Assembly: GCA_934130355.1 (NCBI GenBank)
Contig: CAKOXV010000001.1
Span: forward strand, 23,524 to 87,523
Length of the DNA stretch: 64,000 bases
Origin: an uncultured Clostridia bacterium
GTDB taxonomy: Bacteria; Bacillota; Clostridia; TANB77; CAG-508
Direction of reading: 5' to 3'
In this document: in pieces, positions 1 to 64,000 of the stretch
Layout: the number at the start of each line of letters is the position of its first letter
Numbering within the stretch: position 1 is the first letter of the stretch
The notes under the pieces: model-generated
The model's input: only the letters and a program-made list of their open reading frames with translations
The model's database searches: none
What the model was told of the DNA's origin: nothing
Program-made: the position numbers and the translations under genes

Positions 1-275
1 CTTTGGCTCTGTTGGAGTTGTTGGTTCTTCTTTTGGTTCTTCCTTTGGCTCTGTTGGTGTTGTTGGTTCTACTTTTGGTTCCTCCTTCGGCTCTGTTGGT
101 GTTGTTGGTTCTACTTTTGGTTCCTCCTTTGGCTCTGTTGGTGTTGTTGGCTCTTCTTTTGGTTCCTCCTTTGGCTCTGTTGGTGTTGTTGGTTCTACTT
201 TTGGTTCCTCCTTTGGCTCTGTTGGAGTTGTTGGTTCTACTTTTGGTTCTTCTTTTGGCTCAGTTGGGGTTACTG
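1..275 (-). repeat. Tandem 42-nt repeat, at least 6.5 units, encoding a 14-aa EEPKVEPTTPTEPK-like unit in the L,D-transpeptidase tail
   Basis: Units ctttggctctgttggtgttgttggttctacttttggttcctc start at 1, 43, 85, 127, 169 and 211, with a partial unit at 253. There are a few substitutions between units. Confidence 0.9.
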
Positions 276-1079
276 GTTTTACATAGTTTTTCCAAGGATT
301 TTCTGCATCAGGATCTGTTGGATCCCATCCTCTTACTTCTTCATCATCCGAAATTTTTTGAGCTGTTGGTTTTCCAAGTGGACCTGGGTTTGAATCTTCA
401 TAAAATTCAACTTTAGTTCCAGGCTTACAATTATCATATATCCATTTTGCATCTTGAACTGTTAGTCGTATACAACCTGCAGATGCTTTAGTTCCTAATT
501 TATCATATTCCCAATATTCCAATGTTCCTTTAGCTTTGCTTGTGTATGGTACAGAATGGAATAAAATACTACCTTTAATTCTTGTATAATATTGAGCCCA
601 TACTCCACCTACCATTTGTCCCCATGTCCATCTATCCCATTTTCCATTAGGAATTGTATATACATTTCCCGCTGCTGGTGTTGCAGTTCCAATTGAGCAT
701 AACATTGCTTTATATGGAACTGTATAATCACCATTTTCATCTTTTGTATATATCGTTACTACATTTGCCTTGTTATTTACTTTTATATAATATTTGATAT
801 TATCTGAAGTTTGAGAAGATGCCTGATTTGAATCTGTTTTAGTATCTTCCTGTTTTGGTTGTTCTTCTGTTGTTTCTTCTACTTCAGGTTCTTTCTCTTC
901 TTGCTCTTTTGGTTCTTCATTATCTTCTGTTTTCAATTCATCTGAAGCCGTAGGTATCGTTTCTCCATTATCTTGTATTGTTGATTTTTTTGATTTTACT
1001 AAACCTATAATTCCAATTACACTTAGTAATACTACTAGTAGTGCTATTACTATTAATATATACTTCTTATTTTTATTCA
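1..1079 (-). CDS. L,D-transpeptidase (YkuD domain) with N-terminal membrane anchor and C-terminal Pro/Thr/Glu/Lys repeat; the C-terminus runs off the left edge
   Basis: My own translation of the minus strand from the ATG at 1079 gives MNKNKKYILIVIALLVVLLSVIGIIGLVKSKK... It continues ...WAQYYTRIKGSILFHSVPYTSKAKGTLEYWEYDKLGTKASAGCIRLTVQDAKWIYDNCKP, i.e. the His and SxGCIR catalytic motifs. It is absent from the ORF track because there is no stop codon inside the window. Confidence 0.8.
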
Positions 1080-1107
1080 TTTGCTAATTCTTCCTTTTAT
1101 AGTAAAA

Positions 1108-3921
1108 TTACTCATCTTTTACAGTATTTATTTTGAATAGTTTCATTAGTTCTACAATTATTATAGGAGATAAAACTAATATTATAACATATATAGTGTT
1201 ACTCATTGGTAAAATAGGAATACTGAATGCATGTCTTAATGCAGGTATAATTAGTATTATTCCCATTAGTGCAGCTGACACTAGTACTGCATATATTAAT
1301 ATACTATTTCCTAATATTCCTGTTTTAAATATAGAGTTCTTATTATCTCTTATATTAAACACATGAACTAGCTCTGCTAATGCTAAAACTATAAATGCCA
1401 TTGTTTGCCCTATTTCTACTTTGATTTCTTCTGCTGACAAATATCTTCCACCATCTACTAATATATCATTTATGTTTTCTATTTCTTCAGCTGGTATAAC
1501 TTCACCATTATATTCTACCATTGTAGGAAGTTTTGATTCAGGAGTTGATAATCCGATAAGAAAAGCTAATAATGTTATAACTCCTATCATAATTCCTTGA
1601 TATACAATTCTAAATGTTCTTCCTTTAGTAAAAATTCCTTCATCCTTTTTTATTGGTTTTCTATTCATTACATCTCTATTTGCTGGATCAAATGCTAATG
1701 CTAATGCTGGAAGCGAATCTGTTACAAGATTTATCCATAAAATATGTGTTGGTAATAATATTTGAAGTAGAGTAACATCTACTCCAAAACTTTTTGCAAT
1801 AACTGGTGCAAATAATGTTGCTAGCAATAATACAACTACTTCACCAACATTACATGATATTAGAAATTGTATTACTTTTAAAATATTATCATATATACGT
1901 CTACCTTCTTCTACTGCTGATACTATTGTTGCAAAATTGTCATCTGTTAGAATAACATCTGCAGCTTCTTTAGCTACTTCTGTTCCTACTTTTCCCATTG
2001 CACATCCAATGTCTGCTATTTTTAGTGCTGGGCTATCATTTACTCCATCACCTGTCATTGCTACTATTTCGCCATTTGCTTGCCAAGCCTTTACTATACG
2101 CACTTTGTGCTCTGGTGACACTCTTGCATATACTGAATATTTTCTTACATTTTTTATTAAATCCTCATCAGATATTTTGTCTAACTCTATTCCTGTTAAT
2201 GCTTCATCATCATTTTCTAATATTCCTAATTTTTTAGCAATTGCAACAGCTGTAACTTTATGGTCTCCTGTAATCATTACAGTTTTTATTCCAGCTTTTT
2301 TACATTTTTCAACTGCCTTTTTAGCTTCTTCTCTTGGTGGATCTATCATTCCAACTAATCCTATAAATGTTAAATCTTTTTCAATTGTTTTCATCTCTTC
2401 TTTTGATGGTTTATGATCAAGTTCTTTATATGCAAATGCTAAGACTCTTAAAGCATTTTTAGCCATATTTTCATTGTTTTCTCTTATCCATTTTGCATAA
2501 TCATTTAGGTTAGTTCTAATTTCTCCTTTATATAAATAAGAATTACATATTTTTAATAATTCATCTACTCCACCTTTTGTATAAACTGTATATTTTCCAT
2601 CTTTTTCGTTAACAGTTGTCATTAGTTTTCTTTCAGAATCAAATGGTACTTCTTGAACTCTTGGATTTTCTCTAATTATTGCTTCTGGATATTCTAGTTT
2701 AAATGCCATATCTATTAAAGCGGTTTCTGTTGGATCTCCTGCAATTTCATTGTTTTCTAGTATTCTTGAATCATTACATAACATGCAGTCATATACTAAT
2801 TTTCGGAAATCCTCACTTGTTTCAACTCTTTCTATTTCTGTTGTTACATCATTGCAAAATACTTTTTCAACTGTCATTTTGTTTTGTGTTAGTGTTCCTG
2901 TCTTATCTGAACAAATTACTGTACTACTTCCTAGTGTTTCAACTGCAGGTAGTTTTTTTACAATAGCATTTTTCTTTACCATTTTTTGAACACCTATTGC
3001 TAATACTATTGTTGATACTGCTACTAATCCTTCAGGAATTACTGCAACAGCTAATGATACAGCTGTCATAAACATTTCTATTACACCTTTTCCTTGTAAT
3101 AATCCAATTACAAATATTACTGCACATATTACTAGAGCTGCAATTCCTAATGTTTTTCCTAAACTATTTAATCTTGCTTGAAGTGGTGTTTCTTGTTTTT
3201 CTGTTTCATTTAGCATTCCAGCTATTTTTCCTACTTCTGTATTCATTCCTGTATCTACAACAATACCTTTTCCTCTACCATAAGTAATTAAACTTGATGA
3301 AAATAGCATGTTTTTTCTGTCTCCAATTGCAACTTCAACACCTTTAATTTCATCTGTTTCTTTTTCTACTGGTACAGATTCTCCTGTTAATGAACTTTCT
3401 TGTGATTTTAAATTTATAGCTTCTACTAATCTCAAATCTGCTGATACATAATCTCCTGTTTCAATTATAACTATGTCTCCTGGTACTAATTCTCGTGCAG
3501 GTATAACTTGTTCTTTTCCATCTCTTATTACTTTTGCAGCATGTTCACTTAATTTTTGCAAAGCTTCAAGTGATTTTTCTGCTTTGCTTTCTTGTGCAAC
3601 TCCTATTACAGCATTTAATATTACGACTAACATAATTACTATTGTATCTGTGATTCCTTCTCCTTGTGTAATTCCAACTATCCCTGAGACAATCGCTGCA
3701 ATAATTAACACTATAATTGAAAAATCTTTAAATTGTGCTATGAATTTTTTGTATAATGGTTCTTTCTTTTTTTCTTGTAATTCATTTAAACCATATTTGG
3801 TTTTATGTTCTTCTACTTTGCTACTGTTTAACCCTTTCTCAATATTGGTTTCTAATTCTTCTTCAACTTCACTTACATTTTTGTTAAACCACTTTTTTTC
3901 CATTTTCATCTTTCCTTTCAT
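1108..3921 (-). CDS. Calcium-translocating P-type ATPase (PMCA/SERCA-like, P2 type)
   Basis: 937 aa. Motifs seen: CSDKTGTLTQN phosphorylation site, TGES, MITGDH, MTGDGVNDSPALK, and about 10 predicted TM segments. Confidence 0.9.
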   Translation of the reverse strand: MKGKMKMEKKWFNKNVSEVEEELETNIEKGLNSSKVEEHKTKYGLNELQEKKKEPLYKKFIAQFKDFSIIVLIIAAIVSGIVGITQGEGITDTIVIMLVVILNAVIGVAQESKAEKSLEALQKLSEHAAKVIRDGKEQVIPARELVPGDIVIIETGDYVSADLRLVEAINLKSQESSLTGESVPVEKETDEIKGVEVAIGDRKNMLFSSSLITYGRGKGIVVDTGMNTEVGKIAGMLNETEKQETPLQARLNSLGKTLGIAALVICAVIFVIGLLQGKGVIEMFMTAVSLAVAVIPEGLVAVSTIVLAIGVQKMVKKNAIVKKLPAVETLGSSTVICSDKTGTLTQNKMTVEKVFCNDVTTEIERVETSEDFRKLVYDCMLCNDSRILENNEIAGDPTETALIDMAFKLEYPEAIIRENPRVQEVPFDSERKLMTTVNEKDGKYTVYTKGGVDELLKICNSYLYKGEIRTNLNDYAKWIRENNENMAKNALRVLAFAYKELDHKPSKEEMKTIEKDLTFIGLVGMIDPPREEAKKAVEKCKKAGIKTVMITGDHKVTAVAIAKKLGILENDDEALTGIELDKISDEDLIKNVRKYSVYARVSPEHKVRIVKAWQANGEIVAMTGDGVNDSPALKIADIGCAMGKVGTEVAKEAADVILTDDNFATIVSAVEEGRRIYDNILKVIQFLISCNVGEVVVLLLATLFAPVIAKSFGVDVTLLQILLPTHILWINLVTDSLPALALAFDPANRDVMNRKPIKKDEGIFTKGRTFRIVYQGIMIGVITLLAFLIGLSTPESKLPTMVEYNGEVIPAEEIENINDILVDGGRYLSAEEIKVEIGQTMAFIVLALAELVHVFNIRDNKNSIFKTGILGNSILIYAVLVSAALMGIILIIPALRHAFSIPILPMSNTIYVIILVLSPIIIVELMKLFKINTVKDE

Positions 3922-4023
3922 TTTGGCTAATTTAAAAATTTTTTTAACATTGACTTTAAGCTAATCTCTTTTTACGTTAATATTGTAACCATTTTACAAA
4001 TTTTGTATTTTAAAAACGAGATT

Positions 4024-4073
4024 TTTAAAGAAAAATTTAGTCTTTTCTTTAAAAGTCTCGTTTACTTTTTATA
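4024..4073 (-). terminator. Long hairpin (21-bp stem, one mismatch) downstream of tRNA-Glu
   Basis: aaacgagatttttaaagaaaa pairs with ttttctttaaaagtctcgttt. On the minus strand a T-run follows the stem. Confidence 0.5.
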
Positions 4074-4170
4074 AAGCTTGTTAACCAGATTTAATTTCTT
4101 TTCAAGGAAATTAAGAAATCGCGACTGTTGATTAACAATTTAAAACTACTCCCTTTCAAGGTTGCAATAT

Positions 4171-4245
4171 TGGTGACCCGTACGAGAATCGAACTCATGA
4201 TTCCACCTTGAGAGGGTGGCGTCTTAACCGCTTGACCAACGGGCC
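4171..4245 (-). tRNA. tRNA-Glu (anticodon CUC), CCA encoded
   Basis: The reverse complement GGCCCGTTGGTCAAGCGGTTAAGACGCCACCCTCTCAAGGTGGAATCATGAGTTCGATTCTCGTACGGGTCACCA folds as a cloverleaf. The anticodon loop is CTCTCAA. Confidence 0.9.
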
Positions 4246-4312
4246 ATTATTAAATTACTTTATTAATATACCATATTTAGTAAAGTTAGTCAATTGTTTT
4301 TAGATTTTTTTC

Positions 4313-4338
4313 AAAAAAGAACGCACATAAGTGCGTCC
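4313..4338 (-). terminator. Rho-independent terminator after the coupling-protein-like gene
   Basis: Minus strand reads GGACGCAC-TTAT-GTGCGTTC followed by TTTTTT. Confidence 0.7.
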
Positions 4339-4345
4339 TTTTGTT

Positions 4346-6667
4346 TTATTCTTCTTTCTTTTTCTTAAAATTAACAACAATTGCATTTTCATTATCAAAT
4401 TCAAAAGTAGCATCTGTTGTATCTGTTTGTATAGGATTTGCTTCATCATTTTCATCAGTAAAATTTACATGTTGATAATCAAATTTAGGTTTACCAACTT
4501 TTGTTTCATCCTCGCCAGTTACACCTGATGTAAATTTTGTAAAATTGTATTTTTTAACTGGTTGTTCTTCTTTATATTTAGAACCTATAAAGTTAAACAC
4601 ACCTTCACCAACTTCAAACTTTCCTGCTTCTGTTTTTAATTTAACAGCAGCATGTTTAAAATGTAATGATGCAAGTTTATTTGATGCAAAATAGTTTTCC
4701 CAGTCATATTTTACACCTCCATACTTAGAATCGTATTGTAATTTTTCCATATCCATACTGTTAGTATATTTCCATGTTCTTCTTTGTAAAAATTCTTTTT
4801 GCCACCATTCTAGTTCTTCAGGTACTCCATCACCCATAAAGATTTTGCTAGCACAGTTTGATAAAATAGTTTCTTTATATTTCATTCTTGCTGAATTTCC
4901 TTCTAATTGTGCTAAGTTTTGTGCTGTAATTGTTGTTGCAACTTTATATTTACGATACATTGTGAATATTGCTTCTGTATCTTTACAAATAAAGTCTGGG
5001 AATTCATCTATGTAGCAGAAATGTGGTACTCTAGTACTTTCATTTCCTGGTCTTCTCAATACTGCATTTTGCATTGATAAGATAAAGAATAATCCAAATG
5101 CTCTATGACTTGTTCTACCTAAATCTCCTCTACGTGTACATACTAATGTAATTTCTCCATTTCTTAGTGCATTATCAAAGTTTAAGTTGTCATGTCTATT
5201 ACATAAAATTGTTTTAACACCTGGTAGTCTTAATAAATTGTCTAATTGTGCAGCTGCTAAGTAAATATATTTTTCTGTATCTGCTCTTCCTACACTGTCT
5301 TTGTAGAAATTCTTTTTGAAATATGCAAGTTGTATTGCATATTTATTAGCAAGTTCTTCGTTAGAATTCATTACTTCACACATTTTTTGAACTAAATCAA
5401 AATTTGTAAGCATTTTTAGCATATCTTCCAAGTTTGGTATATTTCCACCATTTAATCTTGGATACATTTCTTTTAATATTATTGTAATGTTTTCAATTGC
5501 TTGAATTATAAAGTCTTCTCTGTATGCTTCTTCAATTTCTGGATGTGTATTTACATACATTCCCTTTAAAACTGATGAAATTGTTATTGCAATTTTTGAA
5601 ACATCATCATACACGAATGGGTTTAAACCAATTGAATTTGTGCTTGCTGGATCAATTAAATTATATTTAATATGATAATTTTTGCAAATATTTATTATTC
5701 TTGATGTTGTTTCAAAATCTGGTGATATTGATGTTATTCCTAAATCTCTATATGATATTTCATCACCTATTGTTCCTAATATCATTTTAGTCATATATGC
5801 TTTATAAACTGATTCTTTTCCAGATACAGGTTTAAGCATATTTAAATTAAAGTTTTCATTTAAATAATCATTGTCATAAGGTCTATTTAGTACAGCAATT
5901 CCTGTTTTTAGTGCTGTATATCCCATTTCTTTTGCATTTGCTATATAAAATGCTTTTTTCTCAATATCTTTTGCCATCATTGGTTCTAATATTAATGATG
6001 TTTTTCCTGTTCCAGAACCTCCAACAACTATTAAAGATTGATATCTACTTTTTTCTGTAAATGTCATTTTCTTGCCACTCTCAAAGTTACTGCATAATAC
6101 CATATCACATGTAAATGGTCCATGTCCTGCTTTAGTGTCTGATAAGCTTATTCCTTTATAATCCCAAATTGATCTTGTTTGGTCTTTGCTATCCATAACA
6201 CCTAAACGTATGAATTTTATTATTCCATAGAATGTTGTTAATGGTAAGAAAATTGCTATTGCAGTAAATGCTGGCCTTATTAGTTCAGAAAAATTTGATA
6301 CTAATTCAGTATATCCTGGTAATGAAACTAGAAATATCCAGGCAGCCATATTTAACCATTGAGTAAACATTGATATCGCAACAATATATAATGTTACAAT
6401 ATATGTAAAGAATAATGTTACTTTCATATTTTTTGATGATGCAAACTCTGATGATGGTGAAAACAAATATGCAAATATTGGGCAAGCCATTGCTAATGTA
6501 TATTGTATTGGTCCCCAATATGAAATTGATACTCCTGTGAATATCATAAATAACATTTCTACAATTCTATCTACTACAATGTAAACTGAAAGCATTGTTA
6601 ATATGTAAGTTGCAAAAGTATTTCTACTTGCATTTAATTTTTTTAAAAATTTATCTATTATCTTCAT
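4346..6667 (-). CDS. VirD4/TraG/TraD-family type IV coupling-protein-like P-loop ATPase with a polytopic N-terminal membrane domain
   Basis: 773 aa with about five N-terminal TM helices. Walker A is VVGGSGTGKTS. A TraG-D_C-like block reads FCYIDEFPDF...RKYKVATTITAQNLAQLEG...SNCASKIFMG. RBS AAGGGAGAG lies upstream. Confidence 0.7.
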   Translation of the reverse strand: MKIIDKFLKKLNASRNTFATYILTMLSVYIVVDRIVEMLFMIFTGVSISYWGPIQYTLAMACPIFAYLFSPSSEFASSKNMKVTLFFTYIVTLYIVAISMFTQWLNMAAWIFLVSLPGYTELVSNFSELIRPAFTAIAIFLPLTTFYGIIKFIRLGVMDSKDQTRSIWDYKGISLSDTKAGHGPFTCDMVLCSNFESGKKMTFTEKSRYQSLIVVGGSGTGKTSLILEPMMAKDIEKKAFYIANAKEMGYTALKTGIAVLNRPYDNDYLNENFNLNMLKPVSGKESVYKAYMTKMILGTIGDEISYRDLGITSISPDFETTSRIINICKNYHIKYNLIDPASTNSIGLNPFVYDDVSKIAITISSVLKGMYVNTHPEIEEAYREDFIIQAIENITIILKEMYPRLNGGNIPNLEDMLKMLTNFDLVQKMCEVMNSNEELANKYAIQLAYFKKNFYKDSVGRADTEKYIYLAAAQLDNLLRLPGVKTILCNRHDNLNFDNALRNGEITLVCTRRGDLGRTSHRAFGLFFILSMQNAVLRRPGNESTRVPHFCYIDEFPDFICKDTEAIFTMYRKYKVATTITAQNLAQLEGNSARMKYKETILSNCASKIFMGDGVPEELEWWQKEFLQRRTWKYTNSMDMEKLQYDSKYGGVKYDWENYFASNKLASLHFKHAAVKLKTEAGKFEVGEGVFNFIGSKYKEEQPVKKYNFTKFTSGVTGEDETKVGKPKFDYQHVNFTDENDEANPIQTDTTDATFEFDNENAIVVNFKKKKEE

Positions 6668-6761
6668 ATTCTCTCCCTTTCATTTTTTTGAAAGCCTTAT
6701 GTATATATTATCCTACAAAATCGTTAAAATTACAAGTTTTTTCAACAAATTTTACAAGTTT

Positions 6762-7613
6762 TTATATAATCACTTGCAAAATTAAACCTGATAAAACACC
6801 AATTGTATATAATATACCTACAATTTTTAAATTTTCTTTTAAATTTTTATTTGTTTTAAACAATACTAATACTCCAACGCCCGCATTTACAGCAACTCCT
6901 GAAATCAATATAGGCATTGATATTACATTTTCTATAAATAATTCTGTTAATATTATTGATGATGCACAATTTGGAATTAAACCTATAATTCCAGCTATAA
7001 TAGGACCTAATATTGAGTTTTGACTTACAATACTTGCTATCGTATCTTCTCCTATCATCGTGATCACGCCATTAAGTACTAAAGTTATTAAAAATATAAA
7101 TATAACTATATTTAATGTATGTTTTATAGCTGAAGTTATAATTCCTTCTTCACAATGACAATGTTCTTCTTCACATATTTCTTCAATTTTTTGTTCATTT
7201 TTTTCTTTTCCAATAATTCTTGCTATAGCATCAATAGAAAATCCTGCAATTATACCTATCAGTAATTTTATTGCCAATATAGACAATATTGTAGTTGCAG
7301 GAACAGCTTCTGTTAACAAAATTGGTAACATCTCATCAGAAGTGGTTAAATAAACTGATATTAATGTTCCTAATGTTATTACTCTAGCAGCATATAAATT
7401 AGTTGCAGATACAGAAAATCCACATTGTGGAAAAATTCCAACAATGGCACCTAGTAGAGGTCCAAATTTTCCTGATTTTTGAATTGTATCTTTAACTTTT
7501 TCACTTGTTTTATGTTCTATATATTCCATTATTAAATATGTTATAAATAAAAATGGTAATAATTTTAATGTATCTAATGAAGTTTCTTTTAAAATATCCA
7601 ATAATACTTGCAT
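6762..7613 (-). CDS. Polytopic membrane protein, putative metal permease (ArsP_2/DUF2899-like)
   Basis: 283 aa with many TM segments and a central cytoplasmic Cys/His cluster, CEEEHCHCEEG. The family assignment is from memory of similar proteins and was not searched. Confidence 0.5.
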   Translation of the reverse strand: MQVLLDILKETSLDTLKLLPFLFITYLIMEYIEHKTSEKVKDTIQKSGKFGPLLGAIVGIFPQCGFSVSATNLYAARVITLGTLISVYLTTSDEMLPILLTEAVPATTILSILAIKLLIGIIAGFSIDAIARIIGKEKNEQKIEEICEEEHCHCEEGIITSAIKHTLNIVIFIFLITLVLNGVITMIGEDTIASIVSQNSILGPIIAGIIGLIPNCASSIILTELFIENVISMPILISGVAVNAGVGVLVLFKTNKNLKENLKIVGILYTIGVLSGLILQVII

Positions 7614-7625
7614 TATTTTTCCTTT

Positions 7626-8075
7626 CTAAACCTTTCCTTCTTTTATATCTTTAACAAATTTTTCTTTAATTTCATAAGGAAGTAATGTTATTTTCTCAAC
7701 ATCCTCTCTTTTCACTATTTCAGGAATATATTTTCCTCTATGTGCATATTTAGGATCACCTGAAAATTCTGGACCAGTTCCAGTCCCAAATTTTCCCCCA
7801 ATATACCTACATAAAAAGAAATATTCCATTTTATTTTGTTCTCCATTCTCTAATGTATATAATAACTTTTCGACTTCTACATCTATTCCAAATTCCTCTT
7901 TTATTTCCCTTATAGCTCCTTCTTCAAATGTTTCTTCACCTTCACGTCCACCTCCAGGAAATGTATAGTATTCACCAATAGGATGGTTTTGCACTCCAAT
8001 TCTATGCATAAATGCAAAACCATCTTGTAGTGGCACTATTCCAGCTAGACGAATTCTTATTTCTTTATTTTCCAT
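7626..8075 (-). CDS. NUDIX hydrolase
   Basis: Nudix box GGGREGEETFEEGAIREIKEEFG. Confidence 0.85.
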   Translation of the reverse strand: MENKEIRIRLAGIVPLQDGFAFMHRIGVQNHPIGEYYTFPGGGREGEETFEEGAIREIKEEFGIDVEVEKLLYTLENGEQNKMEYFFLCRYIGGKFGTGTGPEFSGDPKYAHRGKYIPEIVKREDVEKITLLPYEIKEKFVKDIKEGKV

Positions 8076-8102
8076 ATTTTCCTCCTATTTTTTTCTTTCG
8101 AA

Positions 8103-9392
<1,290 letters not shown>

Positions 9393-9403
9393 TTATCATT
9401 TTT

Positions 9404-10414
9404 TTATTCAAAATAATTTAGCATCATTGCTTCTTTCACTTTTTTCATTGTTTCTTTTGCTGTTTTTCTTGCTCTTTCAGTTCCATCTATTAGAATTTGA
9501 TTAACTAATTCTGGATGTTGTTCATAATATTTTCTTTTTTCTCTCATTGGTTCTAGAGTGTCGTTTATATTTTTAGCCAATTGTTTTTTACAAGCTACAC
9601 AACCTCTTTTACCAGCTCTACATTCTTCACAAACTGTTTTACATTCTTCCTCTGTGCTAAATAATTTGTGATAATATGAAACCATACATACATCAGGATT
9701 TCCTAAATCATCTTTTTTTATTCTGTTAGGATCTGTTACAGCACTCATTACTTTTTTATTTACTTCTTCAACTGTATCTGATAAGTAAATTGCATTTCCT
9801 AATGATTTACCCATTTTTTCATTTCCATCTAATCCTTTAATTCTTTTTTCTTTAGATAGAACTGCTTCTGGTTCTGCTAATACATCTCCATATATACTAT
9901 TAAACTTTCTTACAATTTCTCTACATTGTTCAATCAGTGGCAATTGGTCTTCTCCTACAGGCACAACTGTTCCATTCATTACTGTTATATCAGCTGCTTG
10001 ATTTACCGGATAACCTAAAAATCCATAAGTTACACTTTCTCCAAACAAATCTCTTTTTTGTGCAATTTCTGTTTTTACAGTAGGATTTCTTTCTAATCTA
10101 GCCACTGTTACTAAATTTGAATAAAAAACTGTTAGTTCCGCTGTTTCTGGTATCATTGATTGTATATAAATTGTTGTTTTTTCTGGGTCAATTCCAACAG
10201 ATAAGTAATCCATTACAACTTCTCTTACATTTTTTCTTACTTTTTCAGGATTGTTAAAATTATCTGTTAAAGCTTGGACATCTGCAACTAAAATATATGG
10301 TTCATATTCTCCACTTTCTTGTAATTTTACTCTATTTTTTAATGAACCAAAATAATGTCCTATATGTAATCTACCAGTTGGTCTATCTCCTGTTACTATT
10401 CTTTTTTTATCCAT
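9404..10414 (-). CDS. trpS: Tryptophan--tRNA ligase
   Basis: 336 aa with a class I HIGH-type motif (GRLHIGHYFG) and KMSKS-type motif (KMGKS). Confidence 0.95.
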   Translation of the reverse strand: MDKKRIVTGDRPTGRLHIGHYFGSLKNRVKLQESGEYEPYILVADVQALTDNFNNPEKVRKNVREVVMDYLSVGIDPEKTTIYIQSMIPETAELTVFYSNLVTVARLERNPTVKTEIAQKRDLFGESVTYGFLGYPVNQAADITVMNGTVVPVGEDQLPLIEQCREIVRKFNSIYGDVLAEPEAVLSKEKRIKGLDGNEKMGKSLGNAIYLSDTVEEVNKKVMSAVTDPNRIKKDDLGNPDVCMVSYYHKLFSTEEECKTVCEECRAGKRGCVACKKQLAKNINDTLEPMREKRKYYEQHPELVNQILIDGTERARKTAKETMKKVKEAMMLNYFE

Positions 10415-10561
10415 ATTATTTATTCCTTTCTAATTCAAATTATAATTTCCCTATTTTAACATAATAATTATACTATATTTTTCCAAAAAAATAAAGCCTT
10501 TTTAATAAAAGACTGCATTTTTTGTTATTGATTAATACACTAAGCATATAACTGCTTGATT

Positions 10562-10855
10562 GCACAATTGCCATATATATATATTGAAAACATTCCAAAT
10601 TTTGAACAAGCTAAACTTTCACATAAAATCTAATAGTGCAAAAAGAGCCTCTTTCACTTAGTCCAAAAATTAATATATTACTATGAAATAAAGCAAAGAC
10701 CCCCGACGAAGACCCTAGCTATGTTTTTGCTATTGAATAGTAATATATTAATTTTTGACGTGAACATTCCTCTTTTTGCACTTAAGATTTTCTATGCTCA
10801 AATTTAGATGCGCAAAATTTTTCATTATTCAATATATATGATATGGCAATTGTGC
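10562..10855 (-). repeat. Extended-hairpin element, copy 1 (294 bp, inverted orientation relative to copies 2 and 3)
   Basis: It shares the conserved core and the apical loop (cccccgacgaagaccc on the + strand) with 15759-16097 and 24719-25061. Its own basal stem is gcacaattgccatat.../...atatggcaattgtgc. Confidence 0.9.
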
Positions 10856-10887
10856 TAAACTATACATTTAATTTTAAGCATATTATT

Positions 10888-12054
10888 TTATCCAAAAATC
10901 CCTTTTTTCTTAATTGGTGGTTGCTCATTCATAGTTATAGCCAATTTTTCCATTAGTTCTCTTTGTTCTTTATTAAGTCTTTTTGGAGTTTGAACTGTAA
11001 CCACAAACACAAAATTTCCTCTTATAGAAGAATTTATAGATGTAAATCCTCTTTCTCTAATTGTAAACTTTGTGCCTGTTTGAGTTCCATCTGGAATTGT
11101 AAATTTTTCCACACTTCCATCAACCATTGGAATTTTTAATTCTGCTCCTAGTGTTGCTTGTGTTATAGTTATTGGTACTTCACAAAATACAGTTGTTCCT
11201 TGTCTTGTAAACACATTACTCTTACGGACTTTTACTGTTATGTATAAATCTCCTTTAGGTCCGCCTTTTTCACCAGGTTCTCCTTCTCCTCTTAATACTA
11301 CAGTTTGACTATCATCTATTCCTGCTGGAATTTTTACTTTTAATCTAGCTTGTTTTCTTACTGTTCCTTTTCCTTTACAGTTTTCACAAGGCTCTTTTAT
11401 AATTTCACCAGTTCCATGACATGCTGTACACGTTCTTGTTGTTTGCATTTGTCCAAGTATTGTGCTTTGAACTTGTTTTACTGTTCCTGTTCCATTACAT
11501 GTAGGACATTTTGTCACTGATGTTCCTGGTCTTGCTCCAGATCCATGACATACTGAACAAGTATCAGGTCTTGTTATTGAAATTTCTTTTTCAACACCTA
11601 AAAAAGCTTCTTCAAAAGTAATCTCTAGGTTTAAATTTAAATCTGCACCTTTACGAGGTCCTCTTGCTTGTCTTGCTCCACTTGTTCTAGCTCCTCCACC
11701 AAAAAATGATGAAAATATATCTCCTAAATCTCCAAAATCTGAAAATCCGTCAAATCCTGATGAAGTATAAGAATAATATCCATTTCCAAAACCACCAGCA
11801 TTTCCTCCGAAACCACCAAATCCTTGTGGATCTGTTGTTCCAAACTGATCATACATTTTTCTTTTTTGTGGATCTGATAATGCTTCATAAGCTTCATTTA
11901 CTTCTTTAAATTTTTCTTCCGCTTCTGCTTTATTATCTGGGTTAGCATCTGGATGGTACTTTTTAGCAAGTCTTCTATATGCTTTTTTTAGTTCCTCATC
12001 TGTTGCTGTTTTAGAGACTCCTAATATTTCATAGTAATCTTTTTTTGCTGCCAT
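10888..12054 (-). CDS. dnaJ: Molecular chaperone DnaJ
   Basis: J domain ([21 protein letters not shown]), G/F-rich linker and four CxxCxGxG zinc motifs. Confidence 0.97.
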
Positions 12055-12126
12055 CTTTTTTCACCTCTCTATTTCATAACATTAACGTACAGGCAGGTAA
12101 TTTTCGCCTGCCTGCATTTTAGTTAA

Positions 12127-13989
<1,863 letters not shown>

Positions 13990-14059
13990 TTACTTCCTTT
14001 CTTTTATTTGTCAGTATAAACTGACCTTATATATAATTTTAAAATTAATAACTATTTAT

Positions 14060-14614
14060 TTAGTTGGCTACAACAACCATTGAATGTCTTATAACCTTAT
14101 GTCCTATTTTGTAACCTTTTCTATATTCTTGTACAATTTCTTGAGTATTTTTCTCTGGATCTTGCACACTGCTCACAGCTTCGTGTAAAGCTGGATCAAA
14201 AGTTTCTCCTACTGCTGGAATTTCTTCAACTCCTTTTGATTTTAAAAGAGTTTGAATTTGTTTTAATACAAGTTCTATACCTTTTTTGTATTCTACATCT
14301 TGTGTATTTGCTTTTAATGCATTTTCTAAATTGTCTACAATTGGTAAAAATGATTCAACAACATCTGCTAATATTGAATTATATAATGTTTCTCTTTCTT
14401 TACCACTTCTTTTTTTGTAGTTTTCAAATTCTGCTAAAACTCTTTTATATCTATCATTTAATTCATCAAGTTCTTGTTGTTTCGGATCTATTATACAATC
14501 TTGTTTCTCTTCTTGCTTTTGTTCCTCTACTCTTTCTTCTTGTTCTTCAATTTTTCCATCATCTTTCATATTTGCTTTCCCTTCTTTCCTATTTATCTTC
14601 TTCATTGTTTCCAT
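14060..14614 (-). CDS. grpE: Nucleotide exchange factor GrpE. The start is uncertain; an internal Met at 14569 is possible.
   Basis: Position between hrcA and dnaK, acidic coiled-coil N-terminus, and C-terminal FDPALHEAV...GYKIGHKVIRHSMVVV. Confidence 0.9.
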   Translation of the reverse strand: METMKKINRKEGKANMKDDGKIEEQEERVEEQKQEEKQDCIIDPKQQELDELNDRYKRVLAEFENYKKRSGKERETLYNSILADVVESFLPIVDNLENALKANTQDVEYKKGIELVLKQIQTLLKSKGVEEIPAVGETFDPALHEAVSSVQDPEKNTQEIVQEYRKGYKIGHKVIRHSMVVVAN

Positions 14615-15605
14615 TTAATTTTTTGCTAATGTATTTCATAACAGAAATTACTTTTGCATAGTCCATTCTTTTAGGCCCTATTATTCCAATTGTTCCCATA
14701 TCTTTATTTCCTATTCTATGTCTGAATGTTACTACGCTAAAATCTTTTAATTCTTCTTTTTCGTTTTCTTCTCCTATATATACATTTATGTCTTTTGCAA
14801 GTCCTGTATTAAGCATATCTGCCATTAAATCTTTTTCGTCTAATATGTTTACAAAGTTTTTAGCAACTTCCAAACTATTAAATTCAGGTAACTCAAATAA
14901 TTGACCAGCGCCTTCTAGGTGTATGCTTTCTTCTTCAACTATCTTTTTCATCTGCTCAATAATTGGCTTGATTAATTTGACACTATAACTCATTTCTTCA
15001 ACCAAGTATTTTTCCAAAGGTTTATCTATTTTGGTTACTGGCTCACCTTTTAATTTATTGTTAAACATATAGCTTAATGTTTGTACTTGATTTTCTGTAA
15101 TGTCTTCATCAAACTTAATTATTGTTTCTTTTACTAATCCTGCATCTGTTAGCACTACAGCCATCATCATTCTAGAGCTTAATAATACAAATTTAATGTT
15201 TTCAATCTTTTGGACATTTGAATTTGGTCCTATTGAAACAGTTGTATAATGTGTAATTTCTGATATTGTACTTGAAGTGATTTTTGTTAAATCTTCTAAT
15301 TCATTTACTTTAGTTTCAAGCTTATCGCTAATATATTTTATTTCTTCTAATGTTATTTTATCTTCTTGTAATAATTCATCAACATAATATCTATATCCTT
15401 TTGCTGATGGAACTCTTCCTGCTGATGTATGTGGTTTTTCTATATATCCCATCTTTTCAAGTTCTGCCATCTCATTTCTGATTGTTGCACTACTATATTC
15501 CAATCCTTCTAGATTCATAATAGCATTTGAACTTACTGGTTCTGCAGTTTGAATATATATTTCAACAATAGCTTGTAAAACTCTTTTTTTTCTTTCTTCT
15601 AGCAA
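14589..15605 (-). CDS. hrcA: Heat-inducible transcription repressor HrcA
   Basis: 338 aa with a winged-helix N-terminus (EPVSSNAI...SSATIRNEMAELEKMGYIEKPHTSAGRVPS). It is the first gene of the dnaK operon and has CIRCE upstream. Confidence 0.95.
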   Translation of the reverse strand: MLEERKKRVLQAIVEIYIQTAEPVSSNAIMNLEGLEYSSATIRNEMAELEKMGYIEKPHTSAGRVPSAKGYRYYVDELLQEDKITLEEIKYISDKLETKVNELEDLTKITSSTISEITHYTTVSIGPNSNVQKIENIKFVLLSSRMMMAVVLTDAGLVKETIIKFDEDITENQVQTLSYMFNNKLKGEPVTKIDKPLEKYLVEEMSYSVKLIKPIIEQMKKIVEEESIHLEGAGQLFELPEFNSLEVAKNFVNILDEKDLMADMLNTGLAKDINVYIGEENEKEELKDFSVVTFRHRIGNKDMGTIGIIGPKRMDYAKVISVMKYISKKLNGNNEEDK

Positions 15606-15643
15606 TTTCTCTCCTCCTTTTTATTATGTTTCGAAATTGCATT

Positions 15644-15670
15644 TTAGCACTCGTTTTATTTGTTTGCTAA
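15644..15670. promoter_or_regulatory. CIRCE operator (HrcA binding site), second half degenerate
   Basis: TTAGCACTC-gttttattt-GTTTGCTAA compared with consensus TTAGCACTC-N9-GAGTGCTAA. Confidence 0.7.
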
Positions 15671-15695
15671 TTTCTTATATAATATACATTATTTT

Positions 15696-15722
15696 TTAGC
15701 ACTTGTCAAGTCTTTTTGCTAA
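15696..15722. promoter_or_regulatory. Second CIRCE-like operator
   Basis: TTAGCACTT-gtcaagtct-TTTTGCTAA, starting 52 bp upstream of the first CIRCE (start-to-start). Confidence 0.55.
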
Positions 15723-15758
15723 TTTTTTTTATTTTATTTATTACAAATTAAAATATAC

Positions 15759-16097
15759 CCTAATTCAAGTGGTACTCCAGGGGGTCGGGTCCATACATAT
15801 ATATTAAATAATGGAAAATTTTGTGCATCTAAACTTGAGTATAGAAAATCTTAAGTGCCAAAAGAGGAATGTTCACGTCAAAAATTAATATATTACTATT
15901 CCATGGCAAAAACATAGCTAGGGTCTTCGTCGGGGGTCTTTGCCTTATTCCATAGTAATATATTAATTTTTGGACTAAGTGAAAGAGGCGCTTTTGGCAC
16001 TATTAGATTTTATACGAAAGTTTAGCTTGTCCAAAATTTGGAATGTTTTTAATATATATGTATGGACCCGACCCCCTGGAGTACCACTTGAATTAGG
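15759..16097 (+). repeat. Extended-hairpin element, copy 2 (339 bp)
   Basis: The first 50 nt (cctaattcaagtggtactccagggggtcgggtccatacatatatattaaa) are the perfect reverse complement of the last 50 nt. The interior is an imperfect hairpin shared with copies 1 and 3. Confidence 0.95.
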
Positions 16098-16152
16098 ATA
16101 ATTAAGGGAAAAAAAGAAAGAGATTTAAAACTAATCTCTTTCTTGTAAATTT

Positions 16153-16170
16153 AAGGACTGTCCCCAAATT
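16153..16170 (-). repeat. Copy of the short dispersed motif AATTTGGGGAC(A/G)GTCC
   Basis: The + strand reads aaggactgtccccaaatt. It lies between the nrdD stop and its terminator hairpin (aagaaagagatt...aatctctttctt). Confidence 0.7.
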
Positions 16171-16176
16171 TTCATT

Positions 16177-18333
16177 TTATAAATGCAATACTCTTGATTT
16201 TATTTCTTTTGTTTTTCCTACATTCCAGAAATTCTCTCCTAGATATCCACATGTACGACGAACAACATTCATTTTTGAATGATCTTTATTTCCACATTGT
16301 GGGCATTCCCATTCATTATGGTCATTAATTATCATTTCTCCATCATATCCGCAAACTTGGCAATAATCTGATTTTGTATTAAATTCAGCATATTGAATAT
16401 TGTCATAAATAAACTTAACAACTTCTTCAAGTGCTTCTAAGTTATTTTTCATATTTGGAACTTCTACATAAGATATAGCTCCACCCTGAGATAATGCTTG
16501 GAATTCACTTTCAAATTTTAGTTTTGAGAATGCATCAATTTTTTCTCTAACATCAACATGATATGAATTTGTGTAATATCCTTTGTCTGTAATGTCTGGT
16601 ATGCTTCCAAATTTTTCTTTGTCTATACGTGCAAATCTATAGCATAAAGATTCTGCTGGTGTACCATATAATGCAAATCCAATGTTTGTTTCTTTTTTCC
16701 ATTTTTGTACTGCTTCATTTAAATGTTTCATAACTTTTATTGCAAAATCATGTCCTTCTTTTGTTGTATGTGAAACACCTTTCATTATTTTTGTAAGTTC
16801 ATATATTCCTATATATCCTAAAGATATACTTGAATATCCACCATATAAGTATTTATCAATTTTTTCGCCTTTTTTCAAACGTGCTATTGCACCATTTTGC
16901 CAATGTACAGGAGATATATCTGATTTTGTTCCAAGTAATGCATAATGTCTACACATTATTGCCTCTTTGCATAATTCAAGTCTTTCGTCAAATAACTTCC
17001 AGAATTTTTCTTCATCTCCACCTGCTGTTAATCCTATTTGTGGTAAATTTATACTTACAACACCTTGGTTGAATCTTCCTTCAAATTTATAGTTTCCATT
17101 TTCATCTTTCCATGGTGCTAAGAAACTTCTACAACCCATTGGGCTAAATACATTTCCTTCATAGTTTTCTTTCATCTTCTTAGCTGATATGTAGTCTGGA
17201 TACATTCTTTTTGCAGAACATTTTACAGCTAATTTTGTTAAATAATCATATTTTCCGCCTTTTAAACAATTGTGTTCATCTAAAACATATATTAATTTTG
17301 GAAATGCTGGTGTTACATATACTCCAACCTCATTTTTAATTCCTTGAATTCTTTGTTTCAAGATTTCCTCAATTATCATTGCATTTTCTTCAATATATTC
17401 ATCATCTTCTTCTAGATGTAAGAATAATGTTACAAATGGTGATTGTCCATTAGTTGTCATTAATGTGTTTATTTGATATTGAATTGTTTGCACACCTGCT
17501 GAAAGCTCTTCTTTTACTCTATCTTTTACCATGTCTTCAATAACATTTTTAGGTAATTTTCCGCCATATTTTTCTGTTAATTTTTTCTTAAATTTATCAT
17601 GGCTTCTTCTTAAATATTTTCCTAAATGTTTCATGTCAACTGATTGTCCACCATATTGATTACTTGCAACTGCAGCTATTATTTGTGTTGTAACTGTACA
17701 TGCAACTTGGAAACTTTTTGGACTTTCTATCATTTTTCCATTCATTGCTGTTCCATTATCTAACATGTCTCCTATGTTTATTAAACAACAGTTAAATATT
17801 GGTTGAACAAAGTAATCCATATCATGAAAGTGTAGAATTCCTTCTTCATGTGCTTTTGATATTTTTTCAGGTAATAAAAGTCTTTTTGTTAAGTCTCTTG
17901 ATACTTCACCAGCTATGTAATCTCTTTGAGTTGATGCTAATACTGTATTTTTATTTGAATTTTCTTCTGCAAGTTCTTTGTTTTCGTTTCTTATTAGTCC
18001 TAATATTGATTCATCTGTTGTATTTGATTTTCTAACTAGTGCTCTATTATATCTATATACTATATATTTTTTTGCTAATTCATATTTATCAAATTCCATT
18101 AATTTTTCTTCTATAACGTCTTGAATGTCTTCAACTAACATTCTCTTTTTTCCTAGGTCTTCAATATATAAAATTATTTCATTTATTTCTTCTTTTGTAG
18201 CTTTTTCTTTTCCTCTTACTTCTTTATTAGCTTTTTCAATTGCGATTTCAATCTTTTCTCTGTCAAAATCAATAATTCTTCCGTCTCTCTTAATTACCTT
18301 CATCTTACTACCCCTATCCTTTCTTCTGTACAA
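16177..18333 (-). CDS. nrdD: Anaerobic ribonucleoside-triphosphate reductase (class III)
   Basis: 718 aa with an N-terminal ATP-cone, a C-terminal Zn ribbon (CQVCGY...CPQCG) and the glycyl-radical motif RRTCGYLG. Confidence 0.95.
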   Translation of the reverse strand: MYRRKDRGSKMKVIKRDGRIIDFDREKIEIAIEKANKEVRGKEKATKEEINEIILYIEDLGKKRMLVEDIQDVIEEKLMEFDKYELAKKYIVYRYNRALVRKSNTTDESILGLIRNENKELAEENSNKNTVLASTQRDYIAGEVSRDLTKRLLLPEKISKAHEEGILHFHDMDYFVQPIFNCCLINIGDMLDNGTAMNGKMIESPKSFQVACTVTTQIIAAVASNQYGGQSVDMKHLGKYLRRSHDKFKKKLTEKYGGKLPKNVIEDMVKDRVKEELSAGVQTIQYQINTLMTTNGQSPFVTLFLHLEEDDEYIEENAMIIEEILKQRIQGIKNEVGVYVTPAFPKLIYVLDEHNCLKGGKYDYLTKLAVKCSAKRMYPDYISAKKMKENYEGNVFSPMGCRSFLAPWKDENGNYKFEGRFNQGVVSINLPQIGLTAGGDEEKFWKLFDERLELCKEAIMCRHYALLGTKSDISPVHWQNGAIARLKKGEKIDKYLYGGYSSISLGYIGIYELTKIMKGVSHTTKEGHDFAIKVMKHLNEAVQKWKKETNIGFALYGTPAESLCYRFARIDKEKFGSIPDITDKGYYTNSYHVDVREKIDAFSKLKFESEFQALSQGGAISYVEVPNMKNNLEALEEVVKFIYDNIQYAEFNTKSDYCQVCGYDGEMIINDHNEWECPQCGNKDHSKMNVVRRTCGYLGENFWNVGKTKEIKSRVLHL

Positions 18334-18386
18334 ACAATTTTCTTTTGTTTGTATGACTAAATTATATAGTTAATTTTATAAAAAAC

Positions 18387-18402
18387 TGTTGCAAAAGCAA
18401 CA
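18387..18402. promoter_or_regulatory. Perfect 16-bp palindrome TGTTGC-AAAA-GCAACA in the nrdD / crp-family divergent intergenic region; candidate operator
   Basis: Read directly from the sequence. Its position is between divergently transcribed genes, one of which encodes a Crp/Fnr-family regulator. Confidence 0.35.
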
Positions 18403-18509
18403 AAAATGAAATATAATTATTTTACTTTTTCATAATCTTTGGTCACGTAATTATGTCGAATTTTAAAACTTTTGAAAGAGTAGTTTTTGGAAAAATTGGA
18501 GGTATTTTT

Positions 18510-19139
18510 ATGGATACTAATTTTGATAAAAAAATTTTTATAGAAAATTTTAAAAATATTTGCAAAAGAGCTCAGATAAAAAAATTCATTAAAGGTGAGT
18601 CTATTACAACATATATTGAAAAGCGTAATCAACTTTGTATAGTTATTTCTGGCGAAGTCGACTTGATTAGATATGATTTTAATGGTGATAAAACAATTAT
18701 TGGACATTTTGTGGAAAATGATATATTTGGAGAAGTTTTTTATCCCGCAAATACTAATAATGAACTTTTTGTTGTTGCCCGAAAAAATTCTGAAATATTA
18801 TTTTACAATTATGATTCTATATCTACTAAATGTAGGCGTAATTGTGAATTTCATAAAGAACTTACAGATAGTTTATCACAATTATTTTTAGACCAAATCA
18901 TTTCACTTAATTTACGTATTGAACTTTTAACTAAGAAAAACACACGTGGTAAAATTCTTTCTTATTTTCAGATACTTTCAAAAAAATCTTTAAGAAGAAC
19001 CTTTACTTTACCATATTCATATACTGACTTAGCAGATTTTCTTAGTGTTGATAGAAGTGCAATGATGAGAGAGTTAAAAGAACTAATTGATGGTGGTTTT
19101 ATCAAGAAAAATGGAAATAAAATTACTTTATTATATTAA
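18510..19139 (+). CDS. Crp/Fnr-family transcriptional regulator
   Basis: cNMP-binding-like N-terminus and a C-terminal HTH (YTDLADFLSVDRSAMMRELKELIDGGFI). The start was moved to the ATG at 18510, which is preceded by GGAGG. Confidence 0.8.
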   Translation: MDTNFDKKIFIENFKNICKRAQIKKFIKGESITTYIEKRNQLCIVISGEVDLIRYDFNGDKTIIGHFVENDIFGEVFYPANTNNELFVVARKNSEILFYNYDSISTKCRRNCEFHKELTDSLSQLFLDQIISLNLRIELLTKKNTRGKILSYFQILSKKSLRRTFTLPYSYTDLADFLSVDRSAMMRELKELIDGGFIKKNGNKITLLY

Positions 19140-19207
19140 AAATATTTTTTAGAATTATATTTATATAATTGCATATAATTATAGCAAAATGTAAAATCGG
19201 AGGGCTT

Positions 19208-20431
19208 ATGAAAAAACTTTTTATTTCAATTATATTAATATTAATTTTAGGTACATCAACATGTTATTCATTTTCAAATAATTACACTTGGTCTGTTATA
19301 GATAACTCTATTGAAACTTCAGCCGCTCTTACACAGTCTCAAGAAATTTTAGATAACAATTTTTTAAATTTAGATGCAGGTTCCGCAATTCTAATAGAAC
19401 AAAATAGTGGTCAAATATTATATGGTTATAATATTCACGAAAAATTACATCCTGCAAGTGTAACAAAAATTATGAGTCTTCTATTAATTATGGAAGCTTT
19501 AGATAGTGGAAAGATAACATTAGAAACTCGAATACCTTGTAGTAGTAATGCAGCTAGTATGGGAGGTTCCCAAATTTGGTTAGATACAACTGAAACTCTA
19601 ACTGTACATGAAATGTTAAAAGCTATTGCTGTTGTCTCTGCAAATGATTGTGTTGTAGCAATGGCTGAATATCTTGGTGGAACAGAAGATGGTTTTGTCC
19701 AAATGATGAATTCTAGAGCAAAAGAATTAGGTATGAATGACACAACATTTAAAAATTGTCATGGTCTTGATGAAGATAGCCATTTAACATCTAGCTATGA
19801 TATTGCATTAATGTCTAGAGAACTATTAGTAAATCATCCTAAAATAACAGAATATTCAACTATTTGGATGGATACTTTAAGAGACGGGAAATCTGCCTTA
19901 TCTAATACTAACAAATTAGTTAGAAATTATTCAGGTTGTACAGGACTAAAAACTGGTTCTACATCTCTTGCATTATTTAACTTGTCTGCATCTGCAACTC
20001 GTGATGGTTTATCTTTAATTGCTGTTGTCATGAAAGCTCCTACCTCTGCACTACGTTTTAGTAATGCAACTAGCCTTTTAGATTATGGTTTTAATAATTA
20101 TTCTTATAAAACCTTTGGAAAACAAGGTGAAGTTATAAAATCTGTTAATGTTTCAAAAGGTATTTCTGAAAAAGTTAATGCAATTTATGAAACTTCTCCT
20201 TCTTTTCTTATAAAAAAAGGCGAAGAATCTTCAATTACTTATGAAATAAGTTTAAATGACAACATCCAAGCTCCTGTCACTGAAGGGCAACTTCTTGGAA
20301 CCATAAAATATTCTTTAAATGGTTCTGAACTTGGAACAGTCAATTTAGTTGCTGAAACTTCTGTTGCAAAAATAGGTTTACTAACTATGGTTAAAAATAT
20401 TTTTAGCAATTGGTTTAATTTATTAAGATAA
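19208..20431 (+). CDS. Serine-type D-alanyl-D-alanine carboxypeptidase (PBP5/DacB/DacF-like)
   Basis: Signal peptide MKKLFISIILILILG. Motifs SVTK (SxxK), SAN (SxN) and KTGST (KTG), plus a C-terminal PBP5_C-like domain. RBS GGAGGG lies before the ATG at 19208. Confidence 0.9.
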   Translation: MKKLFISIILILILGTSTCYSFSNNYTWSVIDNSIETSAALTQSQEILDNNFLNLDAGSAILIEQNSGQILYGYNIHEKLHPASVTKIMSLLLIMEALDSGKITLETRIPCSSNAASMGGSQIWLDTTETLTVHEMLKAIAVVSANDCVVAMAEYLGGTEDGFVQMMNSRAKELGMNDTTFKNCHGLDEDSHLTSSYDIALMSRELLVNHPKITEYSTIWMDTLRDGKSALSNTNKLVRNYSGCTGLKTGSTSLALFNLSASATRDGLSLIAVVMKAPTSALRFSNATSLLDYGFNNYSYKTFGKQGEVIKSVNVSKGISEKVNAIYETSPSFLIKKGEESSITYEISLNDNIQAPVTEGQLLGTIKYSLNGSELGTVNLVAETSVAKIGLLTMVKNIFSNWFNLLR

Positions 20432-20442
20432 TATTATGAAAA

Positions 20443-20473
20443 GCCACCAATGAGAATACTCAATGGTGGCTTT
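20443..20473. terminator. Hairpin terminator between convergent dac-like and flotillin genes
   Basis: gccacca...tggtggc stem followed by ttt. Confidence 0.6.
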
Positions 20474-20541
20474 AGAAATTGACATTTGTAATAAGTAGTT
20501 TGTTAAAGAGTTTTATTCTAAGCAATCATATTAATACATTT

Positions 20542-22119
20542 TTACTCAGTTTCATCCTTTTTTCCAAGATTACTCAATCCTGCTCCAATAGCCTTAGACA
20601 TATCTGCAACATCTTCAGTAAGATTACGTCCATTAAGTGCTTGGTTTTCAGCATTGAGAATCTTCAGAAGTCCCGGGAGCTGAGAAAGTGTATCTATTAG
20701 GACATTACCTGTCCCTCCTGCACTGCCAAGCCCTTGAACACTTCCTCCACCAATATTGATGAATTCAGCATTCTGACCAATATTGGCCATAACTTCGGCT
20801 TGTGCTGTTGCAATTTTAATTTGTGCCTCTGTCTGAATTTTAAGCTTCTCAATTTCAAAGTTAACCTTATCATTAGAAGCTCTTGCGTCAGCAAGGGCTT
20901 TTTCACCTTCTGCTTGTGCTATCATTGCAGCTTTAATGCCTTCTGCTTCGGCAAGCTTTTTGGCTTTTATGCCTTCAGCCTCTGCTTCTGCTTTTGCCTT
21001 TGTCACATCAGCTTCTGCTTGGCCTTCTATCCGAATCTTTTCGGCTCCTGCTTCTGCCGACTTTTTCATTGCTTCGGCATCACTCTCTGCAACTTTAACA
21101 CGAGTTTGAGCTTGAATATTTTCTACATTTGCTGTTGACTCAGCATCGATACGCTTTGTCTCTTTTTCTGTTTCTGCCCTTGTAATTGCAACTTCTCGCT
21201 CTTTTTGAGCAGCCAAATTTGCTTGTTCCTGTTTGACAATCTCAACAGCACCTTTGCGTTCCTCAACTTCTTTCTGCCTAATTGTTGTCTGAAGTTCTTT
21301 TGCAACTTCAGCATTAGCCTTGGCAGTATCAGTTTCAACTTGGTTCTGTGCTATTCTAAGATCAGTTTCTTTCCTCTTATCGTTTTGGACCTGTTCAGCA
21401 TCCATTTGAGCAATACTAGATTCTTGTTTAGCTTTTGCTTCAGCAATTTCAGCCTCCTTCATTGCTTCAGCTTGCTTTTGACGAGTAGCTCTATCAACCT
21501 CAGCCTTCTTGATATCTGCTGCTTGCTGCTTGTCTGCAGAGTCAAGAGCAGCGATATTCTCAAAGTATTTCTTACTATCAGTTACATCCTGAATATTAAG
21601 AGATACAAGCTCAAGACCCATATTAGCCATCTCGTCTGCAACACTCTCTTGTACTGCTACTTTGAATGTTTCCTTGTCTTTAAGGATTTGCTCAGGTGTC
21701 ATAGATGCAACCACATCACGAACTGCACCCATTAAGGTAAGTTTGACATCTTGTTTAATGCCATCATTACCTCTTTCCTTAAAGGAAATAATTGCTATCT
21801 TGAGCTTCTCAGGGTCTTTTACATCAGGCCGGATTTGAGCAGTCCAGTCAGCAATGATAGGAACAGCTGTGCTTGTCATGATCTCATCCTTATCTGCCGA
21901 AACAGTAAGCATACAAAGATCAAATGTGCTTGCTTTTCTGATAATAGGGATTACAAATGCACCACCAGAAACAATAATTTTGGGTTTCTTACCACCTGTG
22001 ATGATAAGAGCTTTGTCAATATCTGCAACCTTGTACATTGATTTCGCAATGATAACCAAGACTGCAAGAACAGCAATAACTCCACCAATAGGAATCAAAA
22101 CAGAAAAAATGTCATTCAT
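20542..22119 (-). CDS. Flotillin (SPFH/Band-7 family, FloT/YuaG-like)
   Basis: N-terminal TM, an SPFH domain, and a long Ala/Glu/Lys-rich coiled coil (AEAEAEGIKAKKLAEAEGIKAAM). The start was moved to the ATG at 22119 (MNDIFSVLIPIGG), which is preceded by AAGGAG. Confidence 0.85.
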   Translation of the reverse strand: MNDIFSVLIPIGGVIAVLAVLVIIAKSMYKVADIDKALIITGGKKPKIIVSGGAFVIPIIRKASTFDLCMLTVSADKDEIMTSTAVPIIADWTAQIRPDVKDPEKLKIAIISFKERGNDGIKQDVKLTLMGAVRDVVASMTPEQILKDKETFKVAVQESVADEMANMGLELVSLNIQDVTDSKKYFENIAALDSADKQQAADIKKAEVDRATRQKQAEAMKEAEIAEAKAKQESSIAQMDAEQVQNDKRKETDLRIAQNQVETDTAKANAEVAKELQTTIRQKEVEERKGAVEIVKQEQANLAAQKEREVAITRAETEKETKRIDAESTANVENIQAQTRVKVAESDAEAMKKSAEAGAEKIRIEGQAEADVTKAKAEAEAEGIKAKKLAEAEGIKAAMIAQAEGEKALADARASNDKVNFEIEKLKIQTEAQIKIATAQAEVMANIGQNAEFINIGGGSVQGLGSAGGTGNVLIDTLSQLPGLLKILNAENQALNGRNLTEDVADMSKAIGAGLSNLGKKDETE

Positions 22120-22432
22120 AAGCTTCTCCTTCATGATTGTACTTTTCCAACTACTTACCATAAACAAACTACTTATTACTAACTTGCCATTTTCACCTCC
22201 AAACATAATTATATGATTGAAGTTAGTAATAAAACTCTGAGTACTATAATATCATAATTTACATAAAACGTCAATATTTCTGCTCTATTATTAATCATAT
22301 GACAAAAATAAAAACAGTTTTTTGTCATTATTTATTATTATTTTTTTGAAAAAATACTTGTAATTTTCCAAAAACTATGGTAAACTAGTTAATAGTCATG
22401 TTTATTAATTATTTTAGGAGGTGCATTTAATC

Positions 22433-22630
22433 ATGGCAAAATGTGAAATTTGTGAAAAAACAGCTACTCATGGAAATAAATTAAGCATAACTCGTTCTCA
22501 TATAAGTAAAAGAGCTCCAAGAACTTGGAAACCAAATTTAAGAACAGTTAAAGCTGATGTTGATGGAGAAATAAAAAGAATCCATGTTTGTGCTAAATGT
22601 TTAAAAAATGGAAAAATAAAAAGAGCATAA
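22433..22630 (+). CDS. rpmB: 50S ribosomal protein L28
   Basis: MAKCEICEKTATHGNKLSITRSHISKRAPRTWKPNL...VCAKCLKNGKI. GGAGG lies upstream. Confidence 0.9.
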   Translation: MAKCEICEKTATHGNKLSITRSHISKRAPRTWKPNLRTVKADVDGEIKRIHVCAKCLKNGKIKRA

Positions 22631-22633
22631 AAA

Positions 22634-22660
22634 AACGCTTCATTAAAGAGCGTTTTTTTA
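22634..22660. terminator. Bidirectional hairpin terminator
   Basis: aacgct...agcgtt stem flanked by an A-run and a T-run. Confidence 0.6.
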
Positions 22661-22665
22661 TTTTC

Positions 22666-22980
22666 TTAATTTTTTGTACTTAATTCAATTATTAAATCCA
22701 TATTATCATCCTCTGCCATTTTATTTTTTCTAATCGCACCACATTTTTTACATTTAAATACAATAACATAGCCTTTTTTAGAATTTGTTTCTAATCCTAT
22801 AGGTTCTAATATTCCGTGACAATTTTCGGCTCTATCACCTGGATTTATATCTAAATGCTTTGAGTGTAAACAATATGGACAATGATTTCTACAAGTATAA
22901 CCTAATTTCGGAACTTTCTTGCCACAATTTTCGCATATAAATTCTTCATCTATTTTTGTAAATTTACTATTCTCTAACAT
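22666..22980 (-). CDS. RNHCP domain-containing zinc-ribbon protein
   Basis: CENCG...CRNHCPYCLHSKH...CKKCG. Confidence 0.7.
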   Translation of the reverse strand: MLENSKFTKIDEEFICENCGKKVPKLGYTCRNHCPYCLHSKHLDINPGDRAENCHGILEPIGLETNSKKGYVIVFKCKKCGAIRKNKMAEDDNMDLIIELSTKN

Positions 22981-22998
22981 TTTCTTACCTCTTTAAAA

Positions 22999-24600
22999 TT
23001 ATCCTTTAAAATCTCCTCCTCCTAAAAATTCTTTCAATAATGAATGTGATGGCACAATATCTTTAGAAATTGGTTCAAAAGAATCTAAAATCTCTAATAA
23101 TCTTTGTGCTTCTGCATATTGTGGTTGTTCATTAGTTATAGCTTTTAGTAATGGTTCAGCTTCTGTTTTTAACACTCCTAATTCATATATTAGTGAAGTA
23201 TTAAATATGCTATCAGCTTCTTCTTGGAATGGGAAGATATTTTTTACTTCGCCTGCATTTACATTCTTCCAACTTGAAATTGTTTGTGCTGCACTATATC
23301 CTCTAAATTGATTATCTCTAACTATTCTTCTTATCAGTCTTGTATCTGTTGTAGAAATTCTATTGAAACGATCCATATTAAGAACTGTTAATGCACTTAT
23401 ATAAATCTTGTATTTTTGTTCTTGAGGGATTCTTGAAGTTAATTGATCATTTAAACAGTGAATTCCCTCTATTACTAATATTTCATCATCATGTAATCTT
23501 AATTTATTTCCATTATATCTCTTAGTTCCTTCATGAAAATCAAATTCTGGCATTTCAACTTCTTCACCATTTAATAAAGCTATTAAATGACTATTGAATA
23601 ACTCTGTATCAATAGCTTCTATGCACTCAAAATCAGGTTCACCTTTTGCATTTAATGGTGTGTCTTTTCTTTCTACAAAATAATTGTCAACAGAAATTGT
23701 AACAGGTTTTAATCCATTAATTCTTAATTGAATTCCTAATCTTTGAGCAAAAGTTGTTTTTCCTGATGAAGATGGTCCTGCAATTAAAATCATTTTAACA
23801 CCTTTTCTTGCTGCAATTTTATCTGCTATTTGTGATATTTTTTTCTCATGCAAAGCTTCTGATAATAATATTAAATCTTTGATTTTATTTTCTCTTACTA
23901 TTTTATTTAATCTATATACAGTGCCAACATCTAATACCTTATAAATTGTTTCATATTCTTGTAAAGCCCAAAGCAATTTTTTAGTTTCTTTAAATTGAGG
24001 CAAAACATTTACATTATTACTACTTGGATATCTTAATAAAAATCCATAACTATATTTTTGTAACTCAAAAATTTTAGTTGCTCCTGTATGTGTTGCTATT
24101 GTTCCATATAAATAATTAAAATAATCTTCGCAAAAGCACATATTAATTTCTTGCTTTTCTTCTGATTCAAGTTGTAAACGTCCTTTTGTACTATCCTTTT
24201 CATTGAAAAATTCTTCTGCTTCTTTTCTTGTCATAGTTCTTTTTTCTATTTTTAAATCTTTTTCAATTATTTCTGCCATTTTAATTTTTACATTTTCAAG
24301 CATTTCTGTTGTTACTTCCATATTTTCTATAGTACAATACATTGAATTTGATAATTGATAATCTACCATTACATCTACTTTTGGATATAGTTTCCAAAAT
24401 GCCATACCCATTATATAAGTTAAAGTTCTTCTATATATTTTCATTCCTTCTTTTGAATTTATATTAATTAATTCAATTTTTCCATCTGGTTCAACTACAT
24501 CATCTAAGTTTTTATATTCATTGTTATATTTAGCCCCTACTACTGGGTATTCACTTTTTTCTATTTCTTCTTTTCGTATTTCTGATATTTTTTGTTTCAT
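22999..24600 (-). CDS. Uridine kinase-family P-loop nucleoside kinase with an N-terminal ThrRS-like (TGS/SAD-type) extension
   Basis: 533 aa with P-loop IAGPSSSGKTTFAQRL in the C-terminal half. The architecture is as seen in clostridial long Udk-like proteins. Confidence 0.65.
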   Translation of the reverse strand: MKQKISEIRKEEIEKSEYPVVGAKYNNEYKNLDDVVEPDGKIELININSKEGMKIYRRTLTYIMGMAFWKLYPKVDVMVDYQLSNSMYCTIENMEVTTEMLENVKIKMAEIIEKDLKIEKRTMTRKEAEEFFNEKDSTKGRLQLESEEKQEINMCFCEDYFNYLYGTIATHTGATKIFELQKYSYGFLLRYPSSNNVNVLPQFKETKKLLWALQEYETIYKVLDVGTVYRLNKIVRENKIKDLILLSEALHEKKISQIADKIAARKGVKMILIAGPSSSGKTTFAQRLGIQLRINGLKPVTISVDNYFVERKDTPLNAKGEPDFECIEAIDTELFNSHLIALLNGEEVEMPEFDFHEGTKRYNGNKLRLHDDEILVIEGIHCLNDQLTSRIPQEQKYKIYISALTVLNMDRFNRISTTDTRLIRRIVRDNQFRGYSAAQTISSWKNVNAGEVKNIFPFQEEADSIFNTSLIYELGVLKTEAEPLLKAITNEQPQYAEAQRLLEILDSFEPISKDIVPSHSLLKEFLGGGDFKG

Positions 24601-24718
24601 CTTATCTACTCCTTCTATAATTTACTTAGGTTTTCATCCCTATTTTACTATATCTATTTTTTAAAAGCAAGTAATATTACTATGTGGTACAAAAAATAGT
24701 TAATATTTTAATATATTG

Positions 24719-25061
24719 CTTACCACAAATACCTTGCACGCACCCTTGGACCTGTACATATATATTAAATAATGGAAAATTTTGTGCATCTAAACTTGAG
24801 TATAGAAAATCTTAAAGTACATACACGAGGAATGCTCACATCAAAAATGAATATATTACTATTCCATGGCAAAAACATAGCTGGGGTCTTCGTCGGGGGT
24901 CTTTGCCTTATTCCATAGTAACATATTCATTTTTGGACTAAGTGAGAGAGGCTCGGGTTGTACTTTTAGATTTTATACGAAAGTTCAGCTTGTCCAAAAT
25001 TTGGAATGTCTTTAATATATATGTACAGGTCCAAGGGTGCGTGCAAGGTATTTGTGGTAAG
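24719..25061 (+). repeat. Extended-hairpin element, copy 3 (343 bp perfect-armed part; imperfect pairing continues to 24700-25080)
   Basis: cttaccacaaataccttgcacgcacccttggacctgtacatatatattaaa is mirrored exactly at the 3' end. The core is shared with copies 1 and 2. Confidence 0.95.
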
Positions 25062-25144
25062 TAATATGTTAAAGTATTAATTAGTAGTAAAAAATATGAA
25101 TATTTATATTATATATGTATATAATTATTTTAGAGGTGGTATAA

Positions 25145-25312
25145 ATGAATTTTAATAGAGTACAAGAAGTCTTAAATAATAAAGAAAAAGTTGATATTTA
25201 TTATGATGAAAGACCAGTATGGATTCAGAGTACTAATAATCACGTTGCAAAAATTGGATTTATAGATAATTTTGAAGAGCGTGATGTTTTTATAGAAGAT
25301 TTATATGAATAA
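25145..25312 (+). CDS. sspH: Small acid-soluble spore protein, H-type (SspH-like), 55 aa
   Basis: Own translation: MNFNRVQEVLNNKEKVDIYYDERPVWIQSTNNHVAKIGFIDNFEERDVFIEDLYE. This follows the SspH pattern (NxxRAxEI...VxYxGxPVYIq...v....LeE). GAGGTGG RBS is present. It is too short for the supplied ORF track. Confidence 0.65.
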   Translation: MNFNRVQEVLNNKEKVDIYYDERPVWIQSTNNHVAKIGFIDNFEERDVFIEDLYE

Positions 25313-25357
25313 AAGAAAAGAGGGTTCCTAAATTGGAATCCTCTTTATAAGTAAATA

Positions 25358-25645
25358 CTAGTCTTTTGTTGCATATGGTAATATTGCAATATGTCTAGCT
25401 CTTTTAACAGCAAGTGTTATATCTCTTTGATGTTTAGCACAAGCACCTGTTGTTCTTCTTGGTAATATTTTTCCTTTATCATTGATGAATTTTTTTAATT
25501 GATCAGCATTTTTGTAATCTAATTCAAAGTTTTTGTCATTGCATAATGCACAAACTTTTTTTCTTTGTTTTCTGAATTTTGGGTTAAAATCATCATCATA
25601 ATTATTATTGTTTCTATTATTTCTTTTTTTGTTTTTATCTGCCAT
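25358..25645 (-). CDS. rpsR: 30S ribosomal protein S18
   Basis: C-terminal ...[49 protein letters not shown]. It sits in the rpsF-ssb-rpsR gene order. Confidence 0.95.
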
Positions 25646-25665
25646 TTTTATTCCCCTCCTTGTTC

Positions 25666-26097
25666 TTAAAATGGTAAATCGTCACTTGAAGATACTTCAA
25701 AATCTCCTCCTGCTATTCCACCTGGCATAGAATTACCAAATGTATTTTCAAATGAAGAACTTGCTCCGTCTCCATCTCTTCTGCTATCTGCGAAATATGC
25801 TTCTTCAGCAACAACTTCTGTAACATAGTGTTTTTGACCTTGGTCATCATCCCATGTTCTTGTTTGAATTCTTCCTATAATTCCAACTTGTTGACCTTTC
25901 TTAAAGTATTTACTGCAAAATTCTCCTAATTTGCTCCAAGCAACTATGTTTATAAAGTCTGCTTGTCTTTCTTCTCCTTGTCTTACAAATCTTCTATTTA
26001 CTGCTAATGAGAATGATGCTACAACTGTATTATTTGTTTGTGTATATCTTACTTCTGGATCTCTTGTTAATCTACCCATTAAAATTACTTTGTTCAT
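25666..26097 (-). CDS. ssb: Single-stranded DNA-binding protein
   Basis: OB fold [19 protein letters not shown]...; acidic tail DDLPF. Confidence 0.95.
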
Positions 26098-26147
26098 ATC
26101 TTATCACTTTACCTTTCTACTTTATTTAAGGTCCCTCTGTATCCTAT

Positions 26148-26426
26148 TTATTTTTTTATTGTGATGAATTTTAAAATTTCATCTGTTATTCTGTAGATTC
26201 TTTCTAATTCTGCTATAAATTCTGGTTTTGCTTCAAAATTGAATTGAATATAATAAGCTTCTTTGTTTTTGTCAATTTCATAAGCTAATTTTCTTTTTCC
26301 CATTTCTACAACTTCTTCTACTTTTCCATTTTCATTGATTAATCCTGTAAATTTTTCTTCTAAAGCTTTTAAACCAGCTTCATCAACATTTGGATTAATA
26401 ATGATAACACTTTCGTATTTGTTCAT
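26148..26426 (-). CDS. rpsF: 30S ribosomal protein S6
   Basis: MNKYESVIIINPNVDEAG...GKRKLAYEI. Confidence 0.95.
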   Translation of the reverse strand: MNKYESVIIINPNVDEAGLKALEEKFTGLINENGKVEEVVEMGKRKLAYEIDKNKEAYYIQFNFEAKPEFIAELERIYRITDEILKFITIKK

Positions 26427-26548
26427 TATCTTTCACCTCCTCTTGGATATATAACTCATGTTTTCACATGAGTAAGGCTCTGAGTTTTACTTTTATTTGT
26501 AAAACTTTTGAGAAAAATAAAAACAAACGCTTTCCCGTTTGTTTTATC

Positions 26549-26622
<74 letters not shown>

Positions 26623-26654
26623 ATGTACAATGCAAGGAAATTAAAAAGTTAATT

Positions 26655-26728
<74 letters not shown>

Positions 26729-26884
26729 ATTTCCCTGACATTTATAAATTATAAAGTATTATTCTTATTTTGTCAAGCAATTTAGTAAAATTTTTCAAAA
26801 AAATTTTATGCTATTCTCTTCCTATTTTCTACATTTTATGATAAAATGCAAGCAAATAAGTTCAGGAAGGATTGTGATTTTTTT

Positions 26885-27148
26885 ATGGAATTAAATAGAT
26901 GTACTCGTTGTGGTGCTTTTCATGTTAATGGCGGAGATGTTTGCCCTAAATGTGCTGAAAAAGACAGCCTAGAATTATCTACATTTAATACTTACATAGA
27001 AGAAAATGGATTTTCTTCTGTTGATACAATAGCAACTCAAACAGGAATTGCACAAAAAAATGTTAATCGTTTTATTAATGGACAAGGAATTGAAATTCCT
27101 GAAAGCCAAGATGAAAATCTAACTAACTCAGGAGTTGTTTTTAACTAA
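26885..27148 (+). CDS. Small zinc-ribbon protein with a C-terminal HTH-like segment (YvyF/TIGR03826-like architecture)
   Basis: MELNRCTRCGAF...CPKCAEKD then ...VDTIATQTGIAQKNVNRFI. The family assignment is tentative. Confidence 0.4.
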   Translation: MELNRCTRCGAFHVNGGDVCPKCAEKDSLELSTFNTYIEENGFSSVDTIATQTGIAQKNVNRFINGQGIEIPESQDENLTNSGVVFN

Positions 27149-27162
27149 TACAAAATTACAAA

Positions 27163-27193
27163 ATGAACTGGTGAGTAAACCAGTTCATTTTTG
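27163..27193. terminator. Bidirectional hairpin terminator
   Basis: atgaactgg-tgagtaa-accagttcat followed by ttttt. Confidence 0.7.
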
Positions 27194-28252
27194 CTATTCT
27201 TGAAGCATTCTATCTGCAAAGACACCATATCCTGCAGTTGGCTCATTTACAAATACATGTGTAACTGCTCCACAAAACTTTCCATTTTGAATAATTGGAG
27301 AACCACTCATTCCCTGAATAATTCCTCCTGTCTTTTCTATTAAGTCTTTGTCAGTAACTTTAATTAACATGCTTTTATTATCATAATTATTATTATAATA
27401 TATCTTTTGTATTTCTATTTTATATTCTTTTACTTTACCATCTATATCTGACAAAATGCTTGCTTCTCCTAATGAAATTTCCTGCCTTGTTGCTACATGC
27501 ATTTTTTTAGAATAATCAATTTTTAAATTATCAATTTTTTTTATTACCCCATATATTCCATATTGAGTATTTTTATATACATTTCCTATCAAGCTTCCAC
27601 TTTTAATTGATCCTTGTATTTTTCCTGGTTCAGTACTAACACCTTTTACAATTGATACAATACTTACATCATCAATTTCTCCATAGGCTGTCTGTATTAT
27701 ATTTCCTGTATCTATATCTGTTATTCCATGTCCTAATGCTGCAAAACTCTTTGTTGAATCATTATAAAATGTAACTGTTCCAACTCCAGCAGCACTATCT
27801 CTTACCCATAATCCAATCTTGTAATTTCCTTGTTTTGTCATTATTGGCTTTATTTTACAACTTTTTTCTTTTTCTCCACTTTTATATATTATTTCTATTT
27901 CATTTCCATTATTATTGTTTATAAAATCTATTAATTCATTTGTTGTGTTTATTTTATTGTTATTAATTGATATTATAGAATCTCCTTCCTGAATTTCTGT
28001 ATTTTCAAAAGGTTTATACATTATACCATCTTTTCCTTCAATAGCAGTTGTTCCAACAACTAATATTCCAGATGTGTATAATTTTATTCCAACAACTTCT
28101 CCAATTGGTATAACTTGTATATCTGAAATTTTTATTTCTTCGCCCTTAACAGCTATTGTTTCTGGTATAGAATTTCTTGACAATATGAATGAATATAAAA
28201 AAAATAAAACAAATAATAAAGCTATTTTTCTGAGTGTTTTCATTTTTTTCAC
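27194..28252 (-). CDS. spoIVB: SpoIVB peptidase (stage IV sporulation signalling serine protease, S55)
   Basis: N-terminal TM, PDZ-like region, and C-terminal GIIQGMSGSPIIQNGKFCGAVTHVFVNEPTAGYGVFADRM, which closely follows the SpoIVB signature. Confidence 0.9.
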   Translation of the reverse strand: MKKMKTLRKIALLFVLFFLYSFILSRNSIPETIAVKGEEIKISDIQVIPIGEVVGIKLYTSGILVVGTTAIEGKDGIMYKPFENTEIQEGDSIISINNNKINTTNELIDFINNNNGNEIEIIYKSGEKEKSCKIKPIMTKQGNYKIGLWVRDSAAGVGTVTFYNDSTKSFAALGHGITDIDTGNIIQTAYGEIDDVSIVSIVKGVSTEPGKIQGSIKSGSLIGNVYKNTQYGIYGVIKKIDNLKIDYSKKMHVATRQEISLGEASILSDIDGKVKEYKIEIQKIYYNNNYDNKSMLIKVTDKDLIEKTGGIIQGMSGSPIIQNGKFCGAVTHVFVNEPTAGYGVFADRMLQE

Positions 28253-28358
28253 TCCTTCAAATTTTATTATCTGTATTAATAATATTTTTATTCAATTTAT
28301 ATTTTGAAATTTTTTCAAAAAAAATAAAAAAATGATTACTTCTAATATAACCATTTTT

Positions 28359-28916
28359 CTAAATTTCTGATGTTTTTCCGTTTATTGCTATTGTGCCTGT
28401 TGCTGTTGCAGCTATTATGTGAATATCTCCTTGTGTTGCATTATAATAAAATTTCTTTAATGATTGTGCTAAAGTTTTGTTGTTATTTTTAACTGTTACT
28501 AATATTTCATCACCTTGTTTTAAAACCAATCTTCCATAACCACTTTCATCACTTGTACTTCTAATTTTTTCTTCGATTTGTGTAGTAAAAATAGAATAAT
28601 ATGTATTATTTCCTACTTGACCTTGTGAACCATATTCATCAACTACTTTTTTAGCACTGTTTTGGTCTAAAATTTTTACTTCAATATCAATGTCATAAGT
28701 ATTTCCTGAAGAACCTAATGCTGATACCAATTGTTGATATCTTTTTGATGTTATTTGTCCTGTTTTAATAACTTCATCAACAAATTCTGCTGTAGCAGTT
28801 TGAACTAATAATTGTGATATATCATCAGCTCTTTCTGATACTAATAGTAATGGCACCACTAACATTATAATTATAGCTGTAATTATTCCTATAATATCTA
28901 TTAAGGTTTCATCCAT
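28359..28916 (-). CDS. Membrane-anchored protein, last gene of the Tad-like locus (possible minor pilin/TadE-like role)
   Basis: 185 aa with a single N-terminal TM (IDIIGIITAIIIMLVVPLLLV), an RBS, and tight spacing to the upstream gene. Confidence 0.4.
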   Translation of the reverse strand: MDETLIDIIGIITAIIIMLVVPLLLVSERADDISQLLVQTATAEFVDEVIKTGQITSKRYQQLVSALGSSGNTYDIDIEVKILDQNSAKKVVDEYGSQGQVGNNTYYSIFTTQIEEKIRSTSDESGYGRLVLKQGDEILVTVKNNNKTLAQSLKKFYYNATQGDIHIIAATATGTIAINGKTSEI

Positions 28917-28935
28917 GTTGTTTTGTTTCTCCTTT

Positions 28936-29502
28936 CTATTGTTGTAAAATATATGTTATAACTCTTTTAGTTATTTTTGTTGCTCCTGTTCCTTGGTCAT
29001 ATTCTCCTAATTTTTCTTCAAATTTTGAATTTTTAAATTTTTGATATATTCCTTCATTATAAACTATTCTATTTCTATATTTATCTTTTATTTCATCACT
29101 TTTAGTATTTAGAGTTTCTGTTCCGCCAAGTATTATATCTAGATGTTCTCTAACTGCTGCTTGGCTTGCAAATCTCTCATTTTCAAGGTCTATACAAGAA
29201 ATTTCATTATTGTCTTCATCTCTGTATAATGTAAGTTTTTTACCAGTACTATCAAAAAAGTAAATTTCTATATTTTCTTGATATGCTCTATACATTGTTG
29301 AAACCACTGTTTCTATTCCTACAGTTCTTGAAAGATTCTCAGATGGCTCTACATACATATATTGTGTTTCTCTATCTCTTAATTCTATTATTGCTTTTAC
29401 AGATCTTGTTGCTTGAGAAAAAGAAGATATACTTAATGTTAATGCCATTCCAAACAACAATATTGCAAATGCAAATTTTAGTGCTCCTGCTGCATTTTCC
29501 AT
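28936..29502 (-). CDS. Flp/pseudopilin-like protein with MENAAGALKF N-terminus
   Basis: 188 aa. The N-terminus is related to the three MENxTKALLIAA paralogs. AAGGAG RBS is present. Confidence 0.5.
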   Translation of the reverse strand: MENAAGALKFAFAILLFGMALTLSISSFSQATRSVKAIIELRDRETQYMYVEPSENLSRTVGIETVVSTMYRAYQENIEIYFFDSTGKKLTLYRDEDNNEISCIDLENERFASQAAVREHLDIILGGTETLNTKSDEIKDKYRNRIVYNEGIYQKFKNSKFEEKLGEYDQGTGATKITKRVITYILQQ

Positions 29503-29523
29503 AAATATATCTCCTTTCTACAA

Positions 29524-29970
29524 TTATTCTTCTGTTATTGTGATTGTATCAACAAATCCTGTTGTAGCATTCATTGAAACTTGTACTGTATATAATTTAG
29601 AAGTATTTGCCATAGAAGTTGGTGCTAATGTTGTTGCATTTTTGGCTAATATTACAGTTTCACCTTTTTTTACATCAATAAATTTAGGACTTGGTTTACT
29701 ACTATCTGTTGAAATTGTTAAACCTTCTGAACTGCTTTTCATGTTACTTGCTAATACTGTATTTAACATTGCATTAACTTCACTACCTCTACGGTGTTGA
29801 CCTTGGTATTGTGTGAATTGATCATTAAATGCTGTTATTTCTTGTCCAGAAAAGTTTACTGAATCTATTGTTTCAGATGCCATTCTATAAACTACTATTC
29901 CTAAAGATATAATTAATACTGCTATTAATACTGCTGCTGCAATTAATAATGCTTTTGTTGCGTTCTCCAT
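29524..29970 (-). CDS. Flp-like pilin paralog (MENATKALLIAAAVLIAVLIISLG...)
   Basis: The start was moved to the ATG at 29970, which is preceded by GGAGGG. The hydrophobic N-terminal helix resembles a mature Flp/type IV pilin N-terminus. Confidence 0.55.
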   Translation of the reverse strand: MENATKALLIAAAVLIAVLIISLGIVVYRMASETIDSVNFSGQEITAFNDQFTQYQGQHRRGSEVNAMLNTVLASNMKSSSEGLTISTDSSKPSPKFIDVKKGETVILAKNATTLAPTSMANTSKLYTVQVSMNATTGFVDTITITEE

Positions 29971-30042
29971 ATATAATTCCCTCCTTTTTTTCATTTATTT
30001 ATATGTAACTTTCGACATATTTGCCGAACTTTAATAACGATT

Positions 30043-30471
30043 TTATACTTGTTCAAATAAAATATAACTAATTTTTCCTGTTGATTTATGATATTCTATT
30101 TTTGAACATTTAAATTTTTCTTTTCCATAATATTGTGCAAATTTTTCTGTTCCTCCATTATAAAATGTTTCCATTTTATAACTTGTTTCATTGTCTTTTA
30201 TATATATTTCTATTTCGATTGAATTTTGTGTATTTTGTATAAATTCTTTTTTATCATCTTGCTTTATTTCATTTTTAGTATTTTTATCAACTGCTTTATT
30301 AATTAATGTAGCAACTTCTAGACCATAAACTTCTTTATCTTTATATTTTTCAAATTCTTCATTTTCCTGAGCAATTACGCTCTTTTCTGCTCTATAAGAA
30401 AGATATCTTGTCATAAATGTTACTACAACAATTATTATAGCAATTCCAATAAATGTAAATACTTTTTTCAT
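30043..30471 (-). CDS. Small membrane-anchored protein within the pilin gene block
   Basis: 142 aa with N-terminal TM KKVFTFIGIAIIIVVVTF. It does not have the MEN-type N-terminus. Confidence 0.4.
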   Translation of the reverse strand: MKKVFTFIGIAIIIVVVTFMTRYLSYRAEKSVIAQENEEFEKYKDKEVYGLEVATLINKAVDKNTKNEIKQDDKKEFIQNTQNSIEIEIYIKDNETSYKMETFYNGGTEKFAQYYGKEKFKCSKIEYHKSTGKISYILFEQV

Positions 30472-30520
30472 CCTTTTTCCTCATTATAACATCTAATTTT
30501 TTATTTTGCAACATAATTTT

Positions 30521-30949
30521 TTAGTTATTTTGAAAGCTTATTTTATATACTCTTGCTGTTGTGTCACTAATATCTACAGTGTTACAAGTATATGTTTTTT
30601 CTAGATTATTATTTAGCAAATTGGAAATATAATAACTTGAATTCATATTTTGGATTTCGCTTTCTATTTGTGCACCATTTAGGTATACTTCAACATAAAA
30701 AGAGCTATTATTATTGTTTTCAAATGCCATATTTGCTACAGTAACTACATCTTGAATTGTTAAATTTGATTTTCCTAAATATTTTGTATACTGTGTATTA
30801 AATGTATTTATTTCATTGTTCATTATTCTTTCATTTGAACTTGCTACATAATTTGCTAATTCATTATATAATGCTAATCCTAAAGACATTATCATTACTC
30901 CTATTAGCAATCCTGCAGCTATTAACATAGCTTTAGTTGCGTTTTCCAT
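30521..30949 (-). CDS. Flp-like pilin paralog (MENATKAMLIAAGLLIGVMIMSLG...)
   Basis: 142 aa, paralogous N-terminus. Confidence 0.55.
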   Translation of the reverse strand: MENATKAMLIAAGLLIGVMIMSLGLALYNELANYVASSNERIMNNEINTFNTQYTKYLGKSNLTIQDVVTVANMAFENNNNSSFYVEVYLNGAQIESEIQNMNSSYYISNLLNNNLEKTYTCNTVDISDTTARVYKISFQNN

Positions 30950-30966
30950 TAAAGCTTTCCTTTCTT

Positions 30967-40144: not shown

Positions 40145-40282
40145 TTTTTACTATAACTAGTTTCTAATAATATCTAGTTTGTGCTTTTTCGGCACAGTTT
40201 GGCAGAAGTATTTTTCTTGGTTTTATATATGTTTTTTTGTTTAAGCATACATAAAGGCAGGAGATGTGCTCCTGCCTTTTAT

Positions 40283-41344
40283 TTATTTATCATATCCTGT
40301 ATTTTTTATTATTTGTTGACTTATACTTTTTATTGTATCATTTACTACATAATCTTTTTGTTCAAATACTTCTTGATGCAATTTTAAAACATTACTTTCT
40401 AGTGTTACAGGAACACCATACCATCTATCAATTGTTTTTCCTCTTGTTTCATAAGGCCATCCCATACTTTCTGTTATATTGAATGATGCTACACTTGGTA
40501 TTAATGCCAATATTTCTGTTCCACTAATATTTGTACTAACTCTTGGAAGTATTACATCTACTAATTTGTTTAATTGTCCAACACTTAATGTTTTTACTTT
40601 TGATAACATTGCTTCTATAACTGTTCTCATTCTTTCTGTTCTTTTATAATCTCCACCTGATGTATATCTTATTCTTGAATATGCTACTGCTTGTACACCA
40701 TCTAATGTTTGTTTTCCTGTTTTTGTAATATGACTTGATTTTACTCCTGAACTTTGTGATGTTGCATCTATATAAGTATTTATATATGATAGTTCAGAAC
40801 TATCTATGTCTATAGTTACTCCATTTATTGCATCTACTGCTGCTATAACTGCATCAAAATTTACTGTAACATATTCTGTTATATTCATATCTAGATTTGT
40901 ATTTAATGCTTTTAATGCATTTTGAGCTCCACCAAAAGAATATGCATGTGTTACTTTATCTAGTTTTTCTTTTCCTTTTTCCTCAATTTGCATATATGTG
41001 TCTCTATAAACAGAAATCAATTTAATATCTTTTGTTTTTTGATTTAAACTTGCAATTATTATACAGTCACTCCTATTTCCTAGTCCATAATCATCTGCTC
41101 TGCTATCTATTCCTAATAATGCAATGTTTCTGTACTCAGCTAACCTTTCTTCTGTTTCTTTGGTTATTCCTATTGCAGTTTCATCAATTTTTTCTACAGT
41201 CATTTTTCCTAATTTAGAGTATACAAATCCTAGTGCTATACCAGCTAATATTACTAGTATTACTAATATTGTTAGAAAAGTTATTCCTATTATTTTTAAG
41301 GCTTTTCCTTTTTTCTTTTCTTTATTTTCACTATGTTTTCCCAT
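40283..41344 (-). CDS. LytR-CpsA-Psr (LCP) family cell-wall glycopolymer ligase
   Basis: N-terminal TM, then NIALLGIDSR...RSDCIIIASLN. Confidence 0.88.
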   Translation of the reverse strand: MGKHSENKEKKKGKALKIIGITFLTILVILVILAGIALGFVYSKLGKMTVEKIDETAIGITKETEERLAEYRNIALLGIDSRADDYGLGNRSDCIIIASLNQKTKDIKLISVYRDTYMQIEEKGKEKLDKVTHAYSFGGAQNALKALNTNLDMNITEYVTVNFDAVIAAVDAINGVTIDIDSSELSYINTYIDATSQSSGVKSSHITKTGKQTLDGVQAVAYSRIRYTSGGDYKRTERMRTVIEAMLSKVKTLSVGQLNKLVDVILPRVSTNISGTEILALIPSVASFNITESMGWPYETRGKTIDRWYGVPVTLESNVLKLHQEVFEQKDYVVNDTIKSISQQIIKNTGYDK

Positions 41345-41368
41345 GGCTTTACCCTCTTTTCTATTGTT

Positions 41369-42499
41369 TTAGTTTAATTCTTTTTCAGCTAATTTTAAAG
41401 CTTCTAGTATAACTTTATCCATATCGAAATATTTATATTGTCCTAATCTTCCGCCAAATATAACTTCATCGTCCTTATCTGCTACTTCTTTATATTTAGC
41501 ATATAACATTGTATTTTTTTCATCATTCATTGTGTAATATGGTTCTTTACCTTGTATCCATTTATCTGGATATTCTCTTGTTATTATTGTTTTTTCTGCT
41601 GCTTGTCCTTCTGCTATTTTTCCAAGGCTTGGTCCATACTCAAAATGTTTGTGCTCAATTATTCTTGTATATGGTACTTCATATTCTGTATAATTTACTA
41701 CTGCATTTCCTTGGTAATTCGCTTCTTCAATTTCTTCTGTTTCAAATCTTAAACTTCTATATTCAAGTTCTCCAAATTGATAATTATAATACTTATCTAT
41801 TGGACCTGTAAATATTATTTTTTCTGCTATATTCTCTAATTCTTCTCTATCATCAAAGAAATCACAATTTAGTCTTACTTCTATTCCGTCTAACATTTTT
41901 TCTATTATTTGTGTATATCCACCAATTGGAATCCCTTGATATATATCATTAAAATAATTGTTATCATATATAAATCTTACTGGTAGTCTTTTTATTATGA
42001 AACTTGGTAATTCTGTTGCTCTTTTTCCCCATTGTTTTTCTGTATATCCTTTTACTAATTTTTCGTATATTGTTTTTCCTACTAAACTTATTGCTTGTTC
42101 TTCTAAGTTATGAGGATATTTTATTCCAGCTTCTTTTCTCTCTTCTTCTATTTTTGCTTTTGCCTGTTCTGGTGTTAATACTCCCCAAAGTTTATTAAAT
42201 GTATTCATATTAAACGGCATATTATATAATTCGTCTTTATATCTTGCTACTGGTGAGTTTGTATATCTATTAAATTCTGCAAATTGTTTTATATATTGCC
42301 ATACTTCTTTATTACTTGTATGAAATATGTGTGCGCCATATTTGTGTACATTTATTCCATCTATATTTTCTGTATAGATATTTCCCCCTACATTCGGTCT
42401 TTTTTCTATTACTAGGCATTTCTTTTTTTTCTTTTGGGCTTCATTCGCAAATACTGCTCCAAATAATCCAGCGCCAACTATTAAATAATCATATTTCAT
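41369..42499 (-). CDS. glf: UDP-galactopyranose mutase
   Basis: MKYDYLIVGAGLFGAVFA... FAD fold, 376 aa, C-terminal ...GRLGQYKYFDMDKVI. Confidence 0.92.
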   Translation of the reverse strand: MKYDYLIVGAGLFGAVFANEAQKKKKKCLVIEKRPNVGGNIYTENIDGINVHKYGAHIFHTSNKEVWQYIKQFAEFNRYTNSPVARYKDELYNMPFNMNTFNKLWGVLTPEQAKAKIEEERKEAGIKYPHNLEEQAISLVGKTIYEKLVKGYTEKQWGKRATELPSFIIKRLPVRFIYDNNYFNDIYQGIPIGGYTQIIEKMLDGIEVRLNCDFFDDREELENIAEKIIFTGPIDKYYNYQFGELEYRSLRFETEEIEEANYQGNAVVNYTEYEVPYTRIIEHKHFEYGPSLGKIAEGQAAEKTIITREYPDKWIQGKEPYYTMNDEKNTMLYAKYKEVADKDDEVIFGGRLGQYKYFDMDKVILEALKLAEKELN

Positions 42500-43905
42500 A
42501 ACCTTCCTCCAATTTTTTTCTTTATCTCGCCTAGCAATAAAATGAATAGTTCATTAAACATAAAATTATAAATTATTGCCAAACATATATTTAATATTAA
42601 TGCCACATTTCCTCCTATATAATAGTTGAAAATCGTAACTATTAAAAATATACAGCCATACAACACATTCGACTTTTTGTATTCTATATTAATATATTTT
42701 TTCATTTCAATAATTCTATACATTAAAATTACTATGAAAGAAACCACTGTTGAAATAGATGCTGCATATAATCCTATTTTTCTTATAAATATTATATTAA
42801 TTAAAGCGTTTAAAATAGCTCCAACAATAGATGATATTCCTACTTGCTTTGTCTTTTTTAATGCTACATATAGTCCACCATAAAATGATACCAAGCAGCT
42901 TGACACTACTCCCAAAAATAATATAGGCATTTGCAAACGTCCACTATCAAATTTATTATCAATTAAAAGATCAAACAACACTGGTGAAATCGCTATAAGC
43001 GCTATTAATGCTCCGAAGCAAAATGTACATAAAGTGTTAATTAATTTACTATAATATTTACAGCTGTCATTTTCCTCTATACTCCTTGCTGCTAACTCAG
43101 TCCAAGCCAAATTAAATGCATTATAAAAAGTTACTAATAAATTAGGTATTTTAGAAGCTGCTGCATAAATTCCATTATATGAAGCCCCCATAAAATATGT
43201 TATTATTAACCTATCTGATAAGCTCACTATCCATAATGCAATTGAACTTGGAATAATAGGAATAGAATATTTTAGCATTTCCTTTAACACATTTATAGAA
43301 AACTCTTTTAATTTAAACATTTTATGCAGTTTCAATCTAAATGTCAGAAAAATTGCCGCACTAAAATATGATATTGACAATATTAACAAAACTGACTTTA
43401 TATTAACACTTTTGATAAACACTGCCACTAATAATAATATCATATTAAATACTGAATATAGTATAACAGCTATTGAGTATATTAAATTTTTACCATACCC
43501 TCTTGCTATTTGTCCCATTAAGTCATAAAGTGATTCACAAAAATATAAAATCATAGCTAAAATTAATAATTCTAAATTTTTCTGTGATATACTTCCACCA
43601 ACAATCACTATTCCAAAAATAATTAATGAAAACATAAACACAAATAATACTGATGTCGTTATATATTTTATATGTTTTTCTTCCTTTTCATTAATCAGAA
43701 ATCGAAAAACAGCTTGTTGAACTAAAAGTGTCATTAATGGTAACATTAAACTAGCAAATGAAATTATTAAGTCATATATTCCATATTCTTCAGTTGAAAA
43801 AGCTTTAGTTATTATTGGTAGTGTAACCATTGCTATTAATTTAGGGATAAATTGTCCTATTGTTAATATAATTGTATTTTGTGCTAACACTTTATTTTTT
43901 GTCAT
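42496..43905 (-). CDS. Oligosaccharide flippase (Wzx, MOP superfamily)
   Basis: 469 aa, about 12-14 TM segments, located in the polysaccharide locus. Confidence 0.75.
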   Translation of the reverse strand: MTKNKVLAQNTIILTIGQFIPKLIAMVTLPIITKAFSTEEYGIYDLIISFASLMLPLMTLLVQQAVFRFLINEKEEKHIKYITTSVLFVFMFSLIIFGIVIVGGSISQKNLELLILAMILYFCESLYDLMGQIARGYGKNLIYSIAVILYSVFNMILLLVAVFIKSVNIKSVLLILSISYFSAAIFLTFRLKLHKMFKLKEFSINVLKEMLKYSIPIIPSSIALWIVSLSDRLIITYFMGASYNGIYAAASKIPNLLVTFYNAFNLAWTELAARSIEENDSCKYYSKLINTLCTFCFGALIALIAISPVLFDLLIDNKFDSGRLQMPILFLGVVSSCLVSFYGGLYVALKKTKQVGISSIVGAILNALINIIFIRKIGLYAASISTVVSFIVILMYRIIEMKKYINIEYKKSNVLYGCIFLIVTIFNYYIGGNVALILNICLAIIYNFMFNELFILLLGEIKKKIGGRL

Positions 43906-43912
43906 TTTCCAA

Positions 43913-45238
43913 TTATTCTCCCCTCAATAGTTCTTTTTGTGCTAATGTTTGTTTTGACAATTCTGCACATCTACTTTTTATTTTAGTTCTTAGCTCTTCT
44001 CCCATCTCAATTTTTTCTCTTGCTAATTTTATAATCTTTTTTCTTTCTTCCTCATTTGGTAAAACATTAAACTCTTGAATTTCATCATATTCTAGGAGTT
44101 CCTGAACACTTTTGGTTTTATGTGAATTTGAAGACATAAATATACATGGTGTTCCTCCTAATGAAGACAATATAGCTGGATGATATCTTCCTGATATAAA
44201 TACTTTTGCATTTGCTAATATTTTAGCTGCTGCCAAAATTGGAGTATCTATTGAAATTATAGGAGTTTTTGTATTTTTAGAAACCTCATTCAAGAAAGCG
44301 TCTCCTTCGCACACATCTACTAAAAATACATTATCTTCTTTAAACTCACTTTTTACTTCTTGTACTAATTTTGTATATATATCAACTGCTTCACTCTTAT
44401 TTTTAGATGCATTTCCCACTGCTGATGAACCAGATATACATATATATGGTTTAGTAAAATCGAAATTATAAAATGACTCATCTGTTGCTCCTTGTACACC
44501 CATAACATATTTTCCATTAGTAACTTTAAAATCATCATTCACAATGTCATACCAAGAAAACAACGCATCTGGATAATGTTTTAAATTTATATTTTTGAAA
44601 TTTTCTTCTGCATATTTGTATGAATATTTCTCTCTAACAGAAACTACTTCTGCTTTACTAAATATTGGATTTACTAAATCTATTGTCTTTTGATTCTTAT
44701 TTGAATATGGATCATTTGATAACATACCATTTAAAAAATATACTTTTTTTCCTAGTTTTTCAGCCCAATACATTAGCATTGCCTCTATCATGCATTCTCT
44801 CCATGGTGGAGTAGCAAAAATAAATGAACCTTCACCATTTACAACCAATGCATCAAAATCATATTGTCTTAAATCAAAATCCTTTAAATGTGGGTTTGCA
44901 GGAATACATTTTATTAAGTTATTAATTGATTTATCAAAATCATAACTTATAAAATCTGCACTACTGAAATAGTAATGCCCTCTTCTTAACAATCTATTAA
45001 ACATGTATAATGCTTTTTTTAAATAATCCCAATATTTAAATTTAGCAACTTTTTTATATACCCAACTTGGAATCCAGTTTAAGAAAAACAATTCTCCGGT
45101 ATCAACATTAGTGTAATCACCATAAATTCTTCCCACTATCTCATTTTCTTCTGAAATAATTTGTGATAAAGCTGTACTTGTTGCTCTACATCCAAAATTT
45201 CCTCTATGTCTATTATCTCCTACATAAACTATTTTCAT
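43913..45238 (-). CDS. Polysaccharide pyruvyl transferase-family protein (tentative)
   Basis: 441 aa, soluble, with N-terminal MKIVYVGDNRHRGNFGCRA and NGEGSFIF motifs. Context is the polysaccharide locus. Confidence 0.4.
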   Translation of the reverse strand: MKIVYVGDNRHRGNFGCRATSTALSQIISEENEIVGRIYGDYTNVDTGELFFLNWIPSWVYKKVAKFKYWDYLKKALYMFNRLLRRGHYYFSSADFISYDFDKSINNLIKCIPANPHLKDFDLRQYDFDALVVNGEGSFIFATPPWRECMIEAMLMYWAEKLGKKVYFLNGMLSNDPYSNKNQKTIDLVNPIFSKAEVVSVREKYSYKYAEENFKNINLKHYPDALFSWYDIVNDDFKVTNGKYVMGVQGATDESFYNFDFTKPYICISGSSAVGNASKNKSEAVDIYTKLVQEVKSEFKEDNVFLVDVCEGDAFLNEVSKNTKTPIISIDTPILAAAKILANAKVFISGRYHPAILSSLGGTPCIFMSSNSHKTKSVQELLEYDEIQEFNVLPNEEERKKIIKLAREKIEMGEELRTKIKSRCAELSKQTLAQKELLRGE

Positions 45239-45260
45239 TATTTTGCATTCCTTTCTTTAT

Positions 45261-46181
45261 TTATTTTTTACTTTTTTTAAATTCTACTCCTGGTACATAT
45301 TTATTATTTTTTCCTAAATTATTTTTTATTCCATCATTCAACGCATCTTTATACATTTTAGATATTTTGTTATAATATTCGTCATTTTTTAGAATAGCCA
45401 TAATCCTTCCTAAAATTATCATTTTTCTTATTTCTATTAAATACTTAAAAAGAGTCCATTTTGAAAAATATTTCTTTATTATTATAATTTGATTTCTCAA
45501 TCCATAGTAAGACTTCCAAGAAAAACCTGAAGAATTTGCTATCTTAGTTTTATGATTTAAAGATGCATTATTAATATTTCTTATTTTACTGTATTTTAAA
45601 ATCCTCAAAGAATATTCTGTATCATCAAACCAAATAAAAAATTCTTTTTCTGGTAACCCTATTTCTCTTATTACTTGCATAGATACATACAAGCCACAAA
45701 ACGTCGATAGTTCATAATCAAAGTACTCTTTTTGGTATTCCTCATCTTTGCTTTCCACACATTTAAAAGATGGTTTTAAGTGTTTTCTATGCTCTTTTTG
45801 AATTTTTCCATCAGTTTTTACACTGCCAGAATATGCTTTAATTTTTCCATCATCTTCTTGAATATGTTTTACAATTTCTTTATTATAATTTGATTCTAAT
45901 ATAGCATCATCATCAATTAACAATAAATAATCTAAATCATACTCTCTAGCTTGCTGTATTCCTTTATAAAATCCTCCTGCTCCACCTAAATTTTCTGTTG
46001 AATTTATAACTATAATATTTTCATATTTTAATTTTTTCAAATATTCTGTTGTTCCATCTGTACTAGCATTGTTTATTATCAATATTTTATCGAATTTTTC
46101 TTCTTGATTTATACATGCTTCAACACATTCTTGTAATAATGCTAATCTATTATAAGTTACAATTACTACTCCTAATTTCAT
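45261..46181 (-). CDS. Glycosyltransferase family 2
   Basis: VVIVTYNR...IINNASTDGT...LLIDDD. Confidence 0.85.
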   Translation of the reverse strand: MKLGVVIVTYNRLALLQECVEACINQEEKFDKILIINNASTDGTTEYLKKLKYENIIVINSTENLGGAGGFYKGIQQAREYDLDYLLLIDDDAILESNYNKEIVKHIQEDDGKIKAYSGSVKTDGKIQKEHRKHLKPSFKCVESKDEEYQKEYFDYELSTFCGLYVSMQVIREIGLPEKEFFIWFDDTEYSLRILKYSKIRNINNASLNHKTKIANSSGFSWKSYYGLRNQIIIIKKYFSKWTLFKYLIEIRKMIILGRIMAILKNDEYYNKISKMYKDALNDGIKNNLGKNNKYVPGVEFKKSKK

Positions 46182-46196
46182 ATTTTTTTACCCCTT

Positions 46197-47543
46197 TTAA
46201 TCTTTAAATTTAGATTTTCGTATTTGTTTAAAAAATATAATACATGTTAACCAAAATACTGGAAATATATAATAATAATCAAATACTGGTGACATTTCAA
46301 TAGTTAAAAACATCGCTGTACAGATAAGCGTTTGGATGAGTATCTGAAGTATCCCTTTTACATTTTTACCATAAGAATTTATAATTTCTATAAAAATTCC
46401 ACTTATAAATGCCATAATTAAAGTTCCTATTCTTCCAAAATCATAAATAGAATATCCTATTGCTGTTTCCCAAAATACCTTAAGTCCTGGAACTCCCTCA
46501 TTTGCAGTTAGTTTTTGAAGCTCATTTGACACAATCGAAAAATTCATATTCCAAGATTTAGGTAAAAGTCTAGAAACATAATGCAATTGATATAGTCCAA
46601 ACATATATGGTCCATCATATTTTTCAAATATAAGAGCAAATTTACTCAATTGAGAAGAATAATAAAATACAACATTTAATATAAGTTTTCCTAACCCTCC
46701 ACAATTATAATAAATCCATTCAAGGTATGGTGGAAATTGACACTTTGAACTCCATCTGAACATATTTATTACAGCACTTTTATCTGTTCCATATCTATTA
46801 TTTGATAAGAATATTAAATATATCATTATTGCAGCAAATGCAGCTGCTGAGTATTTTAAGATTTTTTTATATGTTCTACATTCTTTTTTCAAAACTTTTC
46901 TAGCATAATTTCCACAATACACAAATATAATAACTGTTGATATCAAAAATATCATTAATGCATCCCTTCCAGATATGATTACACCCGGTATATTATATAT
47001 TACAGCTGATAAAATACCATATACCGTTATCTTTTTTTCATTTGTTATTGCATAAGCTAATTCGTATAGCCAAATAACTAGAGATGAATTTGAAAAGATT
47101 AAAAGCAATGTTGCGAATCCATTCGTTTTTATATCTCTCGTTGTTCCTATATTTATATTATTAATAGAAATTATATAAATTGCATATATTATTACACATA
47201 TTAAAGAAACTATAAATAATGGAAAAAGATTTATTTTTTCAGATAAATCAATTTCATTATCTTCTTTATTTACTTTCTTATTTTGAGAATATTTTTTAAA
47301 GGTATATTGTCCCCCTATAAATATAAACCAATATAAAATAATATATCCAAAACTAAATATATTCAATTTTTGGGTGTACTCTATTCCTAAGAAAAAATAT
47401 AATATAAACGCAAATCCCCAAGAAATAAATACCCAAAATTTATTATCTAAGATTAATTTATATTTATCTTTTTGAGTGTATATTAAATAACCACCAACAC
47501 CTATTATTATAATTAAGACTATCCTCATTATTATATCTTGCAT
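46197..47543 (-). CDS. O-antigen/oligosaccharide repeat-unit polymerase (Wzy-like)
   Basis: 448 aa polytopic membrane protein in the polysaccharide locus. Confidence 0.6.
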   Translation of the reverse strand: MQDIIMRIVLIIIIGVGGYLIYTQKDKYKLILDNKFWVFISWGFAFILYFFLGIEYTQKLNIFSFGYIILYWFIFIGGQYTFKKYSQNKKVNKEDNEIDLSEKINLFPLFIVSLICVIIYAIYIISINNINIGTTRDIKTNGFATLLLIFSNSSLVIWLYELAYAITNEKKITVYGILSAVIYNIPGVIISGRDALMIFLISTVIIFVYCGNYARKVLKKECRTYKKILKYSAAAFAAIMIYLIFLSNNRYGTDKSAVINMFRWSSKCQFPPYLEWIYYNCGGLGKLILNVVFYYSSQLSKFALIFEKYDGPYMFGLYQLHYVSRLLPKSWNMNFSIVSNELQKLTANEGVPGLKVFWETAIGYSIYDFGRIGTLIMAFISGIFIEIINSYGKNVKGILQILIQTLICTAMFLTIEMSPVFDYYYIFPVFWLTCIIFFKQIRKSKFKD

Positions 47544-48436
47544 TGTTTTTTATCTTTCCTTCTAATTTTTTTATAAAATTTTATATACTTATATAAAGCC
47601 TTTGCTCTGTTTTTACTTCTAAATTTAACAATTTTATATTCATTTTTACTAACTTTTTTTGTGCTTTGACCTTCTAAATGTTTAACTTTTAATTCTTCGT
47701 CAAATAGCATATTGTATTCCTTTTCTTTTATATATACATTTAGCATATCTTCTTCCATATACATAAATGTGTCACTTACAAATGCTACATTTTCATTTTT
47801 TAGCCAATTGTTCATATATATTATAAATGCTCCAAATGGTACAAATGTTTTTGAATCAACTTTTTTACTTTCTGTATAATATTTTTCAAACCATGCATTC
47901 TCTCTTTTAGTTCTCTTTTGAAAAACAACTTTCCTTATTCCAGGTATATTCATAGAAATTGTAAATATTGTTTCATATATCATGTTTTTTAAAGCTTTTT
48001 TTAACGTCATTTCATTTGTTCTTAAAGGATTTTGATGTTCTCCTTTTAAATTAATTATGTCTGGACATATTATGTCATAACCTTGTGTTTCTTTTAGTGT
48101 TTTATCTAATTTTAATATAAAGTTTTCGTCTTCAAATAATATGTCATTATTTAATACTAAAATAGACTCGGGGTTATATTCTTGAGCTTTTTTAAAAGCT
48201 ATATTATTGGCCTTTGAAAAGCCATAATTTTTATCTAATAATATTACATCAATTTGTTCTTCATTACAAAACTTATTCTGCAATTCTATTCCAGTATTAT
48301 TAGGTGACTTATTATCAACTAATACTATTTTATAATTCTCATTATTTAATCCACTTAATCTTTTTATACTATCTATGCAATTTATTGTGTCATCTATATT
48401 TTGATAATGTAAAATTACAAATACAAATCTTATCAT
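47531..48436 (-). CDS. Glycosyltransferase family 2
   Basis: FVFVILHYQN...VLVDNKSPNNTG...LNNDI. Confidence 0.8.
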   Translation of the reverse strand: MIRFVFVILHYQNIDDTINCIDSIKRLSGLNNENYKIVLVDNKSPNNTGIELQNKFCNEEQIDVILLDKNYGFSKANNIAFKKAQEYNPESILVLNNDILFEDENFILKLDKTLKETQGYDIICPDIINLKGEHQNPLRTNEMTLKKALKNMIYETIFTISMNIPGIRKVVFQKRTKRENAWFEKYYTESKKVDSKTFVPFGAFIIYMNNWLKNENVAFVSDTFMYMEEDMLNVYIKEKEYNMLFDEELKVKHLEGQSTKKVSKNEYKIVKFRSKNRAKALYKYIKFYKKIRRKDKKQCKI

Positions 48437-48450
48437 TCTTATCTCCCGAT

Positions 48451-49650
48451 TTATTCTATTATTTTTCCGTATGTTTCTATAAGTTCATTTGCATACTTTT
48501 CTGTTCCAAAAGTAAATTCATTGTTTTTTAGAACTTTTACTTTTTCATTTTCTATCTTTATTATCTTCTCTTTTAAATTATCTATATCTCCAAACAAAAA
48601 ACCATTAACGCCTTCTTGTATAAATTCACTTGCAGCACAACTTTTATTAACTACACATGGTATTCCTAATGTTTGTGCCTCTAGTACTGTTAAACCTGCT
48701 GTTTCATACCATTTGCTTGGAAAAATTAGAGCTCTCGCACCTTTCATATATTTTTCAACCTCATCCTTGTTTTTCCAGCCTGTAAATTCTATGTCAGGAT
48801 ATTCTTTTTCTAACTTTTCCCTTTCTGTTCCATCACCTACTATGATTCCCTTGTATTTTAAGTCTGTAATAGCTTTACAAAATAAATCTACTCCTTTTTC
48901 TTTTGCTATTCTTCCAACATATAAATAATACTTATTTAAAGTTGGATCTATTTTTTCAATATTTTTATTTATATCTATTGGATTGTAAATTCTTATAATC
49001 TTTGTATTTTTTCCCAATGTACTTTTTAATATTTTCTCACTAAATTCTGAAATAGAGATTGCATATTCCAATTTATCATTTAGTTTAACTATTTTGTTTT
49101 GAACAAATTGTCTAATTATTCTGTATATTTTAAAAGCATAATTTCTCGAATCACAGTTACATTTTATACATTTCCAAGAAAGAGGTTTTAAATGGCATAT
49201 TTCATTTTCTTTATAATTAAAATATCCCCCATTAGGGCATGCAGTAAAATAATCGTGCAATGTTAATACTACTTTAAATTTCATTTTAAAAGCAATATCG
49301 AATACACTACTTGATAAAGCTTTTGTCCATCCATGTACATGAATTATAGTTTCTTCTCTATCAAGTGTTTTTAATAATTTTTTTAGTTCTTTTTTCGCTT
49401 TGAAATTATAAATCCCATTTATAATTCCTTTTAGTTTGTTTTTTTCTTTTAATGCTTCACATTGATTAGTTGAAATATATGTAACACCATTTATATTGGC
49501 ATCTTTCTTGTTTTCTGCAGAAAAAAATATTACATTCATCCCTTCGGTTTTTAAAGCTTTTGCTGTATCTATAGCAATCTTACTTGCTCCGCCTTGTACA
49601 TAGTTAAAATCATTAATAATTATAACATTTTTTATTTTTCTATTCTCCAT
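48451..49650 (-). CDS. Glycosyltransferase family 4 (group 1)
   Basis: C-terminal FPSKWYETAGLTVLEAQTLGIPCVV (EX7E region). Confidence 0.85.
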   Translation of the reverse strand: MENRKIKNVIIINDFNYVQGGASKIAIDTAKALKTEGMNVIFFSAENKKDANINGVTYISTNQCEALKEKNKLKGIINGIYNFKAKKELKKLLKTLDREETIIHVHGWTKALSSSVFDIAFKMKFKVVLTLHDYFTACPNGGYFNYKENEICHLKPLSWKCIKCNCDSRNYAFKIYRIIRQFVQNKIVKLNDKLEYAISISEFSEKILKSTLGKNTKIIRIYNPIDINKNIEKIDPTLNKYYLYVGRIAKEKGVDLFCKAITDLKYKGIIVGDGTEREKLEKEYPDIEFTGWKNKDEVEKYMKGARALIFPSKWYETAGLTVLEAQTLGIPCVVNKSCAASEFIQEGVNGFLFGDIDNLKEKIIKIENEKVKVLKNNEFTFGTEKYANELIETYGKIIE

Positions 49651-50491
49651 TAAGTTTCCCCATCTTCATTCCAACAAATCTAGCAGTCATATTAGGTATG
49701 AAATTAACAAGAACTGAAAAATTTTTTTCTTGTATAGCCCTTTTTAAAATATAAAGAGCCATTCCTCCGCCTGCTTGATTTACTTTATATTCATTAAGAT
49801 ATCCATTATGTCTGAAAAACACACCTGTGTCATAATACCTTTTATATAATTGTTTTAATTTAAATCTATGAGAATGTTCAACTACTGAATCTGCGCAATA
49901 TTTAATTTTATATCCATTAGTAATTAATTTAAATGCAATATACATATCCTCATTAGTAGGTAGTTTTTTTCCATCATAGCAATTTAAATCCATAAAAACG
50001 TCTCTTTTTATCGCAGATGATGCATCTGAGAAAAAGAAAGTTTGCAATCCTTTTTCTTTTATATCTTCTTTTGAAACAATAAAAGATTTCTCAGGATAGT
50101 TCCTTTCTCTCGTATATTTTTCTATTGTGTTATTTGAACATGTTTGTCTACTATATGAAGCAGCACATTCACCATTTTCTATACATTTGGTTAAATTAGC
50201 TAACCAATCTTGCCTTTCAATAATTATATCTTGTGTGATAAAAGCTAAAATGTCCGCATTGCATTTTCGTGCCATATTTTCTCTTGCTGTACTATGTGAA
50301 AATTCATTTTTTTCTATTAGCTCATAATTGCAGTCTAGATTCTTCAACATTTGCTCTGTATTATCAGTACTTTTTGTTAATACATAATTTATTGAATTTA
50401 TTTCTACATCTTTTTGCTTCTTTAAATTTTCATGTAACTTATTTACATATTTTTCGGCATTATATAATGGACAAATTATATCTATTGTCAT
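49640..50491 (-). CDS. Glycosyltransferase family 2 (rhamnosyltransferase-like)
   Basis: MTIDIICPLYNAEKYV...; 283 aa; overlaps its neighbours as in an operon. Confidence 0.7.
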   Translation of the reverse strand: MTIDIICPLYNAEKYVNKLHENLKKQKDVEINSINYVLTKSTDNTEQMLKNLDCNYELIEKNEFSHSTARENMARKCNADILAFITQDIIIERQDWLANLTKCIENGECAASYSRQTCSNNTIEKYTRERNYPEKSFIVSKEDIKEKGLQTFFFSDASSAIKRDVFMDLNCYDGKKLPTNEDMYIAFKLITNGYKIKYCADSVVEHSHRFKLKQLYKRYYDTGVFFRHNGYLNEYKVNQAGGGMALYILKRAIQEKNFSVLVNFIPNMTARFVGMKMGKLNGE

Positions 50492-51184
50492 TTACATTGC
50501 TCCCTCTCTTTTTATAACCGCTCCAAACGTTTTAAAAAATATCTGCATATCTAACTTGAATGACATGTTATCTACATAATAAAGTTCCATTTTCATTCTT
50601 TCTTCATAGCTTGTACAACTTCTTCCATTTGCTGCCCAATATCCTGTAAGTCCTGGAGTAACACTTAAAAATTTTGCTTTATCTTCGCCATATTTTTCAA
50701 GTTCTTCTTGTATTACTGGTCTTGGTCCAATTAAAGTTAATTCTCCTTTTAGAATATTTAAAAGCTGTGGCAATTCATCTAGACTTGTTTTTCTCAAAAT
50801 TTTTCCTACTTTTGTTATTCTTGGATCATTTGTTAATTTATAATTGTTTTTATATTCTTCCATTTGCTCAGGTGTGAATTTTTTTATTAACTCTTCTGCA
50901 TTTTCAACCATTGTTCTAAATTTATAAATTTTAATAATTTTTCCATTTTTACCAACGCGAGTATGTTTAAAAAATACACTTCCTCTTGATTCTAATTTTA
51001 TTGCAATAGCAATAATTAGAAACACTGGTGATAAAAGAATTAATGCAACTAGAGATCCCACTACATCTATAGCTCTTTTTACTATTTTATAAATTTTATT
51101 TTTTATTAAAGTGTCTTTATATATTTGAGCTGATAAATTTGAAACATTTTCAGCAATATTTTTATCTGCAACATTAGTAGCCAC
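50492..51184 (-). CDS. Undecaprenyl-phosphate sugar phosphotransferase (bacterial sugar transferase, WbaP/CpsE C-terminal type)
   Basis: KRAIDVVGSLVALILLSP...RVGKNGKIIKIYKFRTM...DELPQLLNILKGELTLIGPRP. Confidence 0.9.
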   Translation of the reverse strand: MATNVADKNIAENVSNLSAQIYKDTLIKNKIYKIVKRAIDVVGSLVALILLSPVFLIIAIAIKLESRGSVFFKHTRVGKNGKIIKIYKFRTMVENAEELIKKFTPEQMEEYKNNYKLTNDPRITKVGKILRKTSLDELPQLLNILKGELTLIGPRPVIQEELEKYGEDKAKFLSVTPGLTGYWAANGRSCTSYEERMKMELYYVDNMSFKLDMQIFFKTFGAVIKREGAM

Positions 51185-51202
51185 TTTTGTTTCCCCCTAA
51201 AA

Positions 51203-51697
51203 TTATTTTTGCTTTCTTTTGTTAACAATAATCTTTATAATCTTTTTTAACGCAAGATATATAAAAATTCCTGTAATCACTCCGGCAGTATCAATTCCAA
51301 CATCTAAAATTTTTGCACTTCTTCCAGGTACAAAAAATTGATGAATCTCATCTGTGACAGCATAACTCGCTCCAAAAATTATACTATAAAATATCTTCTT
51401 TTTTATATTATTTCCTTTAGTCGTATAAGTATAATTCATTATTAAAAATCCACCAATAGAATATACTGTAAAATGTGCCATTTTTCTAATTACAAATTGG
51501 ATTTTTTCTACAAATGGATCATCTATTTTCAAATTAATTCCAGATATACTTTTTATAAGTTTTACTGTAAAAATTCTGCTTGTATTGCCTGATTCTGTGC
51601 CTTGTTGACTAGAAAATATAAATATTATTGTCATCCATATTATAATAAATATTATTTTAATTATTTTTATTTGATTTTTTTTGTCGAAATTTCTCAT
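51203..51697 (-). CDS. VanZ family membrane protein
   Basis: 164 aa, 4 TM, ...RKMAHFTVYSIGGFL...TDEIHQFFVPGRSAKILDVGIDTAG. Confidence 0.8.
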   Translation of the reverse strand: MRNFDKKNQIKIIKIIFIIIWMTIIFIFSSQQGTESGNTSRIFTVKLIKSISGINLKIDDPFVEKIQFVIRKMAHFTVYSIGGFLIMNYTYTTKGNNIKKKIFYSIIFGASYAVTDEIHQFFVPGRSAKILDVGIDTAGVITGIFIYLALKKIIKIIVNKRKQK

Positions 51698-51742
51698 ACA
51701 ATTTTACTATATCATTTAGAGAAAAAAATATCAACCCTTTTA

Positions 51743-51817
51743 ATAAAAAAAATCCCGACTTATGTCGGGAAATTGTTTCCATTTCAAAAAATACTCCTTG
51801 ATGATTTCAAGGAGTAT
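51743..51817 (-). terminator. Two tandem rho-independent terminators downstream of hpf
   Basis: Minus strand has atactccttga...tcaaggagtat followed by TTTTT, then tcccgac-ataa-gtcggga followed by a T-run. Confidence 0.7.
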
Positions 51818-51823
51818 TTTTGC

Positions 51824-52348
51824 TTATGCTTCGGGCTCAATTAATCCATAATTTTTGCCATCTTTAAGTTTATGTATAACATTAACCTTTTTTGTGTCTG
51901 CATTAACAAATGTTAGGAACATTTGAGTAGGTCTTTCTTGCAATTTTAATTTTGCATCTTCTGGAGTTAATGGTTTAATTTCATAATATTCTGTTTTTAG
52001 AATCTCATCTGTTACTTCATGAACAGGAGGTTCAACCTCTAAAACTTTTAATGTTGAGTCTTTTAACATTCTTTCTTTTTTGGTTTTAAATTTTCTGATT
52101 TGTCCTTCTAATATATCTATATCTTTATCTATAGATGCATATAAGTCTTTATCCTCTGTTACTGCTCTGAAAACTTCGCCATTTGCTGATACTTTCATTT
52201 CTGCTATTTGCACGTTTTTTTCAACTCTTATTACTACATCTGCTTCTGCATCTTCAAAGTATTTTGCAACCCTTTCCATTTTTCTTTCTACATAATCGTT
52301 TATTGCCTCTGTTACCTTTAGTTCCTTTCCTGTTATTTTTATTTGCAT
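51824..52348 (-). CDS. hpf: Ribosome hibernation-promoting factor, long form
   Basis: MQIKITGKELKVTEAINDYVERKMERVAKYF...; 174 aa with a C-terminal dimerisation domain. Confidence 0.92.
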   Translation of the reverse strand: MQIKITGKELKVTEAINDYVERKMERVAKYFEDAEADVVIRVEKNVQIAEMKVSANGEVFRAVTEDKDLYASIDKDIDILEGQIRKFKTKKERMLKDSTLKVLEVEPPVHEVTDEILKTEYYEIKPLTPEDAKLKLQERPTQMFLTFVNADTKKVNVIHKLKDGKNYGLIEPEA

Positions 52349-52494
52349 AAAAATCTCTCCTCTCTTTTTCGTTTATATTACACAGGGCGACTTAGTCGCT
52401 TTGTTCTGTAGATATATCTATATTATAACTTTTATTTCTTTTTTTGGCAAGTATTTGTGAAAAACTTTTGTTTATTGATTTTGCATGTATTTAT

Positions 52495-53997
52495 CTATTT
52501 TTTTCTGTTCTTTATAATACAAAATACAATAATCAATATAATAATCAAAATCGCAAGTACTATTTTTATGTAATTGTAGTTTAGTGTTGAGCCTAAAGGT
52601 GGAATAATATAAACAGCTGATTTTAATTTTTGTAATTCTTGACCTGGTGTTTCGGTTGAATATTTTAAATTTTCTCCTTCATAAAGAGAAAAATCTATAT
52701 GATTTTCAAATATATTATCTTCTTCATCACTATATACTATTAATTTTGTTAGAACAATTTTTAGTTTTAAGTTACCATATTTGTCAATTACATTATTTTT
52801 TGTTTTTTGATAATATACATTATGACTATCATCGTCACTATATAACCACCCTTGATCTGCATTTGTGACATTTTCTGTTAACAGTTTAGAGTTTGGATTA
52901 TAGCAAAAGTTGTCCCCTATATAGTCTACAATATTTATTTGTGTGCAATTAAAATTTGGTTTTATATCAAAAACATATTCTATTGTTAGCAAAGCTGATT
53001 GTGATATTTCTTTATCTAATATGAAATAAGTATTGTTGTTCAAGCAAATTGCATTTTTGCATTCAAATATAAAACTTGTATCTATAGATGTTTGTGAAAC
53101 CTCTTTATATATATCCCTGTAAATACTATTATATATAGAATCCAAATTTTCTTCATTAACATCTCCATAATACTCCCCTATATATCCTAAATCGTCTTTA
53201 AATGCTCCATCATAGTTTCCACCTAACGAAATATTATGAACAAAATATCCTTTATTACAATATTCTCTATATTTTTTCTGACATTCTTTAAGACGTTCAT
53301 TTATTAGTAAATTTAGTATATTCACGTATTCTTCAATATCAGCTCCAGGTTCAGGGGGGGTAATATTATAAGACGCTCCAGGTTTAAGGGTTACCATTCC
53401 ATCAGTCAATGTAATAATAGCTTTCTTAGCTTCAGTTCTAAAAATTATTTTGTCCTTCTCTTGTTCAGGATTATCAATAAATTCTAATGCTTCCGGAAGA
53501 CATGTCATTCCACCTGCTACTAATGAATCAATTGCATTTTTAACTTCTTTTTTTTCTTTTGTAAATCCTCCGTTTTGAGAATTTGTTCGAAGAATTGCAT
53601 CTGATGCAAAGGAAATTACAGCAATTCTCGAATTCACAAATGTTTCCGAAAATTTTTCTGATATTTTTTTTGAGGCAGATTTAGCTTTTTCAATACGATT
53701 ATAATCATTCATCGAGTCAGAAGTATCTATTATTAAAACAATATCAACATCGTCTTCTATTTGTGGTACTTCATTTAAACTACTTTCGCCTATAACACTT
53801 GCATTAGAAACAATTTGACCATTCGCTAATGTTATTGTTGCAGCATTTATAGCAGTATATGCTATGAAATCTTTATTTTCTATATAATTAGGTGTAAAAA
53901 TTGAACCTGATGCATATGAAGTAATTGGTATTGCAAAAACTACAATTAATAATATTATAAAAATTGCAAATTTTTTTCTCATTGGCACCACCTCCAA
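52495..53997 (-). CDS. Secreted von Willebrand factor A domain protein with a C-terminal membrane anchor
   Basis: Signal peptide; MIDAS motif VLIIDTSDSMN. The C-terminus is a hydrophobic segment plus a KNRKK tail. Confidence 0.75.
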   Translation of the reverse strand: MEVVPMRKKFAIFIILLIVVFAIPITSYASGSIFTPNYIENKDFIAYTAINAATITLANGQIVSNASVIGESSLNEVPQIEDDVDIVLIIDTSDSMNDYNRIEKAKSASKKISEKFSETFVNSRIAVISFASDAILRTNSQNGGFTKEKKEVKNAIDSLVAGGMTCLPEALEFIDNPEQEKDKIIFRTEAKKAIITLTDGMVTLKPGASYNITPPEPGADIEEYVNILNLLINERLKECQKKYREYCNKGYFVHNISLGGNYDGAFKDDLGYIGEYYGDVNEENLDSIYNSIYRDIYKEVSQTSIDTSFIFECKNAICLNNNTYFILDKEISQSALLTIEYVFDIKPNFNCTQINIVDYIGDNFCYNPNSKLLTENVTNADQGWLYSDDDSHNVYYQKTKNNVIDKYGNLKLKIVLTKLIVYSDEEDNIFENHIDFSLYEGENLKYSTETPGQELQKLKSAVYIIPPLGSTLNYNYIKIVLAILIIILIIVFCIIKNRKK

Positions 53998-54056
53998 GTC
54001 TTCTTATTTATATTAATTATACTATAATCTTCCATAATAGTCAAATTTTTCAATTT

Positions 54057-55817
54057 TTATTTCAAAACTATTGCTAAAAGCTTGTGATTTAGCGGAAGCC
54101 TCCGGCCGCCTCCGCCTCCACCGAAGGAACCTCCTCCTCCGCCACCTGAAGAAAATCCTCCTCCTCCAGATGAATAGCTCTCAGCTCTTGATCTTGCTGT
54201 TTGTGCTGCATGCATTCCTCTATGAGAACTCATATTTACAAACATAATGTAATCATAAGATGTAAAGTTTGATTCTTGAATAATTTCTGGATATATATCT
54301 TTAAATTCTTTAGCTACTTTTTGTGCTATTCCCATAATTTGTGCAAAAATCAAATATTCTTCAAATAAATGAACTTCAACCGCTTCTCTATCTTTGATAA
54401 GAGTATATTCATTCAAATATCTTTTTAAACCTGCAAGTTCTAATGCTTCTTGTTTCAACTCACGTGTTGCTATATATTTTTTACTCTTAAAGAATTTCAT
54501 TTTAACTTCTTCTTTTTCTTCAATTAAGCCCTCTTTCACAAGTTTAGTTTTTTCATCATCTATTATCTTGTCAAACCAAGAAAGAATTTTTGAATAACTA
54601 TGTTCACACCATTTTTCGAATTCTTTACTTTCTAAATATCCATCTCTGCTTGCTTGATATAGCATATTAAATAATTCTTTTTCTTTTGGCTCTTTAAACA
54701 GTTCAGTATTAGTTTCTGTTAAAACAATAACTGTATTTTCTTTTTTAAATATTTTTCCCGTTTCTTTTTCTTCTATTCTAATCATTCCATCTTTAAGCCA
54801 TTTTAATATTATTGCCCCTAATATGTCTGTTTTATTTTTTATTATATTATATTGATATCCTATGTAATATGCTCTATATATGTCTTTTTTGCATGGTATA
54901 TCTCTAAAATATGGTACATCTTTAGGAATTTTTCTGCCTTCTGTTCCATAGTCTAATCCTTTCGCAGAAGTTGCTGAAGCTATTATTGAAAATATTATTA
55001 CAGCCCAAAATACAAATTGAAATAATGAGACAATAACTCCAATAAATATTCCAAATAGACCTGAAGATGAATCTGAATCTGTATATTTAGTTGTTCCATT
55101 TTCTGCCATATTGTAATAATAATTAAAATCATCTTCGATTATGTTTACTGTGTTAAATGTACCTAATGGAAATTTAACTAAAATTGTCATATATTCATCA
55201 GTTGATAATCTTCCATCTGACTGCATTTCAATATATCCATCATAAACATAAGCTGTTCCTCCATAATTTCCATATCCCCAAACATCAATTGTATCTTTAA
55301 TATCAAAATCAGTATGAATTTTGATATATACATTTCCTATCGAAGTTGAAAATTCATAAGGTATTAAAGTCCAATATATTATTTGTGCATCTGTTGCTTC
55401 TGATACAAAACTTGTAATTGTGTATTTTGCAGTATATGTATGTGATCCATATTTACTTATTCCCCAGCAAAGCTCAATTCCATTAGAAATTTTATGTATT
55501 CCACATTTATTTGCTTTACTTTGTAAAGTTCCAGATGTATTCCAATATGATAATTGTTCATATTGTGTATCTCCATCCATTACTGTTAAATCTTTTATTA
55601 CAGAGTTTCCTAAATTGTAATATGGATGATATACTTCTGTTCCTTGTGTTACATTACATTTCCAAGTTTCTGTAACATATGCATCTCCATTGTTATCCAC
55701 ATAGATATCCATTGATATACTTTGTATTGAATTTGCTTCTACTTTATTCAATATTGAAAATAAAGCAAATGCAAACAAGAAAATAAATAATATTTTAATT
55801 GTCTTTTTCATTGACAT
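54057..55817 (-). CDS. DUF2207 domain-containing membrane protein with a Gly-rich C-terminus
   Basis: Signal peptide, extracellular N-domain, central TMs, and C-terminal SSGGGGFSSGGGGGGSFGGGGGG, typical of DUF2207 proteins. Confidence 0.7.
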   Translation of the reverse strand: MSMKKTIKILFIFLFAFALFSILNKVEANSIQSISMDIYVDNNGDAYVTETWKCNVTQGTEVYHPYYNLGNSVIKDLTVMDGDTQYEQLSYWNTSGTLQSKANKCGIHKISNGIELCWGISKYGSHTYTAKYTITSFVSEATDAQIIYWTLIPYEFSTSIGNVYIKIHTDFDIKDTIDVWGYGNYGGTAYVYDGYIEMQSDGRLSTDEYMTILVKFPLGTFNTVNIIEDDFNYYYNMAENGTTKYTDSDSSSGLFGIFIGVIVSLFQFVFWAVIIFSIIASATSAKGLDYGTEGRKIPKDVPYFRDIPCKKDIYRAYYIGYQYNIIKNKTDILGAIILKWLKDGMIRIEEKETGKIFKKENTVIVLTETNTELFKEPKEKELFNMLYQASRDGYLESKEFEKWCEHSYSKILSWFDKIIDDEKTKLVKEGLIEEKEEVKMKFFKSKKYIATRELKQEALELAGLKRYLNEYTLIKDREAVEVHLFEEYLIFAQIMGIAQKVAKEFKDIYPEIIQESNFTSYDYIMFVNMSSHRGMHAAQTARSRAESYSSGGGGFSSGGGGGGSFGGGGGGRRLPLNHKLLAIVLK

Positions 55818-55930
55818 CCCCCTTTTTCATTTTCATTATCTCATACCACCTAAAATTTATCAACACAATTTCTTTATTTGTTGAATTTTATTTGATTTTG
55901 TGCGATAATATAAGCATTCGGAGGTTTAAA

Positions 55931-58288
55931 ATGAATAGCAATTTAAAAAAATTAGAATTTGACAAGATTTTAGAAAATATATCAAATTATTGTAAAACAT
56001 ATATAGGGAAAAATTATGTAGCAGATTTACGACCATCACATGACAAAGAAGAAGTGCAAAAATGGCTAGATGAAACATCACAAGGAGTTATATTAATTCA
56101 AAGAAATAGCACTCCTCCACTTGGCGAAATTGCTGATATAACAGTTTATTTAAAAGCTTTAGAGAGTTATGGTACTCTTAGCATAAAAGCTTTATTAGAA
56201 ATTCAAAACATTTTGCGAATGTCTATGAATTTAAAAAATTATTTTGAAAAAGATTTTCTTGAAACATCAGATTTTTCTGCAATTGAACAATATTTTCTTG
56301 ATTTATATTCAAATCCAAGTATTGTATCCACTTTTGCAAAATCAATTGTTGATGAAGATACTATTGCAGATACAGCTTCTTCAAAGTTACAAGATATTCG
56401 TAGAAGAGAACGTAAAATTGAACAAGATATCCGTTCAAAACTAAATACTATTCTACATTCATCAACATATTCAAAATATATGAGAGAAAATATTGTAACA
56501 ATACGTAATGGACGTTTTGTAGTTCCTGTTAAAGAAGAATATCGTAGCTCAGTTAAAGGGTTTGTACATGACATGTCAAGTAGTGGTTCAACTGTATTTA
56601 TAGAACCTATTTCAGTTTTTGATTTAAATAATGAATTATCAAATCTACATATTGAAGAAAGTCTTGAAATAGAAAGAATTTTGCAAAATTTAAGTGCTTC
56701 TCTATATCCTTACACAAAAGAACTTGAAAATAATGTTCAAATAATAGGAAAACTTGATTTTATATTTGCAAAAGCACATTATTCTTTAGACTTACATTGT
56801 TCTGAGCCTGAAATCAATTGTTCTAAAATAATAAGACTTAAAAATGCACGTCATCCTTTAATAGATCCTGAAAAAGTAGTTCCATCTTCTTTAGAATTAG
56901 GAAATGATTTTTCAACTTTAATAATTACAGGTCCAAACACAGGTGGAAAAACTGTAACTCTAAAAACAATTGGTTTATTAACAGCAATGGCCTGTAGTGG
57001 ATTAAATATCCCTGCTGACCAACATTCAAGCATATATGTATTTGACCACATTTTTGCGGATATTGGAGATGAACAAAGTATTAGTGAATCTTTAAGTACT
57101 TTTTCATCACATATTAGTAATATTGTAAATATTACTAATAATGCTACAAAAGACAGTTTAATTCTTGTAGATGAACTTGGCTCTGGAACAGACCCTCTTG
57201 AAGGTGCACATCTTGCAATAAGTATTTTACAATATTTTACTGAACTTGGTGCAATTACTGTTGCAACTTCACATTATCAAGAATTAAAACAATATGCATT
57301 AATAACTCCTCGTTTTAAAAATGCTAGTGTTGAGTTTTCTTTAGAAAGTTTAAAGCCAACTTACAGATTATTGATTGGAATCCCTGGAAAAAGTAATGCT
57401 TTTGAAATAAGTAAAAAATTGGGGCTTTCTCCTCAGATTATAGAACGTGCTTTATCTATGATTGACAAAGAAACTATTCATCTAGAAGATTTACTAAAAA
57501 CTATTTATGATGATAAAGCTAAAATTGAGGATGAAAAAATTCGTACAGCTAAAGCTTTAGCAGAAGCTGAAGAATTGAAAAAAAGTTTAAAACATCAAAA
57601 TTCAGATGTTATAAATAAAGAAAAAGAATTAATTGCTAATGCTAAACAAGAAGCTAAACAAATTTTGCTTGATGCAAAAGAAACTGCAAATTCTATAATA
57701 AAAGATATAAACAATTCTACTTCAGCTTCTAGCGCTAATAAACTTAGAAACAAACTAAACGAACAAATATCATCTATAAAGACTGATGTTAAAGATATTT
57801 CAATTTCTGAACCAATTAAGCCTGAAGATATAAAATTAGGTGAAACTGTTTTTGTTTCTAATTTAAATGCACAAGGTACTATAATTTCTAATATTTCTAA
57901 AGATAATACTGTCCAAGTTCAGGTTGGTTCAATGAAAATGAAAGTTGATTTAAAGTATTTGCAAAAAGTTTCTGGTCCTGATTCTACCAATAAATCTAAG
58001 GCTCAAACTCATTATGAACATTCTTCATTTAAATCTCAACATGTGAGTCCAGAGATAAATGTAATTGGTTTAACTGTAGATCAAGCAATTCCTATTATTG
58101 ATAAATATTTGGATGATTGCTATATTGCAAAACTTTCTCCTGTTCGTATTGTCCATGGTAAAGGCACTGGTGCTTTGCGTAATGGTATTCACTCTTACCT
58201 AAAAAGAAATAAATATGTTGATAGTTTTAGACTTGGCTCTTTTAGTGAAGGTGAAATGGGCGTTACTGTTGTTAGTTTGGCAATTTGA
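55931..58288 (+). CDS. mutS2: Endonuclease MutS2 (recombination-inhibiting MutS paralog with Smr domain)
   Basis: Walker A ITGPNTGGKT, DELGSGTDP, and a C-terminal Smr (EINVIGLTVDQA...VRIVHGKGTGALR). The start was moved to the ATG at 55931 after GGAGG. Confidence 0.93.
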   Translation: MNSNLKKLEFDKILENISNYCKTYIGKNYVADLRPSHDKEEVQKWLDETSQGVILIQRNSTPPLGEIADITVYLKALESYGTLSIKALLEIQNILRMSMNLKNYFEKDFLETSDFSAIEQYFLDLYSNPSIVSTFAKSIVDEDTIADTASSKLQDIRRRERKIEQDIRSKLNTILHSSTYSKYMRENIVTIRNGRFVVPVKEEYRSSVKGFVHDMSSSGSTVFIEPISVFDLNNELSNLHIEESLEIERILQNLSASLYPYTKELENNVQIIGKLDFIFAKAHYSLDLHCSEPEINCSKIIRLKNARHPLIDPEKVVPSSLELGNDFSTLIITGPNTGGKTVTLKTIGLLTAMACSGLNIPADQHSSIYVFDHIFADIGDEQSISESLSTFSSHISNIVNITNNATKDSLILVDELGSGTDPLEGAHLAISILQYFTELGAITVATSHYQELKQYALITPRFKNASVEFSLESLKPTYRLLIGIPGKSNAFEISKKLGLSPQIIERALSMIDKETIHLEDLLKTIYDDKAKIEDEKIRTAKALAEAEELKKSLKHQNSDVINKEKELIANAKQEAKQILLDAKETANSIIKDINNSTSASSANKLRNKLNEQISSIKTDVKDISISEPIKPEDIKLGETVFVSNLNAQGTIISNISKDNTVQVQVGSMKMKVDLKYLQKVSGPDSTNKSKAQTHYEHSSFKSQHVSPEINVIGLTVDQAIPIIDKYLDDCYIAKLSPVRIVHGKGTGALRNGIHSYLKRNKYVDSFRLGSFSEGEMGVTVVSLAI

Positions 58289-58295
58289 CAAAATA

Positions 58296-58360
58296 GGGAC
58301 GGTCCTTTTCTTCGCAAATTTGGGGACAGACCTTTGTTAAAAAAAGGACCGTCCCCATTT
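58296..58360. repeat. Three copies of the GGGGAC(G/A)G(T/A)CC motif, two direct and one inverted, forming the mutS2/spoVT convergent terminator region
   Basis: The sequence reads gggacggtcctttt, then aatttggggacagaccttt, then ggaccgtccccattt. Confidence 0.8.
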
Positions 58361-58380
58361 TGTCACCTTGCCATTTATTC

Positions 58381-58935
58381 TTATATTTCCATTTGACTTC
58401 CTAGAAATGTTGCTGCTGATTGAGCTACTTTTTTCTCTACTTCATTCATTTTTGTATTAGATTCTTTAGATAATAAAATTACTGTTCCTATTGTATCTCC
58501 ATTTGAAATTATAGGATATACAACTTGTGCATTATATTTTCTTTGACTATTATCATTTTTTGTTATAGGAACTGAAACATCACTATTGTCTTTGCTTGTA
58601 TAGACTTCTTTTTCTTCCATTAATTGTTCTAATTCATCACTTACATTTTGCTCCAAAAATTCTTTTTTTGCTCCTCCTGAAACTGCTATTACTGTATCTT
58701 TATCTGTAATACATGCTATATGTCCTGTTGTTTTTGATAATGTTTCTGCATATCCTGTTGCAAATTCTGATAATTCTCCTATTGGAGAATATTTTTTTAA
58801 AATTACTTGTCCTTCTCTATCTGTAAATATCTCTAAAGGTTCCCCTTCTTTTATTCTTAAAGTTTTTCTTATTTCTTTTGGTATAACAACTCTTCCTAAA
58901 TCATCTATTCTTCTTACAACTCCTGTTGCTTTCAT
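58381..58935 (-). CDS. spoVT: Stage V sporulation protein T (AbrB-family regulator with GAF-like C-domain)
   Basis: MKATGVVRRIDDLGRVVIPKEIRKTLRIKEGEPLEIFTDREGQVILKKYSPIGEL... is near-identical in pattern to Bacillus SpoVT. The start was moved to 58935 after AAGGAGGA. Confidence 0.9.
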   Translation of the reverse strand: MKATGVVRRIDDLGRVVIPKEIRKTLRIKEGEPLEIFTDREGQVILKKYSPIGELSEFATGYAETLSKTTGHIACITDKDTVIAVSGGAKKEFLEQNVSDELEQLMEEKEVYTSKDNSDVSVPITKNDNSQRKYNAQVVYPIISNGDTIGTVILLSKESNTKMNEVEKKVAQSAATFLGSQMEI

Positions 58936-59071
58936 AATTTTCCTCCTTTTTGTTTTTCTAAGTATATTCTTATTATGACAAAAAAGGAAAAAAATATACA
59001 CGAATTTTAGAAAACTCATTTTGAATTTTTATTGAAAATTTTTAAAAAATATATTATAATAGTTTTGTTAT

Positions 59072-59422
59072 GGGGATGTAATGGTTTCGACATTACATTT
59101 GAAGCATGAATAGCGAGTAGTGGATTCTCGTTTGCCACTATAAAAACGGGAAATTTAAATATAAACGCTGATAATAGAGAATTAGCATTTGCTGCTTAGT
59201 TGCAGTAACGCCTGTTAAAATATCCCCACATATTTTAATTTGGTGTCATTTAGTGGGAAACAAAACTGTTTTTTCTACGAAAACAGTGGGTATTTAGTAG
59301 ATATGTTTGATAATTGTTTGTTTATTAATGATTATTAAATGAATTTTAATAATAAACTGCACTCGGAGAAATTTGTGTGAATTGTGTTATGGACAGGGGT
59401 TCGACTCCCCTCATCTCCACCA
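59072..59422 (+). ncRNA. ssrA: tmRNA (SsrA); predicted tag ADNRELAFAA
   Basis: 5' end is GGGGATGTAATGGTTTCGAC. The 3' end is the tRNA-like GGACAGGGGTTCGACTCCCCTCATCTCCACCA. The internal reading frame GCT GAT AAT AGA GAA TTA GCA TTT GCT GCT TAG follows ...AAATATAAAC. Confidence 0.93.
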
Positions 59423-59493
59423 ATAAGGAATCTATTTGAACTAATTGTATGTAATTAATTGTAAAAACTCACACCTATTAATTATTAATTTCA

Positions 59494-59522
59494 AAAGGCC
59501 ACGCGCATTTGCACGTGACCTT
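59494..59522 (-). terminator. Terminator of the 108-aa orphan gene
   Basis: Minus strand reads ggtcacgtg-caaatg-cgcgtggcc followed by tttt. Confidence 0.55.
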
Positions 59523-59528
59523 TTTAGG

Positions 59529-59855
59529 TTATTGAGCGAGAGTATATAATCTTCCATCCAGCTCAAAAAGCTTTGGATACGTTTCTTGTAACTCTTCCAA
59601 TGTAGAGATTTCTGTATAGAGATCCAAGTTGGAAAAAATCCATAAATCTCCCTCAATATTTAAGGAGATTCCAAGTGCAAAACTCTTGTCAGTAAACATC
59701 ATAACGAAAGTTTTCTCATCAGTAGCATTCTCTGGAAGCTTGTTGACATCAAGATAAATGCCAGAGACTTCCCACACCCGAATGCCGTTTTCAAATGGTA
59801 CAGTCATTGCTTCCCGTAATTTGATGTGTTCTTGATTGTAACTAAGCATAAGCAC
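59529..59855 (-). CDS. Hypothetical protein, 108 aa, G+C-richer than surroundings by eye
   Basis: Clean ORF with its own terminator. I recognise no motif. Confidence 0.5.
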   Translation of the reverse strand: MLMLSYNQEHIKLREAMTVPFENGIRVWEVSGIYLDVNKLPENATDEKTFVMMFTDKSFALGISLNIEGDLWIFSNLDLYTEISTLEELQETYPKLFELDGRLYTLAQ

Positions 59856-60028
59856 AGTCTCCTTTTCAAAATTTTTACATTACTATAATAGCACGAATTA
59901 CCCCAAAAGTCAATTAAACACTATTTCAATTAGTATACATCACAATTAATGCTCTCACATATTTTCATCTTTTAACATATAATATTACAGTTTTATATGG
60001 CATTATTTTATGCCAGATTGGAGTTTTA

Positions 60029-60934
60029 ATGGAAGATTTTATTTTTAGTTCAAATGTAGTATATGAAAATTTAAACACATTAAAAAACACATATCCTTTT
60101 TTACAAATTGAATCTGCAGGAAAAAGTATATTAGGTAAAAATATTCCTTGTGTTCGTGTTGGTCGTGGACAGAAGGAAGTTTTTTATTCTGCTGGATTTC
60201 ATGCAAATGAATGGATCACTTCTATTTTACTTTTAGAATTTTTATATGAATATTGTGCTGCAATTCAAAACAACTTAACTATATGGAATTTTTCTGCTAG
60301 ACGTTTATTTGATTCTGTTTCTATTTATATTATGCCTTTAGTTAATCCAGATGGAGTCGATTTAGTCACAGGCGCTATTCCTCCTTCTTCTAGTAGTTAT
60401 CAACAAGCTAAACAAATTGCTCAAAACTTTCCTGATATTCCTTTTGTTAACGGTTGGAAAGCTAATATTAGAGGTGTAGATTTAAACTTACAATTTCCGG
60501 CAGGATGGAAAAATGCTCGTGAAATAAAATATTCTCAAGGATTCAATAAACCTGCACCACGTGATTTTGTTGGATATGGTCCTCTAACAGAGCCCGAGGC
60601 ATTAGCTGTTTACAATTTTACTTTGAAACATAATTTTAGATTAACACTTGCTTATCATTCTCAGGGTGAGGTTATTTATTGGCAATTTCAAAATTATAAT
60701 CCACCTGATGCCTTCGAAATAGGAACTCAGTTTGCCAATGTTAGTGGATATTTACTTGAACCAACTCCTTATGATTCAAGTTTTGCAGGTTATAAGGATT
60801 GGTTTATTCAAAATTACAATAGACCTGGTTACACAATTGAAGTAGGATTAGGAACAAACCCTCTTCCACTTACTCAATTTAGAGAAATCTATAAAGACAA
60901 TTTAGGTATATTGATACTAGGAGCAATTTTGTAA
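60029..60934 (+). CDS. M14-family gamma-D-glutamyl-(L)-meso-diaminopimelate peptidase / carboxypeptidase (YqgT/endopeptidase I-like)
   Basis: Zn ligands in FHANEW, plus PLVNPDGVDL and LAYHSQGEVIYW. Confidence 0.8.
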   Translation: MEDFIFSSNVVYENLNTLKNTYPFLQIESAGKSILGKNIPCVRVGRGQKEVFYSAGFHANEWITSILLLEFLYEYCAAIQNNLTIWNFSARRLFDSVSIYIMPLVNPDGVDLVTGAIPPSSSSYQQAKQIAQNFPDIPFVNGWKANIRGVDLNLQFPAGWKNAREIKYSQGFNKPAPRDFVGYGPLTEPEALAVYNFTLKHNFRLTLAYHSQGEVIYWQFQNYNPPDAFEIGTQFANVSGYLLEPTPYDSSFAGYKDWFIQNYNRPGYTIEVGLGTNPLPLTQFREIYKDNLGILILGAIL

Positions 60935-60964
60935 AATACAAATTTTGACCTTTTTTGCAATATT

Positions 60965-60993
60965 TTGACACGCTATATGATTTGTGTTATAAT
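60965..60993 (+). promoter_or_regulatory. Perfect sigma-A consensus promoter TTGACA-17 nt-TATAAT
   Basis: TTGACA at 60965-60970 and TATAAT at 60988-60993, with a 17-nt spacer. Confidence 0.7.
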
Positions 60994-61042
60994 ATTTATA
61001 TCTGTAAAGATACAACAATTTTTGAAATGGAGGAATACCACA

Positions 61043-62110
61043 GTGGAAAAATCTTGCGTAGCAAACTTTTGTATTCAACTATCGGAGAATGCAAGCAAAA
61101 TTCCATTACCCAAAAGCAAATTAATTGCATTTATCCGTACTTTCAGAGACTTCTCTCGGAAGAGAGCTGTAGAAACTTTGTTTCGTCTTAAGTATGGAAC
61201 AAATGAAAGCAAAAAAGAAGCACTTGAGTGGTTCGAGTGCAAGCAACACAATTCTTTTGGAGAAGTTACTGAAAGCCAGTTTATCCAGATTTTGAACTTT
61301 TCTGAAGAGGAAATTTCATTATTACTGAATGAATTGTTCATTCAGTATGAAGCTAAAGACCCTGACTTTTTGAGCGTTAGCTCTATCAAAGGGCTTCCCT
61401 TCACTTCTTGCCAAGAAGAACTGAATGCTCTTCAAAGTAAGATGTCAGATTCTCCTTTGCTATTTTTCTTAGTTGCTAAGAAATGTGTTAAGGAGAGAAA
61501 AAATCCCTATGCCCCAAAGATTATTGTTCAGCTGTTATCAAACGATACAACTGCTAATATCCTTGGACTAGAAAGCTTGGGGTTTGGTTTCAACTACAGA
61601 ATTCTGTTAAAAGATTTCTCAAATGAAATTGGAACCCTGTTGCTGGTAATGTACCAGCAATATAGCAAAAATGTCAAGCTATTATCAAGAAAAGATGACT
61701 TTACATTGCCTCTTGTTACACTTCTAAATGAAATGCAAGAATCTGGTGATGACAGTACTACTACTGCAGTGAATGAAATTGAGTTCTTTAAAAAAGAGCT
61801 ACTCAAGTTCGTTAACATCACTACAGACTTTACCACAAGAAGTCCTAGCTTTTCTTTTTGTTCTGAATATCAAAGCAAGTTAGAGCAACTCGGAAAAAAG
61901 ACTATTTCTTTGCTCAATGCAAGAAATAATTACAAGAATGTCTTTGCGGAAGAAAAAGATGACGGCCTTCTTTGGAGGCTCGTCACAAGTGATGCTTCAC
62001 TCGGTAAAAAAATCTGCACTCTTGAACAAGAGTGCAACAATGCTCGTGCTGAATATGCACAAGCACTGCATGAATATCAAGACTTCATTGAGAAGCATGA
62101 TATTCGCTAA
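61043..62110 (+). CDS. Hypothetical protein (355 aa from GTG at 61043), orphan, G+C-richer than surroundings by eye
   Basis: GGAGG lies 9 nt before the GTG at 61043. The longer ATG-started ORF from 60965 would begin inside the promoter. I recognise no domain. Confidence 0.55.
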   Translation: MEKSCVANFCIQLSENASKIPLPKSKLIAFIRTFRDFSRKRAVETLFRLKYGTNESKKEALEWFECKQHNSFGEVTESQFIQILNFSEEEISLLLNELFIQYEAKDPDFLSVSSIKGLPFTSCQEELNALQSKMSDSPLLFFLVAKKCVKERKNPYAPKIIVQLLSNDTTANILGLESLGFGFNYRILLKDFSNEIGTLLLVMYQQYSKNVKLLSRKDDFTLPLVTLLNEMQESGDDSTTTAVNEIEFFKKELLKFVNITTDFTTRSPSFSFCSEYQSKLEQLGKKTISLLNARNNYKNVFAEEKDDGLLWRLVTSDASLGKKICTLEQECNNARAEYAQALHEYQDFIEKHDIR

Positions 62111-62122
62111 CCTCTAAAAAGA

Positions 62123-62149
62123 CACTGGACAACTGTCCAGTGCCTTTTA
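62123..62149 (+). terminator. Rho-independent terminator
   Basis: cactggac-aact-gtccagtg followed by ccttttat. Confidence 0.8.
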
Positions 62150-62152
62150 TAA

Positions 62153-62181
62153 TTGACATAATTTGTAATTTATGTTATAAT
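62153..62181 (+). promoter_or_regulatory. Second perfect sigma-A consensus promoter TTGACA-17 nt-TATAAT
   Basis: TTGACA at 62153-62158 and TATAAT at 62176-62181. Confidence 0.7.
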
Positions 62182-62215
62182 TATCATACATTATATTTTA
62201 TAGGAGGGTCTAATT

Positions 62216-63175
62216 ATGACAACTTCAATCAATGCAAACAACACTTCAACCTCTAGCATCCAATTTCGGAGCAAGTTCAAAAACTTAGTGACTGATGAAA
62301 ATCGTCAGATCATCACTTCTGTTTTTGAAGATTTCTGTCAGCTTGATCCAACAACAGATGAAGCTCGTGACATTTTGTGGGGATTAACATATAGTTATTC
62401 CTCAAGTTGTGCCATATTGAAACGATTTGGCTTAGACTGCAAAGAATGTAATGAATTTCTTGATGCAGAAAATATCTTGAAATTGAGAGATGAATTACGA
62501 CACCAGTATGAGAAAATTAATAATGGTTATCTACTATCTGATGTTCCTCAGGAATGTCTTTCAGAATTCAATGAATTTGCGAAAAAAGCAGACACCATTA
62601 CAGCCTCTGTAGTGTATGAACACTGCCTATATCATCTTTCACTAGATGATGTTGTACGTACTCTATTCCTTTTGAAGAGCGATATGGAAAATTATTACTT
62701 CGGAGGAATTAGAAATTTGGGATTTACTATCCAGGAAGCAGAATATCTAAAGTGTTTCAGTATTCTTATTTATAATCTCCTAAAAGTCATGTCTGATTAT
62801 ATGGAAAATAATAAGAATACCAAATGTGCACCAGAGCTCCCATTTACGTTTGAAATTCCAGCAACAGAAACAGTTCAGCCCGAACAACCTTCTGACGTCA
62901 AACTCGGATTCAAGGCTCTTAATTCTGAATCCATTTTGGAACAAAAAGAACTGTTCAATACTTTCATTCAAAGTAAAGACATGAACATTTTGCTTAAAAT
63001 CGGCAGTCTTGACTTTGATCTGAACAAGGTTCTTGCCAAAATAGATGCAATAAGCAAAGTCCTTTGTGCTGATGGAAAACGCGAAAGTGCAAATAAGCTT
63101 CTAAAAGAAGCTGAAGAACTTCAGGAAGCTTCTCGAATTGCTATGGCTGAAGCAGAAAAAGATCTAAGTACTTAA
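62216..63175 (+). CDS. Hypothetical protein, 319 aa, possible distant paralog of the preceding orphan
   Basis: AGGAGGG RBS is present. The block GGIRNLGFTIQEAEYLKCFSILIYNLLKVMSDYMENN aligns loosely with GLESLGFGFNYRILLKDFSNEIGTLLLVMYQQYSKN of the upstream protein. Confidence 0.55.
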   Translation: MTTSINANNTSTSSIQFRSKFKNLVTDENRQIITSVFEDFCQLDPTTDEARDILWGLTYSYSSSCAILKRFGLDCKECNEFLDAENILKLRDELRHQYEKINNGYLLSDVPQECLSEFNEFAKKADTITASVVYEHCLYHLSLDDVVRTLFLLKSDMENYYFGGIRNLGFTIQEAEYLKCFSILIYNLLKVMSDYMENNKNTKCAPELPFTFEIPATETVQPEQPSDVKLGFKALNSESILEQKELFNTFIQSKDMNILLKIGSLDFDLNKVLAKIDAISKVLCADGKRESANKLLKEAEELQEASRIAMAEAEKDLST

Positions 63176-63187
63176 ATGAGACCCAAA

Positions 63188-63227
63188 AAAAGTCGGTGGA
63201 TTAATTCCACCGACTTTCTTCTTTTTT
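63188..63227. terminator. Bidirectional terminator
   Basis: aaagtcggtgg-attaatt-ccaccgacttt flanked by an A-run and a T-run. Confidence 0.8.
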
Positions 63228-64000
63228 AATCAATTGCTTTTGTTTCAATTTTTTCTTTAATTTTACTTATAAAATCGTCAACTGTCATTTGTCCAATATC
63301 TCCCGCTTTTCTTGAACGAATTGCAACTAGATTTTCTTCTACTTCTTTTGCTCCTACAACTAACATATATGGTACTTTTTCAAGTTGTGCTTTTCTAATT
63401 TTATATCCAATTTTTTCACTAGAGTCATCTATTTGAGCTCTTATGCCTTTTTCTTTTAATTTAGCTTCAAGATTTTTTGCATATTCATTTTGAGCATCTG
63501 TTATAGGCAAAATTTTTGCTTGAACTGGTGATAACCAAATTGGGAATGCACCTTTTGTTTCTTCTATTAGGAATGAAATAAATCTATCAAATGTTCCAAG
63601 AATTGCTCTATGAATTACTACTGGTGTATGTTCTTTATTGTCTTCACCAATATAAGATAATTCAAATCTACGTGGTAATAAGAAGTCTAATTGACATGTT
63701 GAAATTGTTACATCATGTCCTAATGCAGTTTTTATTTGAACATCTAATTTAGGTCCATAGAATGCTGCTTCTCCTTCTGCTTCATAGAAATTCAAATTCA
63801 ATTCTTTTAAGATTTCTCTTAATTGTCCTTCTGCGCTTTCCCACATTTCATCATCATCAAAGTATTTTTTCTTATCTTGTGGATCTCTTAAAGATAATCT
63901 AAATGTATAATCTTTAAATCCAAAATCTTTATATACTGATAATATTAATTCAACTACTTTTCCTACTTCATCTTTTATTTGATCTGGACGTACAAAAAGG
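63226..64000 (-). CDS. thrS: Threonine--tRNA ligase, C-terminal part; the N-terminus lies beyond the right edge
   Basis: ...FYGPKLDVQIKTALGHDVTISTCQLDFLLPRRFEL...VVIHRAILGTFDRF... plus the anticodon-binding domain. The reading frame stays open upstream of the Met at 63846 as far as the window edge. Confidence 0.92.
   Translation of the reverse strand, partial: LFVRPDQIKDEVGKVVELILSVYKDFGFKDYTFRLSLRDPQDKKKYFDDDEMWESAEGQLREILKELNLNFYEAEGEAAFYGPKLDVQIKTALGHDVTISTCQLDFLLPRRFELSYIGEDNKEHTPVVIHRAILGTFDRFISFLIEETKGAFPIWLSPVQAKILPITDAQNEYAKNLEAKLKEKGIRAQIDDSSEKIGYKIRKAQLEKVPYMLVVGAKEVEENLVAIRSRKAGDIGQMTVDDFISKIKEKIETKAID

Follow-up and report, generated by a model that had tools for sequence, protein, structure and literature searches.

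The three hairpin repeats in the stretch of DNA analysed here (64,000 nt, in the following called the window) are on balance probably copies of a non-autonomous, TA-flanked fold-back element, a selfish MITE-like repeat, the arms of which have repeatedly been copied from each other. The window is a segment of a bacterial chromosome with a G+C content of 29 per cent, and carries housekeeping genes, tRNAs and one tmRNA. The three copies, A, B and C, are near-palindromes that form units of about 294-385 bp around a common 270-nt imperfect-hairpin core (Table 1). Two further loci, D (contig L018) and E (contigs L030 and L014), were found outside the window, which makes five in roughly 100 kb of the species; about six copies were examined in this work. 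A first-pass annotation of the window had reported the same hairpin at three loci, and this was confirmed at all three positions, the 270-nt cores being 92-94% identical (relative to B, 93.7% for A and 91.8% for C).

Table 1. Positions of the hairpin copies and their parts in the window
Feature	Position	Strand	Remarks
Copy A, whole unit	10562..10855	-	294 bp, reverse orientation
Copy A, arms	10562-10576 / 10841-10855	-	GCACAATTGCCATAT
Copy A, core	10571..10840	-	U1 stem 10664-10684 / 10737-10757
Copy B, whole unit	15758..16098	+	341 bp including arms
Copy B, left arm	15759..15808	+	50 nt, exact reverse complement of 16048-16097
Copy B, right arm	16048..16097	+	50 nt
Copy B, core	15796..16065	+	270-nt imperfect hairpin, also in A and C
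Copy B, apical unit U1	15879..15972	+	perfect 21-bp stem 15879-15899 / 15952-15972
Copy C, whole unit	24699..25081	+	383 bp
Copy C, left arm	24719..24769	+	51 nt perfect, pairs with 25011-25061
Copy C, right arm	25011..25061	+	51 nt
Copy C, core	24757..25025	+	differs from other strain in inner ~110 nt

The copies are built in layers. The apical unit U1 (95 nt) is surrounded by an imperfect shell of ~87 nt per side, and the shell by terminal inverted repeats, which are called arms here. The U1 stem of B encloses an asymmetric, G-rich loop; this loop and the internal loops, as quoted in the annotation, are present and conserved among the copies. A boundary of the common sequence does exist, but it lies ~8 nt further out than had been drawn (consensus GGNCCATA/CATATATATT), and the innermost 13 nt of the left arm of B (CATATATATTAAA) are common to the other copies. 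Outside the boundary each copy had been said to continue into an exactly self-complementary stem of its own. This applies to B (50 nt) and C (51 nt), the stems of which differ, but not to A as it is found in the window, where the perfect arm is only 15 nt long beside a 1-nt gap; in other strains (contigs L024 and L027) the gap is filled and 26-28 nt pair perfectly. In C, the pairing extends 22 nt further outward (24697-24718/25062-25083) with four mismatches, all of which are G·T on one strand. The 50-bp stem of B is free of mismatches and rich in G+C, as described: the unique parts of the arms have 54% G+C in B and 50% in C, and 50% or more is reached by only 0.7-0.8% of the local 37-nt windows. 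The outer 22-40 nt of the C arms are AT-rich and have a genome-like composition.

Within the window, each arm is indeed unique, as the annotation had it, but the arm of A recurs in copy E outside the window and part of the arm of C can be aligned with both. The E arm GGTCCAATTGTGC aligns with the A arm GG--CAATTGTGC and with the C arm GGTCCAAGGGTGCGTGC, and in the left arm of C it is the inner, GC-rich part that aligns. The arm of B has little similarity to the arms of the other copies; the inner arms have a GGNCC(A)TA motif in common. If the left arm of E is taken to mirror its right arm, 2 nt have been lost from A at corresponding places in each arm; the left arm and the left junction of E were never seen, contig L030 beginning inside the element. 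Because the arms of A and E and the inner arm of C are homologous, the arms are related between copies and not private to them, and the most suitable view of the GC-rich inner arm is that it represents the ancestral terminal repeat of the family. The suggestion that the stems are a programmable, copy-specific module was not supported by these comparisons: in addition to the homology, the arm is absent from the allele without E (see below), and no phage or viral match was obtained. A foreign origin of the arms, which the annotation had proposed to look for, found no backing either, since BLAST searches against phages gave no match and the 20-21-mers of the arms had zero matches in IMG/VR. A tRNA or rRNA fragment as the source of the arms was considered and dropped because there was no Rfam signal.

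Folding of B with its arms yielded -173.8 kcal/mol as compared with -75 for shuffled sequences (z = -16.9), and the opposite strand folded equally well (z = -20.4). Pairing is preserved through paired changes: 9 of 97 pairs changed on both sides, and 98.6% of the cells are paired. This pairing statistic was matched by 1 of 500 shuffles, and slid registers gave 0-1 two-sided pairs. The recent one-sided changes led to G·U in four cases and to A·C in four. The lack of a G·U bias points to DNA rather than to RNA, and the equality of the two classes gives no indication that selection acts on one RNA strand. The outer arm of C departs from this balance, 4/4 mismatches there being G·T on the same strand.

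Comparison of strains showed that copies arise, become truncated, decay and receive patches of sequence from other copies. In contig L014, copy E consists of 67 nt of the right core end and 10 nt of arm. Further alleles of this locus were recovered by following the neighbouring cupin gene. In L030, which has the uncut right end, the sequence reads ...AATATATATG/TATGGTCCAATTGTGCTAG/TAAACGTTTTG; in L028, L029 and L031, from which copy E is absent, it reads ...CTCATT/TAAACGTTTTG, with neither arm nor palindrome. The L014 allele corresponds to the L030 form from which a microhomology deletion has taken the first 27 codons of the cupin gene. The conserved flank at E is ordinary AT-rich, non-palindromic DNA with a TA at the junction. 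Because the arm is missing from the strains without E, it is part of the variable segment in which the element lies, and not of the resident right flank. Since the alleles differ by a larger leftward replacement and the left junction of E was not seen, the "empty site" is not proof of a clean insertion. Copy D, located 9 kb past the right end of the window, is a relative in decay: the tip has the opposite orientation to the shell, one half of the U1 stem is deleted, a small perfect palindrome has taken the place of part of the loop, and the copy no longer folds (z = -0.8).

Smaller differences are also concentrated in the copies. Over 12.4 kb compared between the window and contig L002, 9 of 13 differences fell inside B and C, which account for 6% of the length, and eight differences lay within 112 nt of the inner core of C (24835-24946). 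Copy A has 11 variable columns, and the intergenic DNA outside it has 1; many of the variant states in A are those of other copies, and L025 carries a C-type patch on one arm. This concentration, with states that match other copies, is the pattern of gene conversion between copies. The contigs of the species come from human-gut metagenomes; A, B and C are present in all, and several contigs end inside a copy. Assemblies were repeatedly interrupted within copies of the hairpin repeat.

Copy B sits between the terminator of nrdD (16114-16144) and the promoter of hrcA with its CIRCE operators, antisense to both neighbours. Copy A is in the 3' region of dnaJ, in sense orientation and upstream of trpS, and C lies between two divergent genes, a PRK-like gene (22999-24600, minus strand) and sspH (~25146, plus strand). 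The orientation of the copies to the adjacent genes is inconsistent, and promoter-like sites within or beside the copies were not above chance. The hrcA-grpE-dnaK-dnaJ operon is bracketed by 270-bp inverted repeats of the element. The dnaJ-trpS intergenic region is 473 nt long here as compared with 154-211 nt in relatives, which are without the element and whose intergenic regions, at 84-87% DNA identity, are too diverged for exact placement of the junctions. The element is also absent from a relative in which nrdD adjoins hrcA.

Both B (15756-15757 and 16099-16100) and C (24697-24698 and 25082-25083) are flanked by TA. Copy A has TA at 10856-10857, on the dnaJ side; its trpS-side flank is not TA. 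The ends read TA/C/CCTAATTC...GAATTAGG/A/TA in B and TA/G/TTAATA...TATTAA/T/TA in C. The right end of E reads ...GTGCTA/G/TA, and the empty allele also has TA at the junction. The core itself is bordered by TA in B, C and E as well. Judged from these ends, a 2-bp TA target duplication for the whole unit is possible. Because TA is self-complementary it merges into the palindrome, and a duplication is indistinguishable from the inverted repeat. This is why a clear target-site duplication was not apparent in the annotation.

The annotation had called the family unrecognised, and the database searches agree with this. With Rfam 15, nothing reached the gathering score for any copy; the lowest E-value was 0.012, at half of the gathering score. 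The core had no BLAST match in phage and plasmid records. Exact-pattern scans with the apical motif gave zero matches in IMG/VR, none that was genuine in JGI metagenomes (one chance match in GC-rich DNA) and one genuine match among species-representative genomes, in L001, an uncultured Clostridia MAG. A 20-mer from the core end had one match in IMG/VR, which was judged to be due to chance. The L001 MAG is the only related sequence outside the species in these large collections. It shares only the apical ~95 nt (U1), with 95% identity to copy A, and there U1 is centred in a different, imperfect, terminator-like hairpin with a stop codon immediately before and a T-run after. In the 21-bp U1 stem, three base pairs differ on both sides between L001 and the species of the window, i.e. 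the changes are compensatory. A covariance model of U1, run over ~200 kb, found no further copies. Concatenated spurious ORFs read from the element were also used as a query against 5.8 billion proteins, the aim being to find gene calls that run into copies at other places; the one match, P0121, led to copy E.

As the annotation had stated, no transposase or reverse transcriptase partner was seen: the larger ORFs across the 64 kb are without transposase, reverse transcriptase, integrase or other recombinase domains, the window contains no Y1 transposase domain or RAYT gene, and neither a transposase nor a full-length parent element was found in the ~100 kb of species sequence covered. Three other candidates were rejected. 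A coding small ORF was dismissed because the internal ORFs have 20-48 codons and their frames differ between copies; the likeness of the core end to a dif/Xer site was weak, AT-driven and judged by eye; and the link to the GGGGACNGTCC motif family was dropped, the resemblance being loose only.

Among the readings offered by the annotation, a fold-back mobile element is the one favoured by the absence of copies from strains and relatives, by the truncated and decayed copies and by the TA flanks. According to the mechanism that we propose, the whole unit, arms included, would move, probably into TA sites, by means of a transposase that is encoded at another place in the genome and acts in trans. 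The TA flanks suggest an IS630/Tc1-mariner-like enzyme, though none was seen; as no transposase was found and only ~100 kb of the genome was covered, mobility in trans is something that we infer. When a single strand folds back during replication or repair, one arm would be re-copied from the other by template switching within the hairpin. Such re-copying would yield the perfect stems and the apparently matching 2-nt deletions in both arms of A, compensatory double substitutions without the wobble bias typical of RNA, the inverted tip and the new mini-palindrome of D, and outward growth of the palindrome, as exemplified by the AT-rich outer 22-40 nt of the C arms. The tip might be kept constant by recognition by a mobilising or host protein, or by gene conversion between copies. 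Any influence on adjacent genes would be a side effect; the hairpin of A in the dnaJ 3' UTR could be a terminator or a target of RNase III.

Arm-to-arm copying does not explain everything. It leaves unaccounted for the conservation of the internal loops of the shell with their mismatches, the low similarity of the arm of B to the others, and the near-equal lengths of the perfect tracts (50 and 51 nt) together with the four G·T mismatches of the outer C arm. The element could also be a transposon defined by structure, in which the enzyme would read the conserved apical hairpin instead of the termini and cut at the end of the extruded stem, and the ~50-nt termini would be rebuilt by hairpin-templated synthesis with every move. 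The ends of such an element would drift, capture flanking sequence and grow in layers, yet stay perfectly paired. This would account for the constant tip and variable ends, for the tracts of 50 and 51 nt and for the matching indels of both arms, and it would explain the layered series from L001 (tip only) through copies D and E to copy C. We think this reading unlikely. In a weaker variant, the long perfect duplex could have a role at the RNA level too.

Also unlikely in our estimate is that the stems are the halves of host palindromes split by a nested insertion. In that case a TA-targeting core (TA/CATATATATT...AATATATATG/TA) would have entered the central TA of palindromes that already existed, for instance the hairpins of terminators or short palindromic repeats belonging to an older family. 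The TA dinucleotides that border the core in B, C and E would fit such an event, as would U1 at the centre of a terminator-like hairpin in L001, the placement of copy A where relatives have the dnaJ terminator, and the occurrence in the genome of GC-stem terminators with a ATATATAT loop (e.g. 37405-37426); GGNCC(A)TA of the inner arms could be the target consensus. However, an uninterrupted palindrome of the arm type was not found (GGNCCATATGGNCC had 0 matches in the window), the window and loci L001-L016 contain no other perfect inverted repeat of at least 23 nt, and in the window the arms of B and C occur solely beside their own cores. Moreover, bacteria, in which palindromes are subject to SbcCD-dependent instability, are not expected to retain perfect palindromes of 74-120 bp, and the allele without copy E is not palindromic at the junction. 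Old host palindromes should also be less perfect than the young core, and the reverse was observed.

Alternatively, the arms could derive from the target: once the core had inserted, one local flank would have been copied in inverted form to the other side, through fold-back priming or template switching, and in each copy one of the two arms would be original chromosomal sequence. The mechanism is documented for the expansion of inverted repeats, and it would be compatible with the variable arm lengths (15, 37-38 and 60 nt) and with the genome-like composition of the outer arm of C. As an account of the arms in general it is rather improbable, because the inner arms have 50-54% G+C, a level reached by 0.7% of the local 37-nt windows, because homologous arms are found in A, E and C although the loci are unrelated, and because the right arm of E is absent from the resident right flank. 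The outermost layers probably owe something to flank copying, which for those layers is included in the fold-back explanation that we prefer.

The possibility of a functional structured RNA, raised by the annotation, was also considered. A hairpin transcript of ~170 bp with a variable basal duplex, possibly processed by RNase III or serving as a guide-like module, would be in keeping with the strong covariation and with the sense orientation of A and L001 behind a gene. Furthermore, the tip AGGGUCUUC-GUC-GGGGGUCUU forms its pairs only in the RNA of a single strand, with the help of G·U, and a U-rich tail comes after it; the four G·T mismatches of the outer arm of C are all on the strand whose tip pairs as RNA. 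We nevertheless hold this explanation to be decidedly improbable. B runs antisense to the genes on either side, with a terminator at one flank and a promoter at the other, C is between divergent genes, and, as described above, promoters at the copies did not exceed chance expectation and G·U was not preferred over A·C among the recent one-sided changes. A match in Rfam was lacking, close relatives are without copies, some copies are truncated or decayed, and in D the tip is inverted relative to the shell and the loop replaced. A conserved partner gene beside the copies was not found, and a guide function is further opposed by the arms being unmatched in phages and in the viral contigs of IMG/VR.

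Finally, an invertible DNA switch, in which 50-bp inverted repeats are the sites of an invertase that flips the 240-bp interior, is highly improbable: long perfect inverted repeats around a segment of ~240 bp with an asymmetric interior, the inverted tip of D and the reported inversion of Correia elements (PMC10969869) would suit it, but the window is without a recombinase, A, B and C have one and the same internal orientation in all independent assemblies, and the interior is nearly palindromic, so that flipping would alter little.

If the preferred reading, a fold-back repeat with arm-to-arm copying, is right, what selection or mechanism acts upon is the tip and the pairing itself, and not the terminal sequence. 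The family would then be a natural system in which copying between arms generates "compensatory" changes, symmetric indels and growth of palindromes, and this bears on how covariation evidence for RNA structure is to be read. In practice, metagenome assemblies break at the element, which is also a hotspot of differences between strains and is associated with deletions.

The closest known kinds of element are MITEs that are hairpins over their whole length (Correia, ERIC) and the TA-duplicating MITEs of the IS630 type. Like MITEs, the present units are short (294-383 bp) and have no conserved coding sequence, they end in inverted repeats (50 nt in B, 51 nt in C and 26-28 nt in A of L024 and L027), and they are dispersed and vary in presence, E being absent from L028, L029 and L031 and A from relatives. 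Correia elements are flanked by a TA duplication. The Correia (nemis) elements of Neisseria and the ERIC sequences of enterobacteria are likewise small, non-coding, dispersed, mostly intergenic and variable between strains, and in them, too, the entire element is an imperfect palindrome, the transcript of which is a stable stem-loop. Correia elements can invert, and when they are transcribed RNase III cleaves their inverted repeats (PMC10969869). In Correia and ERIC the conserved part is the termini, whereas in the present family it is the tip, and the termini diverge, yet are perfectly complementary within each copy; the present units are also longer, about 294-385 bp with perfect terminal repeats of 26-51 bp, and have no sequence similarity to Correia or ERIC. 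MITEs of the IS630/Tc1-mariner group (e.g. RUP of Streptococcus pneumoniae) share the TA on both sides, the AT-rich target context and the non-autonomous character, but neither an IS630-family transposase nor a matching terminal repeat was found here.

REPINs, the REP doublets mobilised by RAYT, are also dispersed hairpins in which pairing is kept by compensatory change, and presumably it is the single-stranded hairpin form that is recognised. One report describes them as ~100 nt long and composed of two REPs of 20-40 nt tagged GTAG or CGTC, with a poorly conserved loop (PMC3733652). The present units differ in being ten times longer than the 20-40 nt REP units, in having the loop as their best conserved part and in that no RAYT was seen. 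Three other kinds of system were compared as well. Invertons are set apart by the single orientation in all assemblies and by the window being without a recombinase; CRISPR-like guides by arms that are unmatched in phages and IMG/VR and homologous between copies, and by the lack of associated genes; and retron ncRNAs by the lack of a reverse transcriptase domain in the window.

Template switching in inverted repeats (quasipalindrome mutation) is a replication error in which the nascent strand takes the opposite arm as its template; as described in four reports, it homogenises and expands the arms, inverts the spacer and mimics compensatory substitution (PMC8604942, PMC13100816, PMC8794818, PMC7202029). 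The process fits the perfect arms, the apparently symmetric deletion of A, the paired substitutions and the flipped tip of D. It is, however, a mutational process and not an element, and leaves the dispersal to new loci and the conserved mismatched loops unexplained. In the fold-back transposons of eukaryotes (FB of Drosophila, Galileo) the terminal inverted repeats are very long and vary in length, and the arms evolve in concert. As in the present units, the inverted repeats make up most of the element; the differences are that FB and Galileo are eukaryotic and kilobase-sized, that their arms are internally repetitive and that in some members the transposase is known. Compared with ordinary MITEs, the family described here is unusual in combining a constant tip with divergent, self-complementary ends, the opposite pattern of conservation, as the first-pass annotation had already recognised.

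The hrcA-grpE-dnaK-dnaJ operon is wholly enclosed by copies A and B of the fold-back hairpin repeat, which lie 4955 nt apart and, as 270-bp inverted repeats, are 94% complementary to each other. With this arrangement, homologous recombination between the two copies would be able to flip the operon. In strain L004 copy A is absent, dnaJ is divergent (82% identity), and a patatin gene is found downstream of dnaJ in place of trpS.

Compared with L002, another strain of the same species, the window strain has compensatory changes at two base pairs in the inner stretch of copy C, one from T·A to C·G and one from T·A to G·C, and no difference in 450 nt of flanking sequence. Compensatory changes in a copy with identical flanks suggest conversion from a more diverged, unseen copy elsewhere in the genome. 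At the locus of copy E, which lies outside the window, strains of the species differ by a replacement (322 nt in L014 versus 2.5 kb in L028), whose right breakpoint is the exact position of copy E. The replacement adjoins a larC-like gene that is cut short at about 60 codons, and genes for a large serine recombinase and an integrase are located a few kb upstream.

Features of the window and of the copy E locus (window positions unless a locus is named)
Feature	Position	Strand or place	Size
Copies A and B, inverted repeat pair	10571-10840 and 15796-16065		270 bp each
Copy C, inner stretch with strain differences	24835-24946		
Strain-variable replacement at copy E	L014 10001-10736; L028 3394-6324		
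Perfect palindrome TAAGGGCATATATATGCCCTTA	37405-37426		22 bp
Short repeat motif family	16155-16165, 39771-39808, 58295-58356		
Six tandem 42-nt units	1-336	left window edge	
Two near-identical tRNA genes	26552-26622 and 26658-26728	minus	
Eleven consecutive ORFs	28359-38766	minus	142-688 codons

The palindrome, made up of a GC stem and the loop ATATATAT, which is similar to the sequence at the outer edge of the hairpin repeat's core, sits between two minus-strand genes, is followed by a T-run, and is likely a bidirectional terminator. T-runs also follow the motif of a second, short repeat family, (AA)TTTGGGGAC(G/A)G(T/A)CC, which contains the small palindrome GGAC-N-GTCC and has seven matches against 0.47 expected. 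One copy lies directly past the nrdD stop codon, two form tandem 27-nt units (39745-39819), and three are held in a 96-nt hairpin (58278-58373).

The 42-nt tandem units are 84-95% identical, except for the last (64%), and probably represent a repetitive coding region extending past the window edge. The tRNA genes are spaced 106 nt apart. Ten of the eleven consecutive ORFs were scanned against Pfam, with zero matches; an N-terminus of the type MENATKALLIAAAVLI is common to three ORFs of the run (repeat D3). The run as a whole may be a gene cluster, so far undescribed, for a surface or pilus-like structure.

Follow-up and report, generated by a model that had tools for sequence, protein, structure and literature searches.

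Layout and genomic setting of the palindrome

Between divergent genes, in the 544-nt spacer that separates sspH from a gene for a PRK-like protein, the window (the whole 64,000-nt stretch of DNA analysed) carries a palindromic element of 387 nt, copy 3 (24697–25083, + strand), delimited by its inverted repeat, its rod-like fold and the empty orthologous site in sister species. Strand was assigned by the G-rich motif at the apex. A repeat search of the window returned an inverted repeat with 73-nt arms of 95% complementarity. Within these lies a copy-specific arm of 38 nt, cttaccacaaataccttgcacgcacccttggacctgta on the left (24719–24756, +), with 50% G+C in a 28% G+C genome, and its exact reverse complement on the right (25024–25061, +), confirming the perfect mirroring originally predicted from the sequence. 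The left arm is identical in every strain carrying it. Since pairing extends into the ends of the conserved core, the perfect repeat reaches 51 nt (24719–24769 and 25011–25061). Weaker pairing continues outward between 24700–24718 and 25062–25080 (both +), interrupted at 24706, 24712 and 24718 by mismatches which are all G.T on the + strand. The three outer mismatches had been described previously, and only the first letter of the right-hand string required correction, from c to t (25062). The left outer segment can be aligned with copy 1's arms, and also with those of a further copy.

Enclosed by the arms is a conserved core of ~265–267 nt, CATATATATT...AATATATATG (24757–25023, +), common to the three copies in the window at 88–94% identity. 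Inside the core, an inner helix is formed by aaagtacatacacgagg (24814–24830, +) and ggctcgggttgtactttta (24950–24968, +). This helix had been reported as rewritten but still paired; the replacement of GTGCCAAAAG/CTTTTGGCAC in copy 2 by AAGTACATACACGAGG/(G)GCTCGGGTTGTACTT in copy 3 is indeed observed, but the copy 3 version is only partly paired. Further inward, a 21-nt AT helix forms the arms of the apical unit (24842–24862 and 24915–24935, both +), defined by inverted repeat, family alignment and strain comparison. The left arm includes G24849, and the right arm includes its partner C24928 as well as C24922. Where copies 1 and 2 read ATTAAT on both arms, copy 3 reads ATGAAT/ATTCAT, so that the predicted T:A to G:C double change is upheld at the pair 24849 G : 24928 C. 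The original prediction overlooked a second mirrored change revealed by strain comparison, T:A to C:G, in which C24835 (+) is paired with G24946 (+), this pair being T:A in other strains, and also a single uncompensated A.C mismatch between A24855 and C24922.

The apical arms enclose an asymmetric segment of ~52 nt (24863–24914, +), which includes a covarying 5-bp helix and is the smallest unit seen flipped. It contains the conserved apex 18-mer GGGTCTTCGTCGGGGGTC (24884–24901, +), present in three exact copies in the window against none expected; together with the next two T residues (to 24903) it forms two direct GGGTCTT repeats. GGGTC/GGTCC motifs recur in the arms, and the elements are enriched in GGGTC/GGGGTC motifs.

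Of the other copies, copy 2 (15756–16100, +) has perfect 39-nt arms and copy 1 (10545–10870, −) has shorter ones. The earlier view that the copy 3 arm is unrelated to that of copy 2 holds for this pair, between which similarity is not detectable (z = −0.9), but not for other copies, as the copy 3 arm is related to the arm of copy 1 (z = 5.4) and to that of a further copy in the comparison locus L090 (z = 6.9). An origin of the arms as spacer-like foreign DNA was rejected, there being no match among the compared loci and the arms of different copies being partly homologous. A hairpin consisting of arms of the GGGACGGTCC type, without the apical unit, lies between mutS2 and spoVT (58278–58373, strand not assigned), and the orthologous site in MAG BRZ_EF has such arms together with the apical unit. 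Thus, the layers have separate histories and the elements are nested.

In the sister species (L102–L105), gene order is the same and the PRK-like protein is 83–86% identical, while the sspH-PRK spacer measures 125–215 nt, aligns to the sequences flanking copy 3 in the window and is devoid of both the core and the two arms. By this comparison, copy 3 is an insertion relative to the sister species, with limits at ~24672–25094. Because the empty sites hold neither arm, the arms were neither a pre-existing target palindrome nor an inverted copy of the target flank. Abutting the palindrome is an imperfect direct repeat, gtggtacaaaaaa on the left (24684–24696, +) and gtagtaaaaaa on the right (25084–25094, +), a possible target-site duplication. 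At copy 1, ATATGCTTA stands on both sides, and copy 2 has a direct repeat of only ~6–7 nt; these flanking repeats of unequal length and imperfect match may be target duplications. Variation is greatest at the termini of the elements, where no conserved inverted repeats corresponding to a transposase-encoding parent were found. An all-against-all comparison of ORFs in 8-kb pieces from ~60 loci detected no multicopy protein near the copies, a Pfam scan of 10 window ORFs returned housekeeping genes with no transposase or recombinase, and no Y1/RAYT gene was seen in the 8-kb pieces around copies or in the 64-kb window.

The apex 18-mer occurs in ~60 copies in MAGs of uncultured gut Clostridia, including BRZ_EF bin101, BRZ_QS bin15, E14 bin256, SGB_3412 and a goat-colon MAG. 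Common to the entire family is only an apical hairpin of ~100 nt, composed of the 21-bp AT stem, asymmetric internal loops, the 5-bp helix and the G-rich loop. The layers around it vary: GGGGACGGTCC units make up the arms in many relatives, certain copies have no layer beyond the apical unit, and the window species has palindromic layers of its own, the ~267-nt core followed by the copy-specific arms. The three window copies and the ~60 MAG copies are all intergenic, none lying inside an ORF. They occur in all intergenic contexts and adjoin unrelated genes, although divergent promoter regions are avoided (1–2 of ~50 copies). Of 31 co-directional contexts, 23 have the apex on the coding strand and 8 do not. 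A scan of 24600–25200 for intrinsic terminators, which have a short stem rich in G+C with a T run behind it, scored none; some terminator-like effect of the hairpins is nevertheless conceivable because most copies lie 3' of genes and are flanked by A and T runs.

Rfam searches, of the whole window at gathering thresholds and of 24600–25200 at E ≤ 10, matched only tmRNA and tRNAs and left the element unmatched. Viral contigs gave no match for the apex 18-mer or for a 29-nt stretch of the copy 3 core, and the 267-nt core had no match in PLSDB plasmids or INPHARED phages; a plasmid single-strand origin or a phage element was accordingly rejected. In JGI metagenomes, where the lineage is rare, there were no matches for the core layer and two for the apex. 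We regard copy 3 as belonging to a hitherto undescribed repeat family of nested, non-coding DNA palindromes, scattered through the intergenic DNA of uncultured, spore-forming gut Clostridia of ~28% G+C.

Mirrored substitutions and inversions among strains

The sequences used for comparison, the L-numbered loci, are short-read metagenome contigs, and alleles of copy 3 were compared in contigs from other samples that encode an identical SspH protein. Relative to the allele in L089, the window differs at seven positions in 3318 nt, all seven within 24835–24946 and none in 2931 nt of flanking sequence, a clustering with an estimated chance of ~3e-7. Four of the seven differences constitute two complementary pairs, T:A to C:G and T:A to G:C. 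A donor paralogue for the variant cluster was not present among the compared loci. Both mirrored changes in copy 3 run from AT to GC, which fits the possibility of GC-biased repair.

Mirrored change is also observed in copy 2. Relative to L127, a G:C to T:A double transversion, for which wobble pairing offers no intermediate, is found at 15783/16073 with identical flanks, and relative to L128 the arms differ at ~11 of 37 positions, ~7 of them mirrored, with flanks and core differing by ~1.5%. At copy 3, the right arm in L085 and L087 carries five mismatches to the left arm (25039, 25041, 25048, 25050 and 25054), and further right-arm variants are present in L084 and L090. The alleles with perfect arms (window) and mismatched arms (L085/L087) also differ in the orientation of the core. 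The arms diverge ~15 times faster than the flanks.

Inversion of the core was observed at all three loci. In L085/L087, the copy 3 core is wholly inverted between the same flanks, the element being 93.8% identical to the reverse complement of the window copy and retaining the inner helix specific for copy 3. L115/L121 carry the copy 1 core in inverted orientation, with 262/264 positions matching the reverse complement, and L128 does so for the copy 2 core (261/265). In L084, the apical ~52 nt of copy 3 alone is flipped and the left half of the element is deleted, so that flips at the copy 3 locus use two different, non-homologous arm pairs, one bounding the whole core and the other the apical unit. 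Every examined copy is flipped somewhere in the species. A single 97.9-kb contig (L084, L117 and L128) carries copy 1 unflipped, copy 2 flipped and copy 3 with only the apex flipped; the three different states on one contig indicate that the flips are local and independent at each locus. Inversion of a large chromosomal segment lying between copies 1 and 3 was rejected, as both flanks are collinear in strains with inverted cores.

In sister-species MAGs, the apex is flipped at 4 of 9 orthologous loci, and in the two sister-species pairs that were aligned the inversion is confined to ~52 nt enclosed by 20-bp arms. Contigs that share a flank haplotype also share one orientation, 5/5 and 3/3 contigs at copy 3 and nine window-like contigs at copy 1, suggesting rare events and not rapid switching. 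The allele in L090 resembles a hybrid of two copies, and many contigs end inside the element (L096–L098, L100).

Folding and covariation

Folded as RNA, copy 3 forms one long rod of −194.7 kcal/mol (z = −22.7), and folded as DNA it reaches −110 kcal/mol (z = −19.9), both far beyond chance. The two DNA strands fold alike (−110.0 vs −108.4 kcal/mol), and as RNA the fold of the + strand exceeds that of the − strand in stability by 17.7 kcal/mol.

Covariation was counted at 26 pairs in 52 apical units, with 500 shuffles and slid registers as controls. Across the 52 family members the stems are 98.4% paired (Watson-Crick). Both sides are altered at 18 of the 26 pairs, with 152 two-sided cells against 5 one-sided (G-U) cells, and the observed pairing values were reached in 0 of 500 shuffles, no slid register coming close. 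GU/UG combinations (~10) are no commoner than AC/CA (~9). The covariation originally suspected is therefore real and exceeds that of shuffled controls, but it is not RNA-like, two-sided changes vastly outnumbering the five G-U intermediates. Likewise, the statement that structure is being maintained stands insofar as pairing is kept while sequence changes, in the window and in the 52 members, but does not extend to selection on an RNA structure, of which this analysis found no evidence. The covariation shows that the arms are kept complementary as DNA, and not that an RNA is under selection. Arm-to-arm conversion within a DNA palindrome, the counter-explanation which had been named at the outset, is the pattern that the data match.

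Maintenance of pairing and flipping of the middle

Combined, these results suggest that copy 3 probably belongs to a nested, mobile family of MITE/REP-like palindromic repeats in which pairing is kept by arm-to-arm DNA templating, a process which also flips the middle. While the DNA is replicated or repaired, one of the two arms of an inverted repeat would act as template for its partner, through template switching within or between molecules or through gene conversion from arm to arm. Any mutation would thereby be entered as its mirror image in the opposite arm and diverged arms would become perfect again, while the segment between the arms would be open to inversion (flip-flop) and half-palindrome deletions would arise as a further outcome. 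Templating may operate at each nested level because any arm pair can act. We infer template switching as the enzymology, spread of the elements by a putative transposase and no need for a host function. Template switching between inverted-repeat arms is known to produce arm homogenisation, reversible inversion of the spacer and instantaneous compensatory changes (PMC8604942, PMC8794818, PMC13100816). As in the quasipalindromes of the Ripley model, arms are perfected, multi-base mirrored changes appear at once, spacer inversion is reversible, any arm pair works and a dedicated recombinase is unneeded. The cited yeast and rRNA cases have spacers of a few nt, whereas the flipped spacers here are ~52 and ~265 nt; furthermore, unlike those cases, this is a multicopy mobile repeat with several nested levels, whose arms evolve far faster than the surroundings.

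Certain features do not follow from templating. Nearly all copies keep the 18-nt apex and the asymmetric internal loops, and since unrestrained arm copying should erase such asymmetry, some constraint on apex and loops is indicated; they may act as a signal for mobilisation or as a protein site, or the copies may have spread very recently. The asymmetric loop between the two mirrored pairs of copy 3 is intact, so one long template switch is insufficient, and the changes call for two short events or for conversion from an unseen paralogue. The ~15-fold faster divergence of the arms is beyond what templating alone predicts, and both this speed and the G+C richness of the arms may stem from GC-biased repair of mismatches between them. 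The agreement of apex and coding strand in 23 of 31 contexts is unpredicted by purely neutral flipping. The conserved apex and loops, the fast and G+C-rich arms, the strand bias and the failure to find a transposase or recombinase partner in the sequence covered keep alive a model of single-strand transposition and, less likely, an enzyme-driven switch.

Single-strand transposition, which we consider possible though rather doubtful, would make the hairpin a REPIN/IS200-like structure selected for single-stranded DNA mobilisation by an HUH/Y1-type enzyme, with the GGGTC motifs of the apex as recognition/cleavage site. Only intact stems would then be copyable, and the covariation of the family would therefore reflect selection on the transposition intermediate. 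Conservation of the centre with variable stems, the finding that the elements are insertions and the concentration of GGGTC/GGGGTC motifs within them are all in keeping with such mobilisation, as is the bias of the apex to the coding strand; a similar bias in orientation, linked to replication, has reportedly been seen for single-strand transposons in work on IS608. REPIN hairpins, which RAYT transposases mobilise, are also intergenic, non-coding and multicopy, show two-sided compensatory changes and form higher-order or tandem arrangements (PMC3116915). The layout is opposite, however, REPINs having conserved ends and a variable middle where the present elements have a conserved centre and variable ends. 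REPINs also measure ~100 nt, as against 200–390 nt, and the host here is a low-G+C Clostridia lineage and not a proteobacterium. Moreover, neither a Y1/RAYT-like nor a multicopy gene was found near the ~60 copies or in the 10 window ORFs, and single-strand mobilisation leaves unexplained how near-identical strains come to differ by mirrored changes and inversions arising in situ at loci that are fixed. The two processes are compatible, as single-strand mobilisation and arm-to-arm templating can coexist.

Bacterial MITEs (Correia, RUP, ERIC and bcr1) are small, non-coding, multicopy foldback elements with flanking direct repeats and nesting. The family described here resembles them in these respects and in presence or absence between relatives, but differs from classical MITEs, whose conserved terminal inverted repeats match an IS, in that its termini are the most variable part and no parent IS is known.

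It is unlikely that the elements are programmed invertons, in which a site-specific recombinase flips the apex or core and thereby redirects a promoter or protein site in phase variation. As in invertons and invertible promoters of the PhaseFinder type (PMC11892184, PMC11602134), inverted repeats bracket a segment that is found in both orientations at every examined locus, and this segment is asymmetric and conserved. In addition, copy 3 lies between divergent genes, and some relatives have a promoter-like TTGACC-16/18-TAAAAT site overlapping the 5-bp helix and the right arm. A promoter-like site was not detected inside the window copy, which gives no support to an outward promoter in the apical unit there, and promoter-like hexamers face both ways in L005. 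Most copies lie downstream of genes. Two non-homologous arm pairs invert at one locus, giving several nested breakpoints, and the smaller inversion involves a ~52-nt segment between 20-bp arms, a distance very short for synapsis of duplex sites. The single orientation per flank haplotype, apparently fixed, indicates rare events, and neither an invertase or other recombinase in the scanned ORFs nor a consistent promoter was found. Xer/dif-like or hix-like sites in the arms were considered and dropped, the AT-rich resemblance by eye being weak.

Improbable, to a similar degree, is a role of the apex as recognition site of a putative hairpin-specific enzyme, an HUH/Y1 nickase or a recombinase, driving spread, flip-flop and mirrored hypervariation of the arms. 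If an enzyme does read the apex, the family would constitute genome-wide, enzyme-driven hairpin switches or diversifiers and not passive palindromes. Parvovirus and poxvirus hairpins, in which hairpin transfer generates flip and flop forms, are linear-replicon ends resolved by a dedicated nickase. The present elements share with them an asymmetric tip in two inverted forms and arms regenerated from each other, but are internal chromosomal repeats.

The reading from which this work started, a structured non-coding or cis-regulatory RNA whose helices are under purifying selection, is now very unlikely. The extreme folding z-scores, the greater stability of the + strand as RNA and the strong covariation would each be expected of such an RNA. 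However, G-U intermediates are nearly absent, Rfam gave no match even at E ≤ 10, and perfect duplexes of 38–51 bp are atypical of functional bacterial RNAs. The element is inverted relative to the flanking genes in other strains, so that a sense-specific RNA would be transcribed as its complement. The same site in the sister species is without the element, and copies occupy all intergenic contexts beside unrelated genes. That the inversions are errors of metagenome assembly at palindromes is hardly credible, for although the comparison sequences are all short-read contigs, many of them broken inside the element, and L090 looks like a hybrid, the inverted alleles come from different samples and assemblers (SPAdes, MEGAHIT k141), contain perfect repeats of ~28 nt, shorter than the assumed assembly k-mers, and have their own arm and flank substitutions and track flank haplotypes, and apex flips are also present between curated sister-species MAGs.

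Arm-to-arm templating, if correct, makes this repeat family of uncultured human and animal gut Clostridia a natural case in which 'compensatory base-pair changes' come from DNA mechanics and not from selection on RNA structure, and a warning to those who search repeat-rich genomes for RNAs by covariation. Where strong covariation lacks G-U intermediates and comes with inversion of the loop, it would be the signature of a palindrome. Because all examined copies have flipped and the arms evolve rapidly, the family offers a usable system for template switching, homogenisation and possibly GC-biased conversion in bacteria. In practical terms, the elements break metagenome assemblies and could be mistaken for programmed invertons.

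Orientation and forms of the family

Across related loci L001-L083, comparison contigs from related Clostridia, the G-rich strand of the apical 18-mer coincides with the coding strand in 23 of 31 contexts with co-directional genes, a count made after orthologous duplicates were taken out, and convergent spacers hold 10 copies of the palindromic repeat as opposed to a single copy in divergent spacers. Apical units at position 7778 of L051 and position 2157 of L065 possess the usual stems with a different loop, for example CTGGGGTTTTCGTACCAGGGTCGAC, indicating that the family has loop variants, which were missed by the family search with the exact 18-mer. The element is present as a tandem array at 4079-4312 of L083 (MAG E14__bin256), three apical motifs being arranged head-to-tail with a 108-nt period. 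Halves of the right arm and the left arm alternate along this array and adjacent units could therefore pair in two registers.

Motifs of the arms and apex

In related MAGs, most members of the family have outer arms made of the GGGACGGTCC motif, of which GGGACAGTCC is one variant. Five occurrences are observed in the window versus 0.07 expected, including a 27-nt tandem (AATTTGGGGACGGTCCTTTTTTT twice) at 39745-39819, the arms of the 96-nt hairpin at 58278-58373 and a single occurrence directly after nrdD at 16155-16164. GGGGTC is observed seven times in the window, six of these within elements; the stretches concerned are 10698-10715 in copy 1, 15781-15792, 15921-15938 and 16065-16075 in copy 2 and 24883-24901 in copy 3. 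The arms of copy 2 contain GGGGGTCGGGTCC, which is similar to the pair of GGGTC repeats in the apex.

A fourth copy and assembly breakage

At ∼150-215 of L090, a single comparison contig, copy 3's right arm and the adjoining flank are joined to a left arm (…GCTTAACTCAAAGGACTTGACAGCTCAGTTGATTCATA) and an upstream gene that both differ from those of copy 3. This junction is either a recombinant of two copies or a chimeric assembly; under either reading, the left arm belongs to a fourth copy. Numerous metagenome contigs terminate within the element, for example L096-L098, L100 and other short contigs, and short-read assemblies of the window's species are broken by the repeat.

Additional features of the window

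A decaying 42-nt tandem repeat of at least six units, 84-95% identical, occupies 1-336 within the ORF at 1-1080 (- strand), where it would correspond to a 14-residue protein repeat. Two CIRCE-like inverted repeats (TTAGCACTC…TGCTAA) are located at 15641-15725, upstream of hrcA and between hrcA and copy 2, and, on the basis of the consensus, are taken to be the expected HrcA operator of the hrcA-grpE-dnaK-dnaJ operon. Two identical - strand tRNA genes, 106 nt apart, are present at 26552-26622 and 26658-26728, and a complete tmRNA gene (154.6 bits) is detected at 59072-59422.
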